Of a DNA stretch of 64,000 bases, positions 1-64,000 are shown piece by piece. The stretch lies in assembly GCA_964409945.1 (NCBI GenBank), contig CAYPFJ010000007.1:18635-82634 (forward strand). Reading direction: 5' to 3'. The DNA comes from an uncultured archaeon. Its GTDB lineage: Archaea > Asgardarchaeota > Lokiarchaeia > Sigyniarchaeales > SOKP01. The position numbers and the translations under genes are program-made. Within the stretch, counting starts at the first letter, position 1. The number at the start of each line of letters is the position of its first letter. The notes under the pieces were generated by a model, which had not been told where the DNA came from, ran no database searches, and saw only the letters and a program-made list of their open reading frames with translations.

Positions 1-28
1 AAACTGAATATAAAAACAAAAAATAAAA

Positions 29-943
29 ATGAAACAAGTGATAAAAAAGCAAATGAATTCTAATCCTGAAAAAGAAAAAATTGATGATAGCAAAGTAGAT
101 TATACAATCGATTTTGTAACTACAAGTGCAATAAGTAAAATTGGTTATAAATTTCTTGTTTTATATCTCCCAATTCTATGGCTTTCTGGATATATGACTG
201 TTGCTGTATTTTTTGATGTATCAAGTTATATTCCGTGGTATATAAATATGTTTTTAATCCCTGTGTGGTTATTTGTATTATATTTTATTTTCGTATTTGG
301 AATCGCAATTTTTACAAAAGCGTTTATTCTTATAATAAATATGCTTCATAAGCCAAAAGAGGGAGTCTTCAGAGCCGAAGAAGGGGATCGAGACTATGAG
401 TTTTGGAGATTAAGAGTAGAGTTGAAGAAGATAGTTTTTTGGTTTATGAATAATGGCCCTTTAACATGGATAGTAATGTGGGGCTTCAGATGGATGGGTA
501 TTAAGGTAGACTTTTCAAGCCATGCTCAAGATTCTTGGGTGGATGAAAGATTTATTGAATTCGGGAGAAATGTTACTGTGGGCCAAGGAGCTGTTGTAAT
601 GAGCTCTCAGATCGTCGGAAGATATTTGATAATCAAAAAGATTTTTCTTGGAGATCACACGGTTGTAGGTGGACTATCACTTATATCTCCCGGCACAATT
701 ATGGGTAAGGAATCTGTGATTGGAGCATTTTCTGCGACAATTCCAAACCAAAAAATAGAAACTGGTTGGATTTACTTAGGCCCACATTTTGCTAGGAAAT
801 TAAAACCAAATAAATATGCAGAACAAAGACGAGATGTTATATACGAAGTCCGTGTAGATGATGAAATAAAATATGAAGTTAAACAAGAAGTCAATATAGA
901 TGAAGATAAGAAAAAGCTCTTAAACAATAATATAGAGGATTAA
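29..943 (+). CDS. Integral membrane protein with C-terminal left-handed beta-helix (hexapeptide-repeat) domain; 'type A' module of a TM+LbH paralog family (Pls/PosA C-terminal-domain-like)
   Basis: Hydrophobic segments (YKFLVLYLPILWLSGYMTVAVFF; FLIPVWLFVLYFIFVFGIAIF), then INMLHKPKEGVF..DYEFW and hexapeptide-like GQGAVVMSSQIVG / LGDHTVVGGLSLISPGTIMGKESVIGAFS. Collinear with the C-terminal halves of 9250..11079 and 11632..13512, including the tail EVNIDEDKK. Stop overlaps the next start (TAATG, 941-945). Confidence 0.6.
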   Translation: MKQVIKKQMNSNPEKEKIDDSKVDYTIDFVTTSAISKIGYKFLVLYLPILWLSGYMTVAVFFDVSSYIPWYINMFLIPVWLFVLYFIFVFGIAIFTKAFILIINMLHKPKEGVFRAEEGDRDYEFWRLRVELKKIVFWFMNNGPLTWIVMWGFRWMGIKVDFSSHAQDSWVDERFIEFGRNVTVGQGAVVMSSQIVGRYLIIKKIFLGDHTVVGGLSLISPGTIMGKESVIGAFSATIPNQKIETGWIYLGPHFARKLKPNKYAEQRRDVIYEVRVDDEIKYEVKQEVNIDEDKKKLLNNNIED

Positions 944-1818
944 TGAATATGTCAGTACCTTCGAGTTTAAAAGTAGGACCAAATACAACTCTTATCTTAG
1001 CCAAGAAAAGATATTTAATCTTTTATATCTTTTTAATTTGGATTAGTATTTTTACAATACAGTTTGAATTTTGGTTGTATTGGAATTGGCTGTACGGTCC
1101 TACACTTACTGAACCGAAAGTATTCATTCATTTCTTACTTTTGTTACCTTTTTTAGTTTTTGTTATGTATCTAACCTCAATTTTAGTATCATTATTCTTT
1201 GCCAAAGTGATTCTAGTAATCATTAATCTTATTCATAAACCACGAGAAGGAGTGTTCTTAAGACATCACTCAGATAAAGATTATAGATATTGGAGTCTTA
1301 GAAGTACTATAAAAAAATGGCCATTATGGCTATCACACAAGTTTCCTTTTCCTTTTATGAATAATATATGTTCCAAAATGTTTGGTATAAAAACTAACTA
1401 CTCCAACTCTTTATTTGAAGGATGGGTTGATACAGAATTCATTGAATTTGGAAAAAATATTGTAGTTGGACAGGGGGCTATAGTCCAGTCATCCGTTATT
1501 TTTGGAAATTTATTTATCATAAGAAAAACCATCATTGAAGATAATGTTATGATTGGTACCCAAAGTGTTGTTATGCCTGGAACGTATATGAAAAAAAATT
1601 GTATTTTAGGGGGTCATTCAATGACCACCGTAGGTCAAGAATTAGAAGAGAATTGGATTTATTTAGGGGCTCCAGCAAAAAAGTTTAAAAAAAATGTATT
1701 CTATGAAGATGGATTGGAAGAGATTATTAAAAATCAAGGAATAGGTGAAATTAAAACAGAAGCAAGATTTGAAGGATTATATACTGTGCGTAAGGATAAA
1801 GAGATTAATAGTGATTAA
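943..1818 (+). CDS. Integral membrane protein with C-terminal LbH domain; 'type B' module, paralog of 13509..14459
   Basis: INLIHKPREGVFLRHHSDKDYRYWSLRSTIKKWPLWL..FEGWVDTEFIEFGKNIVVGQGAIVQSSVIFGNLFIIRKTII aligns nearly residue for residue with the 316-aa ORF at 13509. There are two long hydrophobic segments N-terminally. Confidence 0.6.
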   Translation: MNMSVPSSLKVGPNTTLILAKKRYLIFYIFLIWISIFTIQFEFWLYWNWLYGPTLTEPKVFIHFLLLLPFLVFVMYLTSILVSLFFAKVILVIINLIHKPREGVFLRHHSDKDYRYWSLRSTIKKWPLWLSHKFPFPFMNNICSKMFGIKTNYSNSLFEGWVDTEFIEFGKNIVVGQGAIVQSSVIFGNLFIIRKTIIEDNVMIGTQSVVMPGTYMKKNCILGGHSMTTVGQELEENWIYLGAPAKKFKKNVFYEDGLEEIIKNQGIGEIKTEARFEGLYTVRKDKEINSD

Positions 1819-1820
1819 AA

Positions 1821-2621
1821 ATGAAAATTGGATATATCCAAACATCTCCACTATTTGGAGATAAAAAATATAATTTTGAAGAAATTGAAAAACTGATATC
1901 TGGCATAAAAGCAGATTTAATTGTATTACCAGAATTGTTTGCGACAGGTTATACTTTTGTTTCTAAAAAAGAAGCAGTATCATTAGCAGAAAGTCAAGAG
2001 GGTGAAACTGCTCAATTTCTCATAAATATTGCTCAATCGACTGGAGCAATAGTTATTGGCGGATTTATCGAAAAAGAAGGAGAAAAAATATACAATGCTG
2101 CAATAATAGTCTCAAATAAAGGAGTAATCGGCTCATATCGGAAAATACATCTATATTATAAGGAAAAACTTTGGTTTTCTCCAGGAAACAGACCCCTAAA
2201 AGTATATGGTATAGATGGAGTTAAATTAGGTATTATGATTTGTTTTGATTGGATTTTCCCAGAAACAGCGCGGATCCTTGCCCTTTTAAACGCGGATATT
2301 ATTGCTCATCCAGCAAATTTAGTACTTCCCTATTGCCAAAAGGCGATGATTACGAGATGTTTAGAAAATCGGGTATTTGCAATAACTTCAAATAGAATTG
2401 GTGAAGAAAAACGAGGAGATGATCATTTTAAATTTACTGGCAAAAGTCAAATAACTTCTTATAATGGTGAAATTTTATCATCTGCACCTGAGGATAAAAA
2501 TTATGTTGATATAATTGATATTGATATTCAAAAAGCTAGAAATAAAAAACTAAATGAGTTCAATAATTTATTTGAAAACCGACGTGTAGAATTTTATGAT
2601 ACTATTGTAAAAATAAAATAA
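1821..2621 (+). CDS. Carbon-nitrogen hydrolase (nitrilase superfamily)
   Basis: Glu-Lys-Cys triad context is present: LIVLPELFATGY, YRKIHLY, GIMICFDWIFPE. Length is 266 aa. Start lies 2 nt after the stop of 943..1818. Confidence 0.8.
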   Translation: MKIGYIQTSPLFGDKKYNFEEIEKLISGIKADLIVLPELFATGYTFVSKKEAVSLAESQEGETAQFLINIAQSTGAIVIGGFIEKEGEKIYNAAIIVSNKGVIGSYRKIHLYYKEKLWFSPGNRPLKVYGIDGVKLGIMICFDWIFPETARILALLNADIIAHPANLVLPYCQKAMITRCLENRVFAITSNRIGEEKRGDDHFKFTGKSQITSYNGEILSSAPEDKNYVDIIDIDIQKARNKKLNEFNNLFENRRVEFYDTIVKIK

Positions 2622-2638
2622 AAGTTCTTTTTTATTAT

Positions 2639-2905
2639 ATGAAAATTGAATATCCTTGTATATGTCCTTGTATAAATCTACCAATTGTGCATTATAGTTC
2701 TGAACACCTATTTAAGGGTAAATATAAACATGCTGATGAGATTGATATAAATCATTTTAAGAATTTCTTAAAAAAAACTATTAATTTCAATTTTGATCTA
2801 ATGTTAGAAATTAAAAATAAAGAAAAAAGTGCTTTAAGTGCCATAAAAATTCTAATTAATGATATTCGATTTATGCAAATTCTAGCAGAATTTTCAAATA
2901 ATTAG
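2639..2905 (+). pseudogene. uvdE: 5'-truncated remnant of UV damage endonuclease (UvdE), C-terminal ~75 aa only
   Basis: IVHYSSEHLFKGKYKHADEIDINHFKNFLKK..NFDLMLEIKNKEKSAL matches the UvdE C-terminus as I recall it (KVHLSSPK..RSHADYVD..F..L..IDFMIEAKQKDKAL). Full-length UvdE is about 300 aa. Only 17 nt separate it from the upstream gene. Confidence 0.55.
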
Positions 2906-2942
2906 CAATATATTTTTTAAAGTAAAAAAGCTGTGATTATTG

Positions 2943-3413
2943 ATGAGTGTTATTAAATTACCAAAAATGGAAGAAAAGGAAATAAAAGAAGCAATTAATT
3001 CCCATAACTTATGTAGAATAGCGTTTATTGATGATGAATATCCTTATATTTCACCTTTTCAATATATTTCTATTGAGGATATTTTATATTTTCATTTTAC
3101 TGATTATGGTAAAAAGAAAGAAATTCTTTCGAAGAATCCCAATGTATGTATTTCAATAGAAAATTTTGAACCCAATTTAAGTAGTTATTATTTTATTTCA
3201 ATGCAGGGCAAATTAGAATTAGTTGAAGATAATGAACTTAAGAAGGAAGTTATTAATCAAATGGCAAAGTCCGCGAGGAGCAAATATTCAAAGAATTTTT
3301 TATCCGCCCATGGCTTTGAAAAGAACAAAGGATGGGAGATATTTGCCCAAAAAAATCAACTTATTTATAAATTCAAACAAGTAGGACCTCCAATTGGATT
3401 AAAATCTATTTAA
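2943..3413 (+). CDS. Pyridoxamine 5'-phosphate oxidase-like FMN-binding split-barrel family protein
   Basis: 156 aa from ATG 2943. LCRIAFIDDEYPYISPFQYI..LYFHFTDYGKKKEIL..NPNVCISIE..YFISMQGKLELVED is the typical pattern of Pyridox_ox_2-type proteins. Confidence 0.55.
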   Translation: MSVIKLPKMEEKEIKEAINSHNLCRIAFIDDEYPYISPFQYISIEDILYFHFTDYGKKKEILSKNPNVCISIENFEPNLSSYYFISMQGKLELVEDNELKKEVINQMAKSARSKYSKNFLSAHGFEKNKGWEIFAQKNQLIYKFKQVGPPIGLKSI

Positions 3414-3480
3414 AAATATCCAGATGTGTCTATTTAATCTAGTTATAATATATGAATTTATTTTAATAAAAACTAAAATT

Positions 3481-3550
3481 TGATTTGGTAAAGTGTGGCT
3501 AACTTAATAGAATAAAATCTCATTTTTGTTATTTTATTCCCACCAAATCA
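3481..3550 (-). other. Extended RNA hairpin starting immediately after the stop of the redoxin gene (convergent intergenic region)
   Basis: Minus-strand transcript: UGAUUUGGUG pairs with UACCAAAUCA (10 bp including one G-U). The inner stem GAAUAAAAU/AUUUUAUUC (9 bp) has a 12-nt A-rich apical loop AACAAAAAUGAG and a 19-nt 3'-side bulge. Confidence 0.5.
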
Positions 3551-4027
3551 TTATATTTTATTAATTTTTTCAAGAACTTGTAAAATTTCCTCGTTTTCGG
3601 GAATATCATGCATATTTTTTCCATAATATGCGTATCGAATTATCCCTTTCTTGTCAATTATTAATAATCCAGGCATACGCCCAAGTTTTATCCACCTTTT
3701 TTCTTGTTTTAACATTGTAGCTACGTTTTCGGATTCATCATAAAAGACAGCATACTTTCTTGCATATTTTTGTTCCATTTTTTGAGCATTTTTTTCATTA
3801 TCTACTAAGATTGGATACAAAATCCCATCTAATTTTTCAAATTTTTCAATGTCTCTTCTTAATCTAGCAGCATGCCATCGACAGAAAGGTCAATTGATAT
3901 CTCTAAATAGCACAATTATTACATTTTTTTTATTTTCAAAATCTCTGATGTTGATTGTTTCACCTCTAGAGTTTGGCAAACTAAACTCAACGATCTTACT
4001 ACCAACTAAATTGAATTTATCTTTCAA
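3551..4027 (-). CDS. Thioredoxin-fold PRX_like2/AhpC-TSA family redoxin with in-frame TGA (3890..3892) at the first Cys of the CxxC motif; candidate selenoprotein (UxxC) or nonsense pseudogene; TTG start
   Basis: Own translation of the minus strand: (TTG)KDKFNLVGSKIVEFSLPNSRGETINIRDFENKKNVIIVLFRDIN[TGA]PFCRWHAARLRRDIEKFEKLDGILYPILVDNE.., continuing in frame into track ORF 3551..3820 (..GRMPGLLIIDKKGIIRYAYYG..). Family consensus is F.RG.WCP(F/Y)CR. Total length is 158 codons. Confidence 0.55.
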
Positions 4028-4144
4028 TTTGTTCTCACTTTAGTTTTTATTTATATTTTAAATAAAAAATAAATAAATATTGTTTAATTATTTAGTTCTT
4101 TAAAATTATAAATCTAATTTGAAAATCAATTTTATGGTGAAGAA

Positions 4145-4551
4145 ATGGCTCTTGATATAAATTGGTTAGCCGTTGCAGTTGTTACATTGATATATTATTT
4201 TGCAATCCATTTTTTTTAGTACTTTCCTTCGGCATTCGGTAATTTATGGCTTAAATTAGTTGGAAAAGAAAGTGAACCTAAATCTAAAATTATTCGAGAT
4301 ACAATGTTACTGATTCCAACTACTAGTTTTATAACTGTTATTTTCATCGCGATAATGATGGAATTAACGGGCATTAACGATATTGTTTCTGCATTGCTAA
4401 TTTAACCCTTTTATGGATTAGATTTGTTGCTACAATCGCTATAAACCAAACTAATTTTAATGATAGAGGATTAAAACTTTTTCTATTGGAATATAGTTTT
4501 TATCTTGTAGGTTTTATAATTGCTAGATTAATATTAGCAGTTTGGGGATAA
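4145..4551 (+). pseudogene. DUF1761-family membrane protein, disrupted (TGG->TAG at 4217..4219 plus at least one frameshift near 4390-4400)
   Basis: MALDINWLAVAVVTLIYYFAIHFF[TAG]YFPSAFGNLWLKLVGKE.. fits the DUF1761 N-terminus (..W-Y....FG..W). The C-terminal part, NDRGLKLFLLEYSFYLVGFIIARLILAVWG*, is in another frame. The span is 407 nt, not a multiple of 3. Confidence 0.5.
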
Positions 4552-4674
4552 ATTAGTAATTAATTTATAATTTATTAATCAACAAATTTTTTTTTTTTCG
4601 TTTAATGTATTTAAATAATAAATTTATAATTTTTAGACATACAAGTTAAAAACTAATTTATAATATTTTAAACT

Positions 4675-5514
4675 ATGAACTCTATAGAAAAATCAGAAGA
4701 AGGTTGGTTAATACCAAAATCTCCAATTGCATTTGAGTACCTAAAAAGATTCAATCGAAATATGGGTATTTTACATTTAGTACAAGGATTGCTAATGGTT
4801 TTATTTGGATTTTTACCTCAACTTGCTTTTTCCAGAGACATTTACACATTTTACCTAAAGTTTGAACTTGTTGGGCCAGATTTTGTTATTTCACCTAATC
4901 CTGCAGTACTTTTCGTCTTTAGCGCTTTAGGTGCATTTGTTGGATCCTTTTTATTGATGTCTGCTATTGCCCATCTATTAATTGCTTACCCACTTAATAA
5001 AAGTTACGTCAAGAATTTAAAAAGAGGAATAAATAAGGTACGTTGGTTTGAGTACGCTTTTTCAAGTTCAGTGATGATTTTCTTAATCGCTATTTTCTTT
5101 GGAGTGTGGGATTTCTGGTCATTGTTTATGATTTTTGTCTTAAATGCTCTGATGAATATGTTTGGTTTAATGATGGAATCATACAATGTATATACGAGAG
5201 AAAAAAATGAGAAGGTTAAATGGGGTCCATTTTATCTAGGTGTTATTGCCGGAGCCGTTCCTTGGATTGTTATTACTGCGTACTTTATAAGTACTGAAAC
5301 GATTGGAGGAGAAGTACCACTATTTGTCTACCTAATATACGGAATTGAATTGTTCTTCTTTAATACATTCGCTATCAACATGATATTGCAATATAAAGGA
5401 GTAGGAAAGTGGAAAGATTATCTATACGGTGAAAAAGTGTATCAACTTTTGAGTCTTGTATCTAAAACATTTCTAGCATGGTTAGTATTTGCAGGAGTAT
5501 TTAGTCCAGCTTAA
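4675..5514 (+). CDS. Heliorhodopsin
   Basis: Blocks are collinear with heliorhodopsin 48C12 as I recall it: LKRFNRNMGILHLVQ (LQNFNRIAGVFHLLQ), RWFEYAFSSSVMIFLIA (RWVEYSLSSSVMIVLIA, counterion Glu), GAVPWIV, LQYKGVGKWKDYLYGEKVYQLLSLVSKTFLAW (LQYKGKGKWSNYLRGERAYIVLSLVAKSALAW, retinal Lys). 279 aa with a 7-TM-like profile. Confidence 0.85.
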   Translation: MNSIEKSEEGWLIPKSPIAFEYLKRFNRNMGILHLVQGLLMVLFGFLPQLAFSRDIYTFYLKFELVGPDFVISPNPAVLFVFSALGAFVGSFLLMSAIAHLLIAYPLNKSYVKNLKRGINKVRWFEYAFSSSVMIFLIAIFFGVWDFWSLFMIFVLNALMNMFGLMMESYNVYTREKNEKVKWGPFYLGVIAGAVPWIVITAYFISTETIGGEVPLFVYLIYGIELFFFNTFAINMILQYKGVGKWKDYLYGEKVYQLLSLVSKTFLAWLVFAGVFSPA

Positions 5515-5558
5515 TTATCCAAAATAATATAGAAAAAAGATTATTTTTTTTTTTTTAT

Positions 5559-7199
5559 TTATGCTTCTACTATATACAACGGCCATTTTTTTAAAATTCC
5601 TTTAGGATTTTTACCATTTCGAACTTTTTCTAAGATTTCTGAACGCGTTGCTAAAAAATCTACTGGATTCTCATTTATTAATTCGATTTTAATTTCATTA
5701 TTTAAGAGAGCTTCTTTAAAGTTATCATTTGCACTGCAATCAAGTAATATTTTACTATAATTCTTCAAATTATAACAGTTTTTCTTACCATTTGAATAAA
5801 GAAACAACGTCCATGGTTTATCTGAAATCGAATTTTTTCTAACTAATAAAAGTGAATCAAGATCTAAACCACATTTCTCTTTTAAACAATTTAATAGAAG
5901 TCGTGGACTTTGAACTTCAAAATTAGAATAAGTAAAATAATCACCAGCAAATACCTTATAATGCGATTGTATAACGATTTCTTTTGATATATTTATTGGA
6001 TATTTTAATAGAAAACTTGAACGTAAAATTTTTCCATCTATTTGAGGGAGACCTTCCTGATTTTTAATAGAGATAACATCACCCAAATCAATATTAATTA
6101 AAACTCCTGAGTTATTAAGCCGAGAAACATAAAGCTTACCACATTTATTTTTAGTTCTTGAAACTGCTTCTTTCTTTCCTTTATGTTCTATTACGGGAAG
6201 AGTTAATGGAAAAATATACATTTTATTTAAACGTGAAATTTCATAATCTCCCTTATTTATACTTGCAGCAAACGGACCAATTTCAGAAGCTACATAAAGG
6301 TTTGTAAATTTTTCTTTCCCCACCTCCCATTTCATAAAATTACGAATTAATTCCCAATCTGATTTTGATAATGAACTTATACTAAAAACCAAAGTTGCTT
6401 TAGAAATTTTATTAGATAATTCTTTTTGAATTTCTTTTGAAGCATTAACTAACCCATTATTTTCAATTTTTAATAGAAGGTCTTCAAATTTTGGATTTTG
6501 GTTTTTGTGTATTAATTCAAGTGATCTTTTTATCCCCTCTTGGAGTCTAATAATATCTGCCCATCCCAAAATTGTTATCGCTGGTGCAGAAATGACTGAG
6601 ATATTATCCATCGTTAAGATTTTAGATATAATCTCTAGATTTCTTGAATTTTTATATTCATAAAACAGATATGATTTTGGTTTAATAACGGATAACATGA
6701 TTCGTTGAGAAAATTCTGAAGAGTAAAGTGAAATATATTTCTTATCTCCATATGATCTAATCCCATCGAATTTTAACCTAGAAGGAACAAAAATTATAGC
6801 AGATGAATTTGAATCTAATCCACTCGATTCAAAGATTGCTTGCATGCCAGGAGCCCATTGCCTCTTTACAATATCGTTTGCCATATGGAACCATTTTAAC
6901 ATCGACAATCTGCTATTTGTAGTCCCCGAAGTATGGCAAAAAATTAATGGATCAGATACATTATCGTTATTTAGATAATCATCTAAATCAATTGAGAAAG
7001 TTCTTGAATCAGTTGTTTCAGATTTTATTCTAATAAAAAGATCTTCAACAGACAATAACCCCGAAAGTTTTAATGATAATTCTTCATATTCCTTTTTAGA
7101 ACTTATTTTAAGCCAATGTTTCCAATTTATTCTTTCTATATTTGAAAAAGATTTATTGACGTATTTTTGGACTTTAATATCAAAATCAAATGACTCCAA
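5559..7199 (-). CDS. Hypothetical protein with ANL/GH3/LuxE-like TSGTT motif; possible divergent adenylate-forming enzyme
   Basis: 546 aa. LIFCHTSGTTNSRLSMLKW resembles the A3 P-loop (T/S-S-G-T-T). YVASEIGPFA, DLGDVIS and a C-terminal KGILKKWP are loosely A5/A8/A10-like. No confident family assignment. Confidence 0.35.
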   Translation of the reverse strand: MESFDFDIKVQKYVNKSFSNIERINWKHWLKISSKKEYEELSLKLSGLLSVEDLFIRIKSETTDSRTFSIDLDDYLNNDNVSDPLIFCHTSGTTNSRLSMLKWFHMANDIVKRQWAPGMQAIFESSGLDSNSSAIIFVPSRLKFDGIRSYGDKKYISLYSSEFSQRIMLSVIKPKSYLFYEYKNSRNLEIISKILTMDNISVISAPAITILGWADIIRLQEGIKRSLELIHKNQNPKFEDLLLKIENNGLVNASKEIQKELSNKISKATLVFSISSLSKSDWELIRNFMKWEVGKEKFTNLYVASEIGPFAASINKGDYEISRLNKMYIFPLTLPVIEHKGKKEAVSRTKNKCGKLYVSRLNNSGVLINIDLGDVISIKNQEGLPQIDGKILRSSFLLKYPINISKEIVIQSHYKVFAGDYFTYSNFEVQSPRLLLNCLKEKCGLDLDSLLLVRKNSISDKPWTLFLYSNGKKNCYNLKNYSKILLDCSANDNFKEALLNNEIKIELINENPVDFLATRSEILEKVRNGKNPKGILKKWPLYIVEA

Positions 7200-7330
7200 A
7201 ATGAGGTTCCACTATTTTAATTTTATGTTACTTAATTAAATACTTAAAAATATGAAATTTTAAAAATCTAATAGAATAAATAAGGAAAAAAAGAATTATA
7301 TTATTTTACGAAAAAATTTTATATTTTAAA

Positions 7331-7885
7331 TTAAATATATGCTAAAATACCATATAACCCTGTTTCAGAATCTTGGAATATAGGCAAATGTGGAGGCAAA
7401 TAGGTAAAGATTATTAAAGAGAATCCCAAACTAATAAGAATTATCCATGAAGTAATAGTCAACCATCGTGGTAGTTCTTTTAAAGTCATAATCTTATAAC
7501 TTACAAATTGACCTATAATCACACCAATAAAGAAACTCATAATGTCAATAATAAGAAGTTCTGTTCCAAGAATAGCTGTATATGAATAAAAAACAATTAG
7601 AATCGTACCAATACTTATTATTGCCGCAAAACTTTTTCCAATAATAATATTTTTTGCGTTTTCTTTTATAAATTTATATTCGATTAATGAAAATATTATA
7701 AGCGGCCAATAGGGGAGTTTCAGATGTTCCCACACACTTTCATTAACTGCTGTAATTGCTCCAATAGGCGGCCAAGAAAAAAGCCATTCAAATAAGAAGT
7801 GGAATAAAGTTCCAACGATAATGATAAATATCATACCGAAAATTTCCCATCGTAATAATTTGTTCTTCATTTTTTCACCTTTCAC
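7331..7885 (-). CDS. Uncharacterised multi-pass membrane protein (VNESxWEHxKL motif)
   Basis: 184 aa with about 5 hydrophobic helices. Alternative start MKNKLL at 7870. Confidence 0.55.
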   Translation of the reverse strand: MKGEKMKNKLLRWEIFGMIFIIIVGTLFHFLFEWLFSWPPIGAITAVNESVWEHLKLPYWPLIIFSLIEYKFIKENAKNIIIGKSFAAIISIGTILIVFYSYTAILGTELLIIDIMSFFIGVIIGQFVSYKIMTLKELPRWLTITSWIILISLGFSLIIFTYLPPHLPIFQDSETGLYGILAYI

Positions 7886-8109
7886 TTATTATAAAGTATT
7901 TTAATTAGTTTTGAATAAATTGAAAATAAAAATAGTGTATATTTTTATTAAAATTAGCAGATCAAATTTTAAAATAGTTTTGTTTAGATCCTATAACTTT
8001 ATTCTAATTTTTCACTAATCTTTATCAGAACTTATATTAATTTCTTTATTATTTCTAGATTGGAATTTATTAATATTAAGTATCAAAAAATGAATTTTTG
8101 TGGTTTTAT

Positions 8110-9117
8110 ATGAAAGCAGCTGTATATGATGGAAGTAAAATAACAATAAAAGATATATCAGATCCAGAAATAAAAGAATCTCAAGCTTTAGTTCGAGTCA
8201 AAAGGGTTGGTATTTGTGGAACAGATTTAGCAATCGTAAATGGACATTTACCAACACCTACTCCTATTATACTGGGGCATGAATTTGCTGGAGAAGTTGT
8301 AAAAGTAGGTGAACAAGTTGATCATTCTTGGTTAAATAAGAGAGTCACTTCAGAAATTAATAGCAATATTGATTTTAATTGTTATTACTGTAAAAAGGGG
8401 CAATATACTCAATGCGTATCTCGTAAAGCTATTGGGATTGATATAGATGGGGCTTTAGCAGAATACATTGCATTAGATTCTTATTTATTGCATGAAATTC
8501 CTGATACAATCCCTTACGATGAGGCTACATTTATCGAGCCTCTCGCTGCAGCTTATCAAACATTTGAAATGATGCCAATTGATAAAGATGATAAAAATAT
8601 TGCATTATTTGGTCTTGGAAAGTTAGGATTATTAATCACTCAAGTAGTATTATCTAAAGGATTAATATTAATAGCTATAGATGGTTCTGATAAAAAACTT
8701 AATCTTGCAAAACAATTTGGGGCTCATCATCTAATCAATAGGGTGACATGTAAAGATGTTCCCAATGAGATCATAAATCTGACTAATAATTTAGGCGCTG
8801 ATATTGTAATTGATACAACTGGTAATCCTAATGCACTAAGGGAGATTGTTGCTTCTTGCAGAACTCGAGGAAAAATTCATGTAAAGAGCACTCATGGACT
8901 TGAAACACCAATTAATCTCACTGATATTGTTGTCCGCGAACTAACGCTTTATAGCAGTAGATGTGGACCATTTGAAAAAGCAATTGATGGTTTAAAATCT
9001 GGTAATATACAAGTTAGGCAATTAATTTCGAAGAAGGTCAAATTAGATGAAATAACTGAAGCTTTTAACTCTTATAAAATGAGTAATGATCATATTAAAA
9101 CTATAGTTCAAATATAG
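8110..9117 (+). CDS. Zinc-dependent alcohol/threonine-type dehydrogenase (MDR superfamily)
   Basis: GICGTDL, GHEFAGEV, structural-zinc Cys cluster CYYCKKGQYTQC, Rossmann motif FGLGKLGLL. ATG at 8110 is preferred over TTG at 8098. Confidence 0.8.
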   Translation: MKAAVYDGSKITIKDISDPEIKESQALVRVKRVGICGTDLAIVNGHLPTPTPIILGHEFAGEVVKVGEQVDHSWLNKRVTSEINSNIDFNCYYCKKGQYTQCVSRKAIGIDIDGALAEYIALDSYLLHEIPDTIPYDEATFIEPLAAAYQTFEMMPIDKDDKNIALFGLGKLGLLITQVVLSKGLILIAIDGSDKKLNLAKQFGAHHLINRVTCKDVPNEIINLTNNLGADIVIDTTGNPNALREIVASCRTRGKIHVKSTHGLETPINLTDIVVRELTLYSSRCGPFEKAIDGLKSGNIQVRQLISKKVKLDEITEAFNSYKMSNDHIKTIVQI

Positions 9118-9249
9118 AGCTGTTTTATTTATCAAAACTCAAGAATAAATAAGATATTTTCAAAAAACAATGAATATTTTAGAAAATAAATTTTAATTAA
9201 TACCTATACCTTTAAAATTATAAATTGTTTCTTTTAAGGAAAAGTATTT

Positions 9250-11079
9250 ATGGATACTACAGAATTACCATCGATTGAAAGTGTTTCAGAGAATAAAACC
9301 ATTAAAGAAGAAATTAAAAATCAATATTTTTGGTATCTTTTTGTCCTTTTCACAATATTTTTGGCTTCATTAGTTATTCCCGCAATTGTGTTTCTAATGT
9401 ATGTATTTTTCTTTTTTTTACCTAATTTTTTAGATACTACTAGTTTTTTAGCCCTTTTTACAGAATTTAAACCTATGATAGCATTGATCTCTATGCCTTT
9501 AGTCCTCATTGGTTGTTATCTTATTCGACTATTCTTTATAGGTTTAATTACACGTGGTTTTTGGTATCTAACTGAAAAAAGATCCCCTAGTAAAGATGGT
9601 ATTATACCAAGAAATTTTCCTAGTAAAACATTAAATTATTATCAAATTAGAGGTTTCATGATTAAATATGGAAAGAATGCCTTTATGAAAGGTTCTTTTC
9701 CTTGGCTTAGCAACTGGTATTTTAATTTTATAGGCGCAAGCAAAATTGGAAAGGGTACTACCTTAGAGGAATCTGTCAGTAGTGACAAATTTATTGAAGT
9801 AGGGCGAAATTGTTATATAGGAGTTAACTCTGCGTTAGCTAGCCATGTTATTGAGGGAATTTTTGGAAATATCTCCTATTTTAAAGTAAAAACAGGAAAT
9901 AATTTTACCGCAGCAGCTAGTAATATTTTAGGACCCGGTTCTGAAGCGTATGATAATTCTTATTTACTTCCTTTAGCCTCAACTACCAAACATAGCGTAA
10001 TTAAAGGAAATAATTATTACTGGGGCATGCCATTAAGAAAAATTTTCAGAAAGAAGATTATGAAATTTTTAAGAATATCGCCAAAGGATTTAGAGAAAGG
10101 TGAAAATATTGGAGGTTATAAAGATAAGAAATTGTTTAAAAAATTGAGAGCTCAGAAACGTTCGAAGCAAACTGAAGCTGAACCCAAGATAGTATTAGAT
10201 AACGGAGACTTAAAGAAGGAAAATATTAATCTAAATGATATTGATAAAAAAGAATTAAGAATTGATTTTACCACTAGTAGTGCGATTTCAAGGATAAATA
10301 TAAAATTTTTAGTAGTTTATATCCCAATTTTTTGGTTGTCTGGCATGACAGATACCGTGATCTTTTACTCTTTCACTCATTACGTGCAAAATTGGGTATT
10401 AATGGCATTTTTTTTACCAGCAATATTAATTATTATGTGGTTTATATTTATTTTAGGATGTTTTTTCTTTAGCAAACTCTTCTTGATACTAATTAATTTA
10501 ATACATAAGCCAAAAGAAGGGATATTCAAAGCTGAAAAAGGAGATGCTGATTTTGAATTTTGGTGTTTACGAACTGAATTAAAAAAAGTAGCTTTTTGGT
10601 TTATTAGAAATTGGCCCCTTCCTTGGATGGATATTTTGGCTTTTAAATGGTTCGGCACCAAAATGAGTTTATCAAGCACGTTATGGGACTCATGGTGCGA
10701 TGGAGAATTTATTAAATTTGGACGTAGGGTAATAATAGGGCAAGGTGCTACTGTTATGTCCTCTATGGTCGTCGGAAAATATTTATTAATTAAAAAAGTC
10801 ATTCTAGATGATTATGTTGTTATTGGAGGTCAGAGCATTGTAGCTCCAGGAACGATCGTTGGTAAGGATTCAGTAGTCGGTGCTCTTAGTACAACTAACT
10901 ATGATCAGATCCTTGAGCCGGGATGGATTTATTTTGGAATTCCTGTCATTCAATTAAAGAAAAATAAATATTCCGAAGAACGTCGAGATATACTTATGAA
11001 ACGGGATGTTGATGAAGAAAAGAAGTATGAAATTAAACATGAAGTCAATATTGATGAAGATAAAAAAGAATTTGCATAA
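9250..11079 (+). CDS. Double-module membrane protein: two tandem (2 hydrophobic segments + LbH) units, types N+A; paralog of 11632..13512
   Basis: N unit: SPSKDGIIPRNFPSKTLNYYQIRGFMIKYGKN..WYFNFIGASKIGKGTTLEESV..IGVNSALASHVIEG. A unit: INLIHKPKEGIFKAE..FEFW..GQGATVMSSMVVG..VIGGQSIVAPGTIVGKDSVVGALS, with tail EVNIDEDKK. 609 aa. Confidence 0.6.
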   Translation: MDTTELPSIESVSENKTIKEEIKNQYFWYLFVLFTIFLASLVIPAIVFLMYVFFFFLPNFLDTTSFLALFTEFKPMIALISMPLVLIGCYLIRLFFIGLITRGFWYLTEKRSPSKDGIIPRNFPSKTLNYYQIRGFMIKYGKNAFMKGSFPWLSNWYFNFIGASKIGKGTTLEESVSSDKFIEVGRNCYIGVNSALASHVIEGIFGNISYFKVKTGNNFTAAASNILGPGSEAYDNSYLLPLASTTKHSVIKGNNYYWGMPLRKIFRKKIMKFLRISPKDLEKGENIGGYKDKKLFKKLRAQKRSKQTEAEPKIVLDNGDLKKENINLNDIDKKELRIDFTTSSAISRINIKFLVVYIPIFWLSGMTDTVIFYSFTHYVQNWVLMAFFLPAILIIMWFIFILGCFFFSKLFLILINLIHKPKEGIFKAEKGDADFEFWCLRTELKKVAFWFIRNWPLPWMDILAFKWFGTKMSLSSTLWDSWCDGEFIKFGRRVIIGQGATVMSSMVVGKYLLIKKVILDDYVVIGGQSIVAPGTIVGKDSVVGALSTTNYDQILEPGWIYFGIPVIQLKKNKYSEERRDILMKRDVDEEKKYEIKHEVNIDEDKKEFA

Positions 11080-11094
11080 AAAGACATAAATATT

Positions 11095-11520
11095 TTAAAT
11101 TTTATTTATTTTTAATTGCTCTTTTAAAAATCTCTTTAAACTACCACACATCTCTTTCAAAACCTGTTTATCTTGATAGAATAGATTAGTTCTAGGGCAA
11201 TCCTTATCAAATATACACTTTTTCCTGTGAAAATCGAATACTAAAGGGTAAAATCTGCAACCTTGAGGACGAAACTCATAAATAGTACAAATTTTTAAAA
11301 GCTTGTCAAAAAAGACACAATATCCTTCAACATTTTTTAGTTGAAAAAGATCATCCTTGTTTTTAACAATAAATTCTCGCTTTCTTTTATGATTTTGGCA
11401 TTTTCTCATTATCAAATCAATATCTTGTTCGGAAACAATCATCTCTGTCTCTATACAACACTTTCCACAATTTTCGCAATCATTGGACATGGTTGTTTTT
11501 TCTTTTTGCCTAAGACTCAT
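11095..11520 (-). CDS. YkgJ-family cysteine-cluster protein (CxxCxxCC zinc/iron-chelating domain)
   Basis: CENCGKCC near the N-terminus and GYCVFFD..CTIYEFRPQGCRFYP, the typical second half of the PF03692-type domain. Confidence 0.7.
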   Translation of the reverse strand: MSLRQKEKTTMSNDCENCGKCCIETEMIVSEQDIDLIMRKCQNHKRKREFIVKNKDDLFQLKNVEGYCVFFDKLLKICTIYEFRPQGCRFYPLVFDFHRKKCIFDKDCPRTNLFYQDKQVLKEMCGSLKRFLKEQLKINKI

Positions 11521-11631
11521 AACTTTAAAAGAAAAAAAAAATAACTATTAAAGTATAATAAGTATCAATTGTTTTTTAATGAAGAAAAAATTAACGAAAT
11601 TTATAAATCGTAATAAGAATCAATAGTAAAA

Positions 11632-13512
11632 ATGAGTGAAGAAGGAAAAGAATCTGAGCTTTCTGATTCCGATGATTCTAATAACAAAGTTATAAAAGAA
11701 GAAATCAGTCTTCAATTTCATTTATATATTATTATTTTTGCTATTATTTATTATATTTCATGGATTATACCGGGATTTGTATTTTGGTTATATTTTTTCT
11801 TCCCTTTTCGAATATTCTTTTTAGAAAATCTCGATTTTTTATCTCTTTTTACTAATTTAAGTTCTCTAATAACGTTGTTAATTATGCCTTTAGTTATTAT
11901 TGGCTGTTATTTAATCCATTTAATGCTGATTGGATTAACAACACGATTTATTTGGGGAATTACTGAAAAAATTTCACCATCAAAATCAGGTATCATTCCA
12001 AGAAATATTAGAAGTAGGGTAGCGAATTATTACCATATTAGAAGTTTTATGATAAAATACGGAAAAAATACATTTATAAAAGGTATGTTTCCATGGTTAT
12101 CTAATTGGTTTTTTAATTTTGTTGGGTCAAACAAAATTGGTAAAGGAACAACCTTGGAGGAGTCTGTAGGGAATGATAAATTTATTAACATCGGGGAGAA
12201 CTGTTATATTGGTGTTAATTCTACATTAGCGAGTCATCTAATTCAAGGAATCTTCGGAAATATCTCATATTTCGAAATTGTAGTTGGTAATAATGTAACC
12301 TCTTCTGCTTTTGGTAATATTGGTGCAGGAAGTGAAATTTATGAAGATGCATATCTATTACCTCTAGCATCTACACCAAAACATAGTATACTAAAAGGTA
12401 ATAACTCATATTATTTTGGAATTCCAATGAGGAAAATCTTTAGAAAGAAACTAATGAATTATCTAAATGTAACACCAAAAGATTTGGAGATGAATGAGAA
12501 TATTGAAGGGTACTCAGATAAAAAATTATTAAAAGAAATAAAAGAGAAGAAGAGTTATCATGAAAAAGATGATGAAAATATTGATAAAGAGCAGATTCTG
12601 GGTGATCTACAAGAAGTTAAAATAGCATTGGATAAATTAACCGCAGAAGATTTAGCGATTGATTTCACAACAAGCTCTGCAATAAGTAGGGTAAATGTAA
12701 AGTTTTTAATTGTATATATACCAATTTTTTGGCTTTCGGGCTTAATCGTAACTATAATTTGGTACTGGTATTCTAAATCTCAAGTTTCATCGAACTTCCA
12801 ATGGTCATTTTTCTTTTTCTTCCCAATTGTTTTGTTCGGATTATTATATATCTTTAATGCGGGATGTCTTCTTTTTAGTAAGCTGTTTTTAATTTTAATA
12901 AATTTAATTCATAAACCTAAAGAGGGCGTGTTTAAAGCAGAGATTGGAGATACTAATTACGAATTTTGGATGATGAGAACTGAACTAAAGAAAATTGCTT
13001 TATGGTTATTTCGAAATTCACCATTTCCGTGGACCGATGCTTTAGCTTTTAAACAGTTAGGGATTAATATGGATTTTTCAAGCCATTTAGCTGATACTTG
13101 GTGTGATTCTGAATTTATTAAATTTGGGCGTAAAGTATTGGTTGGTCAGGGAGCTACAATTATGTCCAGTATGGTAATAGGTAAATATTTACTAATTAAA
13201 AAAGTATTTTTTGATGACTATGTAATGGTTGGAGGTCATACGACGATTGCTCCGGGAACGATAATAGAGAAAGAATCGGTTATCGGTGCGATAAGTTCAA
13301 CAACCTATGATCAAGTTCTAAAACCTGGTTGGATTTATTTTGGGATACCTGCGAGGGAATTAAAAGAAAATAAATATGCTGAAGAGAGAACAGATATAAT
13401 AATTAAACGCCAAGTAGCTGAAGCCAAAAAATTTGAAACGACACTTGAAGTTAATATTGATGAAGATAAGAAAGAATTAATTAAAATAAAAAAAAAGAGG
13501 AAAGAAAAATGA
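11632..13512 (+). CDS. Double-module membrane protein (types N+A), paralog of 9250..11079
   Basis: 626 aa with the same block order as 9250..11079: GIIPRNIRSRVANYYHIRSFMIKYGKN..FNFVGSNKIGKGTTLEESVG; INLIHKPKEGVFKAE..YEFW..GQGATIMSSMVIG; EVNIDEDKK. ATGA overlap with the next gene. Confidence 0.6.
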   Translation: MSEEGKESELSDSDDSNNKVIKEEISLQFHLYIIIFAIIYYISWIIPGFVFWLYFFFPFRIFFLENLDFLSLFTNLSSLITLLIMPLVIIGCYLIHLMLIGLTTRFIWGITEKISPSKSGIIPRNIRSRVANYYHIRSFMIKYGKNTFIKGMFPWLSNWFFNFVGSNKIGKGTTLEESVGNDKFINIGENCYIGVNSTLASHLIQGIFGNISYFEIVVGNNVTSSAFGNIGAGSEIYEDAYLLPLASTPKHSILKGNNSYYFGIPMRKIFRKKLMNYLNVTPKDLEMNENIEGYSDKKLLKEIKEKKSYHEKDDENIDKEQILGDLQEVKIALDKLTAEDLAIDFTTSSAISRVNVKFLIVYIPIFWLSGLIVTIIWYWYSKSQVSSNFQWSFFFFFPIVLFGLLYIFNAGCLLFSKLFLILINLIHKPKEGVFKAEIGDTNYEFWMMRTELKKIALWLFRNSPFPWTDALAFKQLGINMDFSSHLADTWCDSEFIKFGRKVLVGQGATIMSSMVIGKYLLIKKVFFDDYVMVGGHTTIAPGTIIEKESVIGAISSTTYDQVLKPGWIYFGIPARELKENKYAEERTDIIIKRQVAEAKKFETTLEVNIDEDKKELIKIKKKRKEK

Positions 13513-14459
13513 GTGTACCAAATACAATGCGTGTTGGTCCTTTCACCTCAAATGTGCTCGTGCGGAAACGTTATTTATTTTTTTACATCTTGCTTATTTG
13601 GGCAAGTGTAATTCCAATCCTCTTAGAATTTTGGGTTTATTGGCGTTTTTTATGGCACCCGATAAGACCAGTTCATTTCTATACATTTCTTCCACTTTTA
13701 GCTTTCTTAATGTATATTACTTTAGTTTTTTCTTCAATACTTTTTGCTAAGATCTTATTAATTATAATTAATGCATTCCATAAGCCTCGAGAAGGTGTTT
13801 TCTTACGAATTCCCGCAGATCGAGATTATCGAAATTGGAGTCTTCGGAATACTATCAAAAGGTGGCCAACTTGGCTTGCCCACAGATTTCCTTTCCCTGG
13901 CTTTTTAGATAATGTATGTTTTAAAATGTTTGGAGTGAAAACCAAAATTTCGAATTCCTTATTTGAGGGTTGGGTGGATACTGAGTTCATCGATTTTGGT
14001 AGAGATGTAGTTATTGGACAAGGAGCAATTGTTCAATCTGCTGTAATTATAGGGAATCTCTTAATAATTAGGAAAACAATTATCGGAAATGATGTTAGAA
14101 TAGGTTCACATGCCATAATTATGCCAGGTACCCATATCGAACATAATTGTATTTTAGCTGCTAATTCTGTAACTACGGTAGGACAGGTTTTAGAAAGTGG
14201 ATACGTTTATGCTGGTATTCCTGCAAAAAAGTTTAAAAGGAACTATTTTTTTGAGGATGGGTTGGAGGATAAGATAGGTCATGTTGAGGATGTTGAGGCG
14301 TTAAGAGAAAAATATGAACAGATTTATACTAAAAGATATGATAAATTGAAACTTAAAGAGCGTCGTGAGTTAAAGAGAGAAAAGAAAGAAGAGGAAAAGA
14401 AGAGATTTGACTATGCGGCTGATGAATGGGAAGAATTTGACGATGGTTTCAATATTTAA
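13509..14459 (+). CDS. Single-module membrane LbH protein, type B (paralog of 943..1818), with highly charged C-terminal tail
   Basis: INAFHKPREGVFLRIPADRDYRNWSLRNTIKRWPTWL..FEGWVDTEFIDFGRDVVIGQGAIVQSAVIIGNLLIIRKTII. 4-nt overlap with the upstream gene. Confidence 0.6.
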   Translation: MSVPNTMRVGPFTSNVLVRKRYLFFYILLIWASVIPILLEFWVYWRFLWHPIRPVHFYTFLPLLAFLMYITLVFSSILFAKILLIIINAFHKPREGVFLRIPADRDYRNWSLRNTIKRWPTWLAHRFPFPGFLDNVCFKMFGVKTKISNSLFEGWVDTEFIDFGRDVVIGQGAIVQSAVIIGNLLIIRKTIIGNDVRIGSHAIIMPGTHIEHNCILAANSVTTVGQVLESGYVYAGIPAKKFKRNYFFEDGLEDKIGHVEDVEALREKYEQIYTKRYDKLKLKERRELKREKKEEEKKRFDYAADEWEEFDDGFNI

Positions 14460-14498
14460 CAAAAATTATTATATTCCAGTTAATTTAGCATCCTTATT

Positions 14499-15206
14499 TT
14501 ATGTTAAAATAAAATACATTCTTCTATTACTTTTTCCTTTATTAACGGTCTTAGTCACTTCAATTTTACCAATTTCTTTTAGATGATTGACATGAGTACC
14601 ACCATCTACTTGCTCGTCGATATCTCCTATTCTAACAATGCGAAATTCCTTAATATTCTTGGGTAATCCTACAGCTAAACGTGCTAATTCTGGTTTTCCT
14701 AAAACTTCATCTTTAGTCATGTAATCAATAGTAATTGGTAAATCCTTCTCAATGATATTATTTGCTTCCTCCACAAAATCTCGCAATTTTTCAGGAGAAT
14801 AATCTAGCATTGAGAAATCCATTCTTGTTTTATCTAATTCGATTTGATTTCCCGTAATTTTGGCATCAGCTCTTTTATAGAGGATATTACTTATTAGATG
14901 CGAAGCAGTATGATATCGCATAAATGTATATCGTCGTTCCCAATCAAGTTCACAACTAACAGCATAACCCTCCTTCAACCCTGGTTTATCTACTTCATGA
15001 CTTATTTTTCCTGAGAACTTTCCAACGTAAACTACTTTAAATTTTTGATTATCTTTTATAATAAAACCTTCGTCCCAAGGTTGACCACCTCCTTTAGGAT
15101 AGAAGGCAGTGTTATCAAGAACGACAAATTTATCATCTGTGACATTTAGAACTTTTGCATTCCAGCTTTTAAGGTAAGAATCATCCATATAGAGTGATCT
15201 AGCCAT
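14499..15206 (-). CDS. alaX: Alanyl-tRNA editing protein AlaX (AlaX-M type)
   Basis: LDNTAFYPKGGGQPWDEG, zinc-motif RYHTASHL, and VDGGTHV near the C-terminus. 235 aa. Confidence 0.85.
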   Translation of the reverse strand: MARSLYMDDSYLKSWNAKVLNVTDDKFVVLDNTAFYPKGGGQPWDEGFIIKDNQKFKVVYVGKFSGKISHEVDKPGLKEGYAVSCELDWERRYTFMRYHTASHLISNILYKRADAKITGNQIELDKTRMDFSMLDYSPEKLRDFVEEANNIIEKDLPITIDYMTKDEVLGKPELARLAVGLPKNIKEFRIVRIGDIDEQVDGGTHVNHLKEIGKIEVTKTVNKGKSNRRMYFILT

Positions 15207-15237
15207 ATAAAGAAAAAGAATATTTTACCTTATAACT

Positions 15238-15390
15238 TTAATCCTTTTCATGAATTTCAGAAGGTTTTGCGCCATCAAATAATTCTAATTTTAAAAATTT
15301 AACCTTTTTTTTACATTGAGGGCAATGGTAATATCCTGGTTCCTTGTTTTCAAAATGAAAACCACATTCTTTACAAACAGCGTAAAACAT
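15238..15390 (-). CDS. 50-aa zinc-ribbon mini-protein (CxxC..CxxC), paralog 1; absent from the ORF track
   Basis: Own translation: MFYAVCKECGFHFENKEPGYYHCPQCKKKVKFLKLELFDGAKPSEIHEKD*. It shares 27/50 identical residues with the neighbouring 15417..15569 product. Same strand as alaX, 31 nt upstream of it. Confidence 0.6.
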   Translation of the reverse strand: MFYAVCKECGFHFENKEPGYYHCPQCKKKVKFLKLELFDGAKPSEIHEKD

Positions 15391-15416
15391 ATAATAAAGA
15401 AAATTTAATTTAGTAT

Positions 15417-15569
15417 TTAATTTATTTCATGAAGTTCATTAGGCTTAGCACCACAAAAAGCTTCAAACTCAATAAACATCACTTCTTTGGAGCAATTAGG
15501 ACAAAAATATTTCCCTGGTTCCTTAATTTGGAAGGAATATCCACAATCTTTACATACTACGGCTTTCAT
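15417..15569 (-). CDS. 50-aa zinc-ribbon mini-protein, paralog 2; absent from the ORF track
   Basis: Own translation: MKAVVCKDCGYSFQIKEPGKYFCPNCSKEVMFIEFEAFCGAKPNELHEIN*. Same length and same Cys spacing as paralog 1. The track ORF 15429..15629 (+) is its antisense artefact. Confidence 0.6.
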   Translation of the reverse strand: MKAVVCKDCGYSFQIKEPGKYFCPNCSKEVMFIEFEAFCGAKPNELHEIN

Positions 15570-15752
15570 ACTATAAATTACTTTAATAAACTTTTAAAAA
15601 ATTCTTATTATGAATTAGAAACTGGATAAATATTAGTTAAATTTATAATAGGTCTATCGTAAAAAAAATGAATAAATAATAAGTCTTATATAATTATTTA
15701 TACGGATTTAGTATAACTTCGTAAATTTAGAAAGTTAAATAAGGGAAAATAT

Positions 15753-16790
15753 ATGAAGTTTGTTGAAGTAGCGGGTACTAAATTTGAAGTCAAAAATGGA
15801 TTTCTTGATTTAGTTCTTTTAGAAATAAAAGATATTAATGAAATACAAGGATTATCAAAACTAAAAGATTTAAAGAATTTAGAATTAAGCTCAAATGAAA
15901 TTGCGGTAATTAGAGGGTTAGATAACTTAACTGAGTTAGAAGTTTTAAATTTAGGGAATAATAAAATAGTTGAAATAAAAGGATTAGAGAATTTAGAAAA
16001 CCTCAAGATTCTACATCTTATAAGTAACCAGTTAACAGAGATAAAAGGTTTAGATAATTTAAGAAATTTAGAAGAATTATATTTAAGGGGAAATCAGATA
16101 ACAGAGTTAAAAGGTTTAGATAATTTAACCTCATTAAAAAGGCTTGATCTTTCTTGGAATCACATAACAGAAATCAAAGGTTTGGACGCTTTAACAAATC
16201 TTGAAGTAGTATGGATTGCGGGAAATAAAGTGGAAAAAATCAAAAATTTTGAAAAGTTAGAGAAACTGAAAGTATTAAATCTTGCTGGAAATCAGATTAA
16301 GAGTATTGAAGGGTTGGAGAACCTAAAGTGTCTCAAATCTCTTTATTTAAATAATAATTTAATTCAAGATATCCGTGGTCTAAATACTTTGGAAAACATG
16401 GAGACACTATGGCTTAACACTAACCAAATTTCAAAAATTGGAGGATTGGACAATTGTAAAGCTTTAAGAATTCTAAATTTAAAACAAAACAATATAACCC
16501 AGATAAAAGGATTATATTCTTTAAATGGATTAGAAAATCTCTTTCTTTCAGAGAATAATATTGGAGAAATTAAAGGTCTTGAAACGCTATCTAAGTTGGA
16601 AACTCTCGATTTAGGTCAAAATCGTATAATTCAGATTAAAGGATTAGAGGCTCTAATGAGTTTAAAGGATTTATGGTTAGCAGACAATCTAATTCCTCAG
16701 AAAATATTAGACCAATTAGGAGGATTAGATTCGGGGGGATGTGCAAACGATGCATTGAAATTTGTTCAGTATAGTCTTGTTAATTTATAA
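15753..16790 (+). CDS. Leucine-rich repeat protein, about 13 tandem 22-residue SDS22/internalin-type repeats, no signal peptide evident
   Basis: Repeats fit LxxLxxLxLxxNxIxxIxGLxx, e.g. LEVLNLGNNKIVEIKGLENLEN / LKILHLISNQLTEIKGLDNLRN / LEELYLRGNQITELKGLDNLTS. Confidence 0.85.
   Translation: MKFVEVAGTKFEVKNGFLDLVLLEIKDINEIQGLSKLKDLKNLELSSNEIAVIRGLDNLTELEVLNLGNNKIVEIKGLENLENLKILHLISNQLTEIKGLDNLRNLEELYLRGNQITELKGLDNLTSLKRLDLSWNHITEIKGLDALTNLEVVWIAGNKVEKIKNFEKLEKLKVLNLAGNQIKSIEGLENLKCLKSLYLNNNLIQDIRGLNTLENMETLWLNTNQISKIGGLDNCKALRILNLKQNNITQIKGLYSLNGLENLFLSENNIGEIKGLETLSKLETLDLGQNRIIQIKGLEALMSLKDLWLADNLIPQKILDQLGGLDSGGCANDALKFVQYSLVNL
15870..16730 (+). repeat. Diverged tandem 66-bp coding repeats (LRR units)
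   Basis: Periodic ..aaaggtttagataattta.. motifs recur every 66 nt inside the LRR gene. Confidence 0.7.
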
Positions 16791-16892
16791 CAATATTTTT
16801 AGAAATTTTTTAAATGTTAAAAAATAATAATACAAATTATATTTCATATTCAAATTTAACTTAAAAATAGAATTTTAAAAAGGTAAATAATT

Positions 16893-18143
16893 ATGGCATT
16901 GACTCCATTTGAAATAGCAAAAAAGCAAATCGATATTGTTGCTGAAGAAATGGGATTAGATCCTAATATAGCGAAATATCTTAAGAGAGTTGAGAGAGCA
17001 TTAATAGTTACTATCCCTATTAGAATGGATAATGGATCTATGGAGATTTTCGAAGGTTATAGGGTTCATCATAGCACAGTTAGAGGTCCTGGAAAAGGGG
17101 GTATAAGATATTCTCCAGAAGTTAATTTAGATGAAATCAAAGCATTAGCTACATGGATGACATGGAAGTGTAGCCTTTTGAATTTACCATTAGGTGGTGC
17201 TAAAGGGGGTGTTTGTGTAGACCCTAGAAAGTTATCTAAAAATGAATTAGAACGCCTTACGAGAAGGTATACTTCTGAAATAATTAACATAATTGGGCCT
17301 GATATTGACATCCCTGCTCCAGATGTTAATACTAATGCTCAAGTCATGGCTTGGATTATGGATACCTATTCAATGAATAAGGGAAGGTCTATCCCTGGAG
17401 TTGTTACTGGTAAGCCTATTGAAATAGGAGGTTCTGTTGGTAGAGAACCTGCTACGGGAATGGGATTATTTTTCGTATTAGAAGCTCTATGTGAAAAGTT
17501 AAGTATAGACTTGAAATCACAAAAAATAGTAATTCAAGGGTTTGGTAATGTAGGTGGAACCATTGCTGGATTATTATATAATGAAGGATGCAAGGTAATG
17601 GCTATTTCGGACATATCTGGTGCTCTATATTTTTCTGAAGGATTGGAAATTGATAAATTACTAGAATGGACTCAACAAGGAAATTATTTAAAAGATTATA
17701 AAGATAAGAGATATAAATTAATTACAAATGAAGAATTACTTGCTTTAGAATGCGATATTTTGATTCCAGCTGCTCTTGAAAATCAAATAACATATAAAAA
17801 TGCTGATAATATCAAATGTAAAATTATATTGGAAGGAGCTAATGGCCCTGTTACACCTGAAGCAGATAGAATTCTGTTTGAAAAAGAGATTCGTGTATTA
17901 CCAGACATTCTTGCTAATGCTGGTGGTGTTTGTGTTTCTTATTTTGAATATGTTCAGGATATCAGAGCTTATTTCTGGGAATTAGATAGAATTAACAAGG
18001 AATTAAAAAAGATAATTTTAAGGGCTTTTGAAGAAGTATATATGCTTTCGAAAGAAAGAAAAATCTCTCTTCGTACAGCTGCTTACATTATTGCCGTCAG
18101 TAGGATTGCTAGAGCGATTGAACTTAGAGGAATATTTCCTTAA
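16893..18143 (+). CDS. gdhA: Glutamate dehydrogenase
   Basis: GPGKGGIRY, catalytic-Lys motif LPLGGAKGGV, Rossmann motif GFGNVGG, EGANGP. 416 aa. Confidence 0.9.
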   Translation: MALTPFEIAKKQIDIVAEEMGLDPNIAKYLKRVERALIVTIPIRMDNGSMEIFEGYRVHHSTVRGPGKGGIRYSPEVNLDEIKALATWMTWKCSLLNLPLGGAKGGVCVDPRKLSKNELERLTRRYTSEIINIIGPDIDIPAPDVNTNAQVMAWIMDTYSMNKGRSIPGVVTGKPIEIGGSVGREPATGMGLFFVLEALCEKLSIDLKSQKIVIQGFGNVGGTIAGLLYNEGCKVMAISDISGALYFSEGLEIDKLLEWTQQGNYLKDYKDKRYKLITNEELLALECDILIPAALENQITYKNADNIKCKIILEGANGPVTPEADRILFEKEIRVLPDILANAGGVCVSYFEYVQDIRAYFWELDRINKELKKIILRAFEEVYMLSKERKISLRTAAYIIAVSRIARAIELRGIFP

Positions 18144-18299
18144 AAATAATTTTATTCTTCTTTTTAGCATTTCCTAATTTAATAACAATTCTAAATTTCA
18201 GATATTCTTCTATTGCTATTATTTAGATTTAAAATAGAAAAATTAATAAAAAATTTATAGTTTAATGTTTAGATTATAGTTTTTTATCTTAAAGGATTA

Positions 18300-18728
18300 T
18301 TACTCTCCAAGTTCTTTTAAAACGTCTCCAACCATTCCATTAATTTCACCATATGCTATTGCATCTTGAAGATTCCCTTCAATCTGCAAGTCTCCACTCA
18401 TATAAGCACTAGTAGCATCAATATCACCAGAACCCATACCCGCCCAAGTAGCACTTGTTGCTTTCATGGTAACAGATGGGTCTTCAGCTTCACCTTCAGC
18501 ATACTCTACTTGCCCTTCTCCAAATTTTACCCAATATTTATAACCAACATCAGTCCATACAAATTGAACAAGAGTAAGATCCATATCTTCTACTTCTTCT
18601 TTTATATCTTCATTTTCAATAGCAAGTTGTTTAAAAGCTTCACATAATAAAAGAGCATCAGATGGCTTTCTTTCACCAGTCCCATCTCTCATATCTTTTA
18701 AATTTTTAAGTAAGTCATCACTAACCAT
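18300..18728 (-). CDS. SCP2 sterol-carrier-like domain protein
   Basis: ..VTMKATSATWAGMGSGDIDATSAYMSGDLQIEGNLQDAIAYG.. is the typical SCP2 C-terminal pattern. 142 aa. Confidence 0.65.
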   Translation of the reverse strand: MVSDDLLKNLKDMRDGTGERKPSDALLLCEAFKQLAIENEDIKEEVEDMDLTLVQFVWTDVGYKYWVKFGEGQVEYAEGEAEDPSVTMKATSATWAGMGSGDIDATSAYMSGDLQIEGNLQDAIAYGEINGMVGDVLKELGE

Positions 18729-18948
18729 TTTTTAAAACCACTTTTTTTTTTAATTTTGTCGAACATCTTTGATTAAAAGATAATTAATTATATTTGGAAT
18801 ATTTTAAAAGTTTTTATTTATTCAATAACGCTTTATTTGCGTTATTCAATACTATAGATTGATCCGAGGGGGAAATTATACTTTTTTAAAAAAAAATCTA
18901 CTTAAATATGAGGATTAATAGAAAAAAATAAAAATAAAGATTTGAAGA

Positions 18949-20034
18949 TTATATACTTTGGCCTAGCAATTCTATGCTACCAGTTGAAGTAGAAACACCA
19001 AATGTGTACTTATTAGTTGCATCACCATAATCTCCAGAAGATATCACTCCACCTACCTTACTCATTCCACCAGTTCCTAAGGGAGTGTATATAATAGAGC
19101 CCGTACTTACTGAACATGTAAATCGGGATCCTATACTACTTAAAGAATCATCATATTTTACATCAACACTCCCAGTAGATGTTCCTATTGTTCCTGTAAT
19201 GTTAGCATTCATTTCTATATATTGTAAAATTTCGATATCAATACTTCCCGTATTTGTATGAATATTCCAATTACAATCTTTCACGTATCTCATGTTATAA
19301 CTTTTAACTGTTATTGAACCAGTTGATACAGTTCCTTTTAAATTATCACCAATAATGCATTGCGAAAAATTTAAAATAAGAGACCCTGTTGATGTGTAGG
19401 CCGTTAATCCATGAGTAAAATTGGCTTGTTTAGCATAAATATTAATTGATCCCGTACTAGTACTTATTCCTAGAGTTCCTTGAAAAGTTGTATTTTTCGC
19501 AGAGTTTAGTACTAATGATCCCGTAGATGTACTTAAAGAAGTATTATTAATAATTATATTATCTGGCACATTCATATTTATCGCTCCTGTACTACTAAAT
19601 GCATTTATATTATAAACTACATCAGTTCTAAGAGTAACATTTAATGTAATTCGGTGTGAAAGTCCAAAAATAAACACTGGATTGGCCTTCGCATCAAGTT
19701 CGAATGATATTGGAGTACTAATATTTACCCATTCAATAGGATAAAAAAAATCTGAAAATATTTTGCCCTCAACAAAACCACCTACAATTTTAATATCTAA
19801 ATCAACTTGCACATAATAGTCAGTTGGTGTAGTATTATATTTAACATTTATTTTTCCGATATCACAGATTAGATTTAATCTCTCTATTGGCAAAGGAGCT
19901 CCGGGTTTATAGTAATAAGAATCTGCATATTCATATTCTCCCCATGTAGTAGCTATTACAACTCCAAATGCCGTCCCTCCATTAACTATACACGCAGCCA
20001 CAATCATCAAAACAATATTAGTTTTCTTTTTCAA
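18949..20034 (-). CDS. Membrane-anchored beta-helical repeat protein (DUF4097/'putative adhesin'-like, recurring STGS(I/L) motif)
   Basis: N-terminal hydrophobic anchor IVLMIVAACIVNGGTAF. At least 8 repeats of (S/N)TGS(I/L/V)x(I/V/L) spaced about 20-25 aa apart (STGSLVLN, STGSINIY, STGSLILN, STGSITVK, NTGSIDIE, STGSVDVK, STGSIIY, STGSIELL). Confidence 0.5.
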   Translation of the reverse strand: MKKKTNIVLMIVAACIVNGGTAFGVVIATTWGEYEYADSYYYKPGAPLPIERLNLICDIGKINVKYNTTPTDYYVQVDLDIKIVGGFVEGKIFSDFFYPIEWVNISTPISFELDAKANPVFIFGLSHRITLNVTLRTDVVYNINAFSSTGAINMNVPDNIIINNTSLSTSTGSLVLNSAKNTTFQGTLGISTSTGSINIYAKQANFTHGLTAYTSTGSLILNFSQCIIGDNLKGTVSTGSITVKSYNMRYVKDCNWNIHTNTGSIDIEILQYIEMNANITGTIGTSTGSVDVKYDDSLSSIGSRFTCSVSTGSIIYTPLGTGGMSKVGGVISSGDYGDATNKYTFGVSTSTGSIELLGQSI

Positions 20035-20172
20035 TCAAATCACCTACTTGTGTAATTTTAACCTATTTTTTAAGTTAATTTAGTTTTAACCAATATTTAA
20101 ATTAACTTTAGTCTGATTTTTATAAAATATAAAAAAGAAAAAATAAATAAAACCAATATAGTTAAATGTGTC

Positions 20173-20685
20173 TTAGAGCTTCTCAACTACTGATCGAGCA
20201 AATTCTTTTGCTTTCTTTAAATCTTCTTCGTTTGGTCTTCCTTTAAGCCATTGCTGATGCTTTTCAGCCTCTTTTCGTTTTTCAAGAGGTAATTTATCTA
20301 ACATTGAATTACGAGTTTCTTCAGGGATACCTAAATTATCTCCACAACAATCAAACTCAGCAATTATCTTCGAAACATTTCCTATTTTTCGTTTCACTAA
20401 TTTGAATCCGTCTTGATAACCAACTAAACTTGCATGAGTAGAGAAAAATACGAAGTTTTGCGGTAATTCTGGAGCAGAATTCACTAATTCTACCAGTGCT
20501 TTATTTACTCGACTTGCATAAATTCCTGAACCTAAAAAGACTAAATCATAATTATTAAAACTCAAAGGGTCTACTTCATTAATAGGTGTTAACTCAACCT
20601 CTTCATCACTTAAGGCTTCCTTAATACTTTTCGCGATTTTTTCTGTGTTCCCCGTATTCGAGAAATATGTAATTAATATTTTCAA
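20173..20685 (-). CDS. Flavodoxin-family protein
   Basis: MKILITYFSNTGNTEKIAKSI FMN-phosphate loop. 170 aa. Confidence 0.75.
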   Translation of the reverse strand: MKILITYFSNTGNTEKIAKSIKEALSDEEVELTPINEVDPLSFNNYDLVFLGSGIYASRVNKALVELVNSAPELPQNFVFFSTHASLVGYQDGFKLVKRKIGNVSKIIAEFDCCGDNLGIPEETRNSMLDKLPLEKRKEAEKHQQWLKGRPNEEDLKKAKEFARSVVEKL

Positions 20686-20739
20686 TTAATTCACCATGGT
20701 AAAAAATATTCAATTCTAATAAAAGCTTATTAAGAGTTT

Positions 20740-21645
20740 TTATTCATTGTTTAAAGTGAAAAAATTTTTTGCATTATTAACCGTTTTTTCACTTACTAGT
20801 TTTTGAGGAACATTATGAGAATAAGCAATAGCAGCAATGGAATATCTTACATTTGAAGGTACATTTATTGGTCCTCTTTTATAGGGATGCTGATAATAAG
20901 AATCAGTTTCAGTAACTAACGATTCTAATGGTGTAAATTTTGTTACCCTACGCCATCTATCGAAACCATAGGCAGAGCTTGGTACAGAAAGTATAAATCC
21001 TTGATTTGGTAAAGAAGTTCCATAATCTTCTGGTCCTGAAAAACAATGCCACATAACCCTTTTCGGACCTATTTTAAAATCCTTTAAAATATTGAGAATC
21101 TCTTTATTTACTCCATCTTTTTTATTAAATCTATGTTTCGGATGTTTTTTATCGAATTCTTGTTCAGCAGCATTTCGAACATGTAAAATATAAGATTTGT
21201 TAAGATCTCTCGTTAATTCTATGATTTTTTTAAACACTTTGACTTGATTGTTTCTTTCCTCTAAGGTTTTGGCATGATGAAAATCTAAACCTATCTCGCC
21301 AATTCCTAGATACTTTTCTGAATTATTTTGAATAAAATCAATCCATTTTTTCCATTCTAAGTTATATTTGTCCTTAGGAGTATATGTAACTGTCTGTGGA
21401 GCCCATCCACATGTAAAACCAAAATTTTTATCGAATTTTTTCATAAAGTCTAAAGTTAAATTCAGTGTCTGCATATCAATTGTGCTTGTTATTAAATATT
21501 GACCCCCCATTTTGAAATAACTTAAATATTGTTCTTTATTTGTTGGTAATTGATCATTTTTGGGACGATGAAAAGGCATATGGCAATGAACGTCAATAAA
21601 TTTTAAACCGCTTTCTGGTTCTGGAACAACTATTTTTTTAGGCAT
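20740..21645 (-). CDS. TatD-family metal-dependent hydrolase
   Basis: IDVHCHM, GEIGLDFHH, ILHVRNA, and a late TETDSYY motif. Confidence 0.75.
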   Translation of the reverse strand: MPKKIVVPEPESGLKFIDVHCHMPFHRPKNDQLPTNKEQYLSYFKMGGQYLITSTIDMQTLNLTLDFMKKFDKNFGFTCGWAPQTVTYTPKDKYNLEWKKWIDFIQNNSEKYLGIGEIGLDFHHAKTLEERNNQVKVFKKIIELTRDLNKSYILHVRNAAEQEFDKKHPKHRFNKKDGVNKEILNILKDFKIGPKRVMWHCFSGPEDYGTSLPNQGFILSVPSSAYGFDRWRRVTKFTPLESLVTETDSYYQHPYKRGPINVPSNVRYSIAAIAYSHNVPQKLVSEKTVNNAKNFFTLNNE

Positions 21646-21789
21646 ATTAGATTTAAGTAAATATAATTATCATATCATTTGAGAAGTTATATTTTTAAAT
21701 AAATTGTTGTATTAAGATTTTATCAATTCAAAAATGTGGTATATTTTTTCAACTAATTCTTTAAATAAGGTCTTTTATTTAACACTATT

Positions 21790-22203
21790 ATGAGTGATCA
21801 GTTAAAATCTAAACTTAAAGAGTTAGAAACAAAGAAAAAGGAATTACAACCCAAAATCGATGAAATTAACGCTAAACGAGAAGAAGAGATTCAAAGAGTA
21901 AATAAAAAATATGATCATTTGATATATGATGTCGATTACACAGCTCGACAACTAGAAGATGATTTTTATAACGATCTAATTAAATCTTTTGTACAGATTG
22001 TTACAAGAGAATTTGATTTAAAAAGAAGCTCAGACATGTATGAATTAACAGACGAATTTAAAGATTATCGACAAACTATTGGTCAATTTGATATGTTCCC
22101 TGAGGAATTAATCAACAAATTACAGAGAGTAATAAATGGAGAGCCAATTGAAAGTATCATGTATGATCTTGAGAATATTCAAAAAAAATATTTAAGATCT
22201 TAG
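21790..22203 (+). CDS. Hypothetical coiled-coil protein
   Basis: 137-aa ORF with a K/E-rich heptad-like N-terminus. No recognisable family. Confidence 0.4.
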   Translation: MSDQLKSKLKELETKKKELQPKIDEINAKREEEIQRVNKKYDHLIYDVDYTARQLEDDFYNDLIKSFVQIVTREFDLKRSSDMYELTDEFKDYRQTIGQFDMFPEELINKLQRVINGEPIESIMYDLENIQKKYLRS

Positions 22204-22492
22204 ACTGTATTATATTTAGAAATAGGTTATATTATTTCTACAGAATTGCTTTTTTAATCTGATTTTTTAAGGTATCATTGAGATATTACTTAGATAAATA
22301 TGTGTTATTCAATCTCTTGGTTTATAGTAAAACTATAATTTTGGTAATTTTAAAATGGAATTATTCGAAGAAGAAGTAGAGATTTACAACTCTAAGATAA
22401 GACAACTAAATTGGCTTTATGAGGAATTACGGCTCCAACCTGAGATTTTGAAGGATCTCATCAATGAAAAAGGGCAAAAATTACCATTAAAT

Positions 22493-23059
22493 TTATAAAT
22501 CCTTCTTAAAATGCGTTTTAAAAATAGCATTTAAAATAATTTTAATCTTTTTAATACCTTCAATTAAAGTACCATTAGCAGGAATATGAACGAAAATTAC
22601 AGGGTACTCTTTATTTGAAAGATAAAGTGCCCAATAGTATAGATAGTTGCATAAATATAATCCAGCATAATTGGAGATATAAAAATTCGATTTATCTTTA
22701 ACAACTGAAAAAACTTTATCTAAATTTATAATGGTTTTAATACATAGATGACGACAAACTTTTATAATGCCAATTTTGAATTTTTTTTCAATATCTTCAC
22801 CCATTTTAAAATTCCACCCAAATTTTTCGAGATAATATTTCTTACTTGAATGAATACCTAGCAAAACCACTAAATCAGGTTTAGATCCTAATTCTAATAA
22901 CAAGTTTTTATAAGAATTTACACTATGTTTCCAACTTACTGGTATTATTCCTCTTTTCAATTGAAAATTTTGATTTTGAAAAGAAAACTTTTTGACAATT
23001 TCACTACTTAAGTTTGATTTGTAAGTTCCATAAGGCCTAAAACCAGTTAAAATTATCAA
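22493..23059 (-). CDS. Pyroglutamyl-peptidase I-like (peptidase C15) protein
   Basis: MIILTGFRPYG N-terminus, nucleophile context AGLYLCNYLYY, and His context VIFVHIP. Confidence 0.55.
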   Translation of the reverse strand: MIILTGFRPYGTYKSNLSSEIVKKFSFQNQNFQLKRGIIPVSWKHSVNSYKNLLLELGSKPDLVVLLGIHSSKKYYLEKFGWNFKMGEDIEKKFKIGIIKVCRHLCIKTIINLDKVFSVVKDKSNFYISNYAGLYLCNYLYYWALYLSNKEYPVIFVHIPANGTLIEGIKKIKIILNAIFKTHFKKDL

Positions 23060-23138
23060 ATTTAAGTCATTTGAATTGATTTTTAATAAAAAATTAAAAA
23101 AATTAATGAAAAATATTAAATCTTCATAATAATTACAC

Positions 23139-23573
23139 TTATTCTTCAGCAGCAGCGGCAGCAGCGGCAGCCTTAGCTTTCTCTTTTTCTATGGCAGCTA
23201 TTTGTTTCTTTAAACTTTTTATTTCAACTTGAACTTCCTTAATCTTGCCTTTCTTGTCATTAGCGATTTCTTTTAACTTAATATTCAAAGCCTTTTCTTT
23301 TCCACTTTTTAATTGAGAAAGAGTTTTATTAGCTTCTTTAGCAGTTGCTATTTTTTCTTTCTTTTTATTCTTCCACTCTTCTGCTTTTTGAATTGCTTCA
23401 TCTCGTAAGACTTCTTCTTGATTTAATTTTGCTTCAGCTGCTTCAATTTTTGGATTATATTCTGTTTCAACCTTGCTTTCTGCTGAAGCTTCTTCCTTGC
23501 TGGCTTCCTCTTCTATGCGAGTAATTTCATCTTCTTTGGCACTAATTTGGCCTCTAATATTTTCTTCGGTCAT
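23139..23573 (-). CDS. Hypothetical K/E/A-rich coiled-coil protein with poly-Ala C-terminal tract
   Basis: 144 aa ending ..KEKAKAAAAAAAAEE, encoded by a GCnGCn run at 23145-23172. Confidence 0.4.
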   Translation of the reverse strand: MTEENIRGQISAKEDEITRIEEEASKEEASAESKVETEYNPKIEAAEAKLNQEEVLRDEAIQKAEEWKNKKKEKIATAKEANKTLSQLKSGKEKALNIKLKEIANDKKGKIKEVQVEIKSLKKQIAAIEKEKAKAAAAAAAAEE

Positions 23574-23830
23574 AAAACATCATTTTTTTTATTTTCTTTT
23601 AAAATTAATTTTTGAATTAAAATAATATTTTCAGTTCTAATAATTCAATTACGTGTTATAATAGTGTTAGGATTGGTATCCTTTTAAACTTTCTATAATC
23701 ATTTTTTTAGAGGCTTTTTAAATTTACTGCTTTTCAGTATCTTTACTATAGTTTTATAATGATCATCGTTTATGGATAGTTCCAACTTACTAATTGATGA
23801 ATTTAATATGACCCATTTCTTTTAGTAGCA

Positions 23831-24361
23831 TCATGCATTCTTTTTTAACGTGAATTCCCAAGCACACCAATAATGTTCAGGGTGAGGTCCTGGAGGACAC
23901 GCAATGCATTTTGTTTCTATTCGAGGATCTATTGTTTTAGCAAATAATCCATATTCTACAACACCAACTTGTTTACAAGGGAAATCTGGAAGTCCTCTCC
24001 CTTTTCTAGCAGATTGCACACGGCAATCATTCATTCTAAAAACACATCGATTATCCGATACATCAAGAACTTCTTGTTTATTAATATTTGCATATACTCT
24101 ATATTTTAAAGCTTTTATAAGAGCTGGAATGCCCCCATTTTGTGGTATTTTAAATCTCTTCATGATTCTCTTCGCTTCAATAATAGTAAATCTTTTCCAC
24201 TGTTTAACATCTAATTCTATAGCTTTATCAAGCCCGTATTCATGTTCAACTGTCTGGAACCATGTTCCATCAATAGCAAGCCAATTTTTTGAAAGATCTT
24301 CGATATAATCCATTAATTCTTCTCTATTGAGTGATTCTAAATCTTCTCTCATCTTGATCAA
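23831..24361 (-). CDS. Conserved hypothetical Cys-rich protein
   Basis: WLAIDGTWFQTVEHEYGLDKAIELDVKQW.. plus C-terminal Cys residues (CRVQSARKG..FPCKQVG..KCIACPPGP..WCAWEF). It resembles small uncharacterised proteins of anaerobes. The family name is not certain. Confidence 0.45.
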   Translation of the reverse strand: MIKMREDLESLNREELMDYIEDLSKNWLAIDGTWFQTVEHEYGLDKAIELDVKQWKRFTIIEAKRIMKRFKIPQNGGIPALIKALKYRVYANINKQEVLDVSDNRCVFRMNDCRVQSARKGRGLPDFPCKQVGVVEYGLFAKTIDPRIETKCIACPPGPHPEHYWCAWEFTLKKNA

Positions 24362-24568
24362 TAATTGAAATTAACAAAATTTAATTTTGAAAATTATTGA
24401 AAATTTAAATAGTTGAACCCACTTGATTATAGAATTGTTAAAGTAACATAGAATAGGAAATAAAAATGGGTGAAACTGAAAAGAAAAATTTAATAATATT
24501 TTAATTTTAATTATTTTAGTATCTATTTTATCCAGAAATACTGGAAATATTAAATCGTGTTGAAAAAA

Positions 24569-26494
24569 ATGGGAAAAACTTTAACTGAAAAAATCTTAGA
24601 ACTACATTTAGTTGAGGGTAAATTAGAAAAGGGAACTGATATTGCCATTAAAATTGACCAAACTTTAACTCAGGATGCTACAGGTACAATGGCTTACTTA
24701 CAATTTGAAGCTATGGGAGTTTCACGTGTTCAAACAGAACTATCCGTAAGTTACGTTGATCATAACACATTGCAGACTGATTTTAAAAACCCTGATGATC
24801 ATCGCTATCTTCAAAGTATTGCTGCGAAATATGGCTTATATTTTTCGCGTCCCGGAAATGGTATTTGCCATCAAGTCCATCTTGAACGATTTGCTCGCCC
24901 TGGCAGAACATTATTAGGTAGTGACAGTCATACTCCTACTGGTGGGGGTGTTGGATCAATAGCAATTGGAGCAGGAGGACTTGATGTAGCTGCTGCTATG
25001 GCTGGTGAATCATTCCGTTTAAAAATGCCTCAAGTTGTAAAAGTATATCTTAAAGGAAAGCTTCCTGATTTTGTATCCGCGAAGGATGTAATATTAGAAA
25101 TCTTGAGAAGAATTGGGGTGAAAGGAGCTGTTAATAAAGTTCTAGAATATACAGGTCCGGGAATAAAGACTCTAACTGTTCCAGAAAGAGGAACAATAAC
25201 GAATATGGGAACTGAAACTGGAGCTACAACCTCAATCTTTCCATCTGATGAGATTACTAAAGAGTTTTTAGAAGCACAAGAAAGAGGAGATCAATGGATT
25301 CAATTAGAACCAGATGAAGATGCTAAATATGATGAAACTATTGAAATTGATCTAAGTGAATTAGAACCATTAATAGCTGAACCCCATAGTCCCGGAAATG
25401 TTAAAACTGTTAAAGAATTGGAAGGATTAAATGTAGATCAAGTGTGTATAGGTAGTTGTACGAATTCTTCTTTGCGAGATCTTAAAATTGTTGCAAATAT
25501 GTTAAAAGGGAAAACAATTAATCTAAATACAGTTTTAACTGTATCGCCTGGTTCTCGACAAGTTGTTGATCATATGATTGATTCCGGAGAAATGGGTTAT
25601 TTAATAAAAGCAGGTGCAAGAATATTAGAAAACGCTTGTGGTCCTTGCATTGGAATGGGATTAGCTCCTAAAAGCGATGCCATTTCTCTTAGGACTTTCA
25701 ATAGGAATTTTCTTGGAAGAACAGGTACAAAAAGTGCTAATGCTTACTTAGTAAGCCCTGAAACTGCTGCTTTTGCTGCTATTAAAGGAAAAATTACAGA
25801 TCCAAGAAAGTTTGGTAGTATACCTAAAATTGATATGCCTAAAAATTTTATGGTAAATGATAATATGATCATTCCGCCACTACCTACCGAAGAAGCAAAG
25901 AATGTAGAAATTATTAGAGGTCCAAATATAAAACCCTTACCTGAATTTAATCCTTTACCGGCTAAATTAGAAGGGGAAGTTCTTTTAAAAGTTGAAGACG
26001 ATATCACAACGGATCACATCATGCCCGCTGGAGCTAAAATCTTACCATTGAGAAGTAATATACCAGAAATTAGCAAATATGTTTTTAACGTAGTTGATGA
26101 ATCCTTTCACGATCGATCTCTCGCAAAAGGAGGGGGCTTTATTGTAGGCGGAGATAATTATGGACAAGGTTCAAGTCGTGAACATGCAGCAATTGCTCCT
26201 AAATATCTTGGAATAAAGGCTGTCATAGTAAAGAGCTTTGCTCGTATACATTTAGCGAACTTAGTGAATTTTGGAATAGTACCTTTGACATTCGTTAACA
26301 AAGATGATTATGACACAATTGAACCGGAAGATAAATTTGAGATTGATTTAACTACAATCAAATCTGGTAAAGTCAAACTAAAAAACATAACAAAAAATCT
26401 TGATCTTGAATTAACTCATTCGCTTAGCGAACAAGATTTAGAGGAATTAATAGTCGGGGGAAAATTAACACGGATAAAACAAAAACATATTTAA
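24569..26494 (+). CDS. acn: Aconitate hydratase (about 640-aa 'short' aconitase type)
   Basis: GSDSHTPTGGG, CGPCIGMG, GSCTNS and GQGSSREHAA motifs. ATG 24569 is preferred over GTG 24557. Confidence 0.85.
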   Translation: MGKTLTEKILELHLVEGKLEKGTDIAIKIDQTLTQDATGTMAYLQFEAMGVSRVQTELSVSYVDHNTLQTDFKNPDDHRYLQSIAAKYGLYFSRPGNGICHQVHLERFARPGRTLLGSDSHTPTGGGVGSIAIGAGGLDVAAAMAGESFRLKMPQVVKVYLKGKLPDFVSAKDVILEILRRIGVKGAVNKVLEYTGPGIKTLTVPERGTITNMGTETGATTSIFPSDEITKEFLEAQERGDQWIQLEPDEDAKYDETIEIDLSELEPLIAEPHSPGNVKTVKELEGLNVDQVCIGSCTNSSLRDLKIVANMLKGKTINLNTVLTVSPGSRQVVDHMIDSGEMGYLIKAGARILENACGPCIGMGLAPKSDAISLRTFNRNFLGRTGTKSANAYLVSPETAAFAAIKGKITDPRKFGSIPKIDMPKNFMVNDNMIIPPLPTEEAKNVEIIRGPNIKPLPEFNPLPAKLEGEVLLKVEDDITTDHIMPAGAKILPLRSNIPEISKYVFNVVDESFHDRSLAKGGGFIVGGDNYGQGSSREHAAIAPKYLGIKAVIVKSFARIHLANLVNFGIVPLTFVNKDDYDTIEPEDKFEIDLTTIKSGKVKLKNITKNLDLELTHSLSEQDLEELIVGGKLTRIKQKHI

Positions 26495-26594
26495 TTAGAG
26501 ATTTCAATATATTTTTTTTTGTGCTTTTAGTATTAAACAAGTATAAATGAAGGAGAATCTTTCTGACTCTAAGCAAAGATTGATCTTTTATTCA

Positions 26595-27071
26595 TTATAC
26601 TCTACCCGGGTAGTCTACCTTTCTAAAAGGCCAATCTGTGCTGACCCAATCTCGTACGGTATTGAATAATACTTCATCCAATCCTTTTTCATATTCAGTT
26701 TGACGCACCCACATGACCACGATAGCATCTGAGCCAGTCACTTCGGATGGGGTGATATAAACACAACCAAGAACTTTTGATTCGTCCAGGGATACGACAG
26801 TATATGTAAATGCCTTACGGTCGAGAAATTCTTGTTGATGCCTTTCTAAGTCGGTCAGATTTTCCTCAATGGTGAAACCTAATCTCGGCCATGGATCGCC
26901 AAACGTAGTATGGAGAAGCTCACGGCTCTCGATAACTGCTTCGTAATCCTTTTCAACATCATCTATAGACAGCATTCGAAGGCGAAAAAGGTCTGTTTCG
27001 AGCAGAAGGGGAACTTCGAAATCATTGGGTACAAAAAGATCTTTGGATATTGAATTTTCCTTATTCGCCAT
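26595..27071 (-). CDS. GNAT-family N-acetyltransferase (RimJ/RimL-like)
   Basis: 158 aa. FRLRMLSIDDVEKDYEAV.. N-terminus and ..LGCVYITP.. core. G+C is elevated (see findings). Confidence 0.5.
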   Translation of the reverse strand: MANKENSISKDLFVPNDFEVPLLLETDLFRLRMLSIDDVEKDYEAVIESRELLHTTFGDPWPRLGFTIEENLTDLERHQQEFLDRKAFTYTVVSLDESKVLGCVYITPSEVTGSDAIVVMWVRQTEYEKGLDEVLFNTVRDWVSTDWPFRKVDYPGRV

Positions 27072-27150
27072 TTTTAGAATGGATAGTGGATATATTATAT
27101 AGGTAGTATTGATTTATATTTATAAAATTGAATCAAATATTAATATTCTC

Positions 27151-27918
27151 ATGTATGACAGAAAGTTCAAACAAGATCCGAAAAAGCGATTTTCATCAAG
27201 GGTAGAGAATTATGTCAAATATAGACCTAGTTATCCCCAGAAGATAATTGAATTCTTAAAAGAAAGTAAAATTTTATCCAATAAATCAAAAATTGCGGAT
27301 GTTGGATCTGGAACGGGAATATTAAGTGAACTATTTTTAAAGGAAGGTAATTTAGTCTATGGAATTGAACCAAATAGAGAGATGAGACAAGCAGGAGAAA
27401 ATTCTTTAAGAGATTATTCACATTTTATAAGTATTGATGGTTCAGCAGAATCTACTACATTACAATCCGAAATGATTGATATAATAACTGCAGGTCAGGC
27501 ATTTCATTGGTTTAATTTAGAAAAAACTAAATTAGAATTTCAACGTATTCTTAAACCTAATGGTTGGGTTATATTAATTTGGAATCGTCGAAAAAAGCAC
27601 ACAAATGAGTTTTTAAAAGAGTATGAAAAATTTCTCTTGAGATATGGAACAGATTATAAAGCTATTGAGAGTAGTAAACTTGATTTTAATAAATTTTTTG
27701 GAGGGATTAATTATAACCTAAAAAAATTTGAGAATTGTCAAATATTTGATTACGATGGTTTAGAGGGTCGGCTCCTTTCTACTTCTTATATACCTTTGGA
27801 TGATCATCCTAAATTTAACGATATGTTACTTGATTTAAAGCAATTATTTAAAAAATATCAAAAAAATGAACATATTCAATTTGAATATGATACCGAGGTC
27901 ATTTATGGTCAACTCTAA
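27151..27918 (+). CDS. Class I SAM-dependent methyltransferase
   Basis: Motif I ADVGSGTGILSE; post-II/III ITAGQAFHWF and ILKPNGWVILIW. Confidence 0.8.
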   Translation: MYDRKFKQDPKKRFSSRVENYVKYRPSYPQKIIEFLKESKILSNKSKIADVGSGTGILSELFLKEGNLVYGIEPNREMRQAGENSLRDYSHFISIDGSAESTTLQSEMIDIITAGQAFHWFNLEKTKLEFQRILKPNGWVILIWNRRKKHTNEFLKEYEKFLLRYGTDYKAIESSKLDFNKFFGGINYNLKKFENCQIFDYDGLEGRLLSTSYIPLDDHPKFNDMLLDLKQLFKKYQKNEHIQFEYDTEVIYGQL

Positions 27919-28057
27919 TTAGATTTTGAATTTCGATGCCATTTTTTATGCCTTATTTTGAGAAAACTTAAATTTACTTTAAAGTAAATTAGGTTTATAT
28001 TTAATTCTAAAACTTTTGAAACATTAGTAATAGAAAATAAAATGCTTATTCGGCATA

Positions 28058-30043
28058 TTATTCTATATCTTTTTGTATCTCATTATTTTCTTCTAATAAT
28101 TTCATAAAAGCTTGGACTTTACTCGGATAAAAAATATGCTGGAACTCTAATGTTAACATTGCACTAATCTCTTTAAGATTTAATGACAAACCAATAAAAT
28201 TTAAAATCTCTTGGGCATCACCTCCCCATACATCTGGAGGTATAGGGACTTTAATCTCCTCATAAGCACTTGACATTAGAATTGGTAAGTAATATTTTAA
28301 ATTTCTTCTCCCTAAAAAACTCAGTTTCCACTTTTGTTTAAAATATTCAGGTTCTTCAATAACATTGACATCAATAGATAAATGTTTGCATAAGTTAGAC
28401 CATTGAGATGGTAAATTTTTCTTTAACTGATCTAATTCAATATTTCTTTCTAAAATTAGTTCTTTAGTTACTGCTGTTAATTCAAATTTATTAATTGAAT
28501 CCAAAATTTTCTTTTCATATTTGAGAAAAGCATTTATTAAAGCTTTTCCCGTTAAAACTTTTTCTTCTTTCGTAATTTTAGAATTGATAGTTTCTTGACT
28601 CAGCGTGCTAAATAGTGTAAACAATGTTTTTTTGGTTTTACCTAATCGCTTGTAGAAGCCTTCTTCTATGAGTGGCCAAATATTAATTAAGAACTTATTA
28701 TCTTGCCTAGCAAAGATATAACTAGTACAGAGTGATATAGTAATTATTCGTTTTAATTCGGTAGAATCACATTTTTCTATAGTATCAAGCGAACTATGCC
28801 AAAAAGGATCATTATGCCCAATCATTACCCCAGGTATACTTATAGGATTTCCAACAAATAAAGTATGGTCACTTCCACCTGAATAGGGAGTAATTCGATA
28901 TCGCATACGATTGGTAGTCCCATTTATTGCTACCCCTTTAGGATGATCTGCAATTACTCTCGTAAAATATTGAATAATATCATTTAAAATTGATGGTCGT
29001 GAATATGGTGCTAAACAGATCTCACATGGTTCCCCAACTTTTAGAGGGTGTTCCCCAATCATGTCTAAGTTTATATTAAAAAGTGCATTTTTAACGATTT
29101 CTTCATGCTCTTTAATCCATGGGTATGTACCATGAAATTCAGCAACCCATAGAAGACGAATTGTTCTTTTAGGGGGTTCTAATCTTTTTTGCTTTATAAG
29201 TACTGATAAAGCACGGGCTAATTCTATTAACCCACCTGATCCACTGGCATTGTCATTTACTCCAGCAGCTGGGTGACAGATATGTGCTGTTAAAATTATT
29301 TCTTCTTGAGGTTTCTCTTTTCCTCGAATAGCCGCGGAGATTACTTCTAATTCTCCATCATATACTTTAGCATCAATCTTCGCATGTAGTTTGACAGAAC
29401 CATTTCTTAATAGCTCCTTTAAATATAATGCTTGCTCAAAGGTAATACTAAATCCAAAGGTGGTTTTTTTTAACTCTTCAGCTATGGCAGGAAATCTATT
29501 ATAAATAGTCATACCCTTATAACTCGCTGCTCTATCAGGTCCTGGATATACTATAACCCCCAATGCTCCTTTTTCTGCATATAATGCAGGAACTATAATT
29601 CTTGGGGCTTCCATTAAAATTATTTTCCCTTTTACGTCTCTTCCATCGAATTCTTCTTCTGTAACACCCTTTCCAATATCAATCAATTCAGCATCAACGT
29701 CACAAGCTTTTGATCTCCCAATAATACACATTGGAATATCTTGAAATCGACACAACATCTCGTTTTTTGGTTCAATTAAACGTAATTCCCCCGATTTAAT
29801 CTCCCAGCTTTGAGTCACTATCCATTCCCATGTTTTAGTTTTTCCATCTGCAGGATATTTATGGAGGCTAATCTCATCTAACCCAAACGAACCTAATTCT
29901 CTCATTACTTTTTCTACAATTTCATGATAATCTTGAGACCCTACTACTCGGTTATATTGTGAGATCCTCGATACCCAATCAAAGGCATATTTCCCGCTAA
30001 CCTCGTTCAACACTTCATCGATAAATTTAGAGATATCTTTCAT
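28058..30043 (-). CDS. M28-family aminopeptidase-like protein with long C-terminal extension (DUF4910-like architecture)
   Basis: AHICHPAAGVNDNASGSGGLIELARAL metal-ligand block and GGSDH. 661 aa. Confidence 0.6.
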   Translation of the reverse strand: MKDISKFIDEVLNEVSGKYAFDWVSRISQYNRVVGSQDYHEIVEKVMRELGSFGLDEISLHKYPADGKTKTWEWIVTQSWEIKSGELRLIEPKNEMLCRFQDIPMCIIGRSKACDVDAELIDIGKGVTEEEFDGRDVKGKIILMEAPRIIVPALYAEKGALGVIVYPGPDRAASYKGMTIYNRFPAIAEELKKTTFGFSITFEQALYLKELLRNGSVKLHAKIDAKVYDGELEVISAAIRGKEKPQEEIILTAHICHPAAGVNDNASGSGGLIELARALSVLIKQKRLEPPKRTIRLLWVAEFHGTYPWIKEHEEIVKNALFNINLDMIGEHPLKVGEPCEICLAPYSRPSILNDIIQYFTRVIADHPKGVAINGTTNRMRYRITPYSGGSDHTLFVGNPISIPGVMIGHNDPFWHSSLDTIEKCDSTELKRIITISLCTSYIFARQDNKFLINIWPLIEEGFYKRLGKTKKTLFTLFSTLSQETINSKITKEEKVLTGKALINAFLKYEKKILDSINKFELTAVTKELILERNIELDQLKKNLPSQWSNLCKHLSIDVNVIEEPEYFKQKWKLSFLGRRNLKYYLPILMSSAYEEIKVPIPPDVWGGDAQEILNFIGLSLNLKEISAMLTLEFQHIFYPSKVQAFMKLLEENNEIQKDIE

Positions 30044-30232
30044 ACATAATCAATCTTGCGAAGTAATATAGTAATTAATTACTTTGATATTACGAACCAT
30101 TAAAATATAAAATTTGCTATTCTAGCAAAATAATTTAAGAAATTAATCTGAAAATACCTTCCGAAGGTATTGGGAAAATATAATATTTATTTATAAGAAT
30201 GAAATTTTTTTTCTTTATGTCTTTTAAAGTTC

Positions 30233-31132
30233 CTAATTATGCGTTTTGTTGCTATTCGCTATTAGTGCTTTTACGATACGTGGTATGACTTCACGAGGAA
30301 AACTATGTCCCATTCCATCTACAAGCAATAATTCAGCTCCAGGTATGGTTGATGCAATCTCTTCACCAGCTTCAACAGAGTTAAATGGATCTTCTTTTCC
30401 ATGAATGACTAAAGTTGGTGCTTTTATTGAAGAGATTAATGGCTGAATATTGCCAGGGACAGCCATTGCTGCCATTTGGCGAGCTATGCCTTCAGGATAA
30501 TAACTTCTATCGTATTCCTTTGTTCGATATTCCCTTCCTTGGATTTCATCATACTCGAATTTACCATAAATTAAACTATCGCGCTTGACCATTTCTTCAA
30601 TATATGCTTCGCGTTCGACAGGAACAGGTGCAAAGAATTGAACCATGACTTCTGGTTTCGCTTGTGGTAAAGCAGGATCCCCCGTCGTACTTATGATTAC
30701 AGTTAAAGATAGCACTCGAGACGGATGTCTATATCCTATAATTTGTGCGATCATACCGCCCATAGAAGCACCGCAAATGTGTGCTTTTTCTATATTCAAA
30801 GCGTCTAAAATACCAATAGCATCGTCCGCCATATCCTCTAAAGTATATGGAAGGTTGGGTATTTCTCCACGTGTATAGGCAGCAGCAATCTCCATCATGT
30901 CTGGTATACCCGCTTCTTCAAATTTTGTTGACAAACCTACATCTCGATTGTCGAATCTGATGATAAAATAGCCATTTTCGGCAAATTTATCACAAAACTC
31001 ATCCGACCAAGCAAGAAGTTGACTTCCCAACCCAGCTATTAACAACAATGGTTTTGAATTAGGATCCCCAATTGTTTCATATTCAATTTCGATATCATTT
31101 ACATATGCTATTGGCATGATATTTAACAACAT
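30233..31132 (-). CDS. Alpha/beta-fold hydrolase
   Basis: Oxyanion block LLLIAGLGSQ, nucleophile elbow GASMGG, C-terminal GMGHSFP. G+C is elevated. Confidence 0.8.
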   Translation of the reverse strand: MLLNIMPIAYVNDIEIEYETIGDPNSKPLLLIAGLGSQLLAWSDEFCDKFAENGYFIIRFDNRDVGLSTKFEEAGIPDMMEIAAAYTRGEIPNLPYTLEDMADDAIGILDALNIEKAHICGASMGGMIAQIIGYRHPSRVLSLTVIISTTGDPALPQAKPEVMVQFFAPVPVEREAYIEEMVKRDSLIYGKFEYDEIQGREYRTKEYDRSYYPEGIARQMAAMAVPGNIQPLISSIKAPTLVIHGKEDPFNSVEAGEEIASTIPGAELLLVDGMGHSFPREVIPRIVKALIANSNKTHN

Positions 31133-31161
31133 TCAATTATTTATTAAAAATTATTTTTTGT

Positions 31162-32217
31162 TTAAACTAAAATATCTGAGGTTATTTCTTGTAATGACTT
31201 ACAGTTTGTCATTCTCATCGCTTTAGCTAAAGTTTTTTGCATATATTCCATATGAATTTGTACACCTTTAATTCCTGCCCCTACAGATGCTCGAATAATA
31301 TCTCGCCCAATTAGAACAGATTCAGCTCCTAGTGCTAGCATTTTCAACACATCGTATCCCGTACGGATACCTCCATCAACGATAATTTTAATCTTTCCTT
31401 TAAGTTCTTCTATTATACTAGGTAAAATTTCAGCAGTTCCAGGAGTATGATCTAAGACTCTTCCACCATGATTTGATACAACAATAGCTGCTGCTCCTGC
31501 TTCTTTAACTACTAAAGCATCTTCAACACACATTATACCTTTAATAATTACTGGAAGATTTGTAGAAGAAATTAATTCTTTAATTTCTTCAATTGATTTT
31601 TTGAAAACGGGTTTATCATGTATTGCCATTGCATATGAACCACATCCATCTACATCTATACCAACAGCAACACATCTAACCTCTTCAGCTTTATTAAAAA
31701 ATTTCATAATAGTTCCCTGATCTCTTGGTTTCACAATTTTAACTCCCCATCCACCAGCTTCAGCAATAGCATTAAGTCCATAAGAATTTTCAAGTGAATA
31801 AGTATAAGTATCTCCTCTCCATCCAATTGTCCCAGCATCTCTACAACCAAGAACTACAGAACGACAAAAATCCTCTTCTGTTATAACTTTATCTCCACCA
31901 AAATTATTAACACCTGCGACACTTGCAGCCATTATTGGCATGGATAATTCCCTTCCAAAAAAATTATATTTAGTATCAGGTTTAAAATCTTCATTGATTA
32001 ATTTCATTTTTAAATTGTATTTTCTTAGAGCTAAGAAATTATTATTAAAACTAGCACCACTACCAATTCCACCAATACCAAGTGCGTTGCCATAACTTTG
32101 CCCTTGACAAAGTCTATGTGGAGCTCCATCACAATCTTTGTAGACCCCACATATTCCTTTCAGTTTTTCCCTAGCACTATTACGTATGTCCTCTACTGTT
32201 TTAATTTCGGGAGTCAT
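31162..32217 (-). CDS. FMN-dependent alpha-hydroxy-acid oxidising enzyme family protein
   Basis: VVSNHGGRVLD, DGGIRTGYDVLKMLALGA. TIM-barrel length of 351 aa. Confidence 0.75.
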   Translation of the reverse strand: MTPEIKTVEDIRNSAREKLKGICGVYKDCDGAPHRLCQGQSYGNALGIGGIGSGASFNNNFLALRKYNLKMKLINEDFKPDTKYNFFGRELSMPIMAASVAGVNNFGGDKVITEEDFCRSVVLGCRDAGTIGWRGDTYTYSLENSYGLNAIAEAGGWGVKIVKPRDQGTIMKFFNKAEEVRCVAVGIDVDGCGSYAMAIHDKPVFKKSIEEIKELISSTNLPVIIKGIMCVEDALVVKEAGAAAIVVSNHGGRVLDHTPGTAEILPSIIEELKGKIKIIVDGGIRTGYDVLKMLALGAESVLIGRDIIRASVGAGIKGVQIHMEYMQKTLAKAMRMTNCKSLQEITSDILV

Positions 32218-32233
32218 GATTTTACTTTTCTAA

Positions 32234-33613
32234 TTAAACCATTTTTTTAGGATCTAATAACTCGTTTAGGTTATCTATTTTTAAGCCCATTTCTAAAATA
32301 ACCACCTTACAACTCTTTCCTTCTTTATATGCTCGCTGTGCTATCTCGGAACATTTATCATATCCAATAATAGGAGTTAAATTTGTAACAAGCATAAGCA
32401 TTTGTTCTAACTGTTTGCTAATTTGTTCAGTGTTAACCTCCAAATTTAATAAACAGTTATCGATAAATGAATTGATACCTCCAATTAATATATTAATAGA
32501 TTCAAGTAAGTTTATAATCATAACAGGTTTACACACATTCAAATCTAATATACTACCATAAGCCTCTCCAAAGGAAACTACAGAATCATTCCCAATCACC
32601 TGGAGACATACCTGAATTAATGCTTCAGATTGAGTGGGATTTATTTTACCCGGCATTAATGATGATCCCGGTTCATTTTGAGGTAATTTTAATTCAGATA
32701 ACCCCGCACGGGGTCCACTCCCCATCCAGCGGATGTCATTTGCCATCTTTAATAATGATAAAGCTAATAAACGTAAATTACTACTAACTCTCACAATTGT
32801 ATTATGTGAAGCAATTCCTTCTGCTTTCACTGGATTAACTTTAAAGGGAAAATTAGTTATGTCTGAGAGATGAGAAACCGTACGTTTAGCGAAGTCTTTG
32901 TGTGCATTTAAACCCGTCCCTAAAGCTGTGCCACCTATTGGAATATAATACAATTCATTGCAAGTTTCTTTTAATCTTTCTAAATTAATTTCGATTTGCT
33001 TTTTATAAACCTCAAATTCTAAAGATAAAGGGATAGGAACTGCATCTTGTAAATGTGTTCTTCCTACTTTAACAATATCTTTAAATTCTTTAATTTTAAT
33101 ATCTAAATGTTCTTTTAATCTTTCTAGCACAGGAAATAAGTTTTGGATCATGTGTAAAGTAGATAAATGCATCGTACTTGGGATCACATCATTAGAAGAT
33201 TGACTTTTATTTACGTGATCATTTGGGTGTACTGGATGTTTTTTACCCATCGGAGATCCTAAGATTTCATTTGCTCGATTAGCTAAAACTTCATTCATAT
33301 TCATATTAGTTTGAGTTCCTGATCCGGTTTGAAATATATCAATAGGAAATTGATCTAGATGTTTATTCTCTTGTATTATTTCATTAACAGCTTCAAGAAT
33401 AGCGTTAGCAATCTGCTTTTCAATCATATTTAAATCTAAATTTGCGAGTAAAGAAGCTTTCTTTAACTGAGCCAATGATTTAATAAATATATTAGGGAAT
33501 CTCTTTCCACTTATTTGAAAGTTCTTAATTGCCCTTTGAGTATTAATGCCCCAATAAACATTACTAGGAACTTCTATCTCCCCTAAAACATCTTTTTCAA
33601 TTCTAAAACTCAA
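32234..33613 (-). CDS. fumC: Class II fumarate hydratase
   Basis: QTGSGTQTNMNMNEVLANRA and the signature GSSLMPGKINPTQSEAL. The TGSGTQ.NMN block favours FumC over aspartase. Confidence 0.8.
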   Translation of the reverse strand: MSFRIEKDVLGEIEVPSNVYWGINTQRAIKNFQISGKRFPNIFIKSLAQLKKASLLANLDLNMIEKQIANAILEAVNEIIQENKHLDQFPIDIFQTGSGTQTNMNMNEVLANRANEILGSPMGKKHPVHPNDHVNKSQSSNDVIPSTMHLSTLHMIQNLFPVLERLKEHLDIKIKEFKDIVKVGRTHLQDAVPIPLSLEFEVYKKQIEINLERLKETCNELYYIPIGGTALGTGLNAHKDFAKRTVSHLSDITNFPFKVNPVKAEGIASHNTIVRVSSNLRLLALSLLKMANDIRWMGSGPRAGLSELKLPQNEPGSSLMPGKINPTQSEALIQVCLQVIGNDSVVSFGEAYGSILDLNVCKPVMIINLLESINILIGGINSFIDNCLLNLEVNTEQISKQLEQMLMLVTNLTPIIGYDKCSEIAQRAYKEGKSCKVVILEMGLKIDNLNELLDPKKMV

Positions 33614-33815
33614 ATTCTCTCACTTTATAAATTAATCTTTAATATTCTAATTAGAAAGAATATATAAAAAAAGTTTATACTAATTTAAAATCAATAACTC
33701 AAAAATCACTTTAATATAAATAAAAAGTGAAAATTTAATATTTATTTTTTATTTTAATTTTTATTCAGTTAGCAAAAATTAAGAATCCTGTACTTGAATT
33801 TTCTATCTGATTCGT

Positions 33816-34622
33816 ATGGTTTATTTTGATAATGATTGGAAAGATATTATTCCTCATATTCCCTCAGGATATGATAAAGCCAAGTATAATGTTGTATTTG
33901 ATCAACATTCACATACAATATTCAGTGACGGGGCACTCACGATTAAGCAAAATGTTGAATGGCATATAGCTATGGGTTATAATGCGTTAGCAATAACTGA
34001 TCATAATAATATGCGTCATTTAGAAAAGATTGATAAAGTAAGAGAGGAGTATTCTAAGAAAAATATCATTATTATAACTGGAATTGAATGGACTACAAGT
34101 AGAATTCATTTGAATTTTGTAGGTGTACCAAAATGGGAAACTAAAATCTCTTATAGAGTTAAGAATGAGAATATAATTGATGCGATTAATAAGGCTCATG
34201 ATCAAGGAGGAATTGTTGTTTGTAATCATATTCCTTGGAGTCTTTACGAATTCAATATGAAAACTCATCCCTCTCGTGAAACTTTATTAGATTGGGGAAT
34301 TGATTATAATGAAATTGTTAATGATGATTGCAAACCTGAAAATGTATTTGATAAAGAATCATATGATTTTTGCATGAAATATAAAGGAAAAATAGATATG
34401 ATTACAGGAACTGATATGCATTCCCCAGATACTCTGGCAAGTGGAGGTGTACATGGATGGACTCTAATGAAAATTAAAGAATTTACCGAAGAAATTTTAA
34501 TGGAAGAATTACGAAGGAAGCATACAGATATCATTTATTCTAAAAAACCTTATTTAGAGCCCAGGATTTCTAAAAAAAATCTCAAAATTCTGTTTATTAA
34601 TAAGATCCCATCTTTTCTGTAA
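33816..34622 (+). CDS. PHP-domain metal-dependent phosphoesterase
   Basis: DQHSHTIFSDGALT, ALAITDHNN, and a late GTDMHS motif. Confidence 0.7.
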   Translation: MVYFDNDWKDIIPHIPSGYDKAKYNVVFDQHSHTIFSDGALTIKQNVEWHIAMGYNALAITDHNNMRHLEKIDKVREEYSKKNIIIITGIEWTTSRIHLNFVGVPKWETKISYRVKNENIIDAINKAHDQGGIVVCNHIPWSLYEFNMKTHPSRETLLDWGIDYNEIVNDDCKPENVFDKESYDFCMKYKGKIDMITGTDMHSPDTLASGGVHGWTLMKIKEFTEEILMEELRRKHTDIIYSKKPYLEPRISKKNLKILFINKIPSFL

Positions 34623-35640
34623 TTGCTTTAGCTATACTTAGGTTTCGAATTGCTAGATATAATGGCTCCCAGGGAACTTCGCATCCCAATGAAAACATAT
34701 AATTCCCTCCTGGTTTTCCAGCTTCAATTGTTTTTATTATTTCTTCAATTACTCTTGATATAGAATATTTTGGACTTCCTAATATTTGTGTATTTGTATT
34801 CCCTCTTATACAGCTATTTTTACCAATTTTTTCTTTAGCTAATTTCAGATCTACTTGATAATCCACATCTAGAATGGCAGCCTTTGTACTTGAAACTAAT
34901 TTTAACATATCTCTTCCTTCTTTATCGACTACGGAATTATCGCCACATATGTGATATAATACAGGCACATCCTTTTGAATACATTCAAAAAGCTCTTTAG
35001 TGGCACCTATACAACACTTTTCATATCTCATAGGCCCAATTTGTGAAATAGCTGAATCGCCTGCACCTATTATATCTGCACCTGCTTCAATCTGTAATTT
35101 AGCGAATTCTTTTTGAATTGGAAGTATTCTAATTATTAACTTCTTTATGATATCAATCCATTCAAGATTTTTACATTGCAAAAGAACATTTACTAATCCG
35201 AATAAACAACAAATCTCGGCGAATGGAGCTTCAATCCAACCTATAATGCATTGCTTTCCACCAATTTTATCTGAAAATTTTTTAACAGCATTAACTCTAT
35301 TCATAATTCTCGGATTTTCGAGTATGGAAGGTGTTTCTATTGATTCAAAATCCTCAATTGAAAGATATGTTTTCGCAACGGGGGTATGGCTCTCCCAATC
35401 TATTTCAACCCCCCACGCATTTGCTTCTCTGTAGGCATCTGTAGACACATTTACATGATCAATGCCAAAAAATTCAGCACATTTAATTTGTAAATCAACT
35501 AAAACATCTGGTTTTTGACAATACTCATGATTATAATCTACATCCGCTAAGGATGCTGCCAAATGCATGATAAAAGGATTAAAAGGAATTTTCTCAGGTA
35601 TTCCTTTAATTGCTGAAAGCGTTAATTCCCTTGAGTTCAT
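34597..35640 (-). CDS. Uroporphyrinogen-decarboxylase-family protein (MtaA/CmuA-like methyltransferase type)
   Basis: 347 aa with a URO-D-like block order (..FNPFIMHLAA.., ..ADIIGAGDSA.., ..LYHICGDN..). The 3' end overlaps the convergent PHP gene by 26 nt. Confidence 0.6.
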   Translation of the reverse strand: MNSRELTLSAIKGIPEKIPFNPFIMHLAASLADVDYNHEYCQKPDVLVDLQIKCAEFFGIDHVNVSTDAYREANAWGVEIDWESHTPVAKTYLSIEDFESIETPSILENPRIMNRVNAVKKFSDKIGGKQCIIGWIEAPFAEICCLFGLVNVLLQCKNLEWIDIIKKLIIRILPIQKEFAKLQIEAGADIIGAGDSAISQIGPMRYEKCCIGATKELFECIQKDVPVLYHICGDNSVVDKEGRDMLKLVSSTKAAILDVDYQVDLKLAKEKIGKNSCIRGNTNTQILGSPKYSISRVIEEIIKTIEAGKPGGNYMFSLGCEVPWEPLYLAIRNLSIAKAITEKMGSY

Positions 35641-35759
35641 TATAATTGTATGATATTGGCTTTTAATTTATGATTTAACTAATACTAAGCTATATTGGTT
35701 AATTAAAATATTTGATCATAATCTTTTTCTAGTACGTATAAACCCATTTCTTTTAGTTT

Positions 35760-36125
35760 TTGCATTATTTCTTGTTCATTTTTACGTTTCAGATCAAGCC
35801 ACTTATAAAAGTTTATTTAAGTAAAAAAGACACGACAATTGCTATTAATGAAATGCATCGTGCTTTAATGATAGGAGGATTATGTTATTTGAATTTCCTT
35901 TCAAAAGATGATGTTAATTTCGATGAAAAAAGAGAATCAAACCCAGGAGAAATCATAAGTATTCACGAAAATCAAGAGTATATTCATAGTTATTATGATG
36001 ACCAACCTGATGAATAATTCAAAAAGCTTGGGATAATTTATAAAGAAAAAAGACTCATTCTAAGTGGAAAATATTATAAAACTGGTCGGAACTGTATCCT
36101 TGATTATATTTTAAAGAAGCAATAA
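35760..36125 (+). pseudogene. Remnant of a class I SAM methyltransferase (5'-truncated, in-frame TAA at 36015..36017)
   Basis: ..AINEMHRALMIGGLCYLNF.. (the E-M-x-R-x-L-x-x-G-G block) followed by ..DDQPDE[TAA]FKKLGIIYKEKRLILSGKYYKTGRNCILDYILKKQ* in the same frame. No motif I is present upstream. Confidence 0.45.
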
Positions 36126-36210
36126 TAAATCATAAATAACAAACATAGATTATTTTTTTCTATAATTTAAAAATATCTACAGTTAAATGTAATTTTAACT
36201 CTAAATAATT

Positions 36211-37320
36211 ATGATTAATACATTTTATGAAAGACTCGCCAAATTAGTAGTCAATTATTCTCTTAATGTTAAGAAAGGAGATCGCGTACTTATTGAAGGT
36301 CCAACTATAGCAAAAGAACTTTTCCAAGCTCTTTTTTTAGAAGTTCTAAAAATGGGTGGCCATCCCTTAGCAATGCCGCGAATTGAAGGTCTCAGTGAAT
36401 TATTATTTAAAAATGCATCTGAAGAACAATTATTATATTTTCACAATCTACTAAAATTAACTAATACAGAATTTGATTGTATAATAACTATTGATGGTGA
36501 ATTTAATACTAGAAATCTAGCATTAATTGATCCAAAAGTATTGGCAACATACCAAGGCTCTCCTGATCGAACAGAATATATCCGAGTTTTTGAGGAACGT
36601 ACTTCTAAAAAAGAATTAAGATGGATCTGTGTTCCTTTTCCATGTCATGCTTTTGCTCAAGAAGCAAATATGGATTTATTTTCTTACTCAAATTTTGTAG
36701 AAAATGCGTTATTTTTAGATAAAGAGAACCCGATTGAAGAATGGCAGAATATGGAAAAAAAACAAGACCAGATAATAGAAAATTTAAATAATGTTAAAAA
36801 TATCCAGATTATTGGTGAAGACACAGAATTAACCTTTTCATTAGAGGGGAGAATATGGGATAATTGTTGTGGGAAAGAAAATTTACCGGATGGAGAGATT
36901 TATACTTGTCCAGTTGAAGATTCTGTAAATGGACATATTAGGCTCAGTTATCCAGGAATTTATATGGGAAGAGTAATCGAAAATATTTTTTTAGAATTTA
37001 AAGATGGAGTGGTTATTAATGCTACAGCTGACAAAGGTCAGGAATTACTAGAAGAGATATTAAAAATAGAAAATGCTGACAAATTGGGTGAATTTGCTAT
37101 TGGGACTAATTACGGAATTACACAATTTACAAAAAATATTGGATTTGACGAAAAAATTGGCGGAACTTTACATATTGCATTAGGACATGGTTTTAAAAAT
37201 ATTGGATCAAAAAATGAAAGTGCTATACATTGGGATATTCTAAAAGATATGAAAATCCCTGGTTCAAAAATTATAGCAGACAAGAAAATAATATATGAAG
37301 AAGGAAAATGGCAGATTTAG
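36211..37320 (+). CDS. Aminopeptidase, peptidase family M29 (AmpS/PepS type)
   Basis: LAKLVVNYSLNVKKGDRVLIEG N-terminus, LPDGEIYTCP, GEFAIGTN, LHIALG. Confidence 0.8.
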   Translation: MINTFYERLAKLVVNYSLNVKKGDRVLIEGPTIAKELFQALFLEVLKMGGHPLAMPRIEGLSELLFKNASEEQLLYFHNLLKLTNTEFDCIITIDGEFNTRNLALIDPKVLATYQGSPDRTEYIRVFEERTSKKELRWICVPFPCHAFAQEANMDLFSYSNFVENALFLDKENPIEEWQNMEKKQDQIIENLNNVKNIQIIGEDTELTFSLEGRIWDNCCGKENLPDGEIYTCPVEDSVNGHIRLSYPGIYMGRVIENIFLEFKDGVVINATADKGQELLEEILKIENADKLGEFAIGTNYGITQFTKNIGFDEKIGGTLHIALGHGFKNIGSKNESAIHWDILKDMKIPGSKIIADKKIIYEEGKWQI

Positions 37321-37509
37321 AGATTCATCTTTAGATTTGTTTTTGTAGATTCCTAAATAATTCTGATAACGTTGGATGAGTATAGATTAAGTTTCTGAAA
37401 ATTAATAATCCATTTGGAATGTGACTTAAAGGAATTATTCTAAGTATCAATTCCCTTTTTTTATGTTTTTAGTAAAAAGATAATTTAACATGTAAGACTT
37501 CATAATATT

Positions 37510-38682
37510 ATGAGAAATGAAATCGAAACTATCGAACTAACTCCTATTCATGTTCCTTTTAAAGATGCTGTAAAAAAAGCAATGGAACAATCCGAAGGGG
37601 GTTTGGGAATGGCTATCCCTGCGGAAGAGACATGGTTAGGTGGTGATTTCGTTATTTGTAAACTTATTACTAAAGAAGGGAGTATTGGTATTGGTGAATC
37701 ATTTCTTTGGCTCCCAGAATCTGGTATGTCTCCTTATCAAGTTATTGATTCTGTTAAGAACTGTTTGGGAAAGTACTTATTGGGTGAAAGTCCTTTTAAC
37801 ATTGAGAAGATTAATTATAGGATGGACATCAATCTTGCTAATAATAATATTGCTAAGGGTCTTTTAGATATAGCTACTTATGACCTAATGGGACAAATTA
37901 CTAATAGATCTGTATGTGAACTAATAGGTGGAAGAAACACAGATGAGATTCCTCTAGCAGCATTAATTCCTCTCGGAGAGCCCATATTGATGAAAGGTAT
38001 TACACGATCTTATTATAAAAAAGGATTCAAAACTTTTAGACTTAAATTAGGAAAAGGGGTACATGAAGATAAGGAGATAATTGAAACAATTCGAAACACC
38101 TTTGGTAATAAAATCAGATTAAGAGTGGATTATAATCAAGCTTATTCTCCTTCTATGGCTGTTAGAGCAATCAAAGAAATTGAACCTTTTGGTATTGATT
38201 ATGCTGAACAACCAGTAAGAGCCGATGATTATTTAGGGATGGCTTATGTTCAAAAGAGAGTTGATACACCATTAATGGCACATGAAGGTTTTTTCTCAAT
38301 AAAAGATTTTATATCATTAGTAGAATTAGGAGCAGTTAAGGTTCTAGGAATTAACTCAGAACGCCCCGGCGGAGTTACAAAAGCATTAAAAGCATTCGAT
38401 TACGCTAAAATGCGAGGTCTTGGAGTTGTGTTGCATAATCAACCCTTAGGAATTGCTTCAGCTATGCATATTCATTTTCACATAGCAAAATTTCATTATA
38501 TTGATTATGCAACTGAATTATTTGGTCAAGAAATGTTAATAGATGACCTTATTCTAAACTCTATTGACTATAGCGATGGTATGGCAAAATTACCAGAAGG
38601 TCCAGGCTGGGGTGTGAAATTAGATGAAAAAGCTTTAGAAAGATATTCTACAGGAGAAACCATAATTTTAGAAAAAACATAA
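37510..38682 (+). CDS. Enolase-superfamily enzyme (mandelate racemase/muconate lactonising/dipeptide epimerase family)
   Basis: FKTFRLKLG, RLRVDYNQAY, IDYAEQP, LMAHEG metal-ligand/base pattern. Confidence 0.75.
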   Translation: MRNEIETIELTPIHVPFKDAVKKAMEQSEGGLGMAIPAEETWLGGDFVICKLITKEGSIGIGESFLWLPESGMSPYQVIDSVKNCLGKYLLGESPFNIEKINYRMDINLANNNIAKGLLDIATYDLMGQITNRSVCELIGGRNTDEIPLAALIPLGEPILMKGITRSYYKKGFKTFRLKLGKGVHEDKEIIETIRNTFGNKIRLRVDYNQAYSPSMAVRAIKEIEPFGIDYAEQPVRADDYLGMAYVQKRVDTPLMAHEGFFSIKDFISLVELGAVKVLGINSERPGGVTKALKAFDYAKMRGLGVVLHNQPLGIASAMHIHFHIAKFHYIDYATELFGQEMLIDDLILNSIDYSDGMAKLPEGPGWGVKLDEKALERYSTGETIILEKT

Positions 38683-38760
38683 CCTTCCTATTAAAGATTA
38701 AATAAACTAAACTCAAAATTAAATTAAATAATCATATTTTAATTAGTGTTTTTTAGAGAG

Positions 38761-40158
38761 ATGACAATATTAATTAATAGTAATAATGTTCAACACTCCT
38801 TAAAAGTCCACATATCTTATTCTCTTGGAAGTTTTTTTGACGATTTTCTTGCAACAGCATTAAGCTTCATGGTCTTTAAATTTTACGAGACAGAAATCTT
38901 TTTACAGGTTACATTACTAACAGCTGCAATTATTATATATGGAATATGGAATATGTTTAATGATCCTTTAGCAGGATATATATCCAACCTCAAAATAAAA
39001 TATATGAGAAAATTTGGTAAACGATTTACTTGGTTTTTAATTACAGGAATCCCTTGTTCAATAATATTTGTTTTAATTTTCTTTCCCCCAATAGGTAATA
39101 ATATTTTGGTTTTTTTCTGGTTAATAATTATTTTATGTGTTTTGGATACATTGTTTTCATTTATGATTATTTCTTATCAAAGTATTTACCCTGATAAATT
39201 TCGTTCTCAAAAGGAAAGAACTAAAGTAGGTGGTGTTCAGATTTTACTTTCTCTTTTCGGTTTAACTCTTGGAACTCTATTACCAACTCTTATAATAACA
39301 AGGGGAACTCCTGGAACAAATATTGAGTCTTACGTAATTGTAGGGGCGATTGTAACTATTACCTGTATTAGTATTTGTCTTTTAATGATATACGGTATGC
39401 GTGAAGATCGACAAATGATTGATAGAACATTCCTCATAGATGATATAAATAAACCTAGAGAAAATTATTTTCTGAAACTCAAACATGCTTTAAAAGAAAA
39501 GAACTATATATCATATCTATTTGCTTATTTAGCTCAAACTACAGTAATGGTTCTCATGCTAGCATCGATTCCTTATTGGGTGCAATATGTTATGCGGGTT
39601 GATCCGTTTTACGAAATGATAATATTAATGGCATTCCTTTTAGCGAGTGTAATTTCTGCTCCATTTTGGATTTATATAGCTAGGAAATTTGGTAACAGAA
39701 TTGGGTATATGTGTGGGACAGGTGGTACTGCTACATTTTTGATTCTTACACTTTTTATTTGGGACTTTCCTCTAGTTATATTTGGATTTCTATTGATTGG
39801 CTTTAGTATGGGCGCAACATGGAGTTTAATTTATGCCACTTTTTCAGATGTTATTGATGAGATCGTTATAAAAACAGGTAAAAGAGAAGAAGGCATTTAT
39901 TATGGATTTAGGACTTTCATTGGACGCTTTTCTATAGTAATTCAAGCCCTAACATTTGGAATAATTCATCCTCTTACATCGTTTGATCCAGCAGCTTCAA
40001 CCCAGACTATACAGGCACAATGGGGGATCAATATTGGCATGTTTGCTGTTCCTGCACTTTTTTATCTTATTGGATTTCTCTTTATGTGGAAAATCTATGA
40101 TTTGAAACCTGATAAAGTATTGTTATATAAACAAAAGCTTGTTGAATTAAATCTATGA
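38761..40158 (+). CDS. MFS/GPH-family cation symporter
   Basis: About 12 hydrophobic helices and the GPH-type motif NMFNDPLAGYISN. Confidence 0.65.
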   Translation: MTILINSNNVQHSLKVHISYSLGSFFDDFLATALSFMVFKFYETEIFLQVTLLTAAIIIYGIWNMFNDPLAGYISNLKIKYMRKFGKRFTWFLITGIPCSIIFVLIFFPPIGNNILVFFWLIIILCVLDTLFSFMIISYQSIYPDKFRSQKERTKVGGVQILLSLFGLTLGTLLPTLIITRGTPGTNIESYVIVGAIVTITCISICLLMIYGMREDRQMIDRTFLIDDINKPRENYFLKLKHALKEKNYISYLFAYLAQTTVMVLMLASIPYWVQYVMRVDPFYEMIILMAFLLASVISAPFWIYIARKFGNRIGYMCGTGGTATFLILTLFIWDFPLVIFGFLLIGFSMGATWSLIYATFSDVIDEIVIKTGKREEGIYYGFRTFIGRFSIVIQALTFGIIHPLTSFDPAASTQTIQAQWGINIGMFAVPALFYLIGFLFMWKIYDLKPDKVLLYKQKLVELNL

Positions 40159-40440
40159 TTTGGAAAGATCTATTTTTTTATATCTTCTTTATTTTTTTCA
40201 TTAAATTATAAATTCCTTTAGAGATTTGAGTTATAATTCGAAAAAAGATTATTACATTACAAAATAATTGAAGAAATTTTTTATTAATCTCATTGTTTTT
40301 TGAGTAATTTAAAATATTACAGAAAATAGGGATCAATTTCTTATATTATTAGACTAAGTAAAATTTATTAGAAAACAGAATCTACATAAATTATCTTTTT
40401 TAATGAAATTTATGTAAAAAACCTGAAGAGTTAGAGAATT

Positions 40441-41730
40441 TTGGCACAGAAAAATATCTTTGAATATGATGCTAAAAAACTATTAGCAAAAGCATTACCA
40501 AAATATTATCCAAACTTTAACTATCATAATAAATTGGCTGTTATTGAAAGTACTACAAATTTAGATAAGTTAGCAGATGAAAATCCTTGGATTAAATCTG
40601 AAAAAGTAGTAGTTAAACCTGATCAACTATTTGGAAAAAGAGGTAAAGCCAAACTTCTATTATTAGATGCTGATCTTAACCAAGTAAAAAAATTCTGTAA
40701 AGAGAATTTAAATAAAGAATTTCTAATCGGTAATGTCAAAGGGGAATTAAATCGATTGTTAATTGAACCTTTTATACCGCATGAAAAAGAATATTATGTA
40801 TCCATCACCTCAGAGAGAGATAATGATGTCATTCACTTTAGTTTTGAAGGAGGTATTTTTATCGAGGAAAATTGGGATAAGGTTACCCACATTAAAGTTC
40901 CAATTAATACAGATATAAATACTTTTGATTTAGGGAACAAATTACCTAATTTAGGCGATTTAAAGACATCTTTAATTCCATTTATAAAAGGATTATATCA
41001 AGTATATGTAGACCAGGATTTTACATTTCTTGAAATAAATCCATTTGCGATTACTAAAAATAAAAAGATTGTTCCTTTAGATGTAAAAGCTCGATTAGAT
41101 GATACTGCTGCGTTTTTGCATGCTGACACTTGGGGCAATCCGGAGCATCCTATTGAATTTCCAGCGGGATTTGGTCAGAAAATGAGTGCTGAAGAAATTA
41201 AAATTAAAGAACTTGATGAAAAAACAGGAGCTTCACTTAAATTGACTATCTTAAATCGAGAAGGTCGTGTCTGGACGATGGTAGCTGGGGGTGGAGCAAG
41301 TGTTATTTATACTGATACTATAGCAGATCTTGGTTTTTCAGAAGAATTGGGTAATTATGGAGAATATTCAGGTAATCCTTCCCAAGAACATACTGAAATT
41401 TATGCTCAAACTGTAATTGACATCATTACAGAAAAACCAGATCCTAAAGGGAGAGAAAAATATTTAATAATTGGAGGAGGAATTGCAAATTTTACTGACG
41501 TGAAGGCTACTTTTGGAGGCATTGTTAGTGTGATAAAGAATTCAGTTGATAAATTAAAGAGAGCAAATGTGAAAATCTTAGTTCGCAGAGGTGGTCCTAA
41601 TGAAAAACAAGGTTTAGAATTAATGAGAAAAGTTGGAGAAGAAACAGGGATTCCTATTGACATTTATGATCGATATAGTAGTATGACGCGTCCTGTATCT
41701 CGAATGATTGAAAAAATGAGAGGTGAATAA
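40441..41730 (+). CDS. aclB: ATP-citrate lyase, small (ATP-grasp/citrate-binding) subunit; TTG start
   Basis: NPWIKSEKVVVKPDQLFGKRGK closely parallels ACLY [22 protein letters not shown]. An in-frame TAG at 40432-40434 forces the TTG at 40441. The large subunit follows. Confidence 0.85.
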   Translation: MAQKNIFEYDAKKLLAKALPKYYPNFNYHNKLAVIESTTNLDKLADENPWIKSEKVVVKPDQLFGKRGKAKLLLLDADLNQVKKFCKENLNKEFLIGNVKGELNRLLIEPFIPHEKEYYVSITSERDNDVIHFSFEGGIFIEENWDKVTHIKVPINTDINTFDLGNKLPNLGDLKTSLIPFIKGLYQVYVDQDFTFLEINPFAITKNKKIVPLDVKARLDDTAAFLHADTWGNPEHPIEFPAGFGQKMSAEEIKIKELDEKTGASLKLTILNREGRVWTMVAGGGASVIYTDTIADLGFSEELGNYGEYSGNPSQEHTEIYAQTVIDIITEKPDPKGREKYLIIGGGIANFTDVKATFGGIVSVIKNSVDKLKRANVKILVRRGGPNEKQGLELMRKVGEETGIPIDIYDRYSSMTRPVSRMIEKMRGE

Positions 41731-41733
41731 TAA

Positions 41734-43569
41734 TTGGAAAGTTATGAGTTATTTAATGAAGATACCCAATCCATAATATATGGCCTTCAAGCTGCGCCCG
41801 TTCAAAGAATGCTTGATTTTGATTATGTTTGTAGACGAAAAAAACCCTCTGTTGCAGCAATGATTCAGCCCACTCAAGAAGCAGCAGTAGCGTATCATAA
41901 AGCTTTTTGGGGAAGCAAAGAAGTTGTTATACCCGTTTATAAAACACTTGAAATGGCAGTTAAAAAGCATCCTAATGCTGATGTCATGATAAACTTTGCA
42001 TCTTTTCGATCTGCTTATGATACAAGTAAAGAAGCACTTGAAGCAGGTAATATTCGAGTAGTGGTTATTATCGCGGAAGGCATGCCAGAAAGACAAAGTA
42101 GACTTTTAATTAAAATCGCTAATGAAAAAAATAAAATCATCATAGGTCCCGCAACAGTAGGCGGTATAAAGGCTGGGGCATTTAAGATCGCTAATACAGC
42201 GGGAACACTTGAAAATATCATTCTTTCAAAGTTATATCGCCCTGGTTCAGTAGGTTTTGTTTCTAAGTCTGGTGGTCTGAGTAATGAAATGAATTTTATG
42301 ATCGCTCAAAATACGGATGGAGTTTATGAATCCATAGCAATTGGAGGAGATCGTTATCCTGGTTCGAGATTAATTGATCATCTTTTTCGTTATGAAATAA
42401 ATCCAAATATCAAAATGTTAGTTTGTCTTGGAGAGATTGGTGGAACTGAGGAATATGAGATCGTAGATGCTTTAAAGAATAAAAAGATTACTAAACCACT
42501 CGTTATATGGGTAACTGGTACAGCAGCTAAAATTTTACCTCAAGGTTTACAATTTGGACATGCTGGTGCTATGGCAGGTACTTCAAAAGAGACTGCTGAT
42601 GCTAAAAATCAAGCCTTAAAGGAAGCTGGAGCACTTGTCCCGGAATCTTATGAAGATTTTGATAAATTGATCAAAAAAATTTATGAAAAGCTAGTAAAAG
42701 AAGGAAAACTTAAACCTGCCAAAGATATTGAGCCTCCTAAGATTCCTACTGATTTTAATGAGGCAATAAGATTAGGAATAGTTAGAAGACCCTCTGATGT
42801 TGTAGTAACTATCAGTGATGATCGAGGAGATGTTCCTACATTCGCAGGGGTTGGATTGGAGGATATAATTAGAGGTAATCGATCAATTGGGTATGTTATT
42901 GGCCTCTTATGGTTTAAGCGAGAGTTGCCGGAGTTTGCTCAACAATTTATTGAAATGGTAATTAAATTAACAGCAGATCATGGTCCTGCAGTATCAGGAG
43001 CACATAACGCTATAATTACTGCTCGTGCGGGGAAAGACCTTATGTCAGCTTTAGCAAGTGGGATTTTAACAATTGGTCCTAGATTTGGGGGCGCAATATC
43101 AGATGCAGCAAAATATGTGAGGGAAGCCTTACAAAATGGAATGAAACCAGCAGAGTTTATAAAATATATGAAAGATGTTATTAAAATTAATATTCCAGGA
43201 ATAGGACATCGAATTAAATCCGTTCAAAATCCAGATGTAAGAGTTGTCTTACTTAAGGAATTTGTATTTAAAAATTTTCAAAAGCATCCACACTTAGATT
43301 TTGCTCTAGAGGTAGAAAAACTAACAACTGCTAAAAGGAATAATCTTATATTGAATGTTGATGGTTGTATAGGGATTACATTTTTAGACTTATTAGAAAA
43401 TTTAGATTTTACACCTGAAGAAATTGAAGATGTGATATATAGCGAAGCATTAAATGGTCTATTCGTCCTTGGACGTTCAATTGGGATGATGGGACACGTA
43501 TTTGATCAGAAGCGACAACGGGCTGGACTTTATAGACAGCCGTGGGATGAAATTTTGTTTTCAGAATAG
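41734..43569 (+). CDS. aclA: ATP-citrate lyase, large subunit (CoA-binding, phospho-His, citryl-CoA lyase domain); TTG start
   Basis: RMLDFDYVC, catalytic His loop LQFGHAGAMAG, citrate-synthase-like C-terminus (ADHGPAVSGAHN, GHRIKS). TAA at 41731-33 immediately precedes the TTG. Confidence 0.85.
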   Translation: MESYELFNEDTQSIIYGLQAAPVQRMLDFDYVCRRKKPSVAAMIQPTQEAAVAYHKAFWGSKEVVIPVYKTLEMAVKKHPNADVMINFASFRSAYDTSKEALEAGNIRVVVIIAEGMPERQSRLLIKIANEKNKIIIGPATVGGIKAGAFKIANTAGTLENIILSKLYRPGSVGFVSKSGGLSNEMNFMIAQNTDGVYESIAIGGDRYPGSRLIDHLFRYEINPNIKMLVCLGEIGGTEEYEIVDALKNKKITKPLVIWVTGTAAKILPQGLQFGHAGAMAGTSKETADAKNQALKEAGALVPESYEDFDKLIKKIYEKLVKEGKLKPAKDIEPPKIPTDFNEAIRLGIVRRPSDVVVTISDDRGDVPTFAGVGLEDIIRGNRSIGYVIGLLWFKRELPEFAQQFIEMVIKLTADHGPAVSGAHNAIITARAGKDLMSALASGILTIGPRFGGAISDAAKYVREALQNGMKPAEFIKYMKDVIKINIPGIGHRIKSVQNPDVRVVLLKEFVFKNFQKHPHLDFALEVEKLTTAKRNNLILNVDGCIGITFLDLLENLDFTPEEIEDVIYSEALNGLFVLGRSIGMMGHVFDQKRQRAGLYRQPWDEILFSE

Positions 43570-43646
43570 AAATCTAGTTGATTAAGAATTAGAAGTATCA
43601 TTAAAATAACAAATCAAAATCTTAAAAATTAAAATTAGAAGTATAA

Positions 43647-43687
43647 AGATTTTATTGGCATCAATAAAATCTCTTTGAATTTTTTCT
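43647..43687 (+). terminator. Perfect 11-bp inverted repeat plus T-run downstream of aclA
   Basis: AGATTTTATTG-gcat-CAATAAAATCT (43647-43672) followed by ctttgaaTTTTTTc. Archaeal termination mainly needs oligo-T, so the hairpin's role is uncertain. Confidence 0.35.
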
Positions 43688-43762
43688 GAGCAATCTTTAT
43701 ATAGTAGTTTGATCTTATTTTTAAATTAACTTTTAATTGTTAGATTAATAGTTTAAGAGGGT

Positions 43763-45490
43763 GTGATTGTTCTGGTTGAATTAAAGGAAGTTCATAAAAA
43801 TATAATTTTCGCAGTTGTTATCTCGTTTGTTATCTTTATCCTTGGCGTGTTCATAAACTTTATAATTGTTCGATTCATACCAGGTGACCCCGCATGGCAA
43901 TATCTCGCTTCTATGGGAATTTTATCTCCCACACCTCAACAATTACAAGATGCTTTACATGAATTAGGATTTGATCAACCGATTATCATCCAATTTTTTA
44001 GATATTTAGGTAATCTATTTACAGGTAATTGGGGAATCTCAATTGCTATAAGTGGAGGCATGCCAGTCACTGAAATGCTTCGAAGGGCGGTTCCTAGAAC
44101 TATTGAAGTTATTTTTATTCCTTTAATAATAGGACTAGTAGTAGGTATTGTACTTGGCAGACTTTCAAGAAAATTTGAAGATCATAAGATTGGAAAATAT
44201 ATTAATATATACGTAGCTGTTGCTATTGCAGTTCCTACATTTGTATTTGCAATGATCTTTCAATTAGTGTTTGGTTATATCTTGAACGTTTTACCAGTAT
44301 TTGGTTATAAGACTCTTTCATACGAAGATCCACCATTATTAACTGGATTTCTCATAATAGATTCTTTAATTGAGGGAAATTTAGCTTTAGCGGTAGATAT
44401 CCTACTGCATTTTATATTGCCAGAATTATGTTTAACTCTTATCATTACTGCACTTGTAACTAGACAATATCGTTCTACTATAGAAAGTAATGCTATCACT
44501 ACTACTAAATCTTTAATATCAAACACAGCAACTATTGGTTATCATTTTGGATTTATTTTTACCTCAATTATTTTAGTAGAAACTACTTTCAATATAGGTG
44601 GTTTTGGTAGTTATTTTCTAAATGCAATAATTCTTGGAGATTTTTTCGTTATAATCGCATTTGTTAATATGATTGTTATCTTTTTAGCTATCACCTCAGT
44701 TGTTTTAAATATCATTTTTAGTGTACGTGAACCGGAGCAGTTTATATCTCCTGGATCTTTTGACGAAACTTATCCGCATTTAAAATGGAAATCTCCTCTT
44801 ACAATCATTGGATTAATAATAATTGGCTTTTTTATTATAGTTGCAGTATACCCTGAAATGATAAGCCAATACTCTCTCACAGAATTAAAAGGTTTTTTTC
44901 CAGGATCATGGCAACCACCATCTTCAGATCATCTTTTAGGAACAGGAGATTCTGGGCGTGATATGCTTAGTCAGATTGTTTGGGGTGTAGCATTCTCAAT
45001 TTTGGTGGGAATTGGAGCTGTTGTTATAGGGATATTAGGAGGATTATTATTTGGACTTATTGCTGGTAGATTAAACGAAAGAGGTAAAAATTTACTTACA
45101 GGATTTACATTAGTTATATATATAATTCCAAGCGTAATTCTGGTTTTTCTGATATCTTTGATCTTTGGAAATAATTTTGTAATTACAATGATACTTATTG
45201 GGATAGTGCTTATTCCGAGCTTTACAAGGATAACTGCTAATGCTTCTACTTTAGAAATTAATGTATTTAAATCAATTATAAAGTATCTACCATTAATGTT
45301 TGGTATCGCAATTATACTTTTTGAATCTATTAACTTTTTAGGATTCTCAGATTCAAATATTATTACTTTAGGACAACTTGTTAATGAAGGGAGATTTCAT
45401 TTGTATGATTATTATGGAGCATCTATTTTTCCAGGAATAGCGATTATCCTTATGGTTACTGGTTTAATTCTTTTATATGAAGGATTATAA
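43763..45490 (+). CDS. Fused ABC-transporter permease (OppB/DppB-like N-half + OppC/DppC-like C-half); GTG start
   Basis: N-half VRFIPGDPA; C-half SSDHLLGTGDSGRDMLSQIVWG. More than 10 hydrophobic helices. No ATPase or binding-protein gene is adjacent. Confidence 0.65.
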   Translation: MIVLVELKEVHKNIIFAVVISFVIFILGVFINFIIVRFIPGDPAWQYLASMGILSPTPQQLQDALHELGFDQPIIIQFFRYLGNLFTGNWGISIAISGGMPVTEMLRRAVPRTIEVIFIPLIIGLVVGIVLGRLSRKFEDHKIGKYINIYVAVAIAVPTFVFAMIFQLVFGYILNVLPVFGYKTLSYEDPPLLTGFLIIDSLIEGNLALAVDILLHFILPELCLTLIITALVTRQYRSTIESNAITTTKSLISNTATIGYHFGFIFTSIILVETTFNIGGFGSYFLNAIILGDFFVIIAFVNMIVIFLAITSVVLNIIFSVREPEQFISPGSFDETYPHLKWKSPLTIIGLIIIGFFIIVAVYPEMISQYSLTELKGFFPGSWQPPSSDHLLGTGDSGRDMLSQIVWGVAFSILVGIGAVVIGILGGLLFGLIAGRLNERGKNLLTGFTLVIYIIPSVILVFLISLIFGNNFVITMILIGIVLIPSFTRITANASTLEINVFKSIIKYLPLMFGIAIILFESINFLGFSDSNIITLGQLVNEGRFHLYDYYGASIFPGIAIILMVTGLILLYEGL

Positions 45491-45685
45491 AAGTATTTAT
45501 ACTTTAAAATTAGAGGATTTAAAAATCCTTATTAAATCTTTTAAATTATATTGTTAAAAGTAAAATTGTAATTATCCAATGGGAAGTATATGGGTAGTAT
45601 TCCATTGAAATTACATAAATCAGAATCAATAAAAGTAATAGAAAATTCAGAAAATAAAAATATTTTATTCGAGGATTAGAAGAAA

Positions 45686-46894
45686 ATGAATGATGTAATC
45701 GAAAATGCTAGAAATCATTTTGAAAAACTTGTGAGAGAACAGTTAAATAGAATTGAGAATTTGAAAAAAGGCGCAGATTGGATAGATTATTCTACTCTGA
45801 AACCAATAATTATCGGTGTTGCTGGTGGTGATGGAATAGGTCCAGAAATCACAGAACACGCAGAAGAGATTCTAAAATTTCTTTTGAAAGATGAAGTTAA
45901 AAACGGAAAGGTAGAATTTAAAGATATTGAAGGGCTCACTATTGAAAATAGAGCAAATCTAATGAAAGCAATTCCCGACGAATCCTTAGAACAATTAAAA
46001 AAGTGTCATATTATTTTAAAAGGTCCTACTCATACACCAAGTTCAGCTGATTTGGCTTCTGGAAAATGGCCAAATCTCGAAAGTGCGAATGTTGCTATGC
46101 GAAGAGAATTAGATTTATTTGCAAATGTTCGTCCAGTAAAAGTTCCTGATCAAGGAATTGATTGGATATTTTTCAGAGAAAATACTGAAGGAGCTTATGT
46201 GTTGGGTTCAAAAGGAATTAGAGTAACTGATGATTTAGCTTTTGACTTCTGTGTGCATACAAAACAGGGAACCGATCGTATTTTAAGATTAGCGTTTGAG
46301 TATGCTAAAAAAACAGGGCTTAATAAGGTTTCATTGGTGACAAAAGCTAATGTAGTCAAAACGACAGATGGAATGTATTTAAACATGGCAAAAGAAATTG
46401 CTAAAAATGATTATCCAGAAGTAAAATTCGATGACTGGTACATTGATATCATGGCAGCAAAATTGATTGACCCAACACGTCAATCAGAATTTAAAGTATT
46501 TGTAGCACCAAATCTATATGGAGATATCATAACTGATGAAGCCGCTCAGATTCAAGGTTCTGTTGGTACTGCAGGTAGTGCAAATATTGGCAAACGATAT
46601 GCAATGTTTGAAGCAATTCATGGTACTGCTCCAAGAATGGTAGAAACAGGTAGAATTCAATATGCAGATCCAACTAGTATTATAAAAGCATCTGCAATGC
46701 TGTTAAATCATATTGGATTTATAGAAAAAGCTAAAAAACTAGAAATGGCGTTGGATATTTGTGCTATTTATGAAAAGAGACTTAAAATTACAGGTAGAGA
46801 TACTGGAGCTACAGGGGAAGAATATGCAAAATATATTATGGAAACATTAAAAGCTCCTAATCTTGAGGAAAAGTGGAAAAGTTTTCAGAAGTAA
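45686..46894 (+). CDS. icd: Isocitrate dehydrogenase (isocitrate/isopropylmalate dehydrogenase family)
   Basis: GGDGIGPEI, SANVAMRRELDLFANVRPV (compare E. coli Icd SLNVALRQELDLY), NLYGDIITDEAAQIQGSVG. 402 aa. Confidence 0.8.
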   Translation: MNDVIENARNHFEKLVREQLNRIENLKKGADWIDYSTLKPIIIGVAGGDGIGPEITEHAEEILKFLLKDEVKNGKVEFKDIEGLTIENRANLMKAIPDESLEQLKKCHIILKGPTHTPSSADLASGKWPNLESANVAMRRELDLFANVRPVKVPDQGIDWIFFRENTEGAYVLGSKGIRVTDDLAFDFCVHTKQGTDRILRLAFEYAKKTGLNKVSLVTKANVVKTTDGMYLNMAKEIAKNDYPEVKFDDWYIDIMAAKLIDPTRQSEFKVFVAPNLYGDIITDEAAQIQGSVGTAGSANIGKRYAMFEAIHGTAPRMVETGRIQYADPTSIIKASAMLLNHIGFIEKAKKLEMALDICAIYEKRLKITGRDTGATGEEYAKYIMETLKAPNLEEKWKSFQK

Positions 46895-46989
46895 AGAAAA
46901 ACCCTATTCAATTTTTATTCAAATTATAAATTTTTTTATATCTTTTACTTTATTGCCATATAACAAGAATATTTAAGGCATAATATTTA

Positions 46990-47280
46990 ATGCAAATTGG
47001 GATTATTGCACCTGGAAGTCAAGGGGATGTTCAACCATTTCTAGCTCTCGGAAAGGGTTTAACAAAAGCTGGAAATACTGTACGTTTGGTAACAAATCAA
47101 GATTATGAAAAACAAGTAAAATCACATGGAATAGAATTCTGGCCAATCGAAGTCAATATGGAAGATATTATCAGAACTGAAAAAATGCGTGAACAGGCAG
47201 CTGAGTTAGGAACTAAAATTCAAGCTGAAGATGGTGTTTCAAGGGCAATCGATATAATAGAAAATTATATTGGGATGTAA
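46990..47280 (+). pseudogene. Internally deleted remnant of a GT1/GT28-N-type glycosyltransferase (96 aa versus about 400 aa)
   Basis: The N-terminal 55 aa, MQIGIIAPGSQGDVQPFLALGKGLTKAGNTVRLVTNQDYEKQVKSHGIEFWPI, is the canonical GS(R/Q)GDVQPF start. It is joined in frame to a C-terminal-type tail ..REQAAELGTKIQAEDGVSRAIDIIE. The donor-binding domain is missing. Confidence 0.5.
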
Positions 47281-47317
47281 TTTGAAAGAAAACCTCGTTT
47301 TGCTATGTCTTAATTTG

Positions 47318-47947
47318 TCATATATCCCTTAATTGCTCGAAAAACTCATCTGGATCATCTATTCCAGATTTTAACAATGCATATTCTCGTTGTATTTCAA
47401 GTTCCTTGCTAGTTAAGCTCAAATATTCCTTGTCTAGTTCATCTTGAAAACGTAACCAACAACCCAAAGCATCAGTATTATCTTGCCAGCCTCCAAATAC
47501 AAGTTTACTTAATATATAGTCCTCTTTCGAGGCAACCCAACACTCTAATCCTCCAAAATTAATTCTAACCCTTCTTTTTAAACCGAGCGGTCCAATTTTC
47601 TTATATTTACTATAGCTTTTTCGATAAATGATATAATTATCAAATTTAATAACTTGCTGCTTATCTAAAAACTGTAATAACTGGAGATCTTTTGCTATCA
47701 TTGAAGCAGAAATCCAGTCTTTTATTGGGTAAAATTCATTCTTTTTTAATAGTTCAATATATGTATATATATTATGATTAACTGAATAGATATCAACAAC
47801 AAAATCAATATCTTGTGTTGTTCAAGTCTCAGAATAAATGCTTACTAAAATTCCTCCAACTAAATAATATTTAATACCAAATTCTTTCTCAATTTTTTCT
47901 AAAAAAGTAATGATTTGAAATAAAGCATTTTCATATCGCACTTCCAT
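47318..47947 (-). pseudogene. Minimal nucleotidyltransferase-fold protein interrupted by in-frame TGA (47822..47824) at the conserved Arg position
   Basis: Own translation upstream of track ORF 47318..47701, same frame: MEVRYENALFQIITFLEKIEKEFGIKYYLVGGILVSIYSET[TGA]TTQDIDFVVDIY... Family pattern is GG.a...yg..R.T.DiDf. Confidence 0.5.
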
Positions 47948-47950
47948 AAC

Positions 47951-48184
47951 TTATTGTCCCCTTTTTATTTTTTTATTGATTTTAATCGTTTCAATGATGA
48001 TTTCTTTAATTGATTTATGTGGATATCTCTCTCTTTCAGTTTTAATATAATTATTTAAATTAAAATTACATAGTTCAAAAAAAAGTGATATGGAAGTTTC
48101 AATTGGAATTTTTTTCATTAGTTCTATTCTTCCTTTAAAATCTCGTGCTCTTTTTCTAAATTTATTGTTTAATTCACTTGTCAT
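47951..48184 (-). CDS. Hypothetical small protein, operonic with the NTase-like gene (3-nt spacer)
   Basis: 77-aa basic ORF. Its stop at 47951-53 lies just upstream of the NTase ATG (47945-47). Confidence 0.35.
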   Translation of the reverse strand: MTSELNNKFRKRARDFKGRIELMKKIPIETSISLFFELCNFNLNNYIKTERERYPHKSIKEIIIETIKINKKIKRGQ

Positions 48185-48408
48185 TTATTTTTCCATTAAA
48201 ATTTTAATTTAATAATATTGGTTCCTTTAAATATAATAATAGGAAACGGATTTATTAATATTTGAGAATCACATATTTTCTAAAAATAATTGAATATAGA
48301 ACTCATAAAGAGAAAGGCTAATTTCAATAAAAAAGCCAATACCTTATGATCTAGTGAGAAAGATTGTGGAGTTTAGAGTAAAGGAAAATTTAGATAAGTA
48401 ATACTTTA

Positions 48409-48726
48409 TTAGTACTCGAATTCATTCACAATTTCGTAATGCTGCGAGAATTTATCGTGTTTCAAAAGAACTTCTTGTGCTTTTTGAGGAACGTAGGATT
48501 TTTCATACTTTTCCCCTGCAAATTCTTTAACAGAACTCAAATTATCAAATATCATTATGGTAATAAATTCAACTTCTTTTTCCAAAGAACGTCTTAAAAG
48601 ACTTATTTTTCTATACCCTTTTATATTTCTATTTTTAATGGATGGAAATATTTCATTTCTAAGTAATTCTTCATAAGTATTAGCATTTTTAAATGAGGTC
48701 CAACCATGCCAGATTCTTGCAATCAT
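48409..48726 (-). CDS. Antibiotic-biosynthesis-monooxygenase (ABM, dimeric alpha/beta barrel) family protein
   Basis: MIARIWHGWT.. start, ..EFITIMIFDNLSSVKEFAGEKYEKSYVP..HYEIV pattern. 105 aa. Confidence 0.6.
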   Translation of the reverse strand: MIARIWHGWTSFKNANTYEELLRNEIFPSIKNRNIKGYRKISLLRRSLEKEVEFITIMIFDNLSSVKEFAGEKYEKSYVPQKAQEVLLKHDKFSQHYEIVNEFEY

Positions 48727-48954
48727 TTCACATCACTTCAGCTAATTAATTATTATTTTTTAAATATAAAAAAATAATTCAAGAACATTAAATGTTATTC
48801 ATAATTTTAATTAACTTCTAAATTGAATATCCGATTCGTAAAACTAAAAATACTATATTTATATTTAAAACATCTAATTAAAGACTGGTGTTCTATAATA
48901 ATTATAATCTAAACATAAATTATTTATCTTTTTTTTAATTTTCTGATATGAATT

Positions 48955-49260
48955 ATGGAAGAAGTTCCAGAAGAGAAAAAAATTGTAAGAATTGATCAAG
49001 TATTTGTGGTCGGAGGAAGTTTTGATGAGCCTTCAGATTTTACAAACAAGGTTAATCGAAATCTTTTACTTTTACATGAAAGCAAAAAATACTATAAAAT
49101 TAAAGATATAAAGTTCAATATTTTTAATGACCAACGCTTTCCTCAATCAACTCCTATATACCTAGCCTTTATTGTTGCTGAAGTAGATGTAGATGTTACC
49201 CCAGAACCAGAAAAAAAAAGAAAGAAGAAAAAGAAGCAAAAGAAAAAGAAGAGAATCTGA
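48955..49260 (+). CDS. Hypothetical protein with poly-Lys C-terminal tail
   Basis: 101-aa ORF ending EPEKKRKKKKKQKKKKRI, encoded by a purine tract at 49206-49257. Confidence 0.3.
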   Translation: MEEVPEEKKIVRIDQVFVVGGSFDEPSDFTNKVNRNLLLLHESKKYYKIKDIKFNIFNDQRFPQSTPIYLAFIVAEVDVDVTPEPEKKRKKKKKQKKKKRI

Positions 49261-49460
49261 TAATATTATTATACTTTTAACTCCTGAAGTTATACCACAG
49301 ATAATAGAGGCTTTAGTTGAGAATAGCAACAAAAGTTCATTAACTTAAAATCTATTTTATAATTACAATTGATACATTTACCTTATTTTTTAAACTAAAA
49401 TTCAATGATGGGTTCCCATTCCCTTAGTAGAATCATTCAATTGTTATTATATGATAATTT

Positions 49461-49988
49461 TTATCTGAATATTGTGTGATAAATTATTCTTTCTATTTTT
49501 CGCAAATGTTCATATAATGCACTCCGAGAAATTTTAAAATGAGTAGAGATTTTCTTTGAATTGATTCTACGAGGTATTTCAAAATATCCATGCTGAATAG
49601 CGTAATACACAATTTCTTTCTGACGGTCTGTTAATTTTAAAAAAAGATTTTCATAGTTAGGATGTATATGAGATATGCTTAGAATCTCCAATTCTCTATT
49701 ATAAAAGTAATTTAGGGAAGCAACAAATTCATCAATATTTTTACTTTCTGTTATAATACTTACTAAAAGACGATCTTGATCTAAAATAATAGGAGGATCG
49801 ATAATCAGATCTAGTTTATCGAGGAATTCTTTGGTTTCCTTAACCCAGTTATGCTTAGAAAAGAAAATAAATGATCTCTTGTTTTCAGCATTTCATGATC
49901 TTTCCCTTTTTTTTTCTTCTTGTGGACTAATAATTATCAATTTCCTCCAAAAAGTCGAATATAAAGGGTGGGTTATCGTTCCCTTCAT
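49461..49988 (-). pseudogene. Bat-type HTH_10 transcriptional regulator; reading frame open for 175 codons but interrupted by one in-frame TGA (49893..49895)
   Basis: The C-terminal LTDRQKEIVYYAIQHGYFEIPRRINSKKISTHFKISRSALYEHLRKIERII is an HTH_10 domain. The frame stays open 67 codons upstream of the track's TTG with no start codon. The only ATG (49986-88) lies beyond the TGA: MKGTITHPLYSTFWRKLIIISPQEEKKRERS[TGA]NAENKRSF... Confidence 0.45.
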
Positions 49989-50064
49989 AGAATTAATAAT
50001 CTTAATAATTTGTCCTAAATTAAGTATGATGATCAATAATGTTAATATTTTCTAGGTACTTAAA

Positions 50065-51405
50065 ATGAAAAAAAAAGTTATTATCATTGGAGCATTAGGT
50101 TATGATTTTCACGTTTTTAACACAGTCTTTAGAGACAATGAAGAATATGAAGTTATAGCGTTTACTATTGCTGGAGAACAAAATGTAGGTACTACTGATG
50201 AGACTGAAAGGAAATTTCCTACCGCATTGGCGGGTAAATTATATCCTAATGGAATTCCGATGGTCTCAGAAGATTTACTTGAAGATTATATAAGAAAATA
50301 TGAAGTAGATGAAGTAGTATTTGCTTATTCGGATGTTTCTCATGAAGAAGTTATGCATAAAGCATCGAGAGCTCTTGCTGCAGGTGCTAATTACCGATTA
50401 ATTTCTGGAAGATTTACTCAACTTAAATCTAATAAACCCGTAGTTGCAATCTGTGCGGTAAGAACTGGATGTGGTAAAAGCCAAGTTTCTCGAGCTACAT
50501 ATCGATATTTACAGAGTAAGGGATATAAAGTTGTAGCAATTCGTGAACCAATGCCTTATGGCGATTTAGTCCAACAAAATGTTATGAGATTTGAGAAATA
50601 TGAAGATCTAGATACATACGATTGCACTATTGAAGAACGTGAAGAATATGAACCATATATTAGACAAGGATTAGTGATCTATTCTGGAGTCGATTACGAG
50701 AAGATAATTAGAGAAGCTGAGAAAGAAGCAGATGTAATTATTTTTGATGGGGGAAATAATGAGATTTCTTTCTATATTACTGATTTATTATTTGTCGTTG
50801 TAGATCCTTTAAGACCTGGACATGAGAATAAATACCATCCTGGAGAAGTGAATGCTAGGTATGCAGATGTTTTTGTAATAAATAAAATGGATAGTGCGAG
50901 ACCAGAAGATGTAAAGATCGTAGAAAAAAATCTGAATGAATTGAATTCAAACGCAATAAGAGTGTATACAAATTCAGTTGTCAAAGCAGAAGATCCTTTA
51001 AAATTAAAAGGAAAGAAAGTTGTAGTCGTAGAGGATGGACCAACATTAACTCATGGAGGTATGTCAATTGGTGCAGCATATGTTGCTGCTAAAAATGCAG
51101 AAGCAAAAATTGTAGACCCGAGAAAATATTTAGTAGGATCTATAAAAGAAATTTTCGAAGATTTCCCTCAAATTACCCAGATTGTTCCTGCTATGGGATA
51201 CACTGACCAACAAATAGATGATTTAGAAAAAACACTCAATAATGTGAAGGCGGACATTATTTTAAATGGAAGTCCTATTGATCTAACCAAATTAATTAAA
51301 GCTAATAAGCCAATTGTGAAAGTATCGTATGATATTGAGTCAATTGGAAGTCCTACGATTGAAGAAGTCCTTGATAATTTTATTAAAAAATTTTTAAAAA
51401 AATAG
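50065..51405 (+). CDS. COG2403-type P-loop protein (predicted GTPase / cyclic 2,3-diphosphoglycerate-synthetase-like family)
   Basis: KVIIIGALGYDFHVFNTVFRDNEEYEVIAFT.., VVFAYSDVSHEEVMH, Walker A-like AVRTGCGKSQV, IREPMPYGD. 446 aa. Family recalled from archaeal homologs. Confidence 0.55.
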   Translation: MKKKVIIIGALGYDFHVFNTVFRDNEEYEVIAFTIAGEQNVGTTDETERKFPTALAGKLYPNGIPMVSEDLLEDYIRKYEVDEVVFAYSDVSHEEVMHKASRALAAGANYRLISGRFTQLKSNKPVVAICAVRTGCGKSQVSRATYRYLQSKGYKVVAIREPMPYGDLVQQNVMRFEKYEDLDTYDCTIEEREEYEPYIRQGLVIYSGVDYEKIIREAEKEADVIIFDGGNNEISFYITDLLFVVVDPLRPGHENKYHPGEVNARYADVFVINKMDSARPEDVKIVEKNLNELNSNAIRVYTNSVVKAEDPLKLKGKKVVVVEDGPTLTHGGMSIGAAYVAAKNAEAKIVDPRKYLVGSIKEIFEDFPQITQIVPAMGYTDQQIDDLEKTLNNVKADIILNGSPIDLTKLIKANKPIVKVSYDIESIGSPTIEEVLDNFIKKFLKK

Positions 51406-51447
51406 TTTATTTTTTTAATTAAATTCTAAAATCTCATCCTCTAATTT

Positions 51448-51654
51448 TTACGTCTTAACCTTTTTCAAGTAATAAATGTAGATAATGAGCCCTACAGCGA
51501 ATACACCAATATCCATTAATAAAGCTCCAAACCAGGTACTATACACTCCAAGTCCTATATTTACAGTATCATCAAAGAGAAGTGGTACTCCAGTAGCGTT
51601 AGGGTCTATTACACTCATTGGCCATCCAATGAAGTCTAAAACCCAATGGCTAAA
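51448..51654 (-). pseudogene. 3' fragment (C-terminal ~68 aa) of a paralog of membrane protein 52792..53301
   Basis: Own translation: (FS)HWVLDFIGWPMSVIDPNATGVPLLFDDTVNIGLGVYSTWFGALLMDIGVFAVGLIIYIYYLKKVKT*, versus FSHWILDFIGWPISAINLNATGVPLLFDDAVNIGLGVYSTWFGALLMDIGVFVVGLGIYIHYAKNKKIK*. Confidence 0.65.
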
Positions 51655-51996
51655 AATAGTGGAGCTACTATCGTTGATCCTAAACCCTATTTATCAGGCA
51701 CAATCAAATCAGTATTTGAAGAATTTCCTCAGATTACTGAAATTGTTCCCGCAATGAGATATAATGACCAACAAATTAAGGATATGGAAGATACTCTAAA
51801 TAATGCTGAAGCTGAACTTATTATTGATGGAAGTCCAATAAATCTTGAAAAATTAATCAAGAGCAATAAACCAATTGTAAGAGTCAGCTACGATATCGAA
51901 GCTATAAAAAGTCCAACAATAGAAGAAGTGCTTGATATTTTTATTGAGAAAAATCTTTACATTTCTTTTTATCTTTTTAAATTTTCTATATTATAA
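51649..51996 (+). pseudogene. 3' fragment (C-terminal ~100 aa) of a paralog of COG2403-type gene 50065..51405
   Basis: AKNSGATIVDPKPYLSGTIKSVFEEFPQITEIVPAMRYNDQQIKDMEDTLNNAEAELIIDGSPINLEKLIKSNKPIVRVSYDIEAIKSPTIEEVLDIF, versus AKNAEAKIVDPRKYLVGSIKEIFEDFPQITQIVPAMGYTDQQIDDLEKTLNNVKADIILNGSPIDLTKLIKANKPIVKVSYDIESIGSPTIEEVLDNF. Confidence 0.7.
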
Positions 51997-52748
51997 TGGT
52001 TAAAAAAAGAAAAAAACAGGTAAAACGTGGTCATCCAATAGCAATTCTCATTGGTCTACATGATAATAATGCTGTATTTTGGAGAATATTTAGTGAGAAT
52101 ATTAGGCTACACTTTAGGATAAAACGTGGAAGGAAGAGAAGGAATCAAGATAAAAAACAATTGTATCATTTTCATGAGGAAATCATTAACATATTAAGAC
52201 CTATAGTTAAAGAAGGTATTAGAAGTGTAATACTGCTCTCCCCACCGAAAGAAGAATATTCTAATGAGTTTCTTAATCACGTTAATAAACATCATTCATG
52301 GCTATTAAAAAAAGGAGATAATCAAGTTGTTTTTTCTAAGATCATAGGTAATCAGGCAAAAACTCAAAAAGATGTATATTACCTAAAAACTCAAAATTAT
52401 TTTAAAGATATCGTTGATAAAACTTCAAATCAAGAGGGGTTGCTGATATTAGAAGAACTGACAGAAATAATTAACAAAAATGAGAAATTCTCAAAAATTC
52501 TTTATACTTGGAGAGAAATCGATACTGAACTAAGACTAATTAAACAAAATCCTAATCTTCCTAAGCCAAATTATATTATCTTAACTGAAGAATATCTAAA
52601 AAATCCAAAAAATAGAAATAAAACACATCGAATTTTACAGATCGCAAAAAATCTTGAAATTAAAACTAAAATTGTCAAGCTAGAATCCAAGGCGGGTGCT
52701 ATCGTAGAACAATTTGGAGGATTAATTTGTTATTTTAGAAAAAATTGA
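51996..52748 (+). CDS. eRF1/Pelota-like protein comprising only the central and C-terminal domains; no GGQ motif
   Basis: HPIAILIGLHDNNAVFWRIF.. (compare YGIVAMDEDEAQIFLI in Pelota), IRSVILLSPPKEEYSNEF (compare IIILGPGFARDRF), C-terminal KAGAIVEQFGGLICYFRK (compare GQIVKKFGGFAGILRYR). The start overlaps the stop of the upstream fragment (TAATG, 51994-51998). Confidence 0.5.
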   Translation: MVKKRKKQVKRGHPIAILIGLHDNNAVFWRIFSENIRLHFRIKRGRKRRNQDKKQLYHFHEEIINILRPIVKEGIRSVILLSPPKEEYSNEFLNHVNKHHSWLLKKGDNQVVFSKIIGNQAKTQKDVYYLKTQNYFKDIVDKTSNQEGLLILEELTEIINKNEKFSKILYTWREIDTELRLIKQNPNLPKPNYIILTEEYLKNPKNRNKTHRILQIAKNLEIKTKIVKLESKAGAIVEQFGGLICYFRKN

Positions 52749-52791
52749 TAATAGTAATTATTTCAACCTTATCTTAAGAAAATTCATCAAT

Positions 52792-53301
52792 TTATTTTAT
52801 CTTCTTATTTTTTGCGTAATGAATGTAAATCCCGAGTCCTACGACAAACACACCGATATCCATTAATAACGCTCCAAACCAGGTACTGTATACTCCGAGT
52901 CCTATGTTTACGGCGTCATCAAAGAGAAGTGGTACTCCTGTAGCATTCAGGTTTATGGCACTTATTGGCCAACCAATGAAGTCTAAAATCCAGTGGCTAA
53001 AAACAAGAAGTCCTATAATCAAGGTAGCATTTAAGTTTACGAGACTACAGCTTATTGATTTGGTTATTTTATCTTGCTCATTCTTTGAGTTTAGACGCAT
53101 TGTAATGAATGCTGTTATTAACATAGCAATAACTGTCCAAATAACTGACATAAAAAGCCCATGCGAAATCCAAATTGCAAATAAAAACATAAAAGACAAG
53201 ATATCGATAAACATGGCTGCTATTAATAATGCCCAAAGGGGTATTTGAGGAGCAAATCGCTTAGTCGCTAAACCAATTCCAATATGAGCAAATGCAGGCA
53301 T
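52792..53301 (-). CDS. Multi-pass membrane protein (DUF457/YdjM-like membrane-bound hydrolase family, tentative)
   Basis: MPAFAHIGIGLA.. start and 4-5 hydrophobic helices. 169 aa. Confidence 0.45.
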   Translation of the reverse strand: MPAFAHIGIGLATKRFAPQIPLWALLIAAMFIDILSFMFLFAIWISHGLFMSVIWTVIAMLITAFITMRLNSKNEQDKITKSISCSLVNLNATLIIGLLVFSHWILDFIGWPISAINLNATGVPLLFDDAVNIGLGVYSTWFGALLMDIGVFVVGLGIYIHYAKNKKIK

Positions 53302-53374
53302 AATATTTGAATAATTTATAATAATAATAAATCTTAACTAGCCAAAATTTTAATAATTGCAATAGGGAAGAAAA

Positions 53375-53953
53375 ATGGAAAAATCCAAAATATTAATTGC
53401 GTATGGCACTCGTTATGGAGCAACAGCTAGTACTGCTGAAGAAATTGCTAAAGTTCTTCGAGATGAAGGATTTGAGGTAAAAGTTGTAAATCTCAAGGAA
53501 GAGAAGGTCAAAGATATCACAGAATATGAACTCGTTATTATTGGAAGTGGAATGAAAATGAATATGTGGACGAGAAAAGCTAAAACATTTTTGAACAAGT
53601 TTAGCTCTGAGCTCAAGAATAAGAAAGTGGCAATCTTTGTATCTTCAGGTGGGCGAGCACTCATGGAATATAAAGGAGAACATGATGAGATTAGTAGAAT
53701 TACTAAAAAATATCTTGAAGATAAAGCTTCTAAATATGATTTGAATCCAATATCGATGACCATGTTTGGAGGTATCTGGGATTATAATCAGATGGGTAAT
53801 ATTTATAGAAAAATCTTAGATTCTGAAAAAGAAAATTTCATTCCAGCAGGTTTTAAGGAAACAGAGCCAGGAGTTTACGATTCAAGAAATTGGGATGAAA
53901 TTCGTAAATGGGCTAAAGATTTAGCGAGTAAGATACGAAACAACCCAAAATAA
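53375..53953 (+). CDS. Flavodoxin-domain protein (Flavodoxin_5/HemG-like)
   Basis: KILIAYGTRYGATASTAEEIAKVLRDEGFEVKVVNL and VIIGSGM. 192 aa. Confidence 0.7.
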   Translation: MEKSKILIAYGTRYGATASTAEEIAKVLRDEGFEVKVVNLKEEKVKDITEYELVIIGSGMKMNMWTRKAKTFLNKFSSELKNKKVAIFVSSGGRALMEYKGEHDEISRITKKYLEDKASKYDLNPISMTMFGGIWDYNQMGNIYRKILDSEKENFIPAGFKETEPGVYDSRNWDEIRKWAKDLASKIRNNPK

Positions 53954-54097
53954 AGTATATTTTTTTAATTTCTTTTTTTCTAATATTTCTATTAAAACTT
54001 AGTTAAATAATATTTAATTCCTAAGTCTCATTAAATCATCCATAGTTTAAAATCATGTTTTAAATTTAATAACTAGAACTTAATTGAGTGAAAATCT

Positions 54098-56278
54098 ATG
54101 ATTCTAGCAGAGAAGAAATATGAAATCCAAGATGTCCAAAAAGGCTATGCAAATCGGACCTTATATATCAATCTTTCTAAAAATGAGATTGTTATAAAAC
54201 CAGTTTCTGATGAAATGAAAGAAAAATTCATCGGGGGGAAGGGTTTTGATTTATGGTTAATGTGGAATTCAATTCCGAAAGATAAAGCAATTAAGTGGGA
54301 TGATCCTGAAAATGAAATATGTATATCCTCTGGACCATTAGGAGGGAGTATTTTTTATCCGGGATCAGGTAAATCATTGGTGACTTCAATTTCTCCCTTA
54401 ACAGGTATAATTGTGGATAGCAATGTAGGTGGTTACTTTGGACCATATCTTAAATTTTCTGGATTTGATGCTATTGAGATTCAAGGAAAAGCTGAACATA
54501 ATGTGATTATATATATCGATGGAATAGAAGGATCAATCCATATAAAAAAAGTAGAATATTCGGATGGATTTTCAGAATATTCCCATGAACTCACTCAACA
54601 ATTAACAGAAAAATATGCGAAAGATGATGCTGAAAAAAGACAAATTTCAGTTGTTAGCTCTGGTCCCGCTGCTAAACACTCAAAATGGGGGATGCTTAAT
54701 TTTTCTTGGTATACAATAACGCGTAAACATGCTTCTGTTAAGCAAGCCGGCAGAGGGGGGATAGGATCTGTATTTAGTGATAAACATATAAGAGCACTAG
54801 TTTGTCGTTCTCCTAGAGTAACAATAAAATCAAATAATCCCGCAGACTTAGAGGCTGCTAGAGAGTTGGGAAGAATTCATAGCAAAGAAATTGTAGAAAT
54901 GGATCCTTCACAAAATGAAATGAGAAGAGTTGGAACGGGTTATTTGCCAGATATAATGAATGTTGTGGATCTTCTTCCAACTGAAAACTTTCGGTATGGA
55001 TCTCATAAAGAGATTAAAGATAAAAATATACCATATAATCGTGAAGAGATGCGTAAAGTTTACCATGTTAAAGAAGGAACAGATGGATGTTGGATTGGAT
55101 GCACAATGAGTTGCTCACATTATACTCTTGGACATAAAGTTATGACTGGTCCATTTAAAGGGCAAGAAGTTATAGTTGAGGGACCAGAATATGAGACAAT
55201 AGCGGGATGTGGGTCAAATTGGGGTGTTTGGGATATAAAATGGGTACTAGAAACAAACTTTTACTGTGACACTTATGGATTAGACACAATTTCAGTAGGT
55301 ACTGGAATTGGTTTTGTGATGGAATGTTATGAAGAAGGCATAATAAATAAAAAGATCACAGGAGGACTTGAACTGAATTTTGGAAATGCTGAAGTTGCGT
55401 TAGAATTAATACACCAAATGGCCTTAGGAAAAGGATTTGGTCTTATAGTTGGTAAAGGAATAAGGGAAATGAAAAAATATTTCGCTGATAATTATGGTGC
55501 AGATCCTCAATTTCTACAGGATATTGGAATGGAACATAAAGGGTTAGAATTCTCAGAATATATAACAAAAGAGTCCCTCGCTCAACAAGGAGGATATGGT
55601 TTAGCACTAAAAGGGCCACAACATGATGAAGCTTGGTTAATTTTTGAAGATATGGTGAGAAACACAATTCCAACTTTTGAGGATAAAGCTAAGGCACTTC
55701 GATGGTTTCCCTATTGGCGTACTTGGTTTGGATTAAATGGTCTATGTAAACTTCCTTGGAATGATGCGATAGGACCTCAAAATAAGGAGCTTCCTGTGAA
55801 AAATCCTAAAACAGGAGAACTCCTACAAGCAAGGATACCTTACCATGTTGAATGGTATGCGAAATATTTTTCAGCGGTTACAGGGAGAAATTCAACTCCT
55901 GATAATCTCATAGTAATGTCGGAAAGAGTATACAACTTCCAAAGAATTTTCAATATAAGATTAGGTCAAGGGTTGCGTGAAGGGGATTCAAATTTCCCTT
56001 ATAGAGCAATGGGACCAGTAACACCATTAGAATATGAGAGTCGCCAAGAAAGATATGATACTCAACTTAAAGAATTAGGATTTGATATATCTGATAAAAA
56101 TACAGATGAAAAGATAAAAATTCTAAGAAAGCATCGTGAGGAACAATATTCAAAACTTCAAGATGCAGTCTATAAAGAACGCGGATGGAATCAAAATGGG
56201 TGTCCAACAATCGATAAAGTTGAAGAGTTAGGAATTGATTATGAAGATGTCGTAAAATTCATAAAACCTCATCAATGA
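54098..56278 (+). CDS. aor: Aldehyde:ferredoxin oxidoreductase family (tungstopterin) enzyme, long 726-aa form
   Basis: GYANRTLYINLSKNEIVIKPV..FIGGKGF N-domain, EGPEYETIAGCGSNWGV, DTISVGTGIGFVMECYEEG. Confidence 0.85.
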   Translation: MILAEKKYEIQDVQKGYANRTLYINLSKNEIVIKPVSDEMKEKFIGGKGFDLWLMWNSIPKDKAIKWDDPENEICISSGPLGGSIFYPGSGKSLVTSISPLTGIIVDSNVGGYFGPYLKFSGFDAIEIQGKAEHNVIIYIDGIEGSIHIKKVEYSDGFSEYSHELTQQLTEKYAKDDAEKRQISVVSSGPAAKHSKWGMLNFSWYTITRKHASVKQAGRGGIGSVFSDKHIRALVCRSPRVTIKSNNPADLEAARELGRIHSKEIVEMDPSQNEMRRVGTGYLPDIMNVVDLLPTENFRYGSHKEIKDKNIPYNREEMRKVYHVKEGTDGCWIGCTMSCSHYTLGHKVMTGPFKGQEVIVEGPEYETIAGCGSNWGVWDIKWVLETNFYCDTYGLDTISVGTGIGFVMECYEEGIINKKITGGLELNFGNAEVALELIHQMALGKGFGLIVGKGIREMKKYFADNYGADPQFLQDIGMEHKGLEFSEYITKESLAQQGGYGLALKGPQHDEAWLIFEDMVRNTIPTFEDKAKALRWFPYWRTWFGLNGLCKLPWNDAIGPQNKELPVKNPKTGELLQARIPYHVEWYAKYFSAVTGRNSTPDNLIVMSERVYNFQRIFNIRLGQGLREGDSNFPYRAMGPVTPLEYESRQERYDTQLKELGFDISDKNTDEKIKILRKHREEQYSKLQDAVYKERGWNQNGCPTIDKVEELGIDYEDVVKFIKPHQ

Positions 56279-56315
56279 ATATTCTTATTCTTAATAATTT
56301 TTAATTAGATTCCAG

Positions 56316-58400
56316 ATGGAATATATAGCAAAACACCCCATTTTAGAAATAACAGAGAAAAAAAAAGTTACTTTTAATTTTGATGGGAAAAAGTTAACTG
56401 GCTTTGAAGGAATGGTTATATCTTCAGCACTTTTCCTAAATAAAATAAAGATTTTTGGCCACCATATAAAAGACAATAGTCCACAAGGTATATTTTGTGC
56501 AAACGGACAATGTGCTCAATGTAATGTAATCGTAAATGGTATTCCAGTAAAAGCATGTATGACTCCTCTTAAGGAAGGTATGATAATAGAAAGTTGTAAT
56601 GGCTTACCAGAATTACCTCCTGAAGATAATGCTGTAACTGTAGGAGATTCTAAAATTGTTGAAACTGAAGTGCTTGTAATTGGTGCGGGTCCAGCAGGAT
56701 TATCAGCTACAAAAATATTAGGTGAGAATAATATTGAGGTGATCCTAATAGATGACAAAGCTGAACTTGGAGGAAAATTAGTGCTTCAGACTCACAAATT
56801 TTTTGGTTCTCAAGAAGAAGTATATGCTGGTAAACGTGGCATAGATATTGCTAAAATTTTGGGAAAATCTGTTGAAGTTATATCAAATGTTCAAGTTTGG
56901 TTGAATAGTGTTTGCCTAGCAGTTTTTAGCGATGGTTTAATTGGTATTTTAATAAATAATGAAGAATATGCATTGATAAAACCTAAGTATTTACTAATTG
57001 CTACTGGTGCTAGAGAAAAAATGTTAGTTTTTCCAGGAAATACATTACCAGGCGTTTATGGAGCAGGAGCCTTTCAAACTCTGGTAAATCGTGATTTAAT
57101 AAAAGCAGCAGATAAAATCTTCATAGTTGGTGGAGGTAATGTAGGTTTGATAGCAGGATATCATGCAATCCAAGCTGATATAGAAGTTGTAGGTTTGATT
57201 GAAGCTTTACCTCATTGTGGTGGATATAAAGTTCATGCGGATAAACTTAGAAGGTTAGGTGTTCCAATCTATACAAGTCATACTATTATTTCAGCTAATG
57301 GTAATGAAGATGTTAAGTCTATAACAATAGCACAAATTGATAAAGATTTTAAGATTATATCTGGAACGGAAAAATCTTTTGCTTGTGATACTATTTTAAT
57401 TGCTGTAGGATTAAATCCTGTTGACGAATTTTATCATAAGGCAAAGGAATTTGGATTTAGAGTTTGGGTAGCAGGCGATGCTCAAGAAATCGCAGAAGCT
57501 TCAGCTGCAATATTTACGGGTAAGATTGAAGCTTTTAAAATTTTAAAAGAAATTGGAGTTAAGTTTTTAGAAAATATTGAGGAGATGGAAGATTTTGCTG
57601 AAGTAATGAAAGCAAAACCACCACAACCTATTGAAACAGAAATTAAATTTAAAGAAGAAGGAGTTTATCCTGTTTTTTATTGTAACCAAGAAATTCCTTG
57701 TAATCCGTGTACTACTGTATGTGATCAAGAGCAGATTGAAACTTTTGATAATTTAATTACCCAATTGCCATATTTTAAGGGTGAAAAAGAATGTTTCGGA
57801 TGTGGAAAATGTGTAGCTGTCTGTCCTGGATTAGCAGTTGTATTAATTGATTATCGAAAAGATAAGGATAATCCATTGGCTACTTTTCCATTTGAACTTA
57901 GTGGAGAGAAATTAGAAAAAGGGCAAAATATTATCGTAGTAAGTAATGAAAAAGAGCTAGGGATATTTGAAATTCATAGATCTCGAATATTAAAAGAATT
58001 TCCTAAAACTCAACTCATAAGCGTTAAATTACCTTCAAATATTGCACAACAAGCTATAGGAATTAAACTTTATAAATCAAAATTCAATGAACCAATTGAT
58101 TTATACCATGAAGCATTAACAGACGATGAAACAATAGTATGTAGATGTGAACGTGTGTCAGTAGGAGAAATTCGAAAGTGGATTCAATCAGGTGTTAGAG
58201 ATTTCAATGAGTTAAAAGCATTGACAAAAGTAGGAATGGGAGCTTGTGGAGGTAAAACCTGTACTCCTCTAATTGAAAGAATATTCAGAGAAGAAGGTAT
58301 ATCAATGGATGAGATTACCCCAGGTACAAAACGCCCTCTCTTTATAGAAGTCCCAATGGGTATTTTTGCTAATACGAAAAATAATAAGGAGGAGCTGTAG
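56316..58400 (+). CDS. Multidomain Fe-S flavoprotein: N-terminal 2Fe-2S (Fer2_4) + FAD/NAD(P) pyridine-nucleotide-disulfide oxidoreductase + 4Fe-4S motif + BFD-like 2Fe-2S; HcnA+HcnB / opine oxidase A / archaeal proline dehydrogenase alpha-like
   Basis: FCANGQCAQCNVIVNG..KACMT; VLVIGAGPAGLSA; FIVGGGNVGL; CFGCGKCVAVCPG; CRCERVSVGEIRKWI..GMGACGGKTC. Confidence 0.7.
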   Translation: MEYIAKHPILEITEKKKVTFNFDGKKLTGFEGMVISSALFLNKIKIFGHHIKDNSPQGIFCANGQCAQCNVIVNGIPVKACMTPLKEGMIIESCNGLPELPPEDNAVTVGDSKIVETEVLVIGAGPAGLSATKILGENNIEVILIDDKAELGGKLVLQTHKFFGSQEEVYAGKRGIDIAKILGKSVEVISNVQVWLNSVCLAVFSDGLIGILINNEEYALIKPKYLLIATGAREKMLVFPGNTLPGVYGAGAFQTLVNRDLIKAADKIFIVGGGNVGLIAGYHAIQADIEVVGLIEALPHCGGYKVHADKLRRLGVPIYTSHTIISANGNEDVKSITIAQIDKDFKIISGTEKSFACDTILIAVGLNPVDEFYHKAKEFGFRVWVAGDAQEIAEASAAIFTGKIEAFKILKEIGVKFLENIEEMEDFAEVMKAKPPQPIETEIKFKEEGVYPVFYCNQEIPCNPCTTVCDQEQIETFDNLITQLPYFKGEKECFGCGKCVAVCPGLAVVLIDYRKDKDNPLATFPFELSGEKLEKGQNIIVVSNEKELGIFEIHRSRILKEFPKTQLISVKLPSNIAQQAIGIKLYKSKFNEPIDLYHEALTDDETIVCRCERVSVGEIRKWIQSGVRDFNELKALTKVGMGACGGKTCTPLIERIFREEGISMDEITPGTKRPLFIEVPMGIFANTKNNKEEL

Positions 58401-59567
58401 ATGGTTGAATATGATGTAGTTATTATTGGAGCCGGTAGTGTTGGAGTTCCTACAGCTTTAGCTACTGCAAATGAAGGATTAAAAACTTTAGTAATTGATT
58501 CATTACCATCAGTAGCACAAGCAGACAACAAACATGCTATTGGTGGTATTAGAGCTACTCACTCCCATAAAGGAAAAATATGGCTATGTCAAAGATCAAT
58601 AGAAATTTTCTCTTCTTGGGAAGAAAAATATGGAGATGATATTTGGTGGTCTCAAGGGGGTTATACATTCTTATCATATACTAAAGAACATGAAATTTTG
58701 TTAAAAGATACTGTAAAACTTCAAAAAAGTTATGGTCTAAATATCAACTACGTTGATGCTGAGAAAATTAAAGAGCTAATACCAGGCATAAATAATGATA
58801 ATTTATTAGGTGGTACATATAGCCCTGAAGATGGAAATGCTTCTCCATTGTTATCATTACATGCTTTTTTTCGCCGATCAAAAGCTTTAGGTGCTAATTA
58901 TCATTTTAATGAAAAAGTTATAGATATTTTAACTCAAAATAATAAAGTTATTGGTATACAAACGACTAAAGGTCAATACAAAACCCAATCAATTATTAAT
59001 GCAGCTGGTGCTCATGCTAAAGAAATTAGTGATATGATTGGTATAAATACAACAATAGAACCAGAATCACATGAAGCGGGAATAACAGAACCAGTAAAAA
59101 ATTTCTTTAAGCCAATGATCGTAGACATTAGATCTTGTTCTGATCCTAAATTTGGAAACTCTAAAAACTATTATTTCTACCAAAATAAAGAAGGTAAAAT
59201 TATTTTTTGTTTGACTCCTGAACCGAATAATCCAGGAATGGATCGTCGCGAAACCAGTTTATTTTTACCTCAGATTTCAAAAAGAATGATACAACTTCTA
59301 CCTCGTTTAAGAAATATAAAGATAAGAAGAACTTGGCGTGGTTTATATCCGATGACTCCTGATGGGAATCCAATTTTAGGTAACGTAAATGAAATTGAAG
59401 GATATATCAATGCTGTTGGGATGTGTGGTCAAGGATTTATGCTAGGACCGGGATTAGGAGAACTTCTCAATCGTATTTTGACAGAAAAAATAAACTTTAA
59501 GGATAAAGAGATTTTAGAAACTCTTTCTTATTCTCGCGATTTTGGTATTGAAGAAGAATTGAAATAA
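58401..59567 (+). CDS. FAD-dependent oxidoreductase, DAO family (sarcosine oxidase beta / HcnC / proline dehydrogenase beta-like)
   Basis: YDVVIIGAGSVGVPTALATA dinucleotide fold. 388 aa. The ATG directly abuts the upstream stop (tagATG). Confidence 0.75.
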   Translation: MVEYDVVIIGAGSVGVPTALATANEGLKTLVIDSLPSVAQADNKHAIGGIRATHSHKGKIWLCQRSIEIFSSWEEKYGDDIWWSQGGYTFLSYTKEHEILLKDTVKLQKSYGLNINYVDAEKIKELIPGINNDNLLGGTYSPEDGNASPLLSLHAFFRRSKALGANYHFNEKVIDILTQNNKVIGIQTTKGQYKTQSIINAAGAHAKEISDMIGINTTIEPESHEAGITEPVKNFFKPMIVDIRSCSDPKFGNSKNYYFYQNKEGKIIFCLTPEPNNPGMDRRETSLFLPQISKRMIQLLPRLRNIKIRRTWRGLYPMTPDGNPILGNVNEIEGYINAVGMCGQGFMLGPGLGELLNRILTEKINFKDKEILETLSYSRDFGIEEELK

Positions 59568-59655
59568 ATATTTCAAAAAAAACCACCTCATTTGATTTAT
59601 ATCTGACCTTTCTTTTTACTATTTAATTATCATCTAAATTTCTAAATGAGTAATA

Positions 59656-60588
59656 ATGGTTCGACATTTATTAAAAGTCTCAGATTTTTCAAAAGAAGAG
59701 TGCGAGAACGTCATTAATAAAGCAATTGAGGTAAAGAAAAATTCTAAAAAATTTAGCTCTGAATTAGAAGGAGAGACATTATTAATGCTATTTGAGAAAC
59801 CCTCTTTAAGAACCCGCATTTCATTTGAAACTGGAATGCAACAATTAGGTGGACATGCTATTTTTTATTCTATAAAAGACTCTCCCTTAGGTAAAAAGGA
59901 AAACATTTCTGATACAGCAAAAGTTGCGTCTAGATTTGTAAATATTATTGCAGCTCGTGTATTTAAACGCCAAGACGTCTGGGATCTAGCTAAATATGCT
60001 GATGTTCCAGTTATAAACATGCTCGATGATTTTGCACACCCCTGCCAAATTCTAGGCGATTTTCAGACTATTAAAGAGAAAAAGAACAATTTAAGAAACA
60101 TGAAACTCTCTTATTTTGGAGATGCTCATAATAATGTTACATATGATTTAATGAGGATGTGTGCCATATTTGGCTGGAGAATGGATGTTGCTTGCCCTAA
60201 TGCTCTGCAATATTCGCCAGAAGAAATAGTGTTAGAGGAAGTTTCAGATCTGTCAAAAGAAACCGGTGCTGAAGTAAAAATTATTCATGATGCTATAGAA
60301 GCAGCTCGAGATGCAGATGTTATATATACTGATAGCTGGATGTCGTATGGGATTCCTCAAGAACAGGAACAACAACGTAAAAAAGCATTTATGCCATTTC
60401 AAGTTACATCATCAGTCATGAAAAAGGCAAAATCAGACGCAGTTTTTATGAATTGTCTACCAGCAATGAGAGAGTATGAACAAACCACAGGAGTAATTGA
60501 TGGTCCTCAATCGATTGTTTTCGATCAAGCAGAAAATAGACTACATATCCAAAAAGCAATTATGTTATTTTTACGTGAGAAATTTTAG
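59656..60588 (+). CDS. argF: Ornithine carbamoyltransferase family protein (divergent ornithine-site motifs)
   Basis: FEKPSLRTRISFE, HPCQILGD, DSWMSYG (canonical D.W.SMG), FMNCLPA (canonical HCLP). 310 aa. Carbamate kinase lies nearby. Confidence 0.7.
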   Translation: MVRHLLKVSDFSKEECENVINKAIEVKKNSKKFSSELEGETLLMLFEKPSLRTRISFETGMQQLGGHAIFYSIKDSPLGKKENISDTAKVASRFVNIIAARVFKRQDVWDLAKYADVPVINMLDDFAHPCQILGDFQTIKEKKNNLRNMKLSYFGDAHNNVTYDLMRMCAIFGWRMDVACPNALQYSPEEIVLEEVSDLSKETGAEVKIIHDAIEAARDADVIYTDSWMSYGIPQEQEQQRKKAFMPFQVTSSVMKKAKSDAVFMNCLPAMREYEQTTGVIDGPQSIVFDQAENRLHIQKAIMLFLREKF

Positions 60589-60625
60589 GATGATATATCA
60601 TTTATTATTTCTATAATTTTTAAAT

Positions 60626-60653
60626 ATGTGTGTGTATGTATATATATATACAT
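60626..60653. repeat. (TG)n/(TA)n low-complexity microsatellite
   Basis: atgtgtgtgtatgtatatatatatacat immediately upstream of the vapB-like ATG. Confidence 0.7.
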
Positions 60654-60902
60654 ATGACTTCTAAAAATATTAGTATAACTGAAGAAGTGTATAAGAAATT
60701 AATGAAAATTAAAGGAAAGAATGAAAGTTTTTCTGAGCTTTTCTTAAGATTATTAAAAATTCAAAAGAGTAAGATGGAAAAAAGCTTTGGAGCATGGAAT
60801 CTTTCAGAAAAGGAGAAAAATGAGATTTGGGATGACATTACAAATCGTCCTGGGCGTATTTGGAAAAAATCTGAATTAAGGGATATAAATGATAATTCTT
60901 GA
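60654..60902 (+). CDS. vapB: VapB-type antitoxin (small archaeal 'predicted antitoxin' family)
   Basis: MTSKNISITEEVYKKLMKIKGKNESFSELFLRLL is the typical N-terminal RHH-like segment. It overlaps the PIN gene by 14 nt. Confidence 0.6.
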   Translation: MTSKNISITEEVYKKLMKIKGKNESFSELFLRLLKIQKSKMEKSFGAWNLSEKEKNEIWDDITNRPGRIWKKSELRDINDNS

Positions 60903-61296
60903 TACTTCTGCATGTATTGAATATTTAAATGGTAATGAAAGAATTAAAAACATTATCTCTAAACAAGAAGATCTAATCCATATTACAGCAATTACGGTTT
61001 ATGAAATTAATATTGGTTTAGAACATACAAAAAGAAAAATTTCTGAAAAAAGATATAGGGAACTTTATAAAATGTGGACGGAATTTATTAGTAGTATGGA
61101 AATCTTCCCTTTAGGATATAAAGAAGCTGAAAAAGCCGCACAAATATGTGATATTCTCGAGTCTAAAGGTCAAATAATCGATGACAACGATATATTAATT
61201 ATTGGTATTATGCTTTCAAATGGTATAAATAAAATTATAACTAAAAATGTTAAACATTTCGGAAAAATCGAGAGTATTGAACTTATTCCATACTGA
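60889..61296 (+). CDS. vapC: PIN-domain ribonuclease toxin VapC
   Basis: MIILDTSACIEYL (first acidic residue), ..TVYEINIG.., ..DDNDILIIG... 135 aa. Confidence 0.75.
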   Translation: MIILDTSACIEYLNGNERIKNIISKQEDLIHITAITVYEINIGLEHTKRKISEKRYRELYKMWTEFISSMEIFPLGYKEAEKAAQICDILESKGQIIDDNDILIIGIMLSNGINKIITKNVKHFGKIESIELIPY

Positions 61297-61425
61297 TACC
61301 GAGAAATTTAAATATTAACCATAATAAATTACAGAATTCTTTTTACGAGCAAAATTTTAAATAATAAGTTAAATATTATTATTTTTTCCATTAGTGTTAA
61401 TTATCTCAATAATAGAGGTTTTTCT

Positions 61426-62343
61426 TTGAAAACTTTAATAGTAGCTCTTGGTGGGAATGCTTTAATAAAGTTTGGGGAAGAAGGTACAACAGAGGAACAA
61501 TTTCGGAATCTTAGAGTTCCTATAAGCCAAATTGCGGAATTAGCAAAAAACTATAATATTATTATAACTCACGGAAATGGTCCACAAGTTGGAAATCTCT
61601 TATTACAACAAGAGGGAACTGAATTTGTATCAAAAAGGCCATTACAAATACTAGTAGCAGAAACTCAGGGCCAGATTGGTTTTATGATTGAAAGTACTTT
61701 AGATGAGGAGCTCATGAAAATAGGGCTGGATGAAGAAAAACTTTTTCTAACAGTTCTAACTTACGTTAAGGTTGATCCAAAAGATCCTGCTTTTATGAAT
61801 CCTACGAAACCAATTGGACCTGCTTATCCTGTCCGTACTAAACATGGTCAAGTGAAAACAACCAAAGGCTGGCGACGAGTTGTACCATCTCCTAAGCCAA
61901 AAAAAATTTATCAATGGCGTGAAATAAAGAAACTCATGGAATTAGGAAGTTGGATTGTAATAGCCTGTGGTGGTGGTGGGATACCTGTTATAAAAGAAGA
62001 GAAGAAGTTATATGGAGTCGAAGCCGTCATAGATAAAGATCTTGCAAGTTCAAAATTAGCTGAGCAAATTGAAGCAGATATTCTTCTTATTGCTACTGAT
62101 ATTGAGAGAGTTGCGATAAATTACGGGAAACCAGATCAAGAAGATTTAGAAAATCTTTCTGTATCTGACGCAAAAAAATATTTAAAAGAAGGCCAGTTTC
62201 CCGTCGGAAGTATGGGTCCAAAAATTCAAGCAGTAATAAATTTTATGGAAGCGGGAGGAGAAAAAGCTATAATTACTTCTATTGAAAAGATAAAAGAAGC
62301 ATTAGAAGGAAAAGCTGGGACTCAAATAATTTTAGATAAATAA
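61426..62343 (+). CDS. arcC: Carbamate kinase; TTG start
   Basis: (M)KTLIVALGGNAL, ITHGNGPQVG, ACGGGGIPV. There is no ATG/GTG/TTG between the upstream in-frame TAA (61309-11) and the TTG at 61426. Confidence 0.85.
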   Translation: MKTLIVALGGNALIKFGEEGTTEEQFRNLRVPISQIAELAKNYNIIITHGNGPQVGNLLLQQEGTEFVSKRPLQILVAETQGQIGFMIESTLDEELMKIGLDEEKLFLTVLTYVKVDPKDPAFMNPTKPIGPAYPVRTKHGQVKTTKGWRRVVPSPKPKKIYQWREIKKLMELGSWIVIACGGGGIPVIKEEKKLYGVEAVIDKDLASSKLAEQIEADILLIATDIERVAINYGKPDQEDLENLSVSDAKKYLKEGQFPVGSMGPKIQAVINFMEAGGEKAIITSIEKIKEALEGKAGTQIILDK

Positions 62344-62345
62344 TT

Positions 62346-63608
62346 TTATTGTTTTACAAACACTTTTTCTATAATATCAATAGCCCAATCAATTTCTTCT
62401 CTTGTTATTACCAACGGAGGAGCAAATCGAATGATAGTAGAGTGAGTATCTTTTGCTAAAATTCCATTGTCCTTTAATTCCTCTACAATCTGTCTGGCAT
62501 CTTCCTCAAATTCAACAGCGATTAATAATCCTTTACCTCTAACTTCTTTAATTGGAATTCTAGTTTTCTTCTCAGCAACTTCCTTTAATCTTTTCAAAAA
62601 ATAAGCACCCATTTTCTTAGCACGTTCTGCTAAATTCTCTCGTAGGTGAATATCTATTGATTTCATACCAATTGCCGCTGCTAAAGGATTACCGCCGAAA
62701 GTACTTCCATGTGTACCAGGTTTTATCACATCAGGACCAATGATCTCTTGTGTACTTACACACGCAGAAACTGGATATACTCCACCTCCAAGAGCTTTAC
62801 CAAGCAATAACATATCTGGTTTCACATCTTCATGATCGCAAGCAAAGAATTCTCCAGTTCTTCCGAATCCTGTTTGAATTTCATCCAGAATCATTAAAAT
62901 TTGATATTTAGAACAAATTTCTCTAACTTTTTTTAAATAACCTTCTGGAGGAATTTTTACACCAGCTTCTCCTTGGATAGGTTCTACTAAAAAAGCAGCA
63001 ATTTTTTCAGGACCAGTTTCTAATATTTTGTGTTCTAATTCTTTAGCATCTCCATAGGGTATAATTATGAAACCAGGTGTATAAGGTCCAAAATTTCCAT
63101 AATATCGAGCTGCAGAAATATCAGAACTAAAACCTACAATAGTAATGGTTCTTCCGTGAAAATTGTCTCTACAGACTATTATTTTCGCTTCATTTTTTGG
63201 AATCTTTTTTTTAATATAACCCCACGCTCGAGCTACCTTTAAACCTGTAGAAACAGCTTCCGTTCCTGTATTCATAGGAATAGACATTATGCCAGAATTT
63301 TTTGGGTCATTAATATGTGGTCCAACAACTTCAGCTAACATTTTTAAAAAAGGTCCCATCATATTATTATGAAAAGCTCGAGATGTTAGTGTTACAATAC
63401 TTGCTTGTTCTTTTAACGTTGCAACAATTTCGGGATGACAATGACCCACATTCTGACTTGAATATGCTGATAAACAGTCTAAATATTTCTTACCTTCCGG
63501 ATCATAAACCCAAACTCCTTCTGCTCGTGAAATTACAACGGGAATTGGGTGATAATTATGAGCGCAATATTTATTATCCATCTCAATAAAGTCTTTTGAA
63601 GTTGGCAT
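62346..63608 (-). CDS. rocD: Ornithine aminotransferase (class III PLP aminotransferase)
   Basis: YHPIPVVISRAEGVWVYDPEGKKYLDCLSAYSSQNVGHCHP, DEIQTGFGRTG, PLP-Lys context LLLGKALGGG. Confidence 0.8.
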   Translation of the reverse strand: MPTSKDFIEMDNKYCAHNYHPIPVVISRAEGVWVYDPEGKKYLDCLSAYSSQNVGHCHPEIVATLKEQASIVTLTSRAFHNNMMGPFLKMLAEVVGPHINDPKNSGIMSIPMNTGTEAVSTGLKVARAWGYIKKKIPKNEAKIIVCRDNFHGRTITIVGFSSDISAARYYGNFGPYTPGFIIIPYGDAKELEHKILETGPEKIAAFLVEPIQGEAGVKIPPEGYLKKVREICSKYQILMILDEIQTGFGRTGEFFACDHEDVKPDMLLLGKALGGGVYPVSACVSTQEIIGPDVIKPGTHGSTFGGNPLAAAIGMKSIDIHLRENLAERAKKMGAYFLKRLKEVAEKKTRIPIKEVRGKGLLIAVEFEEDARQIVEELKDNGILAKDTHSTIIRFAPPLVITREEIDWAIDIIEKVFVKQ

Positions 63609-63729
63609 ATTTTTTCATATTTCTTTCTTTATCTAAAATACTACTTAATAATATGAACAGATTCATTAAAAGGTTAGATGTTCTTTTCTTATATTTGGGA
63701 ATAAAATGGGATTATAGAAAATGAAATTT

Positions 63730-64000
63730 TTAATTGTATCCCTTTCTTCTTACATGTTCTTTAATAAAAAATGACGCGACTATTTCAGCATAGGTTCCTG
63801 GTCCAAATCCAGCATCATATCCTAATTCCTTTGCTAATTCATTATTTATTCTGGCTCCACCGCAAATCAATATAATTTTATCCCTTATACCCTCAGCTTC
63901 TAAGAGATCAACTAATTGAGTTAAATTCTTAATATGTATATCTTTTTGTGTCACTGTTTGTGAGACAAGTAAAACGTCAGCTTTAAGTTCTATTGCTTTT
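63730..64000 (-). CDS. B12-binding (Rossmann) C-terminal part of an aminomutase beta subunit (lysine 5,6-aminomutase KamE / ornithine aminomutase OraE-like); 5' end outside the window
   Basis: The frame is open to the window edge: KAIELKADVLLVSQTVTQKDIHIKNL..IRDKIILICGGARINNELAKELGYDAGFGPGT. Confidence 0.55.
   Translation of the reverse strand, partial: KAIELKADVLLVSQTVTQKDIHIKNLTQLVDLLEAEGIRDKIILICGGARINNELAKELGYDAGFGPGTYAEIVASFFIKEHVRRKGYN

Follow-up and report, generated by a model that had tools for sequence, protein, structure and literature searches.

The 64,000-nt window analysed here (GCA_964409945.1, contig CAYPFJ010000007.1, positions 18,635–82,634, forward strand; uncultured Lokiarchaeia archaeon) opens with a run of plus-strand genes encoding membrane-associated modules and, directly behind them, a C-N hydrolase. 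This arrangement raises the question of what kind of enzyme the modules form, and whether the hydrolase belongs to the same pathway or is only a neighbour that has been inherited together with them.

Gene order and junctions at the left edge of the window

Three plus-strand ORFs of 304, 291 and 266 aa encode an A module (A2), a B module (B2) and the hydrolase (Table 1), and both the ORFs and their junctions were found as described in a first-pass annotation of the sequence. On direct reading, the TAA stop of A2 at 941–943 overlaps an ATG at 943–945, giving the letters TAATG, and the TAA stop of B2 at 1816–1818 is followed by two adenines and then by the hydrolase ATG at 1821.

The annotation had also suggested that an N-module gene might end just upstream of position 29, outside the window. 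Frame 1 of the window is open from nt 1 to a TAA at 61–63, and when the contig was extended leftwards this frame proved to be the end of a 311-aa ORF, N2 (locus L001, 9100..10035, ending at window nt 61–63), with complete identity between L001 and the window over 400 aligned bases spanning the left edge. N2 shares 51% identity with the N halves of the fused paralogs NA_1 and NA_2, A2 shares 48–51% with the C-terminal halves of the same two proteins, and B2 is 57% identical to B1.

Table 1. Features of the window discussed in the text, with positions counted from its first letter.
Feature	Position	Strand	Remarks
N2 3' end (N module)	1..63	+	Last 20 codons and TAA 61–63; remainder lies left of the window
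A2 (A module)	29..943 (longest ORF)	+	Conserved start probably ATG 53, from ortholog N-termini
B2 (B module)	943..1818 (longest ORF)	+	Conserved start ATG 949 (MSVP...), from ortholog alignment
SD-like GAGGAT	935..940	+	8 nt 5' of ATG 949; sequence reading
SD-like GTGAT	1811..1815	+	5 nt 5' of hydrolase ATG
C-N hydrolase, soluble, PH0642/PaNit type	1821..2621	+	PF00795; E38, K108, C141, E148
T6 run	2628..2633	+	6 nt past hydrolase stop; sequence reading
NA_1 paralog, fused N+A, two modules	9250..11079	+	Without adjoining B gene
NA_2 paralog, fused N+A, two modules	11632..13512	+	
B1 paralog	13509..14459	+	ATGA overlap with NA_2; followed by minus-strand AlaX-like gene

That the A module is here a gene of its own, rather than fused to N, held for the locus in general, as the split N-A-B order was seen in 49 of 49 N2-A2-B2 loci of the Promethearchaeota assemblies examined, with N-to-A overlaps of mostly 4–8 nt. 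It could be argued that N and A appear as separate genes only through an artefact, reflecting either a frameshifted or pseudogenized N-A fusion or an assembly error at the A-rich nt 1–60, given that N and A are fused in both other copies in the window and that the N/A junction falls in a homopolymer-rich stretch. We rejected this explanation as exceedingly improbable: the junction was the same base for base in four independent assemblies, and a split kept in all 49 loci is not a frameshift. Split B1-type trios were moreover present in deeper lineages, the B orthologs of split loci were 65–98% identical across the class, and the N2 and A2 ORFs of split loci scored 340–620 bits against the window proteins. 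From these comparisons the split state of N2, A2 and B2 looks ancestral. The stretch at 29–2621 had been presented as a second, split copy of the modules; with such B orthologs it is the best conserved of the paralogous loci, and not a secondary, degenerate one.

The ortholog comparisons also bore on the start codons. Among the nearest relatives the frame of A, read from stop to stop, opens at MNSN..., corresponding to ATG 53 of the window, and A2 therefore probably starts there, in which case it would overlap the N2 stop by 11 nt. The N-terminus of B read MSVP... in nine of ten aligned sequences and MSTP... in the tenth, with M1, S2 and P4 invariant, and the A-to-B gap was 2–6 nt in most species. 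Since B orthologs start at MSVP, that is at ATG 949, the TAATG is probably not the functional junction; the letters of the proposed overlap are present and A and B are still tightly packed, but translation of B2 would begin 6 nt further on, behind a GAGGAT that presumably pairs with the archaeal anti-SD sequence.

The T6 run past the hydrolase is a possible archaeal oligo-T terminator ending the unit. A sigma-70 promoter scan of 1..3600 gave 22 sites against 21.3 expected, using a bacterial model that is uninformative for an archaeon, and a scan of the same range for hairpin terminators, equally uninformative here, found none. As had been stated earlier, the locus at 11632..14459 is devoid of a hydrolase, the gene after B1 being AlaX-like, and the ORF behind B2 is the sole C-N hydrolase within the window.

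Relationship of the modules to Pls/PosA synthetases

Two hydrophobic segments, a conserved P-x-K/R-E-G-V/I-F motif and a left-handed beta-helix are found in each of N2, A2 and B2. In A2 the motif (HKPKEGVF, residues 107–114) lies between the hydrophobic segments and the beta-helix, and in B2 two hydrophobic segments are followed by HKPREGVF, a strand, two helices and the beta-helix. The AF2 model of B2 (pLDDT 74.6) placed helices at residues 20–49, 56–95, 110–130 and 136–144, a strand at 101–104 and the beta-helix strands at 165–248. Using this model in Foldseek, the best full-length matches were maltose and galactoside O-acetyltransferases (TMt 0.57–0.61), with gamma-carbonic-anhydrase-like subunits giving slightly lower E-values over short alignments. 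The hexapeptide-repeat model PF00132 (cut-off 27) was matched above cut-off by B2 (32.6 bits), B1 (42.1 bits) and NA_1 (29.2 bits), and below it by A2 (23.7 bits) and N2 (17.3 bits); together with the acetyltransferase matches of AF2/Foldseek, at a probability of 1.0, this places the modules in the hexapeptide-repeat/left-handed beta-helix superfamily.

The main lead from our analysis, overlooked in the first-pass annotation, was a relationship to the Pls/PosA family. These NRPS-like synthetases (TIGR02353) make epsilon-poly-L-lysine, delta-poly-L-ornithine, poly-Dab and poly-Dap, and to our knowledge their membrane domain has been described only where it forms the fused end of synthetases, bacterial and fungal, for antimicrobial cationic poly(amino acids). 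All of the modules matched TIGR02353, with the match in B2 and NA_1 extending over the TM region as well as the beta-helix; the scores of 24.6–54.2 bits are far under the curated cut-off of 423.1, and the model was the top NCBIfam match for A2, B2 and NA_1 and near the top for NA_2 and B1. When a profile of the A and B modules was run against 1.8 billion proteins, it found P0252 at an E-value of 1.5e-19 with three matched stretches, being all three C-terminal modules of a bona fide Pls/PosA synthetase that scores 471 bits against TIGR02353 (cut-off 423) and also carries an amino-acid adenylation domain. Positions 24–257 of the B HMM aligned with residues 904–1134 of P0252 (module C1, TM hairpin and beta-helix) at an E-value of 1e-16, and the motifs common to the modules and Pls ran from the exit of TM2 through a C-terminal W/Y-x-G-x-PA. 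These profile alignments indicate that the modules are homologous to the Pls/PosA polymerization domain. A mapping of N, A and B one-to-one onto C1, C2 and C3 of Pls was rejected, because every Pls module scored best with the profile of A or of B and none showed a preference for N; the homology thus holds per module without implying a shared three-module ancestor, and the chemistry could differ.

The likeness extends to the overall architecture. As in Pls/PosA there are three modules, each with a TM pair and a soluble part of about 180 residues holding a left-handed beta-helix, so that six TM helices and three beta-helices are found overall, here at the level of the operon, with N2, A2 and B2 contributing one TM pair each. 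The order of strand, two helices and beta-helix is also that of the AlphaFold model of PosA, in which the modules pack with approximately threefold symmetry, and no solved structure of a Pls/PosA membrane domain existed as of 2023 (PMC10522769). Our own PDB searches by sequence and fold likewise returned soluble hexapeptide enzymes alone and no solved Pls-type structure, and a three-module model was covered by PDB entries with a TMq of 0.16 or less at best. A natural single-chain homolog with the order B-N-A (P0121) repeats the pattern of TM pair and beta-helix three times in one chain, and was modelled as one confident body (pLDDT 86.8, pTM 0.88), with no functional clue among the genes around it. 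From this model, and by analogy to PosA, we infer that N2, A2 and B2 may assemble into one pseudo-threefold heterotrimer.

There are also clear differences from Pls/PosA. The Lokiarchaeial modules are encoded by three genes, or in the paralogs by 2+1 genes or a single chain, the host is an archaeon with several paralogous sets per genome, and the trio has no fused adenylation/thiolation domain: neither AMP-binding nor PP-binding matches were found in N2, A2, B2, NA_1, NA_2 or B1. Nor was any adenylation unit dependably adjacent to the trio, the closest AMP-binding genes being of fatty-acyl-CoA-ligase type, on the other strand and with unrelated genes between. Two candidates for the missing unit were considered and rejected, namely the upstream AMP-binding gene, which is of the same ligase type and split into 456 + 93 aa, and a syntenic 546-aa ORF at 5559..7199 on the minus strand, which carries an HTSGTT motif but had no Pfam, NCBIfam or PDB match. 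Any activated donor would consequently have to come from elsewhere. The same module without adenylation and thiolation domains also occurs in Elusimicrobiota three-module proteins (650–680 aa) and Thermoplasmata single-module proteins, for which TIGR02353, under its cut-off, was the best NCBIfam match; these uncharacterized proteins are distant (E-values of 1e-20 to 1e-36 against the A/B profile) and are single chains or modules rather than a three-gene operon. With the maltose and galactoside O-acetyltransferases, AntD and gamma-carbonic-anhydrase-like proteins the modules have in common a helical lead-in followed by a left-handed beta-helix (Foldseek probability 1.0, TMt ≤0.62), but the soluble hexapeptide acyltransferases are homotrimers of one subunit, whereas the trio comprises three different membrane-anchored subunits with a post-TM motif. 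Searching the literature on TIGR02353, Pls structure and Asgard hexapeptide membrane proteins gave nothing relevant beyond the Pls and PosA papers.

Identity of the hydrolase and its linkage to B2

The hydrolase scored 153.9 bits against PF00795 (cut-off 23.2), and its residues E38, K108, C141 and E148, in the contexts PELF, YRKIHL, MICFDW and FPE, aligned with those of PH0642 and PaNit, in agreement with the intact Glu-Lys-Cys context noted earlier. Over its full length it was 51% identical to PH0642 (PDB 1J31, E 4.6e-79) and 48% identical to PaNit of Pyrococcus abyssi (PDB 3IVZ, E 3.9e-78), being of the same length as these two proteins and sharing both the triad and the second Glu. By its 297 bits against the archaeal nitrilase equivalog model NF040852, under the cut-off of 500, it would be a relative and not an equivalog of that family. 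More than 7,000 relatives were found at E ≤1e-20. It is thus of a generic type, and not a member of a dedicated subfamily as the first-pass annotation had implied; it differs from PH0642 and PaNit in its position, directly behind the TM/beta-helix trio in one Lokiarchaeial clade. The comparison that had been drawn with Lnt also failed, because no hydrophobic membrane segment was found in the protein and its score against the Lnt model TIGR00546 (55.3 bits) is far below the required 132.9.

Conserved linkage of the hydrolase with the modules in other genomes, one of the checks that had been proposed, was indeed found, albeit with limits. In 36 of the 47 species-level assemblies compared for B2, the gene following B on the same strand was the hydrolase; the other 11, which belong to deeper lineages, lacked it at this position, as did each of the 35 B1 loci that were informative. 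In a tree of B, the linked loci formed one large clade plus a single outlier (L049), by which the linkage traces to one or two ancestral events. The co-occurrence with A and B modules thus stands for B2 in this clade, and not for the deeper lineages or for B1.

The spacer between B2 and the hydrolase was mostly 46–58 nt across species, 2 nt in the window and in L007, L010, L040 and L047, and 11–26 nt in six others. With most species having 46–58 nt, so tight a spacing is specific to the lineage of the window, and the comparison identifies the 2-nt junction here as the product of a spacer deletion of approximately 51 nt. In the window the two genes lie on the same strand with too little space between them for an independent promoter, and in this lineage B2 and the hydrolase are plausibly co-transcribed. 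The spacer was shortened repeatedly, in at least three sub-clades, and the adjacency was kept in 36 species while the downstream genes were reshuffled; this could reflect selection for co-expression, favouring a functional link. In many orthologous loci tGATtaaaaATG, or a near variant, was found at the SD-like position before the hydrolase. A conserved ATTAAAAT in the spacer was considered as a TATA box and rejected, as it lies only about 17–20 nt from the ATG with the SD-like TGAT between, which is a poor geometry. The linkage is also not absolute: in Lokiarchaeum GC14_75 (L085) an opposite-strand HepT/MNT toxin-antitoxin pair lies between B and the hydrolase, and JAGXNR (L087) has kept the hydrolase without an adjacent trio. 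In relatives, an unrelated UvdE gene was packed equally tightly behind the hydrolase, and adjacency alone is therefore weak evidence for shared function here.

Interpretation of the locus

The explanation that we prefer, and hold to be somewhat more probable than not, is that 29..2621 makes up the right-hand part of a unit of four genes on one strand, N2-A2-B2-hydrolase, in which the trio encodes Pls/PosA-like membrane subunits and the hydrolase is a generic amidase/nitrilase in inherited synteny. N2, A2 and B2 are paralogous membrane subunits, each made up of a TM hairpin, a membrane-proximal motif, a strand, two helices and a beta-helix, and each homologous over the whole module to C1–C3 of the Pls/PosA polymerization domain; their genes keep a 1:1:1 order with short overlaps. 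At the membrane, their proposed heterotrimer would pass an acyl or aminoacyl group on to an acceptor amine or hydroxyl, perhaps in an iterative manner and with coupling to export. The hydrolase has been located downstream of B2 since the ancestor of one Lokiarchaeial clade, as inherited synteny and not as something that defines the system; it may act in the pathway of the trio, but the data do not require this.

It can instead be proposed that the hydrolase is a dedicated partner of the trio, which trims, recycles or detoxifies an amide product or makes an amine or acid monomer. Such a function would have a precedent, since pls forms an operon with a gene for PldII, a peptidase degrading the epsilon-poly-lysine product, in Streptomyces and Corynebacterium (PMC8117764), and in both cases a membrane polymerase-type enzyme is followed by an amide-bond hydrolase; PldII is however not of the nitrilase superfamily and the likeness is one of functional analogy only. 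The same-strand adjacency in 36 of 47 assemblies, the SD-like TGAT that is conserved 5 nt upstream of the hydrolase start and the 2-nt junction in the window agree with this proposal, as do the spacers of ≤26 nt in about 11 species of several sub-clades, too short for an independent archaeal promoter, and the finding that a displaced hydrolase still adjoins other N-A paralogs (L077, L081, L085). We nevertheless regard it as doubtful, considering the generic nature of the enzyme, with thousands of relatives and close similarity to Thermococcales proteins, its absence after every B1 and after B2 in the deeper lineages, the one or two evolutionary events behind the linkage, the separations seen in GC14_75 and JAGXNR, and the UvdE gene fitted just as tightly into the same gene string. 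We find it equally hard to favour a reading in which the hydrolase is irrelevant and N-A-B is no polymerase but an ordinary membrane-anchored, acyl-CoA-dependent hexapeptide acetyl- or acyltransferase that acts with a DUF1295 protein and whose target is a lipid, a surface polymer or a glycan linked to polyprenyl. A gene for DUF1295 (PF06966, steroid-reductase/ICMT-like) does lie directly 5' of N2 in most B2 loci and directly 3' of B in those lineages that branch deepest (L051, L053, L057, L080, L066), where it is the neighbour that is kept, the nearest full-module folds are CoA-dependent maltose and galactoside O-acetyltransferases (TMt 0.5–0.6), and the neighbourhood holds fatty-acyl-CoA-ligase-type genes with no A-T didomain nearby. 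What speaks against this reading is the combination of TM hairpin, post-TM motif and beta-helix, which is specific to Pls/PosA and among characterized proteins found only in polymerases of that type, with TIGR02353 as the top or near-top NCBIfam match and with shared motifs beyond the beta-helix itself.

With regard to the use of gene neighbourhoods, the locus carries a caution, as tight same-strand spacing in these genomes also joins clearly unrelated genes, and adjacency should be weighed by independent evolutionary events and not by counts of genomes. The homology of the trio has wider consequences. It shows that the module can exist without an A-T unit, and as a naturally three-gene and very well conserved version it provides structural and mechanistic studies with subunits that can be separated. 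A bolder proposal, which we consider improbable at present, is that Lokiarchaeia hold several free-standing Pls-type polymerase heterotrimers, supplied in trans with an activated acyl or aminoacyl donor and building or exporting a product of the cell surface, amide-linked and either (poly)cationic or anchored to lipid, which in one clade is trimmed or recycled by the PH0642-type amidase. If true, it would give Archaea their first poly(amino acid)-type synthetase machinery, which would also be the first such machinery that functions with no adenylation-carrier unit fused to it. Asgard archaea are the archaeal lineage closest to eukaryotes, and the trio points to an uncharacterized, multi-copy membrane enzyme system in these organisms.

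Split module genes at the left edge and their junctions

The three ORFs that the first-pass annotation had placed at the left edge, encoding the module proteins A2 and B2 and a C-N hydrolase, were all found at their proposed positions on the forward strand. As stop codons are frequent at the 30.7% G+C of the window, ORFs of this length do not arise by chance. A2 matched the C-terminal half of each fused N+A paralog (NA_1 and NA_2) at 48–51% identity and B2 its paralog B1 at 57%, with A and B being about 33–37% identical to each other.

An N-module gene had also been predicted just upstream, and this was borne out. An identical A protein is encoded on 12 or more metagenome contigs, and when the window was aligned with three of these (four sequences) the 400 bases at its left edge were identical. 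The overlapping contig L001, reaching 10 kb further left, carries the N2 ORF, which is 51% identical to the N half of either fused protein. Left of N2 are found a DUF1295 membrane protein, an intein-containing class II ribonucleotide reductase (syntenic in many relatives), an RHH/PIN pair and a split gene of the acyl-CoA ligase type (fatty-acid/3-methylthiopropionyl-CoA ligase), the latter being a single ORF in relatives such as L012.

Coordinates of the ORFs discussed (window positions unless another locus is named)
Feature	Position	Strand	Length (aa)	Remark
Acyl-CoA ligase	L001 1824..3491	-	456 + 93	broken into two ORFs
Ribonucleotide reductase	L001 4460..7714	-		class II, intein-containing
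N2 ORF	L001 9100..10035		311	ends at window nt 61-63, frame 1
A2 ORF	29..943	+	304	
B2 ORF	943..1818	+	291	
C-N hydrolase ORF	1821..2621	+	266	
UvdE remnant	2639..2905	+	88	C-terminal part
UvdE, full length	L039 10883-11791; L015 11468-12427		~300	same position in relatives
Heliorhodopsin	4675..5514	+		PF18761, E 3.7e-86
546-aa ORF	5559..7199	-	546	carries HTSGTT
NA_1	9250..11079	+		fused N+A
NA_2	11632..13512			fused N+A
B1	13509..14459			
HepT/MNT pair	L085/L086 4868..5756; L087 5044..5861			strand opposite to hydrolase
Further TM/beta-helix paralog	L089 5216..7609			

The proposed TAATG overlap of A2 and B2 does exist, with the TAA at 941-943 sharing a base with the ATG at 943-945, but this ATG is probably not a functional start. 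The A frame of the nearest relatives opens exactly at MNSN..., corresponding to ATG 53 of the window, and L007, a genome of the same species, offers no earlier Met in that frame. Aligned B N-termini begin with MSVP... in nine of ten cases and MSTP... in one, MSVP corresponding to ATG 949, which is preceded by an SD-like GAGGAT at 935-940; the gap between A and B is 2-6 nt in most species. Judged from these alignments, the starts of A2 and B2 are probably ATG 53 and ATG 949, instead of 29 and 943.

The 2-nt gap between B2 and the hydrolase could be read directly (stop TAA at 1816-1818, 'aa', then ATG 1821). Most species have a spacer of 46-58 nt here, ending in tGATtaaaaATG, with a conserved ATTAAAAT about 17-27 nt upstream of the ATG and often a T-run directly after the B2 stop. 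Comparing window 1760..1825 with relatives, we found that in the window, L007 and L010 the sequence ...GAT runs directly into TAAaaATG, as if the whole spacer had been lost in the window by deletion of about 51 nt between two short repeats. Gaps of 2 nt also occur in L040 and L047 and gaps of 11-26 nt in six more species, the shortened gaps being spread over several sub-clades. Since a promoter of its own is hardly possible for the hydrolase within such gaps, co-transcription with B2 would be the simplest reading in those genomes. Beyond the hydrolase stop there is a T6 run.

Behind the hydrolase lies a remnant of a UV-damage endonuclease gene (UvdE), full-length at this position in relatives (PF03851, E 1e-66); by this comparison the gene is a truncated one in the window's lineage. 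The heliorhodopsin gene flanking the cluster is syntenic in many relatives. Synteny is kept across most loci also for the 546-aa ORF, which had no sequence match in Pfam, NCBIfam or PDB and has a motif reminiscent of adenylate-forming enzymes, making it a candidate for the activating enzyme that the module genes lack.

Relation of the modules to Pls/PosA

In each module, two hydrophobic segments lead into a motif that reads HKP[KR]EG[VI]F in the A and B modules and SPSK[SD]GII in the N modules, with hexapeptide repeats behind it. Source annotations call these proteins hypothetical, 'DapH/DapD/GlmU-related' or 'acyltransferase', and our literature search found no paper describing them in Asgard archaea. 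The Pls/PosA terminal domain TIGR02353 ranked first among the NCBIfam matches of A2, B2 and NA_1 and second among those of NA_2 and B1, with alignments covering the TM region and the beta-helix at scores far below the family cut-off. When 1.84 billion representative proteins were searched with an A/B-module profile, three stretches of P0252 (1713 aa) were matched at E 1.5e-19. This protein is a true Pls/PosA family member, having a TIGR02353 score of 471 bits (cut-off 423) as well as an amino-acid adenylation domain, and its first module aligned with positions 24-257 of the B HMM (E 1e-16). Using hmmalign on Pls C1, free-standing three-module proteins of Elusimicrobiota, one single-module Thermoplasmata protein and the window modules, we found P-x-[KRE]-[ES]-G-[VI]-[FY] after TM2 to be common to the whole set, together with W-x-L, [ML]-x-G-x-K, D-x-x-[FL]-[IV]-x-[IF]-G and W/Y-x-G-x-P-A.

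Pls is composed of an A domain, a T domain and three tandem acetyltransferase-like domains (C1-C3) with six TM helices (PMC8117764). [quoted passage not shown] The predicted fold of B2 (mean pLDDT 74.6) has the same order of elements as published for PosA, with a hairpin of H20-49 and H56-95 followed by E101-104, H110-130, H136-144 and beta-helix strands 165-248. In the model of P0121, a natural single-chain B-N-A homolog, the B2 pattern appears three times within one confident body (pLDDT 86.8, pTM 0.88), and from the models we infer that N2, A2 and B2 would pack as a heterotrimer. Foldseek against PDB returned soluble hexapeptide enzymes only, each covering a single module, the best whole-module matches being maltose and galactoside O-acetyltransferases (TMt up to 0.62, TMq at most 0.16). 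Among representative library proteins, P0204 (960 aa) has a short-chain dehydrogenase domain fused to three TM/beta-helix modules, which suggests that non-NRPS partners of this membrane domain exist elsewhere.

Gene order and hydrolase linkage among Promethearchaeota

All B homologs came from Promethearchaeota (the Lokiarchaeia branch of Asgard archaea), and B2 was the best-conserved paralog (65-98% identity over more than 100 clusters), so that this second copy is not a degenerate one. Scanning species-representative genomes, we obtained 77 loci in 65 assemblies, which were annotated by phmmer with the window's own proteins as queries. The recurring order was DUF1295, N2, A2, B2, the hydrolase where present, UvdE, PNPOx-like, redoxin (-), heliorhodopsin, the 546-aa ORF (-), ADH, NA_1, CxxCxxCC (-), NA_2, B1 and AlaX (-). 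N2 and A2 were separate ORFs at all 49 N2-A2 junctions, with short overlaps (8 nt at 21 and 4 nt at 10 of them), ruling out a frameshift; the split is thus an old, maintained state.

Split B1-type trios are found also in deeper lineages, and a further paralogous TM/beta-helix system of Promethearchaeota comprises single chains of the B-N-A type, about 800 aa long (P0121, P0410 and P0411, 797-805 aa), or B-N two-module proteins (P0414 and similar, ~525-540 aa), so that every fusion state of the modules is represented (1+1+1, 2+1 and 3). NA_1 has no adjoining B gene, being followed by the minus-strand CxxCxxCC gene, and the region therefore codes for three N modules and three A modules but only two B modules. 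Two NA_1 copies stand in tandem in L027, L058, L062, L073 and L076, and tandem duplications of entire N-A-B trios are seen in L009, L013, L043, L045, L048, L053, L056 and L066; where such tandem B2-type trios have the hydrolase (L009, L013, L043), it lies behind only one of them.

The hydrolase scored 153.9 bits against PF00795 and aligned end to end with PH0642 of P. horikoshii (1J31; E 4.6e-79, 51% identity) and the P. abyssi nitrilase (3IVZ; E 3.9e-78, 48% identity). Its Glu-Lys-Cys triad is intact as had been noted (E38, K108, C141), with E148 also in place. The suggested likeness to Lnt did not hold, as no hydrophobic segment was found in the hydrolase and its score fell below the Lnt model, as it did below the archaeal nitrilase equivalog. 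With these end-to-end matches and more than 7,000 relatives at E<=1e-20, the hydrolase belongs by sequence to a broad archaeal family, not to a subfamily private to these operons.

Its expected linkage to A/B genes in other genomes was found in part: the hydrolase was the next same-strand gene after B2 in 36 of the 47 assemblies whose B2-type locus was informative, but not in the other 11, and never after B1 (0 of 35 informative loci). When a neighbour-joining tree was built from the B proteins, all linked loci fell into one large clade plus L049, which argues for one or two linkage events, not 36. Lineages lacking the hydrolase there have UvdE, PNPOx, DUF1295 or ADH after B2. The hydrolase precedes ADH-NA_1 in L077 and L081, is separated from B by an opposite-strand HepT/MNT pair in Lokiarchaeum GC14_75, and in JAGXNR has the reductase region on one side and ADH on the other, N2-A2-B2 being missing at this place. 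This nucleotidyltransferase toxin-antitoxin pair is directly upstream of the hydrolase in both GC14_75 (L085/L086) and JAGXNR (L087).

Possible roles of the hydrolase and of N2-A2-B2

A true pathway role of the hydrolase together with N2-A2-B2 has a precedent in the pls-pldII operon (PMC8117764), and we consider such a role possible though rather doubtful. In relatives the clearly unrelated UvdE gene abuts or overlaps the 3' end of the hydrolase, so tight packing alone is not proof of shared function here. We somewhat favor that the adjacency of B2 and hydrolase is inherited synteny that turned into an operon fusion in this lineage.

N2, A2 and B2 themselves are likely the three subunits of a membrane-embedded enzyme that is homologous to the Pls/PosA polymerisation domain and has no A-T unit. 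Ordinary acyl-CoA-dependent lipid or glycan modification, together with the DUF1295 protein that is persistently linked to the N-A-B genes, is a serious rival for its function. Iterative amide formation by N2-A2-B2, with the donor supplied in trans, would be the reading nearest to the homology.

Follow-up and report, generated by a model that had tools for sequence, protein, structure and literature searches.

An in-frame TGA in an Asgard PrxL gene, probably decoded as selenocysteine, and the conserved three-helix RNA element at its stop codon

The window, i.e. the whole 64,000-nucleotide stretch of DNA that was analysed, has a G+C content of 30.7% and carries on its minus strand a redoxin-like gene whose reading frame is interrupted by a single in-frame TGA codon. 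The features of its coding part are as follows.

3551..4027, minus strand: PrxL coding sequence of 158 codons, assigned from its translation, Pfam matches and orthologs that are 85–92% identical in Promethearchaeota MAGs
4025–4027, minus strand: start codon TTG, from the translation
3890..3892, minus strand: in-frame TGA, the presumed selenocysteine (Sec) codon 46 (U46), at the first position of the U-P-F-C redox motif
3881..3883, minus strand: TGT codon of Cys49, the second redox-box residue and the sole Cys of the protein
3551–3553, minus strand: stop codon TAA, from the translation
3548..3550, minus strand: a second in-frame stop codon, TGA, directly 3' of the TAA, placed by comparison of stop contexts across loci

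The frame from 4027 to 3551 agrees with the original prediction in having 158 codons with one internal stop, the TGA at 3890–3892, in the translated context VLFRDIN[TGA]PFCRWH. When Cys is placed at this stop, residues 8–132 match the Pfam AhpC-TSA family over profile positions 1–123 of 124 (E = 3.6e-20), and a Redoxin match is also obtained (E = 2.5e-13). The AhpC-TSA match spans the TGA, and the two halves of the gene therefore make up one intact thioredoxin-fold domain. The redox motif, D-I-N-U-P-F-C, is of the CxxC type and is not the T/S-x-x-C peroxidatic motif of typical peroxiredoxins; the residue at position –3 relative to the TGA is Asp, neither Thr nor Ser.

The placement of the TGA at the first Cys of a CxxC motif is borne out by homologs that contain Cys there. 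In a redoxin of Halobellus clavatus (...FFQRDHYCTNCRKQV..., with the motif HYCTNC; BLASTP E = 4e-15), the first Cys of CTNC aligns to the TGA, and in PDB 3hdc, the closest solved structure, W-C-P-Y-C-R aligns to N-[TGA]-P-F-C-R. The haloarchaeal redoxins and 3hdc, a 'thioredoxin family protein', have the same fold as the window PrxL and carry their CxxC motif in the same place, at the N-terminus of the first helix. They differ from it in having Cys in place of Sec and are only ∼24% identical to it, and their function is likewise uncharacterised.

We then compared the gene among related genomes. A scan that took one genome per species gave 80 loci, with protein identity ranging from 92% down to 52%, and the labels of these genomes are nearly all Asgard (i.e. 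Promethearchaeota/Lokiarchaeia, Hermod-, Thor-, Hod-, Borr-, Jord-, Frey- and Atabeyarchaeia). The 85 gene copies that were compared come from 80 species-level genomes and two metagenome contigs. Codon 46 is TGA in 85/85 copies, Cys stands at the first redox-box position in 0/85 and no close Cys-form ortholog was found, so that of the two codon types that orthologs might have shown at this column only TGA occurs. The redox motifs are distributed as follows.

U-P-Y-C: 46/85 copies
U-P-F-C (as in the window): 23/85 copies
U-P-Y-A: 11/85 copies
U-G-H-U: 2/85 copies
U-P-H-C: 1/85 copies
U-P-Y-S: 1/85 copies
U-P-H-A: 1/85 copies

The codon 49 position is more variable, with Cys in 70/85 copies, Ala or Ser in 13/85 and Sec (TGA) in 2/85. 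The last two are the U-G-H-U copies, which have two Sec codons each and occur as tandem paralogs in two genomes of Borrarchaeum.

Selection acts on both sides of the TGA. In comparisons with the window gene that had an informative pS of 0.25–0.7, dN/dS is 0.04–0.30 over the 44 codons upstream of the TGA and 0.07–0.17 over the 112 codons downstream, and these low values indicate that both parts are kept as coding sequence in frame. The view that both halves are undegraded is supported by this purifying selection on each of them and by the nearly complete AhpC-TSA profile. The lack of an ATG had been held against the gene, an objection that carries little weight: among orthologs, 31 have ATG and 24 have TTG at the homologous position, and a TTG start is therefore ordinary in the PrxL family.

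One alternative is a pseudogene or a sequencing error, in which a TGC or TGT Cys codon has turned into TGA and the gene is dead or the base miscalled. Only a single substitution would be needed, which had been raised as a counter-argument to a selenoprotein, and at least one other gene in the window is interrupted by TGA (a DUF6036 nucleotidyltransferase, 47822). However, a chance substitution or miscall would have to recur in every copy across several Asgard classes, with no ortholog retaining Cys, and it would have to leave low dN/dS on both sides of the TGA and a full-length domain. We therefore consider this explanation extremely improbable, and the counter-argument falls with it; nor do the other TGA-interrupted genes tell against a selenoprotein. 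As to the two other TGA-interrupted genes reported in the window, the DUF6036 gene (47822–47824, minus strand) is convincing, while the frame at 49893–49895 (minus strand) is doubtful. The TGA lies at a non-Cys position in both, as had been stated, and neither frame is accompanied by a SECIS-like element; no other selenoprotein gene was found in the window.

A second alternative is that the organism uses genetic code 4 or 25, in which TGA stands for Trp or Gly. The protein databases seem at first to speak for it. A search of a protein catalogue returned two types of match, i.e. full-length proteins of ∼157 aa (∼80 of them), all on contigs shorter than ∼2 kb, and C-terminal fragments of 89–106 aa on long contigs labelled Lokiarchaeota or Promethearchaeota; W stands at the TGA column in all of the full-length homologs. 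However, the contigs behind two of these W-homologs, when inspected at the DNA level, have TGA at this codon, which is read as a stop under table 11. This implies that the 'W' arises because metagenome gene callers translated with table 4, which they may pick on contigs as short as those that carry the W-homologs; on long contigs, the gene is called as a fragment of 89–106 aa. The window itself also argues against a changed code. TGA ends 11 of its 68 long ORFs, which identifies it as a normal stop codon in this organism; the ORFs already fill the window under the standard code, and reading TGA as sense merges no real genes. Global recoding of TGA was rejected on the basis of this stop-codon usage and these ORF statistics. 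In addition, the redox motif would be inactive with Trp or Gly in place of its catalytic Cys. Reassignment is thus left with practically no probability.

A third alternative takes the database fragments at face value: translation would stop at the TGA, and the product would be a C-terminal 'redoxin domain' protein of 89–106 aa made from an internal start. Exactly such fragments are present in NCBI MAG annotations (e.g. P0083, P0089 and P0114–P0116), but a protein of this kind would have lost the first beta-alpha unit of the fold together with the entire redox motif, purifying selection acts in frame on the 44 codons that precede the TGA, and the annotated internal start varies, giving fragments from 88 to 106 aa. 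We regard this reading as very improbable. The short MAG 'redoxin' proteins are truncated PrxL calls that start after the in-frame stop. Database users should be cautious about this, as the MAG records examined give PrxL cut down to its fragment, and both artefacts, i.e. the 'W' and the truncation, matter when databases are mined for Sec/Cys pairs.

Taken at the level of sequence, the gene at 3551–4027 is very probably orthologous to the PrxL selenoprotein of Asgard archaea and would encode a thiol:disulfide oxidoreductase of 158 residues with a thioredoxin fold. The original prediction of a UxxC selenoprotein is upheld by the invariant TGA, by selection on both halves, by the alignment with Cys and by a structured RNA after the stop codon (see below). 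The expectation that it would extend the set of selenoproteins known from archaea is not: PrxL was already among the five selenoprotein families reported from Lokiarchaeota by Mariotti et al. (2016, PMC4989117), and near-identical sequences are contained in PMC11227280. In the former study, Sec is described as replacing either the first or both Cys residues of the CxxC redox box, and the family has no Cys outside this box and is distinct from the Prx T/S-x-x-C motif. The window protein, with C49 as its single Cys, agrees with this description. In the latter study, Huang, Xiao and Zhang (2024, PMC11227280) assigned the Sec trait to 85.9% of Lokiarchaeia/Helarchaeales genomes, and among the Asgard archaea that use Sec they found Prx-like proteins in 43.2%. 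Their supplementary FASTA includes Lokiarchaeia_GCA_013375485_U_3 and Lokiarchaeia_GCA_019058365_U, both with ...VLFRDINXPFCRWHAARLRRDIEKFE..., where X is Sec. A 'Prx-like thiol:disulfide oxidoreductase, PF00578, UxxC/UxxU' is also listed in PMC13188914. The family is known from genome analysis and is termed never experimentally characterised in PMC4989117 and a later paper.

The genome GCA_019058365 (loci L001 and L011) matches the window in nucleotide sequence (∼93% identity) and in gene order, with hexapeptide transferases, CN-hydrolase, PrxL, heliorhodopsin and a 546-aa ORF in common. It is listed in PMC11227280 with Sec-containing SelD, HdrA, FrhD, FrhA and DsbA-like proteins. No tRNA genes were found in the 64-kb window with ARAGORN, and no Sec machinery genes were noticed there; that the host genome has this machinery is likely by analogy with this close relative and from the literature. 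The window gene belongs to the same family and subfamily as the published Asgard PrxL proteins (PMC4989117, PMC11227280), of which it is an ortholog with ∼90% identity to the catalogued members and no differences at the protein level; it shares with them Sec at the first Cys and a structured RNA directly after the stop codon. The finding thus correctly recovers an already published selenoprotein family, in the lineage in which that family was first found. As a selenoprotein call, it adds little, since the known Lokiarchaeota selenoproteome has included PrxL from 2016 on and the members of the family are catalogued. The atypical SECIS architecture described below may be the one new aspect.

From these sequence comparisons we infer the insertion of Sec, the role of the RNA as its signal and the catalytic chemistry. 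The UGA codon 46 would be decoded as selenocysteine by Sec-tRNA(Sec) together with the archaeal Sec-specific elongation factor, and a structured element at 3549..3482, which starts within the tandem stop codons, would direct this decoding from ∼340 nt downstream. In the active site, U46-P-F-C49, Sec would attack and Cys49 would resolve the reaction via a selenenylsulfide, in which Cys49 is the probable partner of Sec46, and the Sec46/Cys49 redox couple would act in a thiol:disulfide oxidoreductase.

In archaea and eukaryotes, the SECIS lies in the 3'-UTR. Prx-like, or thioredoxin-fold UxxC, selenoproteins of bacteria and eukaryotes were reportedly described by Zhang and Gladyshev in 2008. These proteins resemble the window PrxL in having an AhpC/TSA domain with a UxxC box that replaces T/S-x-x-C. 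The bacterial SECIS, by contrast, lies within the coding sequence directly after the UGA, whereas the signal in the window would lie in the 3'-UTR.

What the 3'-UTRs of all loci have in common is an element of ∼70 nt whose 5' end lies at or within the stop codon; right after it they diverge. In the window, its parts are the following.

3482..3549, minus strand: three-helix RNA element of 68 nt, a presumed SECIS variant, defined by covariance model R1, covariation and fold
3549–3543 (GAUUUGG) with 3488–3482 (CCAAAUC), minus strand: helix P1
3539–3531 (GAAUAAAAU) with 3518–3510 (AUUUUAUUC), minus strand: helix P2, 9 bp
3519..3530, minus strand: apical loop of P2, AACAAAAAUGAG, 12 nt, with an A-rich 5' end and a terminal AUGAG
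3505–3503 (AAG) with 3493–3491 (CUU), minus strand: helix P3
3494..3502, minus strand: loop of P3, UUAGCCACA, nearly invariant across Asgard classes

The first nucleotide of the element, 3549, falls within the tandem stop TAA-TGA, and the G and A of the second stop codon (3548–3550) are the first two nucleotides of P1. In several orthologs, this TGA serves as the sole stop codon. When the window sequence is folded by itself, the thermodynamic prediction has the three-helix shape (z = –2.9). The covariance model R1 has only one significant match in the 64-kb window, at 3471–3555 on the minus strand (89.6 bits, E ∼1e-17), and among the 80 loci it gives one match after every PrxL stop codon, including those of the UxxU/UxxA paralogs and of one degraded copy.

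The pairing is supported by covariation. RNAalifold predicted no structure on the raw MAFFT alignment, because loop indels shift the very AU-rich arms; a hand-drawn structure and a model-based realignment were therefore used. In the MAFFT alignment of 61 sequences, 89.6% of cells are paired under the hand-drawn structure versus 36–58% when the partners are slid, two-sided changes are seen in 15 of the 21 pairs, and none of 500 shuffles attained the values observed. In the model-fitted alignment, which leans towards the structure, the corresponding figures are 95.7% of cells paired, 18 of 21 pairs with two-sided changes and 31–58% for slid partners. The P3 stem covaries as well (G-C to C-G in 13 sequences). 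Its loop contains UAGCCA in 77 of 83 distinct elements, and the UUAGCCA sequence is presumably a contact for a protein or the ribosome. Pairing of the UUAGCCA loop with the Sec-codon region or with the junction was considered and dropped, as the partners, judged by eye, are unconserved in the UPYA clade or across lineages.

The P2 loops are also constrained: at least four of the first six nucleotides are A in 77 of 83 elements, and the loop ends in AG in 24 of 83, including the close relatives of the window. In 30 of 83 elements, among them many from non-Loki lineages, the loop has the form N-GAAAA...AUGA-N. Such a loop could form tandem G.A pairs, i.e. a K-loop-like, circularly permuted core. 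This idea fits the window's own clade poorly. We rejected a kink-turn both for the three-way junction and for the P1 base, as the GA with which P1 opens is paired to UC and shows covariation (A-U to G-C in seven sequences) and the junction strands are not conserved.

We also compared the element with the known Asgard SECIS. The lokiSECIS consists of AUGA, a 9-bp stem, an 11-nt loop with A's at its 5' side and an AG end, and then GA (PMC4989117). The PatScan pattern of PMC11227280 is broader (i.e. NNGAN, a stem of 7–15 bp, a loop of 8–20 nt, the stem again and N[G/A]ANN). Both studies place the lokiSECIS so that it overlaps the stop codon, and elements of this type are described as escaping standard tools (PMC4989117). 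For direct comparison, six genes of a sister PrxL subfamily with the motif FFRGNW-U-[SN]HC were available, one from the metagenome scan and five from the protein search. All six carry a canonical AUGA-stem-GA lokiSECIS right after the stop codon, with the loops AAAAAAAUGAG, AAAAAAACGAG and GAAAAAAUGAG as against AACAAAAAUGAG in the window.

The likeness is confined to the stem-loop and its position. Both the lokiSECIS and the window element lie in the 3'-UTR and start at or inside the stop codon, and both have a 9-bp stem and a loop of 11–12 nt with an A-rich 5' end and a terminal (A/C)(U/C)GAG. However, the quartet of the lokiSECIS (AUGA on the 5' side and GA on the 3' side) has no counterpart in the window, where P2 is flanked by GUGG and UAUU, and the equivalent columns form covarying Watson–Crick or G-U pairs in most sequences (80–88% of cells). 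The window element also has a three-way junction with P1 and the hairpin P3, whose loop is UUAGCCA, and these occur in no published SECIS model. The three-helix architecture is not described in the 2016, 2024 and 2026 papers, their per-gene SECIS tables aside.

Model and pattern searches separate the two elements in both directions. A canonical lokiSECIS model (R2), trained on only six sequences from one gene family, recovered nothing over 477 kb other than its six training elements and gave no match in the window or the 80 loci at E ≤ 1; run unfiltered on the window 3'-UTR, it aligned only a 9-nt loop segment, AAAAAUGAG, with 6.9 bits. Conversely, R1 has no match at the sister loci. Rfam gave no match at gathering thresholds anywhere in the window, including its SECIS families, which also give none at E ≤ 10 in 3380–3620. 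The window element does not match the PatScan pattern of PMC11227280, and scans for an AUGA-stem-GA pattern in all 3'-UTRs, the whole window and all loci returned scattered weak matches only, apart from a single clean match at locus L084, which belongs to the sister subfamily. The downstream search for a SECIS thus has a divided outcome: the Rfam and canonical lokiSECIS models find none, while a conserved element related to the lokiSECIS stands directly after the stop codon.

It could be argued that the gene encodes a selenoprotein and the three-helix RNA is not its SECIS, being instead a terminator, a stability element or another regulatory RNA. The element is without the AUGA/GA core and any Rfam SECIS match, and it was found beside one gene family only, where co-inheritance is inseparable from function. 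Against this, there is no other conserved sequence in the 3'-UTR and divergence sets in right after the element, the canonical lokiSECIS is absent from the 80 loci and the window, the element occupies the lokiSECIS position overlapping the stop codon (PMC4989117, PMC11227280), its stem-loop dimensions and loop motif match those of the lokiSECIS, and it accompanies every Sec-containing paralog. We consider a role other than SECIS unlikely.

The preferred reading remains that the element is the SECIS of the gene. The recoding element would be a variant of lokiSECIS that has kept the 9-bp stem and the A-rich apical loop of 12 nt ending in AUGAG, and in which the AUGA/GA kink-turn core at the base of the stem would have given way to ordinary base pairs, a three-way junction, a closing helix and the UUAGCCA hairpin. 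From the sequence comparison we conclude that the KDKF-type PrxL subfamily probably carries such a SECIS variant, with the lokiSECIS stem-loop kept and the kink-turn core replaced by a three-way junction with two conserved helices. In its general form, our proposal is more tentative: KDKF-type PrxL in most Asgard classes might insert Sec by means of a SECIS without a kink-turn, i.e. a lokiSECIS-like stem-loop set on a three-way junction whose third arm has an invariant UUAGCCA loop. If so, the AUGA/GA quartet, a eukaryote-like hallmark of Asgard SECIS, would be dispensable for Sec decoding in these archaea, and the conserved apical loop, perhaps together with the new hairpin, would be the part recognised by the machinery.

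Within the PrxL family, and apparently within the same genomes, one subfamily has the canonical AUGA-stem-GA lokiSECIS and the other has the three-way-junction element. This natural SECIS pair could show which features the Asgard Sec machinery reads, a question relevant to the proposal that the eukaryotic SECIS has an archaeal origin. The two proteins named in the 2016 study, PrxL.1 with two Sec and PrxL.2 with one Sec (PMC4989117), may be members of the FFRGNW-U-SHC / UxxU subfamily rather than of the KDKF type represented in the window.

The original prediction held that two other genes in the window are interrupted by TGA at positions that are not Cys. Two minus-strand frames bear on this claim:

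47318-47950, minus strand: DUF6036-type nucleotidyltransferase gene (Pfam E 1.6e-05, with a match spanning the TGA at 47822-47824)
49893-49895, minus strand: TGA of a candidate interrupted frame, perhaps the second one intended

The claim holds for the DUF6036-type gene, across whose stop the Pfam match continues. Its single in-frame TGA lies within a GG...SET*TTQDIDFVVD motif, at a position that is not Cys, and no SECIS-like element was detected near the gene; it is probably a pseudogene or the product of a base-call error. The claim is doubtful for the TGA at 49893-49895, which is preceded by low-complexity sequence (QEEKKRERS*) and followed by what resembles a separate gene with a C-terminal helix-turn-helix-like region. 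This frame is probably not an interrupted gene.

The Prx-like selenoprotein gene (PrxL) has the following neighbours in the window:

4675-5514, plus strand: heliorhodopsin gene (Pfam PF18761, E 3.7e-86)
2940-3413: PNPOx-like ORF (Pfam Pyridox_ox_2, E 7.6e-18), within an insertion of ∼790 bp

PrxL adjoins the heliorhodopsin gene both here and in L001, a locus from a related MAG. Compared with L011, a locus from the closest genome, the conserved block stops shortly after the 3'-UTR RNA element: the insertion (window 2644-3436; L011 3066-3086) starts ∼35 nt beyond this element and contains an 88-aa ORF in addition to the PNPOx-like ORF.

Redox motifs vary among PrxL paralogs. Two Borrarchaeum genomes (loci L068 and L070) carry a tandem paralog, the upstream copy at ∼1830-2300, with two Sec codons (U-G-H-U). 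In a separate clade, to which a paralog in locus L006 belongs (Sec codon at 1429), the motif is U-P-Y-A-K; it lacks the second Cys, which implies a single-selenol mechanism. The 3'-UTR element is identical in kind after both variants.

In the sister PrxL subfamily (loci L084-L089), another conserved hairpin (L084 786-815 and equivalent sites in L085-L089), of the form ACCYUG-NNN-(C)AGGGU, lies directly 3' of the canonical lokiSECIS and is accompanied by a GGGAUU motif; together they may represent a terminator or a SECIS extension. One flank of the gene in L086-L089 is an Arf/Ras/Roc-family small GTPase gene, and in two of the four loci the other is a Sec23-like gene. Genes of both kinds belong to the 'eukaryotic signature' set typical of Asgard archaea.

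Two loci, L065 and L080, contain an Asgard-type PrxL gene and the RNA element, yet their MAGs are labelled as bacteria (Nanopelagicaceae and Deferrimicrobium), most likely reflecting binning contamination. Database artefacts affect the Sec position. Public metagenome protein catalogues give 'W' there in the PrxL family (P0001-P0082; e.g. L002 912-1472 and L003 950-1423) and also at a TGA stop codon located past the end of the gene; both result from the use of translation table 4 on short AT-rich contigs. In NCBI MAG annotations, PrxL is called solely as a C-terminal fragment of 89-106 aa.

Follow-up and report, generated by a model that had tools for sequence, protein, structure and literature searches.

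A split three-module membrane β-helix gene set in an Asgard archaeon, probably a distant relative of the Pls/PosA C-terminal polymerisation domain

The window analysed here, a stretch of 64,000 nucleotides from contig CAYPFJ010000007.1 of an uncultured archaeon, carries on its forward strand a gene pair (11632–14459) encoding three related membrane modules, termed N, A and B. N and A are joined in one polypeptide of 626 aa, and B is encoded by the following gene, whose start overlaps the N-A stop in the tetranucleotide ATGA (13509–13512), with a GAGG-like motif just 5' of the overlap. An earlier note on this DNA had described both reading frames and the overlap; these are real, and every peptide string that it quoted is found in the translations. 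The pair is organised as follows.

11632..13512, + strand: fused N-A gene (open reading frame, 626 aa), two TM-hairpin and β-helix modules with a charged linker between them
11710..11952, + strand: TM hairpin of the N module, residues 27–107 (hydrophobicity; AF2 helices 29–64 and 76–114)
11953..12126, + strand: N juxtamembrane strand and two helices (conservation 0.86; AF2 strand 120–123, helices 129–149 and 154–164)
12127..12441, + strand: β-helix of the N module, with the candidate catalytic His202 (alignment to LacA His115)
12442..12687, + strand: N-A linker, charged, poorly conserved (conservation 0.59) and modelled at low confidence (pLDDT <50 over much of residues 277–354)
12688..12909, + strand: TM hairpin of the A module, residues 353–426 (hydrophobicity; AF2)
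12910..13116, + strand: A juxtamembrane segment (conservation 0.82; invariant columns of alignment A1)
13117..13371, + strand: β-helix of the A module (Pfam Hexapep, residues 526–552)
13509..14459, + strand: B module gene (open reading frame, 316 aa; Hexapep E 5.6e-11)
13572..13778, + strand: TM hairpin of the B module
13767..13802, + strand: segment containing the HKPREG motif of the B module
13980..14243, + strand: β-helix of the B module

Each module follows the same plan. Kyte-Doolittle profiles place two long hydrophobic segments in every module (residues 27–57, 69–107, 354–379 and 389–428 of the 626-aa protein; 20–45 and 55–91 of the 316-aa protein), and AF2 models these as paired helices of 30–40 residues that lead into a short strand, two further helices and a β-helix (626-aa protein: mean pLDDT 74.9, pTM 0.71). 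Lysine and arginine are enriched before TM1 and after TM2 in protein order, which would fit β-helices on the cytoplasmic side. The Pfam Hexapep model (PF00132), which recognises the B unit as listed above, also detects the A unit of a 609-aa paralog (E 6.5e-7) and that of the 626-aa protein (E 2.5e-5; 24.2 bits, slightly below the 27-bit cutoff). The layout of two hydrophobic segments plus β-helix that the earlier note had read is confirmed. Within the 626-aa protein, the best-conserved stretch is the N juxtamembrane segment, which contains the motif EKISPSKSGIIPRN at 11965–12006, and the A module carries the invariant pattern I-N-x-x-H-K-P-x-E-G-x-F at 12898–12933 (alignment A1). Sequence comparison places A and B at 37–40% identity (E about 1e-50) and N at 20–23% identity to either (E 1e-8 to 1e-12), with hhalign E-values of 6e-28 for N-A, 2e-35 for N-B and 3e-81 for A-B. 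By these comparisons, the three modules are homologous beyond chance, yet distinct.

Further members of the family lie in the same window, including the paralogs of 609, 304 and 291 aa that had been named before, together with two neighbouring genes.

1..1818, + strand: second, unfused set (tail of an N gene, 1–28; A gene, 29–943, 304 aa; B gene, 943–1818, 291 aa)
1821..2621, + strand: carbon-nitrogen hydrolase gene, nitrilase-superfamily and amidase-like (PF00795, E 6.6e-45)
9250..11079, + strand: paralogous N-A gene, 609 aa, without a B gene of its own (61–62% identity to the 626-aa protein; His199 at 9844–9846)
11095..11520, − strand: CxxCxxCC gene (PF03692, E 1.9e-12), divergently transcribed

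The window begins within the tail of a stand-alone N gene (311 aa in L008). The CN-hydrolase gene starts 3 nt past the B gene of the unfused set and scores 297 bits against NF040852, whose cutoff is 500. An 88-aa open reading frame behind it was considered as a carrier protein and rejected, as it is an internally deleted UvdE remnant.

Conservation of the set was assessed in the 80 best-matching species-representative loci, all from Asgard MAGs, which hold 82 complete N/A/B sets; the archaeal host proposed earlier is confirmed as Asgard (Promethearchaeota). N, A and B are jointly present in all 80 loci in the order N-A-B, co-directional in every set, and arranged as three genes, as N-A plus B, or as a fused B-N-A. 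The modules are also found naturally fused, in orders that are cyclic permutations of one another: N-A, B-N and, in P0121 and P0123, B-N-A. The set junctions are translationally coupled, and A is followed by B in 82/82 sets, most commonly across a 4-nt overlap (31 cases). This constant co-occurrence, together with the fusions, indirectly supports a 1:1:1 pseudo-trimer. Moreover, the AF2 models reach pTM values of 0.71 (N-A) and 0.60 (B-N-A fusion), which would be hard to attain with independently placed modules. A strict 1:1:1 model leaves the lone N-A paralog and the local shortage of B unexplained, because the organism of the window has three N, three A and only two B in this region; the lone N-A arrangement is itself conserved (42 cases). 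A MAFFT alignment that combined B-N-A, B-N, B and N-A proteins (A2, 1481 columns) was discarded because B units had been drawn onto A units, and its replacement, A3, omits the B-only sequences.

The steadiest neighbour of the Asgard sets is the CxxCxxCC gene, found within 500 nt upstream of 55/82 sets, and a CN-hydrolase gene lies directly 3' of 12/27 unfused sets versus 0/55 fused ones. These neighbours, like the Zn-ADH genes also found there, name no substrate, and an acyl-CoA ligase adjoins only 4/82 sets. Existing annotation labels the family only as "hypothetical" or as generic acyltransferase, and nothing specific on acyltransferases or lipids of Asgard archaea emerged from the literature searched. 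Several paralogs occur per genome, and homologs of the 626-aa protein in Asgard MAGs share 60–93% identity.

The soluble part of each module is a left-handed β-helix of hexapeptide repeats, as seen by PF00132, AF2 and Foldseek. Foldseek assigns a probability of 1.00 to the MAT/GAT fold, and the top PDB matches are acetyl-CoA-dependent maltose and galactoside O-acetyltransferases, aligned over the full length (185/185 columns) with TM-scores of 0.55–0.60 on the target; the AntD N-acyltransferase is also among the best matches. Enzymes of the MAT, LacA/GAT and NodL type are the best structural match across the whole soluble domain. In the MAT/GAT family the donor is acyl-CoA, bound at the subunit interface, and the same would be expected here. 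While these enzymes form soluble homotrimers whose three active sites are identical, in the Asgard proteins a TM hairpin and then a conserved juxtamembrane motif come before each β-helix, the subunits differ, and two of them lack the histidine.

This histidine is distributed in a characteristic way. At the column of LacA His115, histidine is present in 44/46 N units, 0/45 A units and 0/17 B units. Specifically, His202 of the N module (codon 12235–12237, motif LASHLIQGIFGN) is the sole candidate catalytic histidine of the gene pair and, with His199 of the 609-aa paralog, corresponds to the MAT/GAT general base, for which A and B have serine. All 45 A units carry Ser at the column, and a strictly conserved Ser-Ser pair stands there in A and B (in A of the 626-aa protein within IMSSMVIG, 13159–13182, at the position of the N module's Ser-His). 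The assignment of His202 as a candidate catalytic base rests on alignments; the LacA sequence used in one of them was checked for its length of 203 aa and its histidine at 115. The strict conservation of the Ser-Ser pair suggests that the A and B sites may not be inert. The same column holds histidine in 1/14 C1, 0/6 C2 and 13/14 C3 modules of Pls; in a direct Pls C3-LacA alignment, the C3 histidine is displaced by a few residues and lies in a loop that contains gaps. Bacterial stand-alone three-module proteins have it in 1/11 first, 11/11 second and 1/11 third modules, and single-module relatives in 22/29. One His-bearing module is therefore kept in three independent lineages, which suggests selection for catalysis.

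Pls (ε-poly-L-lysine synthetase) and PosA (δ-poly-L-ornithine synthetase) make cationic homo-poly-amino acids. The architecture resembles that of the Pls/PosA C-terminal domain, which comprises three TM pairs and three β-helix domains, with the PosA β-helices modelled as a pseudo-trimer (PMC10522769). Across N-A plus B, six TM segments in three pairs, each followed by a β-helix of about 180 residues, reproduce the count and order described there, in agreement with the earlier note. Both systems have three non-identical modules, in each of which a TM pair is followed by a strand, two helices and a roughly five-turn β-helix; only one of the three bears the acetyltransferase-type histidine. The Asgard system differs in lacking adenylation and carrier domains, in spreading its modules over two or three polypeptides, and in placing the histidine in the first module (N) rather than the third. 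To our knowledge, the Pls/PosA polymerisation domain is the only characterised membrane-anchored β-helix acyltransferase module, and its mechanism is unsolved. No solved structure of this C-terminal domain was found by sequence, whether the query was the window protein or a more closely related bacterial one, or in the literature searched.

The sequence link to Pls that the note had proposed holds in part. TIGR02353, the Pls/PosA model, ranks first or second among the NCBIfam matches of A and B units, at E 8e-15 to 7e-6, and is the top match for the unfused A (304 aa, 7.3e-6) and B (291 aa, 2.1e-8). The best match in the window is the 609-aa protein (8.3e-15, residues 357–575 to profile 7–219), and in this protein and the 291-aa protein the aligned stretch extends from the TM hairpin through the whole β-helix. 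The scores are nevertheless only about 25–54 bits (609 aa, 54.2; 626 aa, 41.5; 316 aa, 36.6; 291 aa, 33.0; 304 aa, 24.6) against a curated cutoff of 423.1 bits, from which even summed scores stay far; since the model spans three modules, one- and two-module proteins cannot reach it. N units give no TIGR02353 match at E<=0.01. Instead, the top NCBIfam match of the N units and of the 626-aa protein is the YvoF model NF058585 (E 1.5e-13 to 3.6e-5), at 23–51 bits against a cutoff of 300; the YvoF matches as a whole, at 18–51 bits, cover only the β-helix and the preceding helices. YvoF, a MAT-like heptaprenylglyceryl phosphate O-acetyltransferase acting on an ether lipid, offers an analogy for a membrane-lipid acceptor; it is a small soluble protein without a TM hairpin or module differentiation.

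Profile comparison narrows the Pls similarity further. Asgard units match Pls modules by hhalign at a probability of 96.6–98.8%, no better than they match soluble LacA, and once the β-helix is deleted the probability drops to <4% (E 0.01–0.7), near the reversed controls. The hhalign signal is therefore generic β-helix similarity, and the 97–99% matches were dropped as strong evidence for Pls. Bacterial intermediates restore part of the connection: without the β-helix, Asgard B matches their modules M1 and M3 at E 2–5e-4, and M1 and M2 match Pls C2 at E 2e-4 to 5e-3. This juxtamembrane chain is in register; most reversed controls lie at E>=0.05, with a single outlier at 0.0047. The TM helices alone give no signal. 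What survives of the proposed likeness is thus a weak in-register juxtamembrane signal at E about 1e-4, which is weak sequence evidence for homology between the TM plus juxtamembrane part and its Pls counterpart. A one-to-one correspondence of N with C1, A with C2 and B with C3 was rejected by the hhalign comparison. The Asgard modules are far nearer to each other than to any Pls module, so that the triplication probably arose independently. The Asgard complex is probably a distant relative of the Pls/PosA C-terminal polymerisation domain.

The intermediates are bacterial stand-alone three-module proteins with TM segments and β-helices (Elusimicrobiota MBK8576353.1, here P0246; P0190, P0205 and P0263; and the SDR-fused P0212), which bridge the Asgard profile (E 2e-31 to 1e-17) and TIGR02353 (157–184 bits). 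Like the Asgard sets, they have three modules, one of them His-bearing, and no A or T domains. They differ in being single polypeptides of 650–690 aa, in carrying the histidine in module 2, in sharing only 22–29% identity with Asgard units, and in lying in operons with FadD-type ligase, SDR, GT1 and dTDP-sugar genes. An adenylate-forming ligase is fused via the T domain in Pls, is the next gene in Elusimicrobiota and overlaps the gene start in Thermoplasmata, a recurrence in keeping with a thioester donor. Taken over the relatives, the nearby genes encode fatty-acyl/aryl-CoA ligases, FadD, SDR, GT1, dTDP-sugar enzymes, a polyprenyl synthase and a geranylgeranyl-reductase family member. The ligase, SDR, GT1 and isoprenoid neighbours point to lipid-like acyl transfer and not to poly-amino-acid synthesis.

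The reading we favour, and consider reasonably probable, is that N-A and B together form one thioester-dependent membrane acyltransferase. Each of the three modules would supply a TM helical hairpin and a cytoplasmic MAT/GAT-like β-helix, and above a membrane base of six helices the three β-helices would assemble into a 1:1:1 pseudo-trimer. Since only N keeps the general-base His202, a single active site would be expected, located where N meets a neighbouring module, with A and B serving structural or substrate-binding roles. The acyl donor would be a thioester in the cytoplasm, most simply acyl-CoA, and the acyl group would pass to an acceptor hydroxyl or amino group, with the acceptor held at the membrane surface by the strongly conserved juxtamembrane motifs. 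This acceptor would probably be a lipid or another membrane-associated molecule. Such an assembly would have a Pls/PosA-like build and operate without fused adenylation and carrier domains.

An ordinary hexapeptide O-acetyltransferase with membrane anchors, transferring acetyl from acetyl-CoA onto a lipid-linked or nascent envelope glycan, would share the MAT/GAT-like fold and the candidate catalytic histidine, and is in keeping with weak matches to sugar acetyltransferases of the WcaF, WbbJ, HpsU and NeuD type and with the GT1 and dTDP-sugar genes adjoining the bacterial three-module relatives. However, no glycosyltransferase, flippase or sugar-nucleotide gene recurs beside the 82 Asgard sets, the sugar O-acetyltransferases known to have this fold are soluble and homotrimeric, and a simple anchor needs neither the differentiation into three modules nor the strong TM and juxtamembrane conservation, which makes this reading unlikely.

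About as unlikely is an NRPS-independent membrane polymerase, as the earlier note had suggested, in which aminoacyl or other bifunctional acyl units, supplied as a free thioester or by a ligase acting in trans, would be added repeatedly and the chain exported. The three-module architecture and one-His pattern of Pls/PosA and the rank of TIGR02353 among the matches of A and B fit this idea. Pls/PosA-family proteins without an A domain exist, such as P0323 (824 aa, T domain plus C-terminal domain, annotated as Pls/PosA family), which makes in-trans activation plausible for this family; additionally, the amidase-type CN-hydrolase behind 12/27 unfused sets could trim an amide product. Against this stands the local gene content. 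In the five proteins scanned, Pfam recognises no domain other than the Hexapep type, with no fused A or PP-binding domain; no AMP-binding or PP-binding domain was found in the neighbours or in the ten largest open reading frames of the window, which bears out the earlier observation that none is fused or adjacent; and neither the window nor the 80 related loci contain an A domain, a carrier protein or a ligase of the amino-acid type. The nearby ligases are long-chain fatty-acyl-CoA synthetases, similarity to Pls is weak beyond the generic β-helix, and the triplication is probably independent of that in Pls. Nothing found here supports polymerase activity. A broader version, in which N:A:B would be a carrier-independent processive amide or ester polymerase or a lipid acylase, a free-standing ancestral form of the Pls/PosA machine that is fed by CoA-thioesters and makes an envelope polymer or acylated lipid, is likewise a long shot.

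Highly improbable, finally, is a non-catalytic or metal-binding membrane β-helix assembly comparable to the heterotrimer of γ-carbonic-anhydrase-like (γ-CA-like) proteins that plants and protists carry on the membrane arm of their complex I. Such complex-I subunits do appear among the PDB sequence and fold matches (7ar9_z, E 2.8e-9 with the N profile), and two of the three modules lack the histidine. The reading was nevertheless rejected because the three-His zinc site is absent, the only conserved β-helix histidine being that of N. In addition, the acetyltransferase fold match is better and full-length, three independent lineages each keep one module with the histidine, and NCBIfam γ-CA models score 13–25 bits against a cutoff of 250.

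The Asgard sets thus define a highly conserved, multi-paralog family that is present in 80/80 best-matching loci, yet poorly annotated. Its separate, co-expressed modules would be an easier system than Pls/PosA for dissecting the role of each module, and the pattern of one histidine per three modules predicts that C3 bears the catalytic base in Pls. Experiments are possible, since a relative (UYP45917.1) occurs in the cultured Lokiarchaeum ossiferum. Should the favoured acyltransferase use a membrane lipid as its acceptor, it would be relevant to membrane modification in Asgard archaea; if the polymerase or lipid-acylase reading were true, the archaea most closely related to eukaryotes would make an envelope polymer or an acylated membrane lipid of a kind not described before.

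The N/A/B system is a real feature, for which functional annotation was found nowhere among the sources searched. The most fitting description is that of a split, heteromeric variant, free of adenylation (A) and carrier (T) domains, of a membrane β-helix acyltransferase module that is otherwise known only from the Pls/PosA poly-amino-acid synthetases. The window carries the following module genes:

29-943, unfused A gene (304 aa)
943-1818, unfused B gene (291 aa)
9250-11079, + strand, second N-A gene (609 aa)
11632-13512, fused N-A gene (626 aa)
13509-14459, B gene (316 aa)

The last two ORFs lie exactly where the earlier note placed them and share the ATGA overlap it described; all of the peptide strings it quoted are found in the translations, and hydrophobicity analysis recovers its two hydrophobic segments per unit as two long ones each. 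An identical metagenome contig shows that the unfused set also has an N partner, of 311 aa, whose last nucleotide is window position 28. In the AlphaFold2 (AF2) models, each unit consists, in order, of two helices (30-40 residues), a short strand, two further helices and the β-helix, with Hexapep repeats detected by Pfam in the A and B units. An N-x-x-H-K-P-x-E-G motif sits at the membrane interface. The distribution of charges is consistent with an N-in topology, which would expose the β-helices to the cytoplasm and its supply of CoA thioesters. Pairwise identity is 37-40% between A and B and 20-23% between N and each of these; with profile-profile E-values of 3e-81 (A-B), 6e-28 (N-A) and 2e-35 (N-B), the three unit types are, judged by sequence comparison, homologous yet clearly distinct.

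Across 80 species-representative Asgard loci, 82 complete N/A/B sets are found, 55 as N-A plus B and 27 as separate N, A and B genes. The sets are co-directional in every case, and B most commonly starts 4 nt ahead of the A stop. The cyclic order, B then N-A, occurs at 4 loci, and natural fusions comprise B-N as well as B-N-A as a single chain (P0121, 797 aa, and P0123). Because fusion of the same parts in permuted order is a classic sign of a physical complex, these arrangements argue that N, A and B associate physically. As far as is known, β-helix acyltransferases of solved structure are all trimers, and an N:A:B pseudo-trimer would draw two β-helices from N-A and the third from B. The AF2 pTM is 0.71 for the window N-A (626 aa) and 0.60 for the B-N-A fusion. 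The 609-aa paralog has no adjacent B gene, the local module count in this organism is three N, three A and only two B, and the 80 loci include 42 conserved instances of a "lone" N-A; B modules are in apparent short supply.

Foldseek searches with both AF2 models identify acetyl-CoA-dependent maltose/galactoside O-acetyltransferases as the closest structures, matched over the full length of the target, N-terminal helices included (185/185 columns, TM-score 0.55-0.60), followed by the N-acyltransferase AntD. LacA His115 is the general base of the former family. The histidine of the N-unit motif S-H-x-x-x-G-x-F (His202 in the 626-aa and His199 in the 609-aa protein) aligns with His115 of a LacA sequence whose length and His115 position were checked. 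The equivalent histidine is present in 44/46 N, 0/45 A and 0/17 B modules, A and B carrying a strictly conserved Ser-Ser at that site. In Pls/PosA it is found in 1/14 C1, 0/6 C2 and 13/14 C3 modules, and in bacterial stand-alone three-module proteins in 1/11, 11/11 and 1/11 of modules 1, 2 and 3, respectively. Among single-module relatives, 22/29 have it. On these alignments, each three-module system retains exactly one His-bearing module, which one differing by lineage, while presumed homotrimers have the histidine in all copies. The pattern is read as a single putative working active site in each pseudo-trimer.

In architecture, Asgard N/A/B agrees point by point with what has been published on the C-terminal domain of PosA/Pls (PMC10522769). 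The Pls-type likeness drawn in the earlier note holds for this architecture and for rank, TIGR02353 being the first or second NCBIfam match for every A and B unit and aligning from the TM hairpin through the β-helix end in the 609-aa and 291-aa proteins. It does not extend to formal TIGR02353 membership, with scores of 25-54 bits against a cutoff of 423 and with A and T domains absent; no A domain, carrier protein or amino-acid ligase is found among the neighbouring genes and the ten largest ORFs of the window, the note having said that no A or T domain is fused or adjacent. Module-wise hhalign against real Pls/PosA proteins gives 96.6-98.8% probability, soluble LacA as a control scoring about equal to the Pls modules. 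With the β-helix deleted, the direct Asgard-Pls comparison falls to background level. A weak in-register signal, at the TM2 end and the following P-x-E-G-x-[FY] motif, emerges via the bacterial stand-alone intermediates (TIGR02353 157-184 bits; Asgard profile E down to 2e-31): the comparisons give E 2-5e-4 for Asgard B versus bacterial modules 1/3 and E 2e-4 to 5e-3 for bacterial modules 1/2 versus Pls C2. Most reversed controls stay at E>=0.05, a single one reaching 0.0047. Common ancestry of the TM-hairpin plus β-helix module with the Pls module is considered likely. Triplication was probably independent in the two lineages, because the Asgard modules are much nearer to one another than to any Pls module. 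A Streptomyces mirabilis protein annotated as Pls/PosA family (P0323, 824 aa, gene start as called; cluster of 45 sequences) comprises only the carrier and three-module C-terminal domains, and its lack of an adenylation domain suggests that in bacterial members, too, the A domain can work in trans.

Homologs of the 626-aa protein number in the hundreds (60-93% identity), all from Asgard MAGs binned as Promethearchaeota/Lokiarchaeia or labelled Hod-, Hermod-, Odin- and Thorarchaeota, and are annotated as "hypothetical" or generic acyltransferase. When 1.84 billion representatives are searched exhaustively with a profile, 2853 relatives emerge at E<=1e-3. Among them are single-module proteins of ~230-300 aa (Helarchaeota, Lokiarchaeota, Thermoplasmata) and bacterial proteins that carry three modules on one chain of 650-690 aa (Elusimicrobiota and others); one such bacterial protein bears an N-terminal SDR domain. 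A Helarchaeota version with two overlapping single-module genes, 270 aa and 245 aa (L093 7211-8738, JBQSHX010000138.1), is intermediate between one- and three-module arrangements.

Other features of the window are as follows:

2639-2905, + strand, 88-aa ORF, internally deleted remnant of UV-damage endonuclease UvdE
4675-5514 (+), 5559-7199 (-) and 7331-7885 (-), heliorhodopsin trio
15753-16790, + strand, leucine-rich-repeat protein, 345 aa (LRR_4, E 5.5e-68)
40441-43569, + strand, ATP-citrate-lyase-like gene pair, citrate-binding/ATP-grasp followed by CoA-ligase/citrate-synthase domains

The 88-aa ORF was ruled out as a carrier protein: its residues 1-13 correspond to UvdE 1-13 and 13-81 to UvdE 230-298 (71% identity), ~216 residues being lost. 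The trio, comprising a heliorhodopsin gene (PF18761, E 3.7e-86), a 546-aa ORF without Pfam or NCBIfam matches and a DUF6512 gene, shows conserved synteny, and many Asgard MAGs again have it beside N/A/B. The 345-aa protein consists almost entirely of leucine-rich repeats, and its position downstream of the N/A/B locus is kept in many relatives. Genes for aconitase, fumarase and aldehyde:ferredoxin oxidoreductase are also present in the window, away from the ATP-citrate-lyase-like pair. Upstream of the window in the same organism, L008 2121-7714 holds an intein-bearing class II ribonucleotide reductase, a PIN/RHH toxin-antitoxin pair and an acyl-CoA synthetase gene in two ORFs (456 aa and 93 aa).

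The gene that most regularly accompanies the Asgard sets is a divergently oriented CxxCxxCC (PF03692) gene, <=500 nt upstream of 55/82 sets; a Zn-ADH is often upstream, and a nitrilase-superfamily CN-hydrolase directly follows 12/27 unfused sets. In a Thermoplasmata contig (L092 1824-9440, JAGGZU010000067.1), a single-module TM plus β-helix gene is the last of a co-directional cluster that may be an isoprenoid-modification pathway. Its other genes encode a polyprenyl synthase, methyltransferases, a member of the geranylgeranyl-reductase family and an acyl-CoA ligase of PaaK/FlxY type, the last of these annotated as two ORFs (220 and 212 aa). The earlier note's idea of a polymerase gains no supporting finding in this analysis and is judged unlikely. 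Adenylate-forming ligases turn up repeatedly in the family at large: in Pls, one is fused via the T domain; in Elusimicrobiota a FadD11-like ligase is the next gene, with SDR and GT1 also there; in the Thermoplasmata cluster the PaaK/FlxY-type ligase overlaps the start of the module gene; and at a few Asgard loci a bona fide long-chain acyl-CoA synthetase adjoins (709 bits, cutoff 625). These recurrent ligase contexts point to acyl transfer supplied by thioesters, in pathways of lipid or glycolipid type, not to poly-amino-acid synthesis.

Follow-up and report, generated by a model that had tools for sequence, protein, structure and literature searches.

Organization of the Locus

The window, a stretch of DNA of 64,000 nucleotides, carries a gene for a 250-aa Pelota-like protein on its forward strand, preceded by a conserved A/T-rich block and a rearranged segment and followed by a convergent gene for a membrane protein. 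A search of the whole window with Rfam returned nothing. The features at the locus are as follows:

50065..51405, + strand: intact COG2403-type predicted GTPase, 446 aa, ending 591 bp upstream of the Pelota-like gene
51088..51096 (left copy, + strand) and 51649-51657 (right copy): 9-nt direct repeat GCTAAAAAT that brackets the rearranged segment
51448..51657, − strand: membrane-protein gene remnant (C-terminal end), a copy of the 3′ part of 52792-53301; 56-aa ORF
51646..51996, + strand: COG2403-type remnant, the last ~104 codons, no P-loop, 70% amino acid identity to the intact copy
51955..51995, + strand: conserved A/T-rich upstream block, common to 32 Lokiarchaeal loci with differing upstream genes
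51996..52748, + strand: Pelota-like gene, ORF of 250 aa; TGA stop at 52746-52748
51996..52031, + strand: Lys/Arg-rich N-terminal tail, aa 1-12, MVKKRKKQVKRG, disordered in the AF2 model
52032..52391, + strand: central (M) domain, aa 13-132, from AF2 secondary structure and alignment with the Pelota/Dom34 central domain
52125..52157, + strand: basic loop RGRKRRNQDKK at the GGQ position, aa 44-54, from profile alignment to Pelota/Dom34
52395..52745, + strand: C-terminal domain (eRF1_3/Pelota), aa 134-250, from Pfam and Foldseek; ends with FGGLICY
52792..53301, − strand: intact membrane-protein gene, 169 aa, convergent with the Pelota-like gene

At the junction of the rearrangement, the COG2403 gene and the membrane gene share microhomology, and this layout of remnants recurs in independent metagenome contigs (L010, L012, and partly L013). 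Orthologs of the 169-aa membrane protein (cluster c18) adjoin the Pelota-like gene at three other loci (L019, L021, and L039). The COG2403 remnant is 86-89% identical in amino acid sequence to the alleles at L015, L016, L021, and L028 and has lost its native stop, with TAC at 51958-51960 where the relatives have TAA; its frame extends 14 codons past this point to a TAA at 51994-51996, which overlaps the ATG of the Pelota-like gene (51996-51998) in the sequence TAATG. In relatives with an intact upstream COG2403-type gene, the stop lies 35 nt ahead of the Pelota-like ATG. The start-stop overlap with a decayed COG2403 gene reported in the preliminary description of this DNA is therefore present, although it is secondary, arising because the remnant lost its stop; the intact COG2403-type paralog placed about 600 bp upstream in the same description is also where it was said to be. 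The remnant and the TAATG overlap are both side effects of a local rearrangement and play no part in the mechanism.

The rearrangement stops upstream of the conserved block, which travels with the Pelota-like gene in most Lokiarchaeal contexts. It consists of a TATA-like element centered about 36 nt before the ATG, followed by ..TTAAATTTNCTATTTTATC-ATG, and we infer that it is the gene's own putative promoter with a short leader.

Domain Architecture and Kinship with Pelota

As a single query, the window protein matches Pfam eRF1_3 at E=9e-4, which is under the Pfam cutoff; it yields only noise against the PDB (phmmer) and no match in NCBIfam. A profile built from 51 family members aligns with human Pelota at E=3.3e-9 (profile 35-242 to Pelota 162-366), with yeast Dom34 at 2e-7, with archaeal Pelotas at 3e-7 to 1e-5, and with aRF1 at 7.6e-4. 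The alignment on Pelota/Dom34 begins at residues ~132-162 and covers the central domain. At the level of individual members, eRF1_3 is matched by 34 of the 51 (best 6.9e-8) and eRF1_2 by only one. A Pox_E2-like Pfam match was set aside as compositional noise because it is seen in just 3 of the 51.

AF2 models were obtained for the window protein (pLDDT 95.2, pTM 0.90) and for a Bathyarchaeia-type member (pLDDT 93.1, pTM 0.87). In Foldseek searches with both models, the top 12-14 matches are Dom34/Pelota, at E about 1e-12, followed by aRF1/eRF1 and then by Balon; for the window protein, the top matches are all Dom34/Pelota with a best E=3.5e-12. The alignments over the full length cover 237-256 columns, with 12-20% identity to Pelota structures across both models, and the C-terminal domain superimposes on that of human Pelota (5eo3) with TMt 0.81 and rmsd 2.0. 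The modeled M domain contains five strands (aa 14-21, 25-32, 36-43, 77-82, and 112-117) and three helices (aa 53-72, 88-99, and 124-132). Kinship with the central and C-terminal domains of eRF1/Pelota, originally read by eye from peptides of the 250-aa ORF (IAILIGLHDNNAVFW, aa15-29; SVILLSPPKEEY, aa77-88; AGAIVEQFGGLICYFRK, aa233-249), is borne out by the profile, by the eRF1_3 matches, and by the structural models. The N domain is absent, as had been stated, since every family member starts at profile position 2-4. It is thus confirmed that the 250-aa protein comprises the central and C-terminal domains of the Pelota/eRF1 fold, with no N domain and no GGQ.

The loop RGRKRRNQDKK was correctly reported in place of GGQ and is found at aa 44-54. 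In the profile alignment it pairs with PRKRKGNCSQHDR (PRKRKG) of Pelota and with PKKKRTTD of Dom34, and this alignment of one basic loop with another supports reading the protein as Pelota-like rather than eRF1-like. Across the family, the loop varies in both length and sequence, and the family alignment contains no conserved Gln at this position. In many non-Lokiarchaeal members of the Bathyarchaeia type it is shorter and less basic, so that reach to the peptidyl-transferase center is doubtful. The positions that are nearly invariant lie elsewhere: W29, S33, Y57, E61, G74, H95, and W102 in the M domain, Q215, N219, G241, and G242 in the C-terminal domain, and G12 in the tail. The tail itself occupies the join point of the Pelota N domain and measures 5-23 aa in the family members examined, with a net charge of +2 to +10. 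Family proteins are basic overall, with a median pI of 9.5. The basic tail, the high pI, and the loop aligned with the basic loop of Pelota suggest nucleic-acid-binding character.

These features raise the question of whether the protein acts away from the ribosome as an RNA-binding or RNA-processing protein, in which an RNase-H-like central domain and an L7Ae-like "Pelota" C-terminal domain would carry a new W/S/Y/E/H site. The near-invariant W29, S33, Y57, E61, H95, and W102 all fall in the central domain, the protein is basic, and RuvC/YqgF-type proteins of the RNase-H fold appear as weak echoes low in both Foldseek lists. However, all confident structural and sequence neighbors are translation factors of the A site, E61 is common to Pelota, and no RNA-processing gene recurs in the neighborhood. 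We consider this reading unlikely.

A Conserved Family in Archaea

The protein has 160 homologs with 65-100% identity in Lokiarchaeia, and the family as a whole comprises about 135 clusters at 50% identity, all of about 215-270 aa; no member of Pelota length occurs among the 135 clusters. Those members that are named belong to Lokiarchaeia, Thorarchaeota, and Bathyarchaeia, and annotation pipelines call them "Dom34" or "eRF1 domain-containing". Four longer ORFs considered as possible N-terminal fusions (L073, L074, P0271, and P0083) were rejected as upstream read-through or miscalled starts. The loci were surveyed by a search with an 11-sequence alignment, which gave 32 Lokiarchaeal and 48 Bathyarchaeial species loci. 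Identity follows taxonomy: it is high within Lokiarchaeia, at 61-90% in 31 of the 32 loci and 49% in the remaining one, and 34-42% in Bathyarchaeia. The observations support a real, conserved family of two-domain Pelota-like proteins, and literature searches found no published description of such an N-domain-less family.

The absence of the N domain, within a visibly rearranged stretch, could also be taken to mean that the gene is a pseudogene left from a truncated Pelota, or that it encodes the C-terminal half of a Pelota split in two, with the N domain supplied by a gene at another place. This is extremely improbable. The same architecture and start are found in about 135 clusters and at 80 species loci, identity stays at 61-90% across most Lokiarchaeia, no N-domain ORF is adjacent in any surveyed context, and the rearrangement ends before the gene's conserved upstream block.

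Genomic Neighborhood and the COG2403-Type Gene

The preliminary description proposed that the truncated eRF1-fold protein and the COG2403 predicted GTPase could form a new, translationally coupled system, either ribosome-associated or engaged in biological conflict. At 10 of 32 Lokiarchaeal species loci, a COG2403 gene lies within 6 kb; at four of the species loci surveyed (L019, L025, L036, and L039), it immediately precedes the Pelota-like gene in the same orientation, 35 nt away. The 446-aa protein also has the motifs GCGKS, DGGN, and NKMD (P-loop/NKxD), and its annotation reads "predicted GTPase" at JGI and "GTPase" at NCBI. Against these points, the other 22 Lokiarchaeal loci, some of them with 83-88% protein identity, have no COG2403 gene nearby, and the same holds for all 48 Bathyarchaeial loci and for divergent Lokiarchaeia. 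Among the genomes with a COG2403 gene close by, three have it inverted and two have it separated. The Pelota-like gene has its own conserved upstream block, and the partner in the TAATG overlap is a stop-less remnant that lacks the P-loop part. The linkage is limited to one shallow Lokiarchaeal subclade, so the neighborhood survey of 80 species loci, which checked whether it is conserved, gave a negative answer.

The COG2403 protein itself gives only sub-threshold cobW/P-loop matches in Pfam, with neither GTP_EFTU nor GTP_EFTU_D2, which means no translational GTPase by Pfam, and it has no match in NCBIfam. A PDB search returned nothing, indicating that no relative has been solved; the possibility that COG2403 includes cyclic-2,3-diphosphoglycerate synthetase found no support in that search. 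Literature searches found no published description of COG2403. In PADLOC, the Pelota-like protein has no match and the COG2403 protein gives sub-threshold noise.

The remaining neighbors vary among the Lokiarchaeal loci. No co-directional neighbor recurs at the Bathyarchaeial loci, and no gene cluster recurs beside the family across lineages in the surveyed loci. Among the Bathyarchaeial neighbors that were annotated, those that recur are genes for metabolism, TFS, and thioredoxin. Whether the recurring proximity of methanofuran-type biosynthesis, thioredoxin, and TFS genes hints at a function was weighed, but it was dismissed as plain synteny, since the genes on either side run divergently or convergently and have no link with translation. 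The behavior of the gene is housekeeping-like, with a conserved sequence, varied neighbors, a conserved upstream block, and no PADLOC match.

The functional pairing with a GTPase thus does not survive the survey, which had already largely refuted it, and we regard it as very improbable; the proximity to the GTPase gene is a local accident of rearrangement in the genome and there is no conserved two-gene system. The conflict-system half of the proposal is not supported either: there is no match to a defense protein, no recurrent operon partner, and no patchy, mobile distribution, the identities following taxonomy instead.

Comparison with Known Factors

Pelota/Dom34 is the nearest known system by both sequence profile and structure. 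Both have the central and C-terminal domains, a basic loop without GGQ, an SP-x motif that follows strand 4, and a GG motif ahead of the last strand. The present family differs in lacking the N-terminal sensor domain, in place of which it has the 5-23-aa basic tail, and in its own invariant residues W29, H95, W102, Q215, and N219. These five residues differ from Pelota at the aligned positions and could mark another partner or activity. The aRF1/eRF1 proteins share the M and C superfamily fold, but the family has neither GGQ nor a NIKS-bearing N domain, and its similarity to them is weaker than to Pelota.

Loss of the codon-recognition domain is known within the aeRF1 superfamily from acVLRF-1 and baeRF-1 (PMC6514570). 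In acVLRF-1, a short N-terminal extension replaces this domain and the GGxSQ motif is kept, while in many baeRF-1 families the catalytic Gln is missing, and these have been proposed to be non-catalytic ribosome binders (PMC6514570). Unlike the present family, these clades are bacterial and are kin to classical aeRF-1 rather than to Dom34; they are laterally spread and partly linked to HPF genes (PMC6514570). The VLRF-1 clade differs further in its conserved Gln-containing loop (GSQ/GGxSQ), which is not conserved in the Pelota-like family. The comparison with baeRF-type families made earlier finds little backing in Pfam, where hmmscan of the 51 members gave no VLRF1 or acVLRF1 match and a single weak one to baeRF_family10 (E=0.009).

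Balon, a bacterial hibernation factor whose binding at the A site does not depend on mRNA (PMC10901736), is likewise a non-catalytic member of the aeRF1 family and matches in Foldseek at E about 1e-6 to 4e-7, ranking below Pelota and aRF1 in both searches. It differs in keeping three domains, with an HP motif in the N domain, which is absent here, and a beta-hairpin insert in the C domain. Archaeal Balon-like proteins have so far come from Halobacteriota and Thermoplasmatota (PMC13324472).

A Proposed Role on the Ribosome

We favor, with moderate confidence, the view that the gene encodes a stand-alone, non-catalytic Pelota paralog serving as an accessory translation factor at the factor site and A site of the ribosome. 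The literature places canonical Pelota and aRF1 in these genomes as well (PMC6514570). [quoted passage not shown] By analogy, the M and C domains would be enough for the contacts with the large subunit and ABCE1. They may dock on the factor-binding site and the A site through the same two domains that in eRF1/Pelota account for every large-subunit contact (stalk base, sarcin-ricin loop, H71/H89-H93) and for those with ABCE1 and the carrier GTPase; the partners are probably ABCE1 and/or aEF1α. The Lys/Arg tail would take the place of the N domain that normally probes the decoding center and the mRNA channel. With the sensor domain missing, binding would be independent of the content of the decoding site, which makes an accessory factor on vacant or idle ribosomes or large subunits likely. 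The protein may either help ABCE1 to split such ribosomes or park and protect them as Balon does in bacteria, and peptidyl-tRNA hydrolysis would not be expected of it.

The relative orientation of the two domains in the models is nearer to that of free Dom34 and ABCE1-bound Pelota (3j15_A), with TMq 0.51-0.52, than to the GTPase-bound forms 3wxm, 5lzw, 3izq, and 5m1j, with 0.35-0.40; the trend is the same in both models, although the argument depends on AF2 models and on modest differences in TM.

The domain content, that of the Pelota binding module with no catalytic loop, would also suit a regulator or decoy acting off the ribosome, which would titrate aEF1α or ABCE1 or compete with Pelota/aRF1 and so tune rescue, termination, and recycling. 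That the protein is strongly positive and has a conserved basic tail points to contact with RNA or the ribosome rather than to binding of proteins alone, and we give this alternative a low probability. For the accessory factor on the ribosome, the most specific formulation is that the protein is the first example of undescribed, N-domain-less Pelota paralogs of Asgard archaea (Lokiarchaeia, Thorarchaeota) and Bathyarchaeia, which, already in an extended form, would dock on the factor site of the large subunit and work with ABCE1 and/or aEF1α to split or park vacant and idle ribosomes without inspecting the decoding site; this we offer tentatively, as a possibility still somewhat doubtful.

Significance

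The aeRF1/Pelota superfamily is among the best-surveyed parts of the translation machinery. A two-domain Pelota derivative was overlooked because the Dom34-like clade of Burroughs and Aravind (2019) holds only Dom34 proper (PMC6514570) and the Balon survey left out sequences shorter than 300 aa (PMC10901736). The apparent coupling to a GTPase is a trace left by rearrangement, and later work should not treat it as a "system". The archaea that carry the family grow slowly in sediments and include Asgard relatives of eukaryotes. If its members do bind ribosomes without reading the A site, they would add a new class to the recycling or hibernation factors of archaea and provide a natural experiment on the need for the N domain of Pelota. 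If they split or park ribosomes, they would be an archaeal, Pelota-derived counterpart of Balon in bacteria and of Dom34-Hbs1 acting on inactive 80S ribosomes in yeast.

Fold and Superfamily Assignment

The window protein is a two-domain Pelota-like protein, consisting of a central and a C-terminal domain. Its gene and the associated upstream features are listed below.

Features of the Pelota-like gene region
50065-51405, +, intact COG2403-type gene (predicted GTPase), 446 aa, ending 591 bp upstream of the Pelota-like gene
51088-51096 and 51649-51657, 9-nt direct repeat GCTAAAAAT, bracketing the stretch 51088-51657
51646-51996, +, COG2403-type remnant, only the last ~104 codons copied (ORF and comparison with the intact copy)
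51996-52748, +, Pelota-like gene (ORF, 250 aa)

The peptides quoted in the preliminary description are all present in the translation of ORF 51996-52748 (+). The window has a G+C content of 30.7%, and the close relatives of its proteins come from metagenome-assembled Lokiarchaeia or Promethearchaeota genomes.

The single window protein gave a marginal match to Pfam eRF1_3 (E = 9e-4; 20.2 bits, under the 25.8-bit cutoff) and no match in NCBIfam or, as a sequence, in the PDB. A word-indexed search recovered 160 relatives of ~250 aa throughout (65-100% identity), many of which JGI names automatically as "stalled ribosome rescue protein Dom34". In an exhaustive HMMER scan covering 1.8 billion representatives, 135 clusters fell into the family; full-length members are ~215-270 aa, and none of the clusters contains a member of Pelota or aRF1 length. 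That the gene is a pseudogene or a split gene is scarcely credible.

A family profile built from 51 diverse members matched human Pelota with E = 3.3e-9 (profile 35-242 to Pelota 162-366), yeast Dom34 with 2e-7, five archaeal Pelotas with 3e-7 to 1e-5 and, more weakly, aRF1 with 7.6e-4, and eRF1_3 is present in 34 of the 51 members. An AlphaFold2 model of the window protein from the family alignment (pLDDT 95.2, pTM 0.90) was compared with the PDB using Foldseek; the top 14 matches were Dom34/Pelota without exception (best 3.5e-12), followed by aRF1/eRF1 at ~1e-8 and weaker, and then by Balon at 1e-6. The ranking was the same for a second model, built for a Bathyarchaeia-type member that is 37% identical (pLDDT 93.1, pTM 0.87). 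The eRF1/Pelota fold proposed from the sequence, with central and C-terminal domains, is thus borne out by profile, domain, and structure searches.

Domain Content and Conserved Features

The N domain, which in Pelota and eRF1 senses the decoding site, was reported missing from the window protein and is found in no family member, all of which start at profile position 2-4; the few longer family ORFs are upstream read-through, not N-terminally extended forms. At the N-domain junction there is a Lys/Arg tail of 5-23 aa with a net charge of +2 to +10, and the family proteins are basic (median pI 9.5). As described, RGRKRRNQDKK replaces the catalytic GGQ motif of eRF1 in the window protein. This loop aligns with the basic loops of Pelota (PRKRKG...) and Dom34 (PKKKR...) and is a Pelota-like feature, not a novel one. 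Across the family the loop is of variable length and lacks a conserved Gln, and many non-Lokiarchaeal members have a short, less basic version of it; on sequence grounds, eRF1-type peptidyl-tRNA hydrolysis is excluded.

The near-invariant family residues are G12, W29, S33, Y57, E61, G74, H95, W102, Q215, N219, G241, and G242, several of which are family-specific and are not Pelota residues. A ribosome-independent RNA-binding role through the family-specific W/S/Y/E/H residues is conceivable, and we consider it unlikely.

Distribution

With each GTDB species represented by one genome, a scan yielded 80 loci. Promethearchaeota/Lokiarchaeia account for 32 of them, at 49-90% identity (31 at 61-90%). 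The other 48, at 34-42% identity, bear a Bathyarchaeia or Bathyarchaeota label in 47 cases; the last is labelled as a Limnocylindrales bacterium, but its gene context is Bathyarchaeial. The 4.6-kb contig DATHCJ010000046.1 (L084), labelled "Candidatus Limnocylindrales bacterium", carries the family gene with TFS, thioredoxin, His_biosynth-like, and MfnB genes; since these neighbours are typically Bathyarchaeial, it is probably a mis-binned archaeal contig. In one Bathyarchaeial genome (L069), the full copy of the Pelota-like gene is followed 2.5 kb downstream by a second, partial one (9205-9630, 141 aa).

More distant family members carry Thorarchaeota and Promethearchaeota labels. Four proteins at 79-82% identity to the window protein (P0067, P0091, P0105, and P0109) are labelled Heimdallarchaeota, Thorarchaeota, or Hermodarchaeota, which likely reflects inconsistent MAG taxonomy and not a genuinely wider distribution of such close relatives. 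There are hints of a second Lokiarchaeal subfamily in a 269-aa form at 34% identity. The divergent proteins P0140 (labelled Lokiarchaeota) and P0189 (269-272 aa, 24-34% identity) carry an insert rich in Lys and are extended at the C terminus (..SDYEKKLGDQILQ..), and their subfamily may be a second paralogue inside Lokiarchaeia.

Gene Neighbourhood and the COG2403 Gene

The preliminary description paired the protein with a COG2403-type GTPase, possibly as a conflict system. The COG2403 protein is named "predicted GTPase" or "GTPase" in its sources and contains the motifs GCGKS, DGGN, and NKMD. It gave only sub-threshold cobW/P-loop matches in Pfam, with no translational-GTPase match, and no solved structural relative was found in the PDB; by these comparisons it is not analogous to Hbs1, eRF3, or aEF1α.

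ORFs were called in 94 loci, clustered, and searched with the window COG2403 protein. Of the 32 Lokiarchaeal loci, 10 have an ortholog no more than 6 kb away. In four (L019, L025, L036, and L039) it sits immediately upstream on the same strand, across a 35-nt gap; in L015 and L021 it is set apart by one gene or ~1 kb, and in L016, L020, and L028 it is inverted. None was found near the gene in the remaining 22, many of which encode proteins 83-88% identical to the window's, nor in the divergent Lokiarchaeia loci L041-L046 or any of the 48 Bathyarchaeial loci. Elsewhere in Lokiarchaeia the neighbours are, among others, a divergent aIF5B gene together with a convergent UvrA gene, a member of the nitroreductase family, or a histidine kinase. 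In Bathyarchaeia the family gene stands alone: a thioredoxin gene diverges from it and a His_biosynth-family gene converges on it, and beyond the latter are methanofuran-type genes (4-HFC-P synthase, PLP decarboxylase, ATP-grasp protein, Hydantoinase_A, and amino-acid kinase). This methanofuran-biosynthesis-type block (4-HFC-P synthase being MfnB) recurs beside the His_biosynth-family gene in ~20 Bathyarchaeial species, ~0.1-6 kb downstream of the family gene (L047-L094). No partner gene is conserved across the 94 surveyed loci. Adjacency to COG2403 is therefore not conserved, and a COG2403 pair or conflict system is very improbable.

Two small ORFs precede the COG2403 gene in the window. The first (48955-49260, +, 101 aa) ends in a long C-terminal Lys run (EKKRKKKKKQKKKKRI) and has a gene call in contig L010 as well; the second (49461-49691, -, 76 aa) is divergent from the COG2403 gene and is almost nothing but an HTH_10 DNA-binding domain (E = 2.5e-17). 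The window also contains two paralogous gene pairs (29-1818 and 11632-14459), the second gene of each starting M(N)MSVP..(K/R)VGP..(K)KRYL.FYI.

Rearrangement and the Start-Stop Overlap

The intact COG2403 paralog reported ~600 bp upstream is present, its end 591 bp away. The stretch 51088-51657 holds an alternative COG2403 3' end together with a copied 3' end from the convergent membrane-protein gene, and looks like a microhomology-mediated insertion or duplication. An assembly artefact was ruled out as the source, since the layout recurs in the independent metagenome assemblies L010, L012 and, partly, L013. The C-terminal ~105 residues of COG2403 form two allele classes in Lokiarchaeia that are ~70% identical mutually (window 51085-51402 versus 51646-51951). 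The class of the intact gene is 87-93% identical to L019, L025, L036, and L039, and that of the remnant 86-89% identical to L015, L016, L021, and L028; the N-terminal 340 residues are 81-95% identical over the same genomes (L015-L039). The Lokiarchaeal COG2403 gene appears to be a recombination mosaic. On the simplest reading, a COG2403 gene would once have lain directly upstream of the Pelota-like gene, as in L019, and the remnant would be its original 3' end, now displaced.

The TAATG overlap with the COG2403-type fragment was described correctly, the ATG (51996-51998) and the TAA (51994-51996) of ORF 51646-51996 having one A in common. A conserved A/T-rich block of ~45 nt precedes the ATG in most Lokiarchaeal contexts (..TTTAAATTTC.TTTTATCTTTTTAAATTTTCTATTTTATC-ATG or ..AATTTAAAAAAATTAGGAAACATTAAATTTACTATTTTATC-ATG); it is kept irrespective of the upstream gene, and we infer it to be the Pelota-like gene's own promoter and a short leader. 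Intact COG2403 genes that abut the block end ...AAAAATCTC-TAA, leaving 35 nt to the ATG. The window has TAC in place of this native stop (51958-51960, codon 105 of the remnant), and so the remnant frame continues for 14 codons to the TAA of TAATG. The overlap is a product of decay, not conserved coupling. The ~20 nt directly before the ATG (TTAAATTT[A/T]CTATTTTATC) are conserved over unrelated upstream contexts (window 51955-51995, L015-L040), beyond what a plain promoter needs; they contain no Shine-Dalgarno-like motif and may be regulatory or form a short leader.

Comparison with Known Systems and Possible Function

In the classification of Burroughs and Aravind (PMC6514570), the Dom34-like clade consists of Dom34 proper only, and the domain-reduced forms (acVLRF-1 and some baeRF-1 families) are all on the aeRF-1 side and mostly bacterial; the Pelota-like family differs in being unmatched by the Pfam models of acVLRF-1 and baeRF-1-type families. 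Sequences <300 aa were dropped from the Balon study, and a 2026 archaeal hibernation-factor survey reports Balon-like archaeal proteins from Halobacteriota and Thermoplasmatota only. According to the literature (PMC6514570), canonical Dom34 and aRF1 also occur in Asgard and other archaea. Database labels call family members Dom34 or eRF1-domain proteins, and no description of the two-domain family was found in the literature. Of the original interpretation, the fold assignment holds up; the pairing with a GTPase and the conflict system do not.

On ribosomes carrying eRF1 and ABCE1, the C domain reaches the FeS domain of ABCE1 as well as the stalk base and the sarcin-ricin loop, and Pelota behaves likewise; with the GTPase bound, both the C and the central domain pack on it (PMC6813808). 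Given these superfamily contacts, the protein has kept the domains that make large-subunit, ABCE1, and GTPase contacts and has lost the domain responsible for checking the decoding site. The domain orientation in both AlphaFold2 models is nearer to free Dom34 and ABCE1-bound Pelota (3j15_A, TMq 0.51-0.52), with a poorer fit to aEF1α- or Hbs1-bound forms (0.35-0.40), which weakly favours the free or ABCE1-bound form over the GTPase-bound one. The same contacts would allow the protein to titrate aEF1α or ABCE1 off the ribosome, a role that seems improbable to us.

The family is a real, novel architectural variant within a known superfamily. We lean, by a small degree, towards a non-catalytic accessory factor. 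Such a protein would occupy the factor site and the A site from the large-subunit side whatever the mRNA, with its basic tail supplying extra rRNA contacts. Its partners in splitting or parking vacant or idle ribosomes or free large subunits would be ABCE1 and/or aEF1α.
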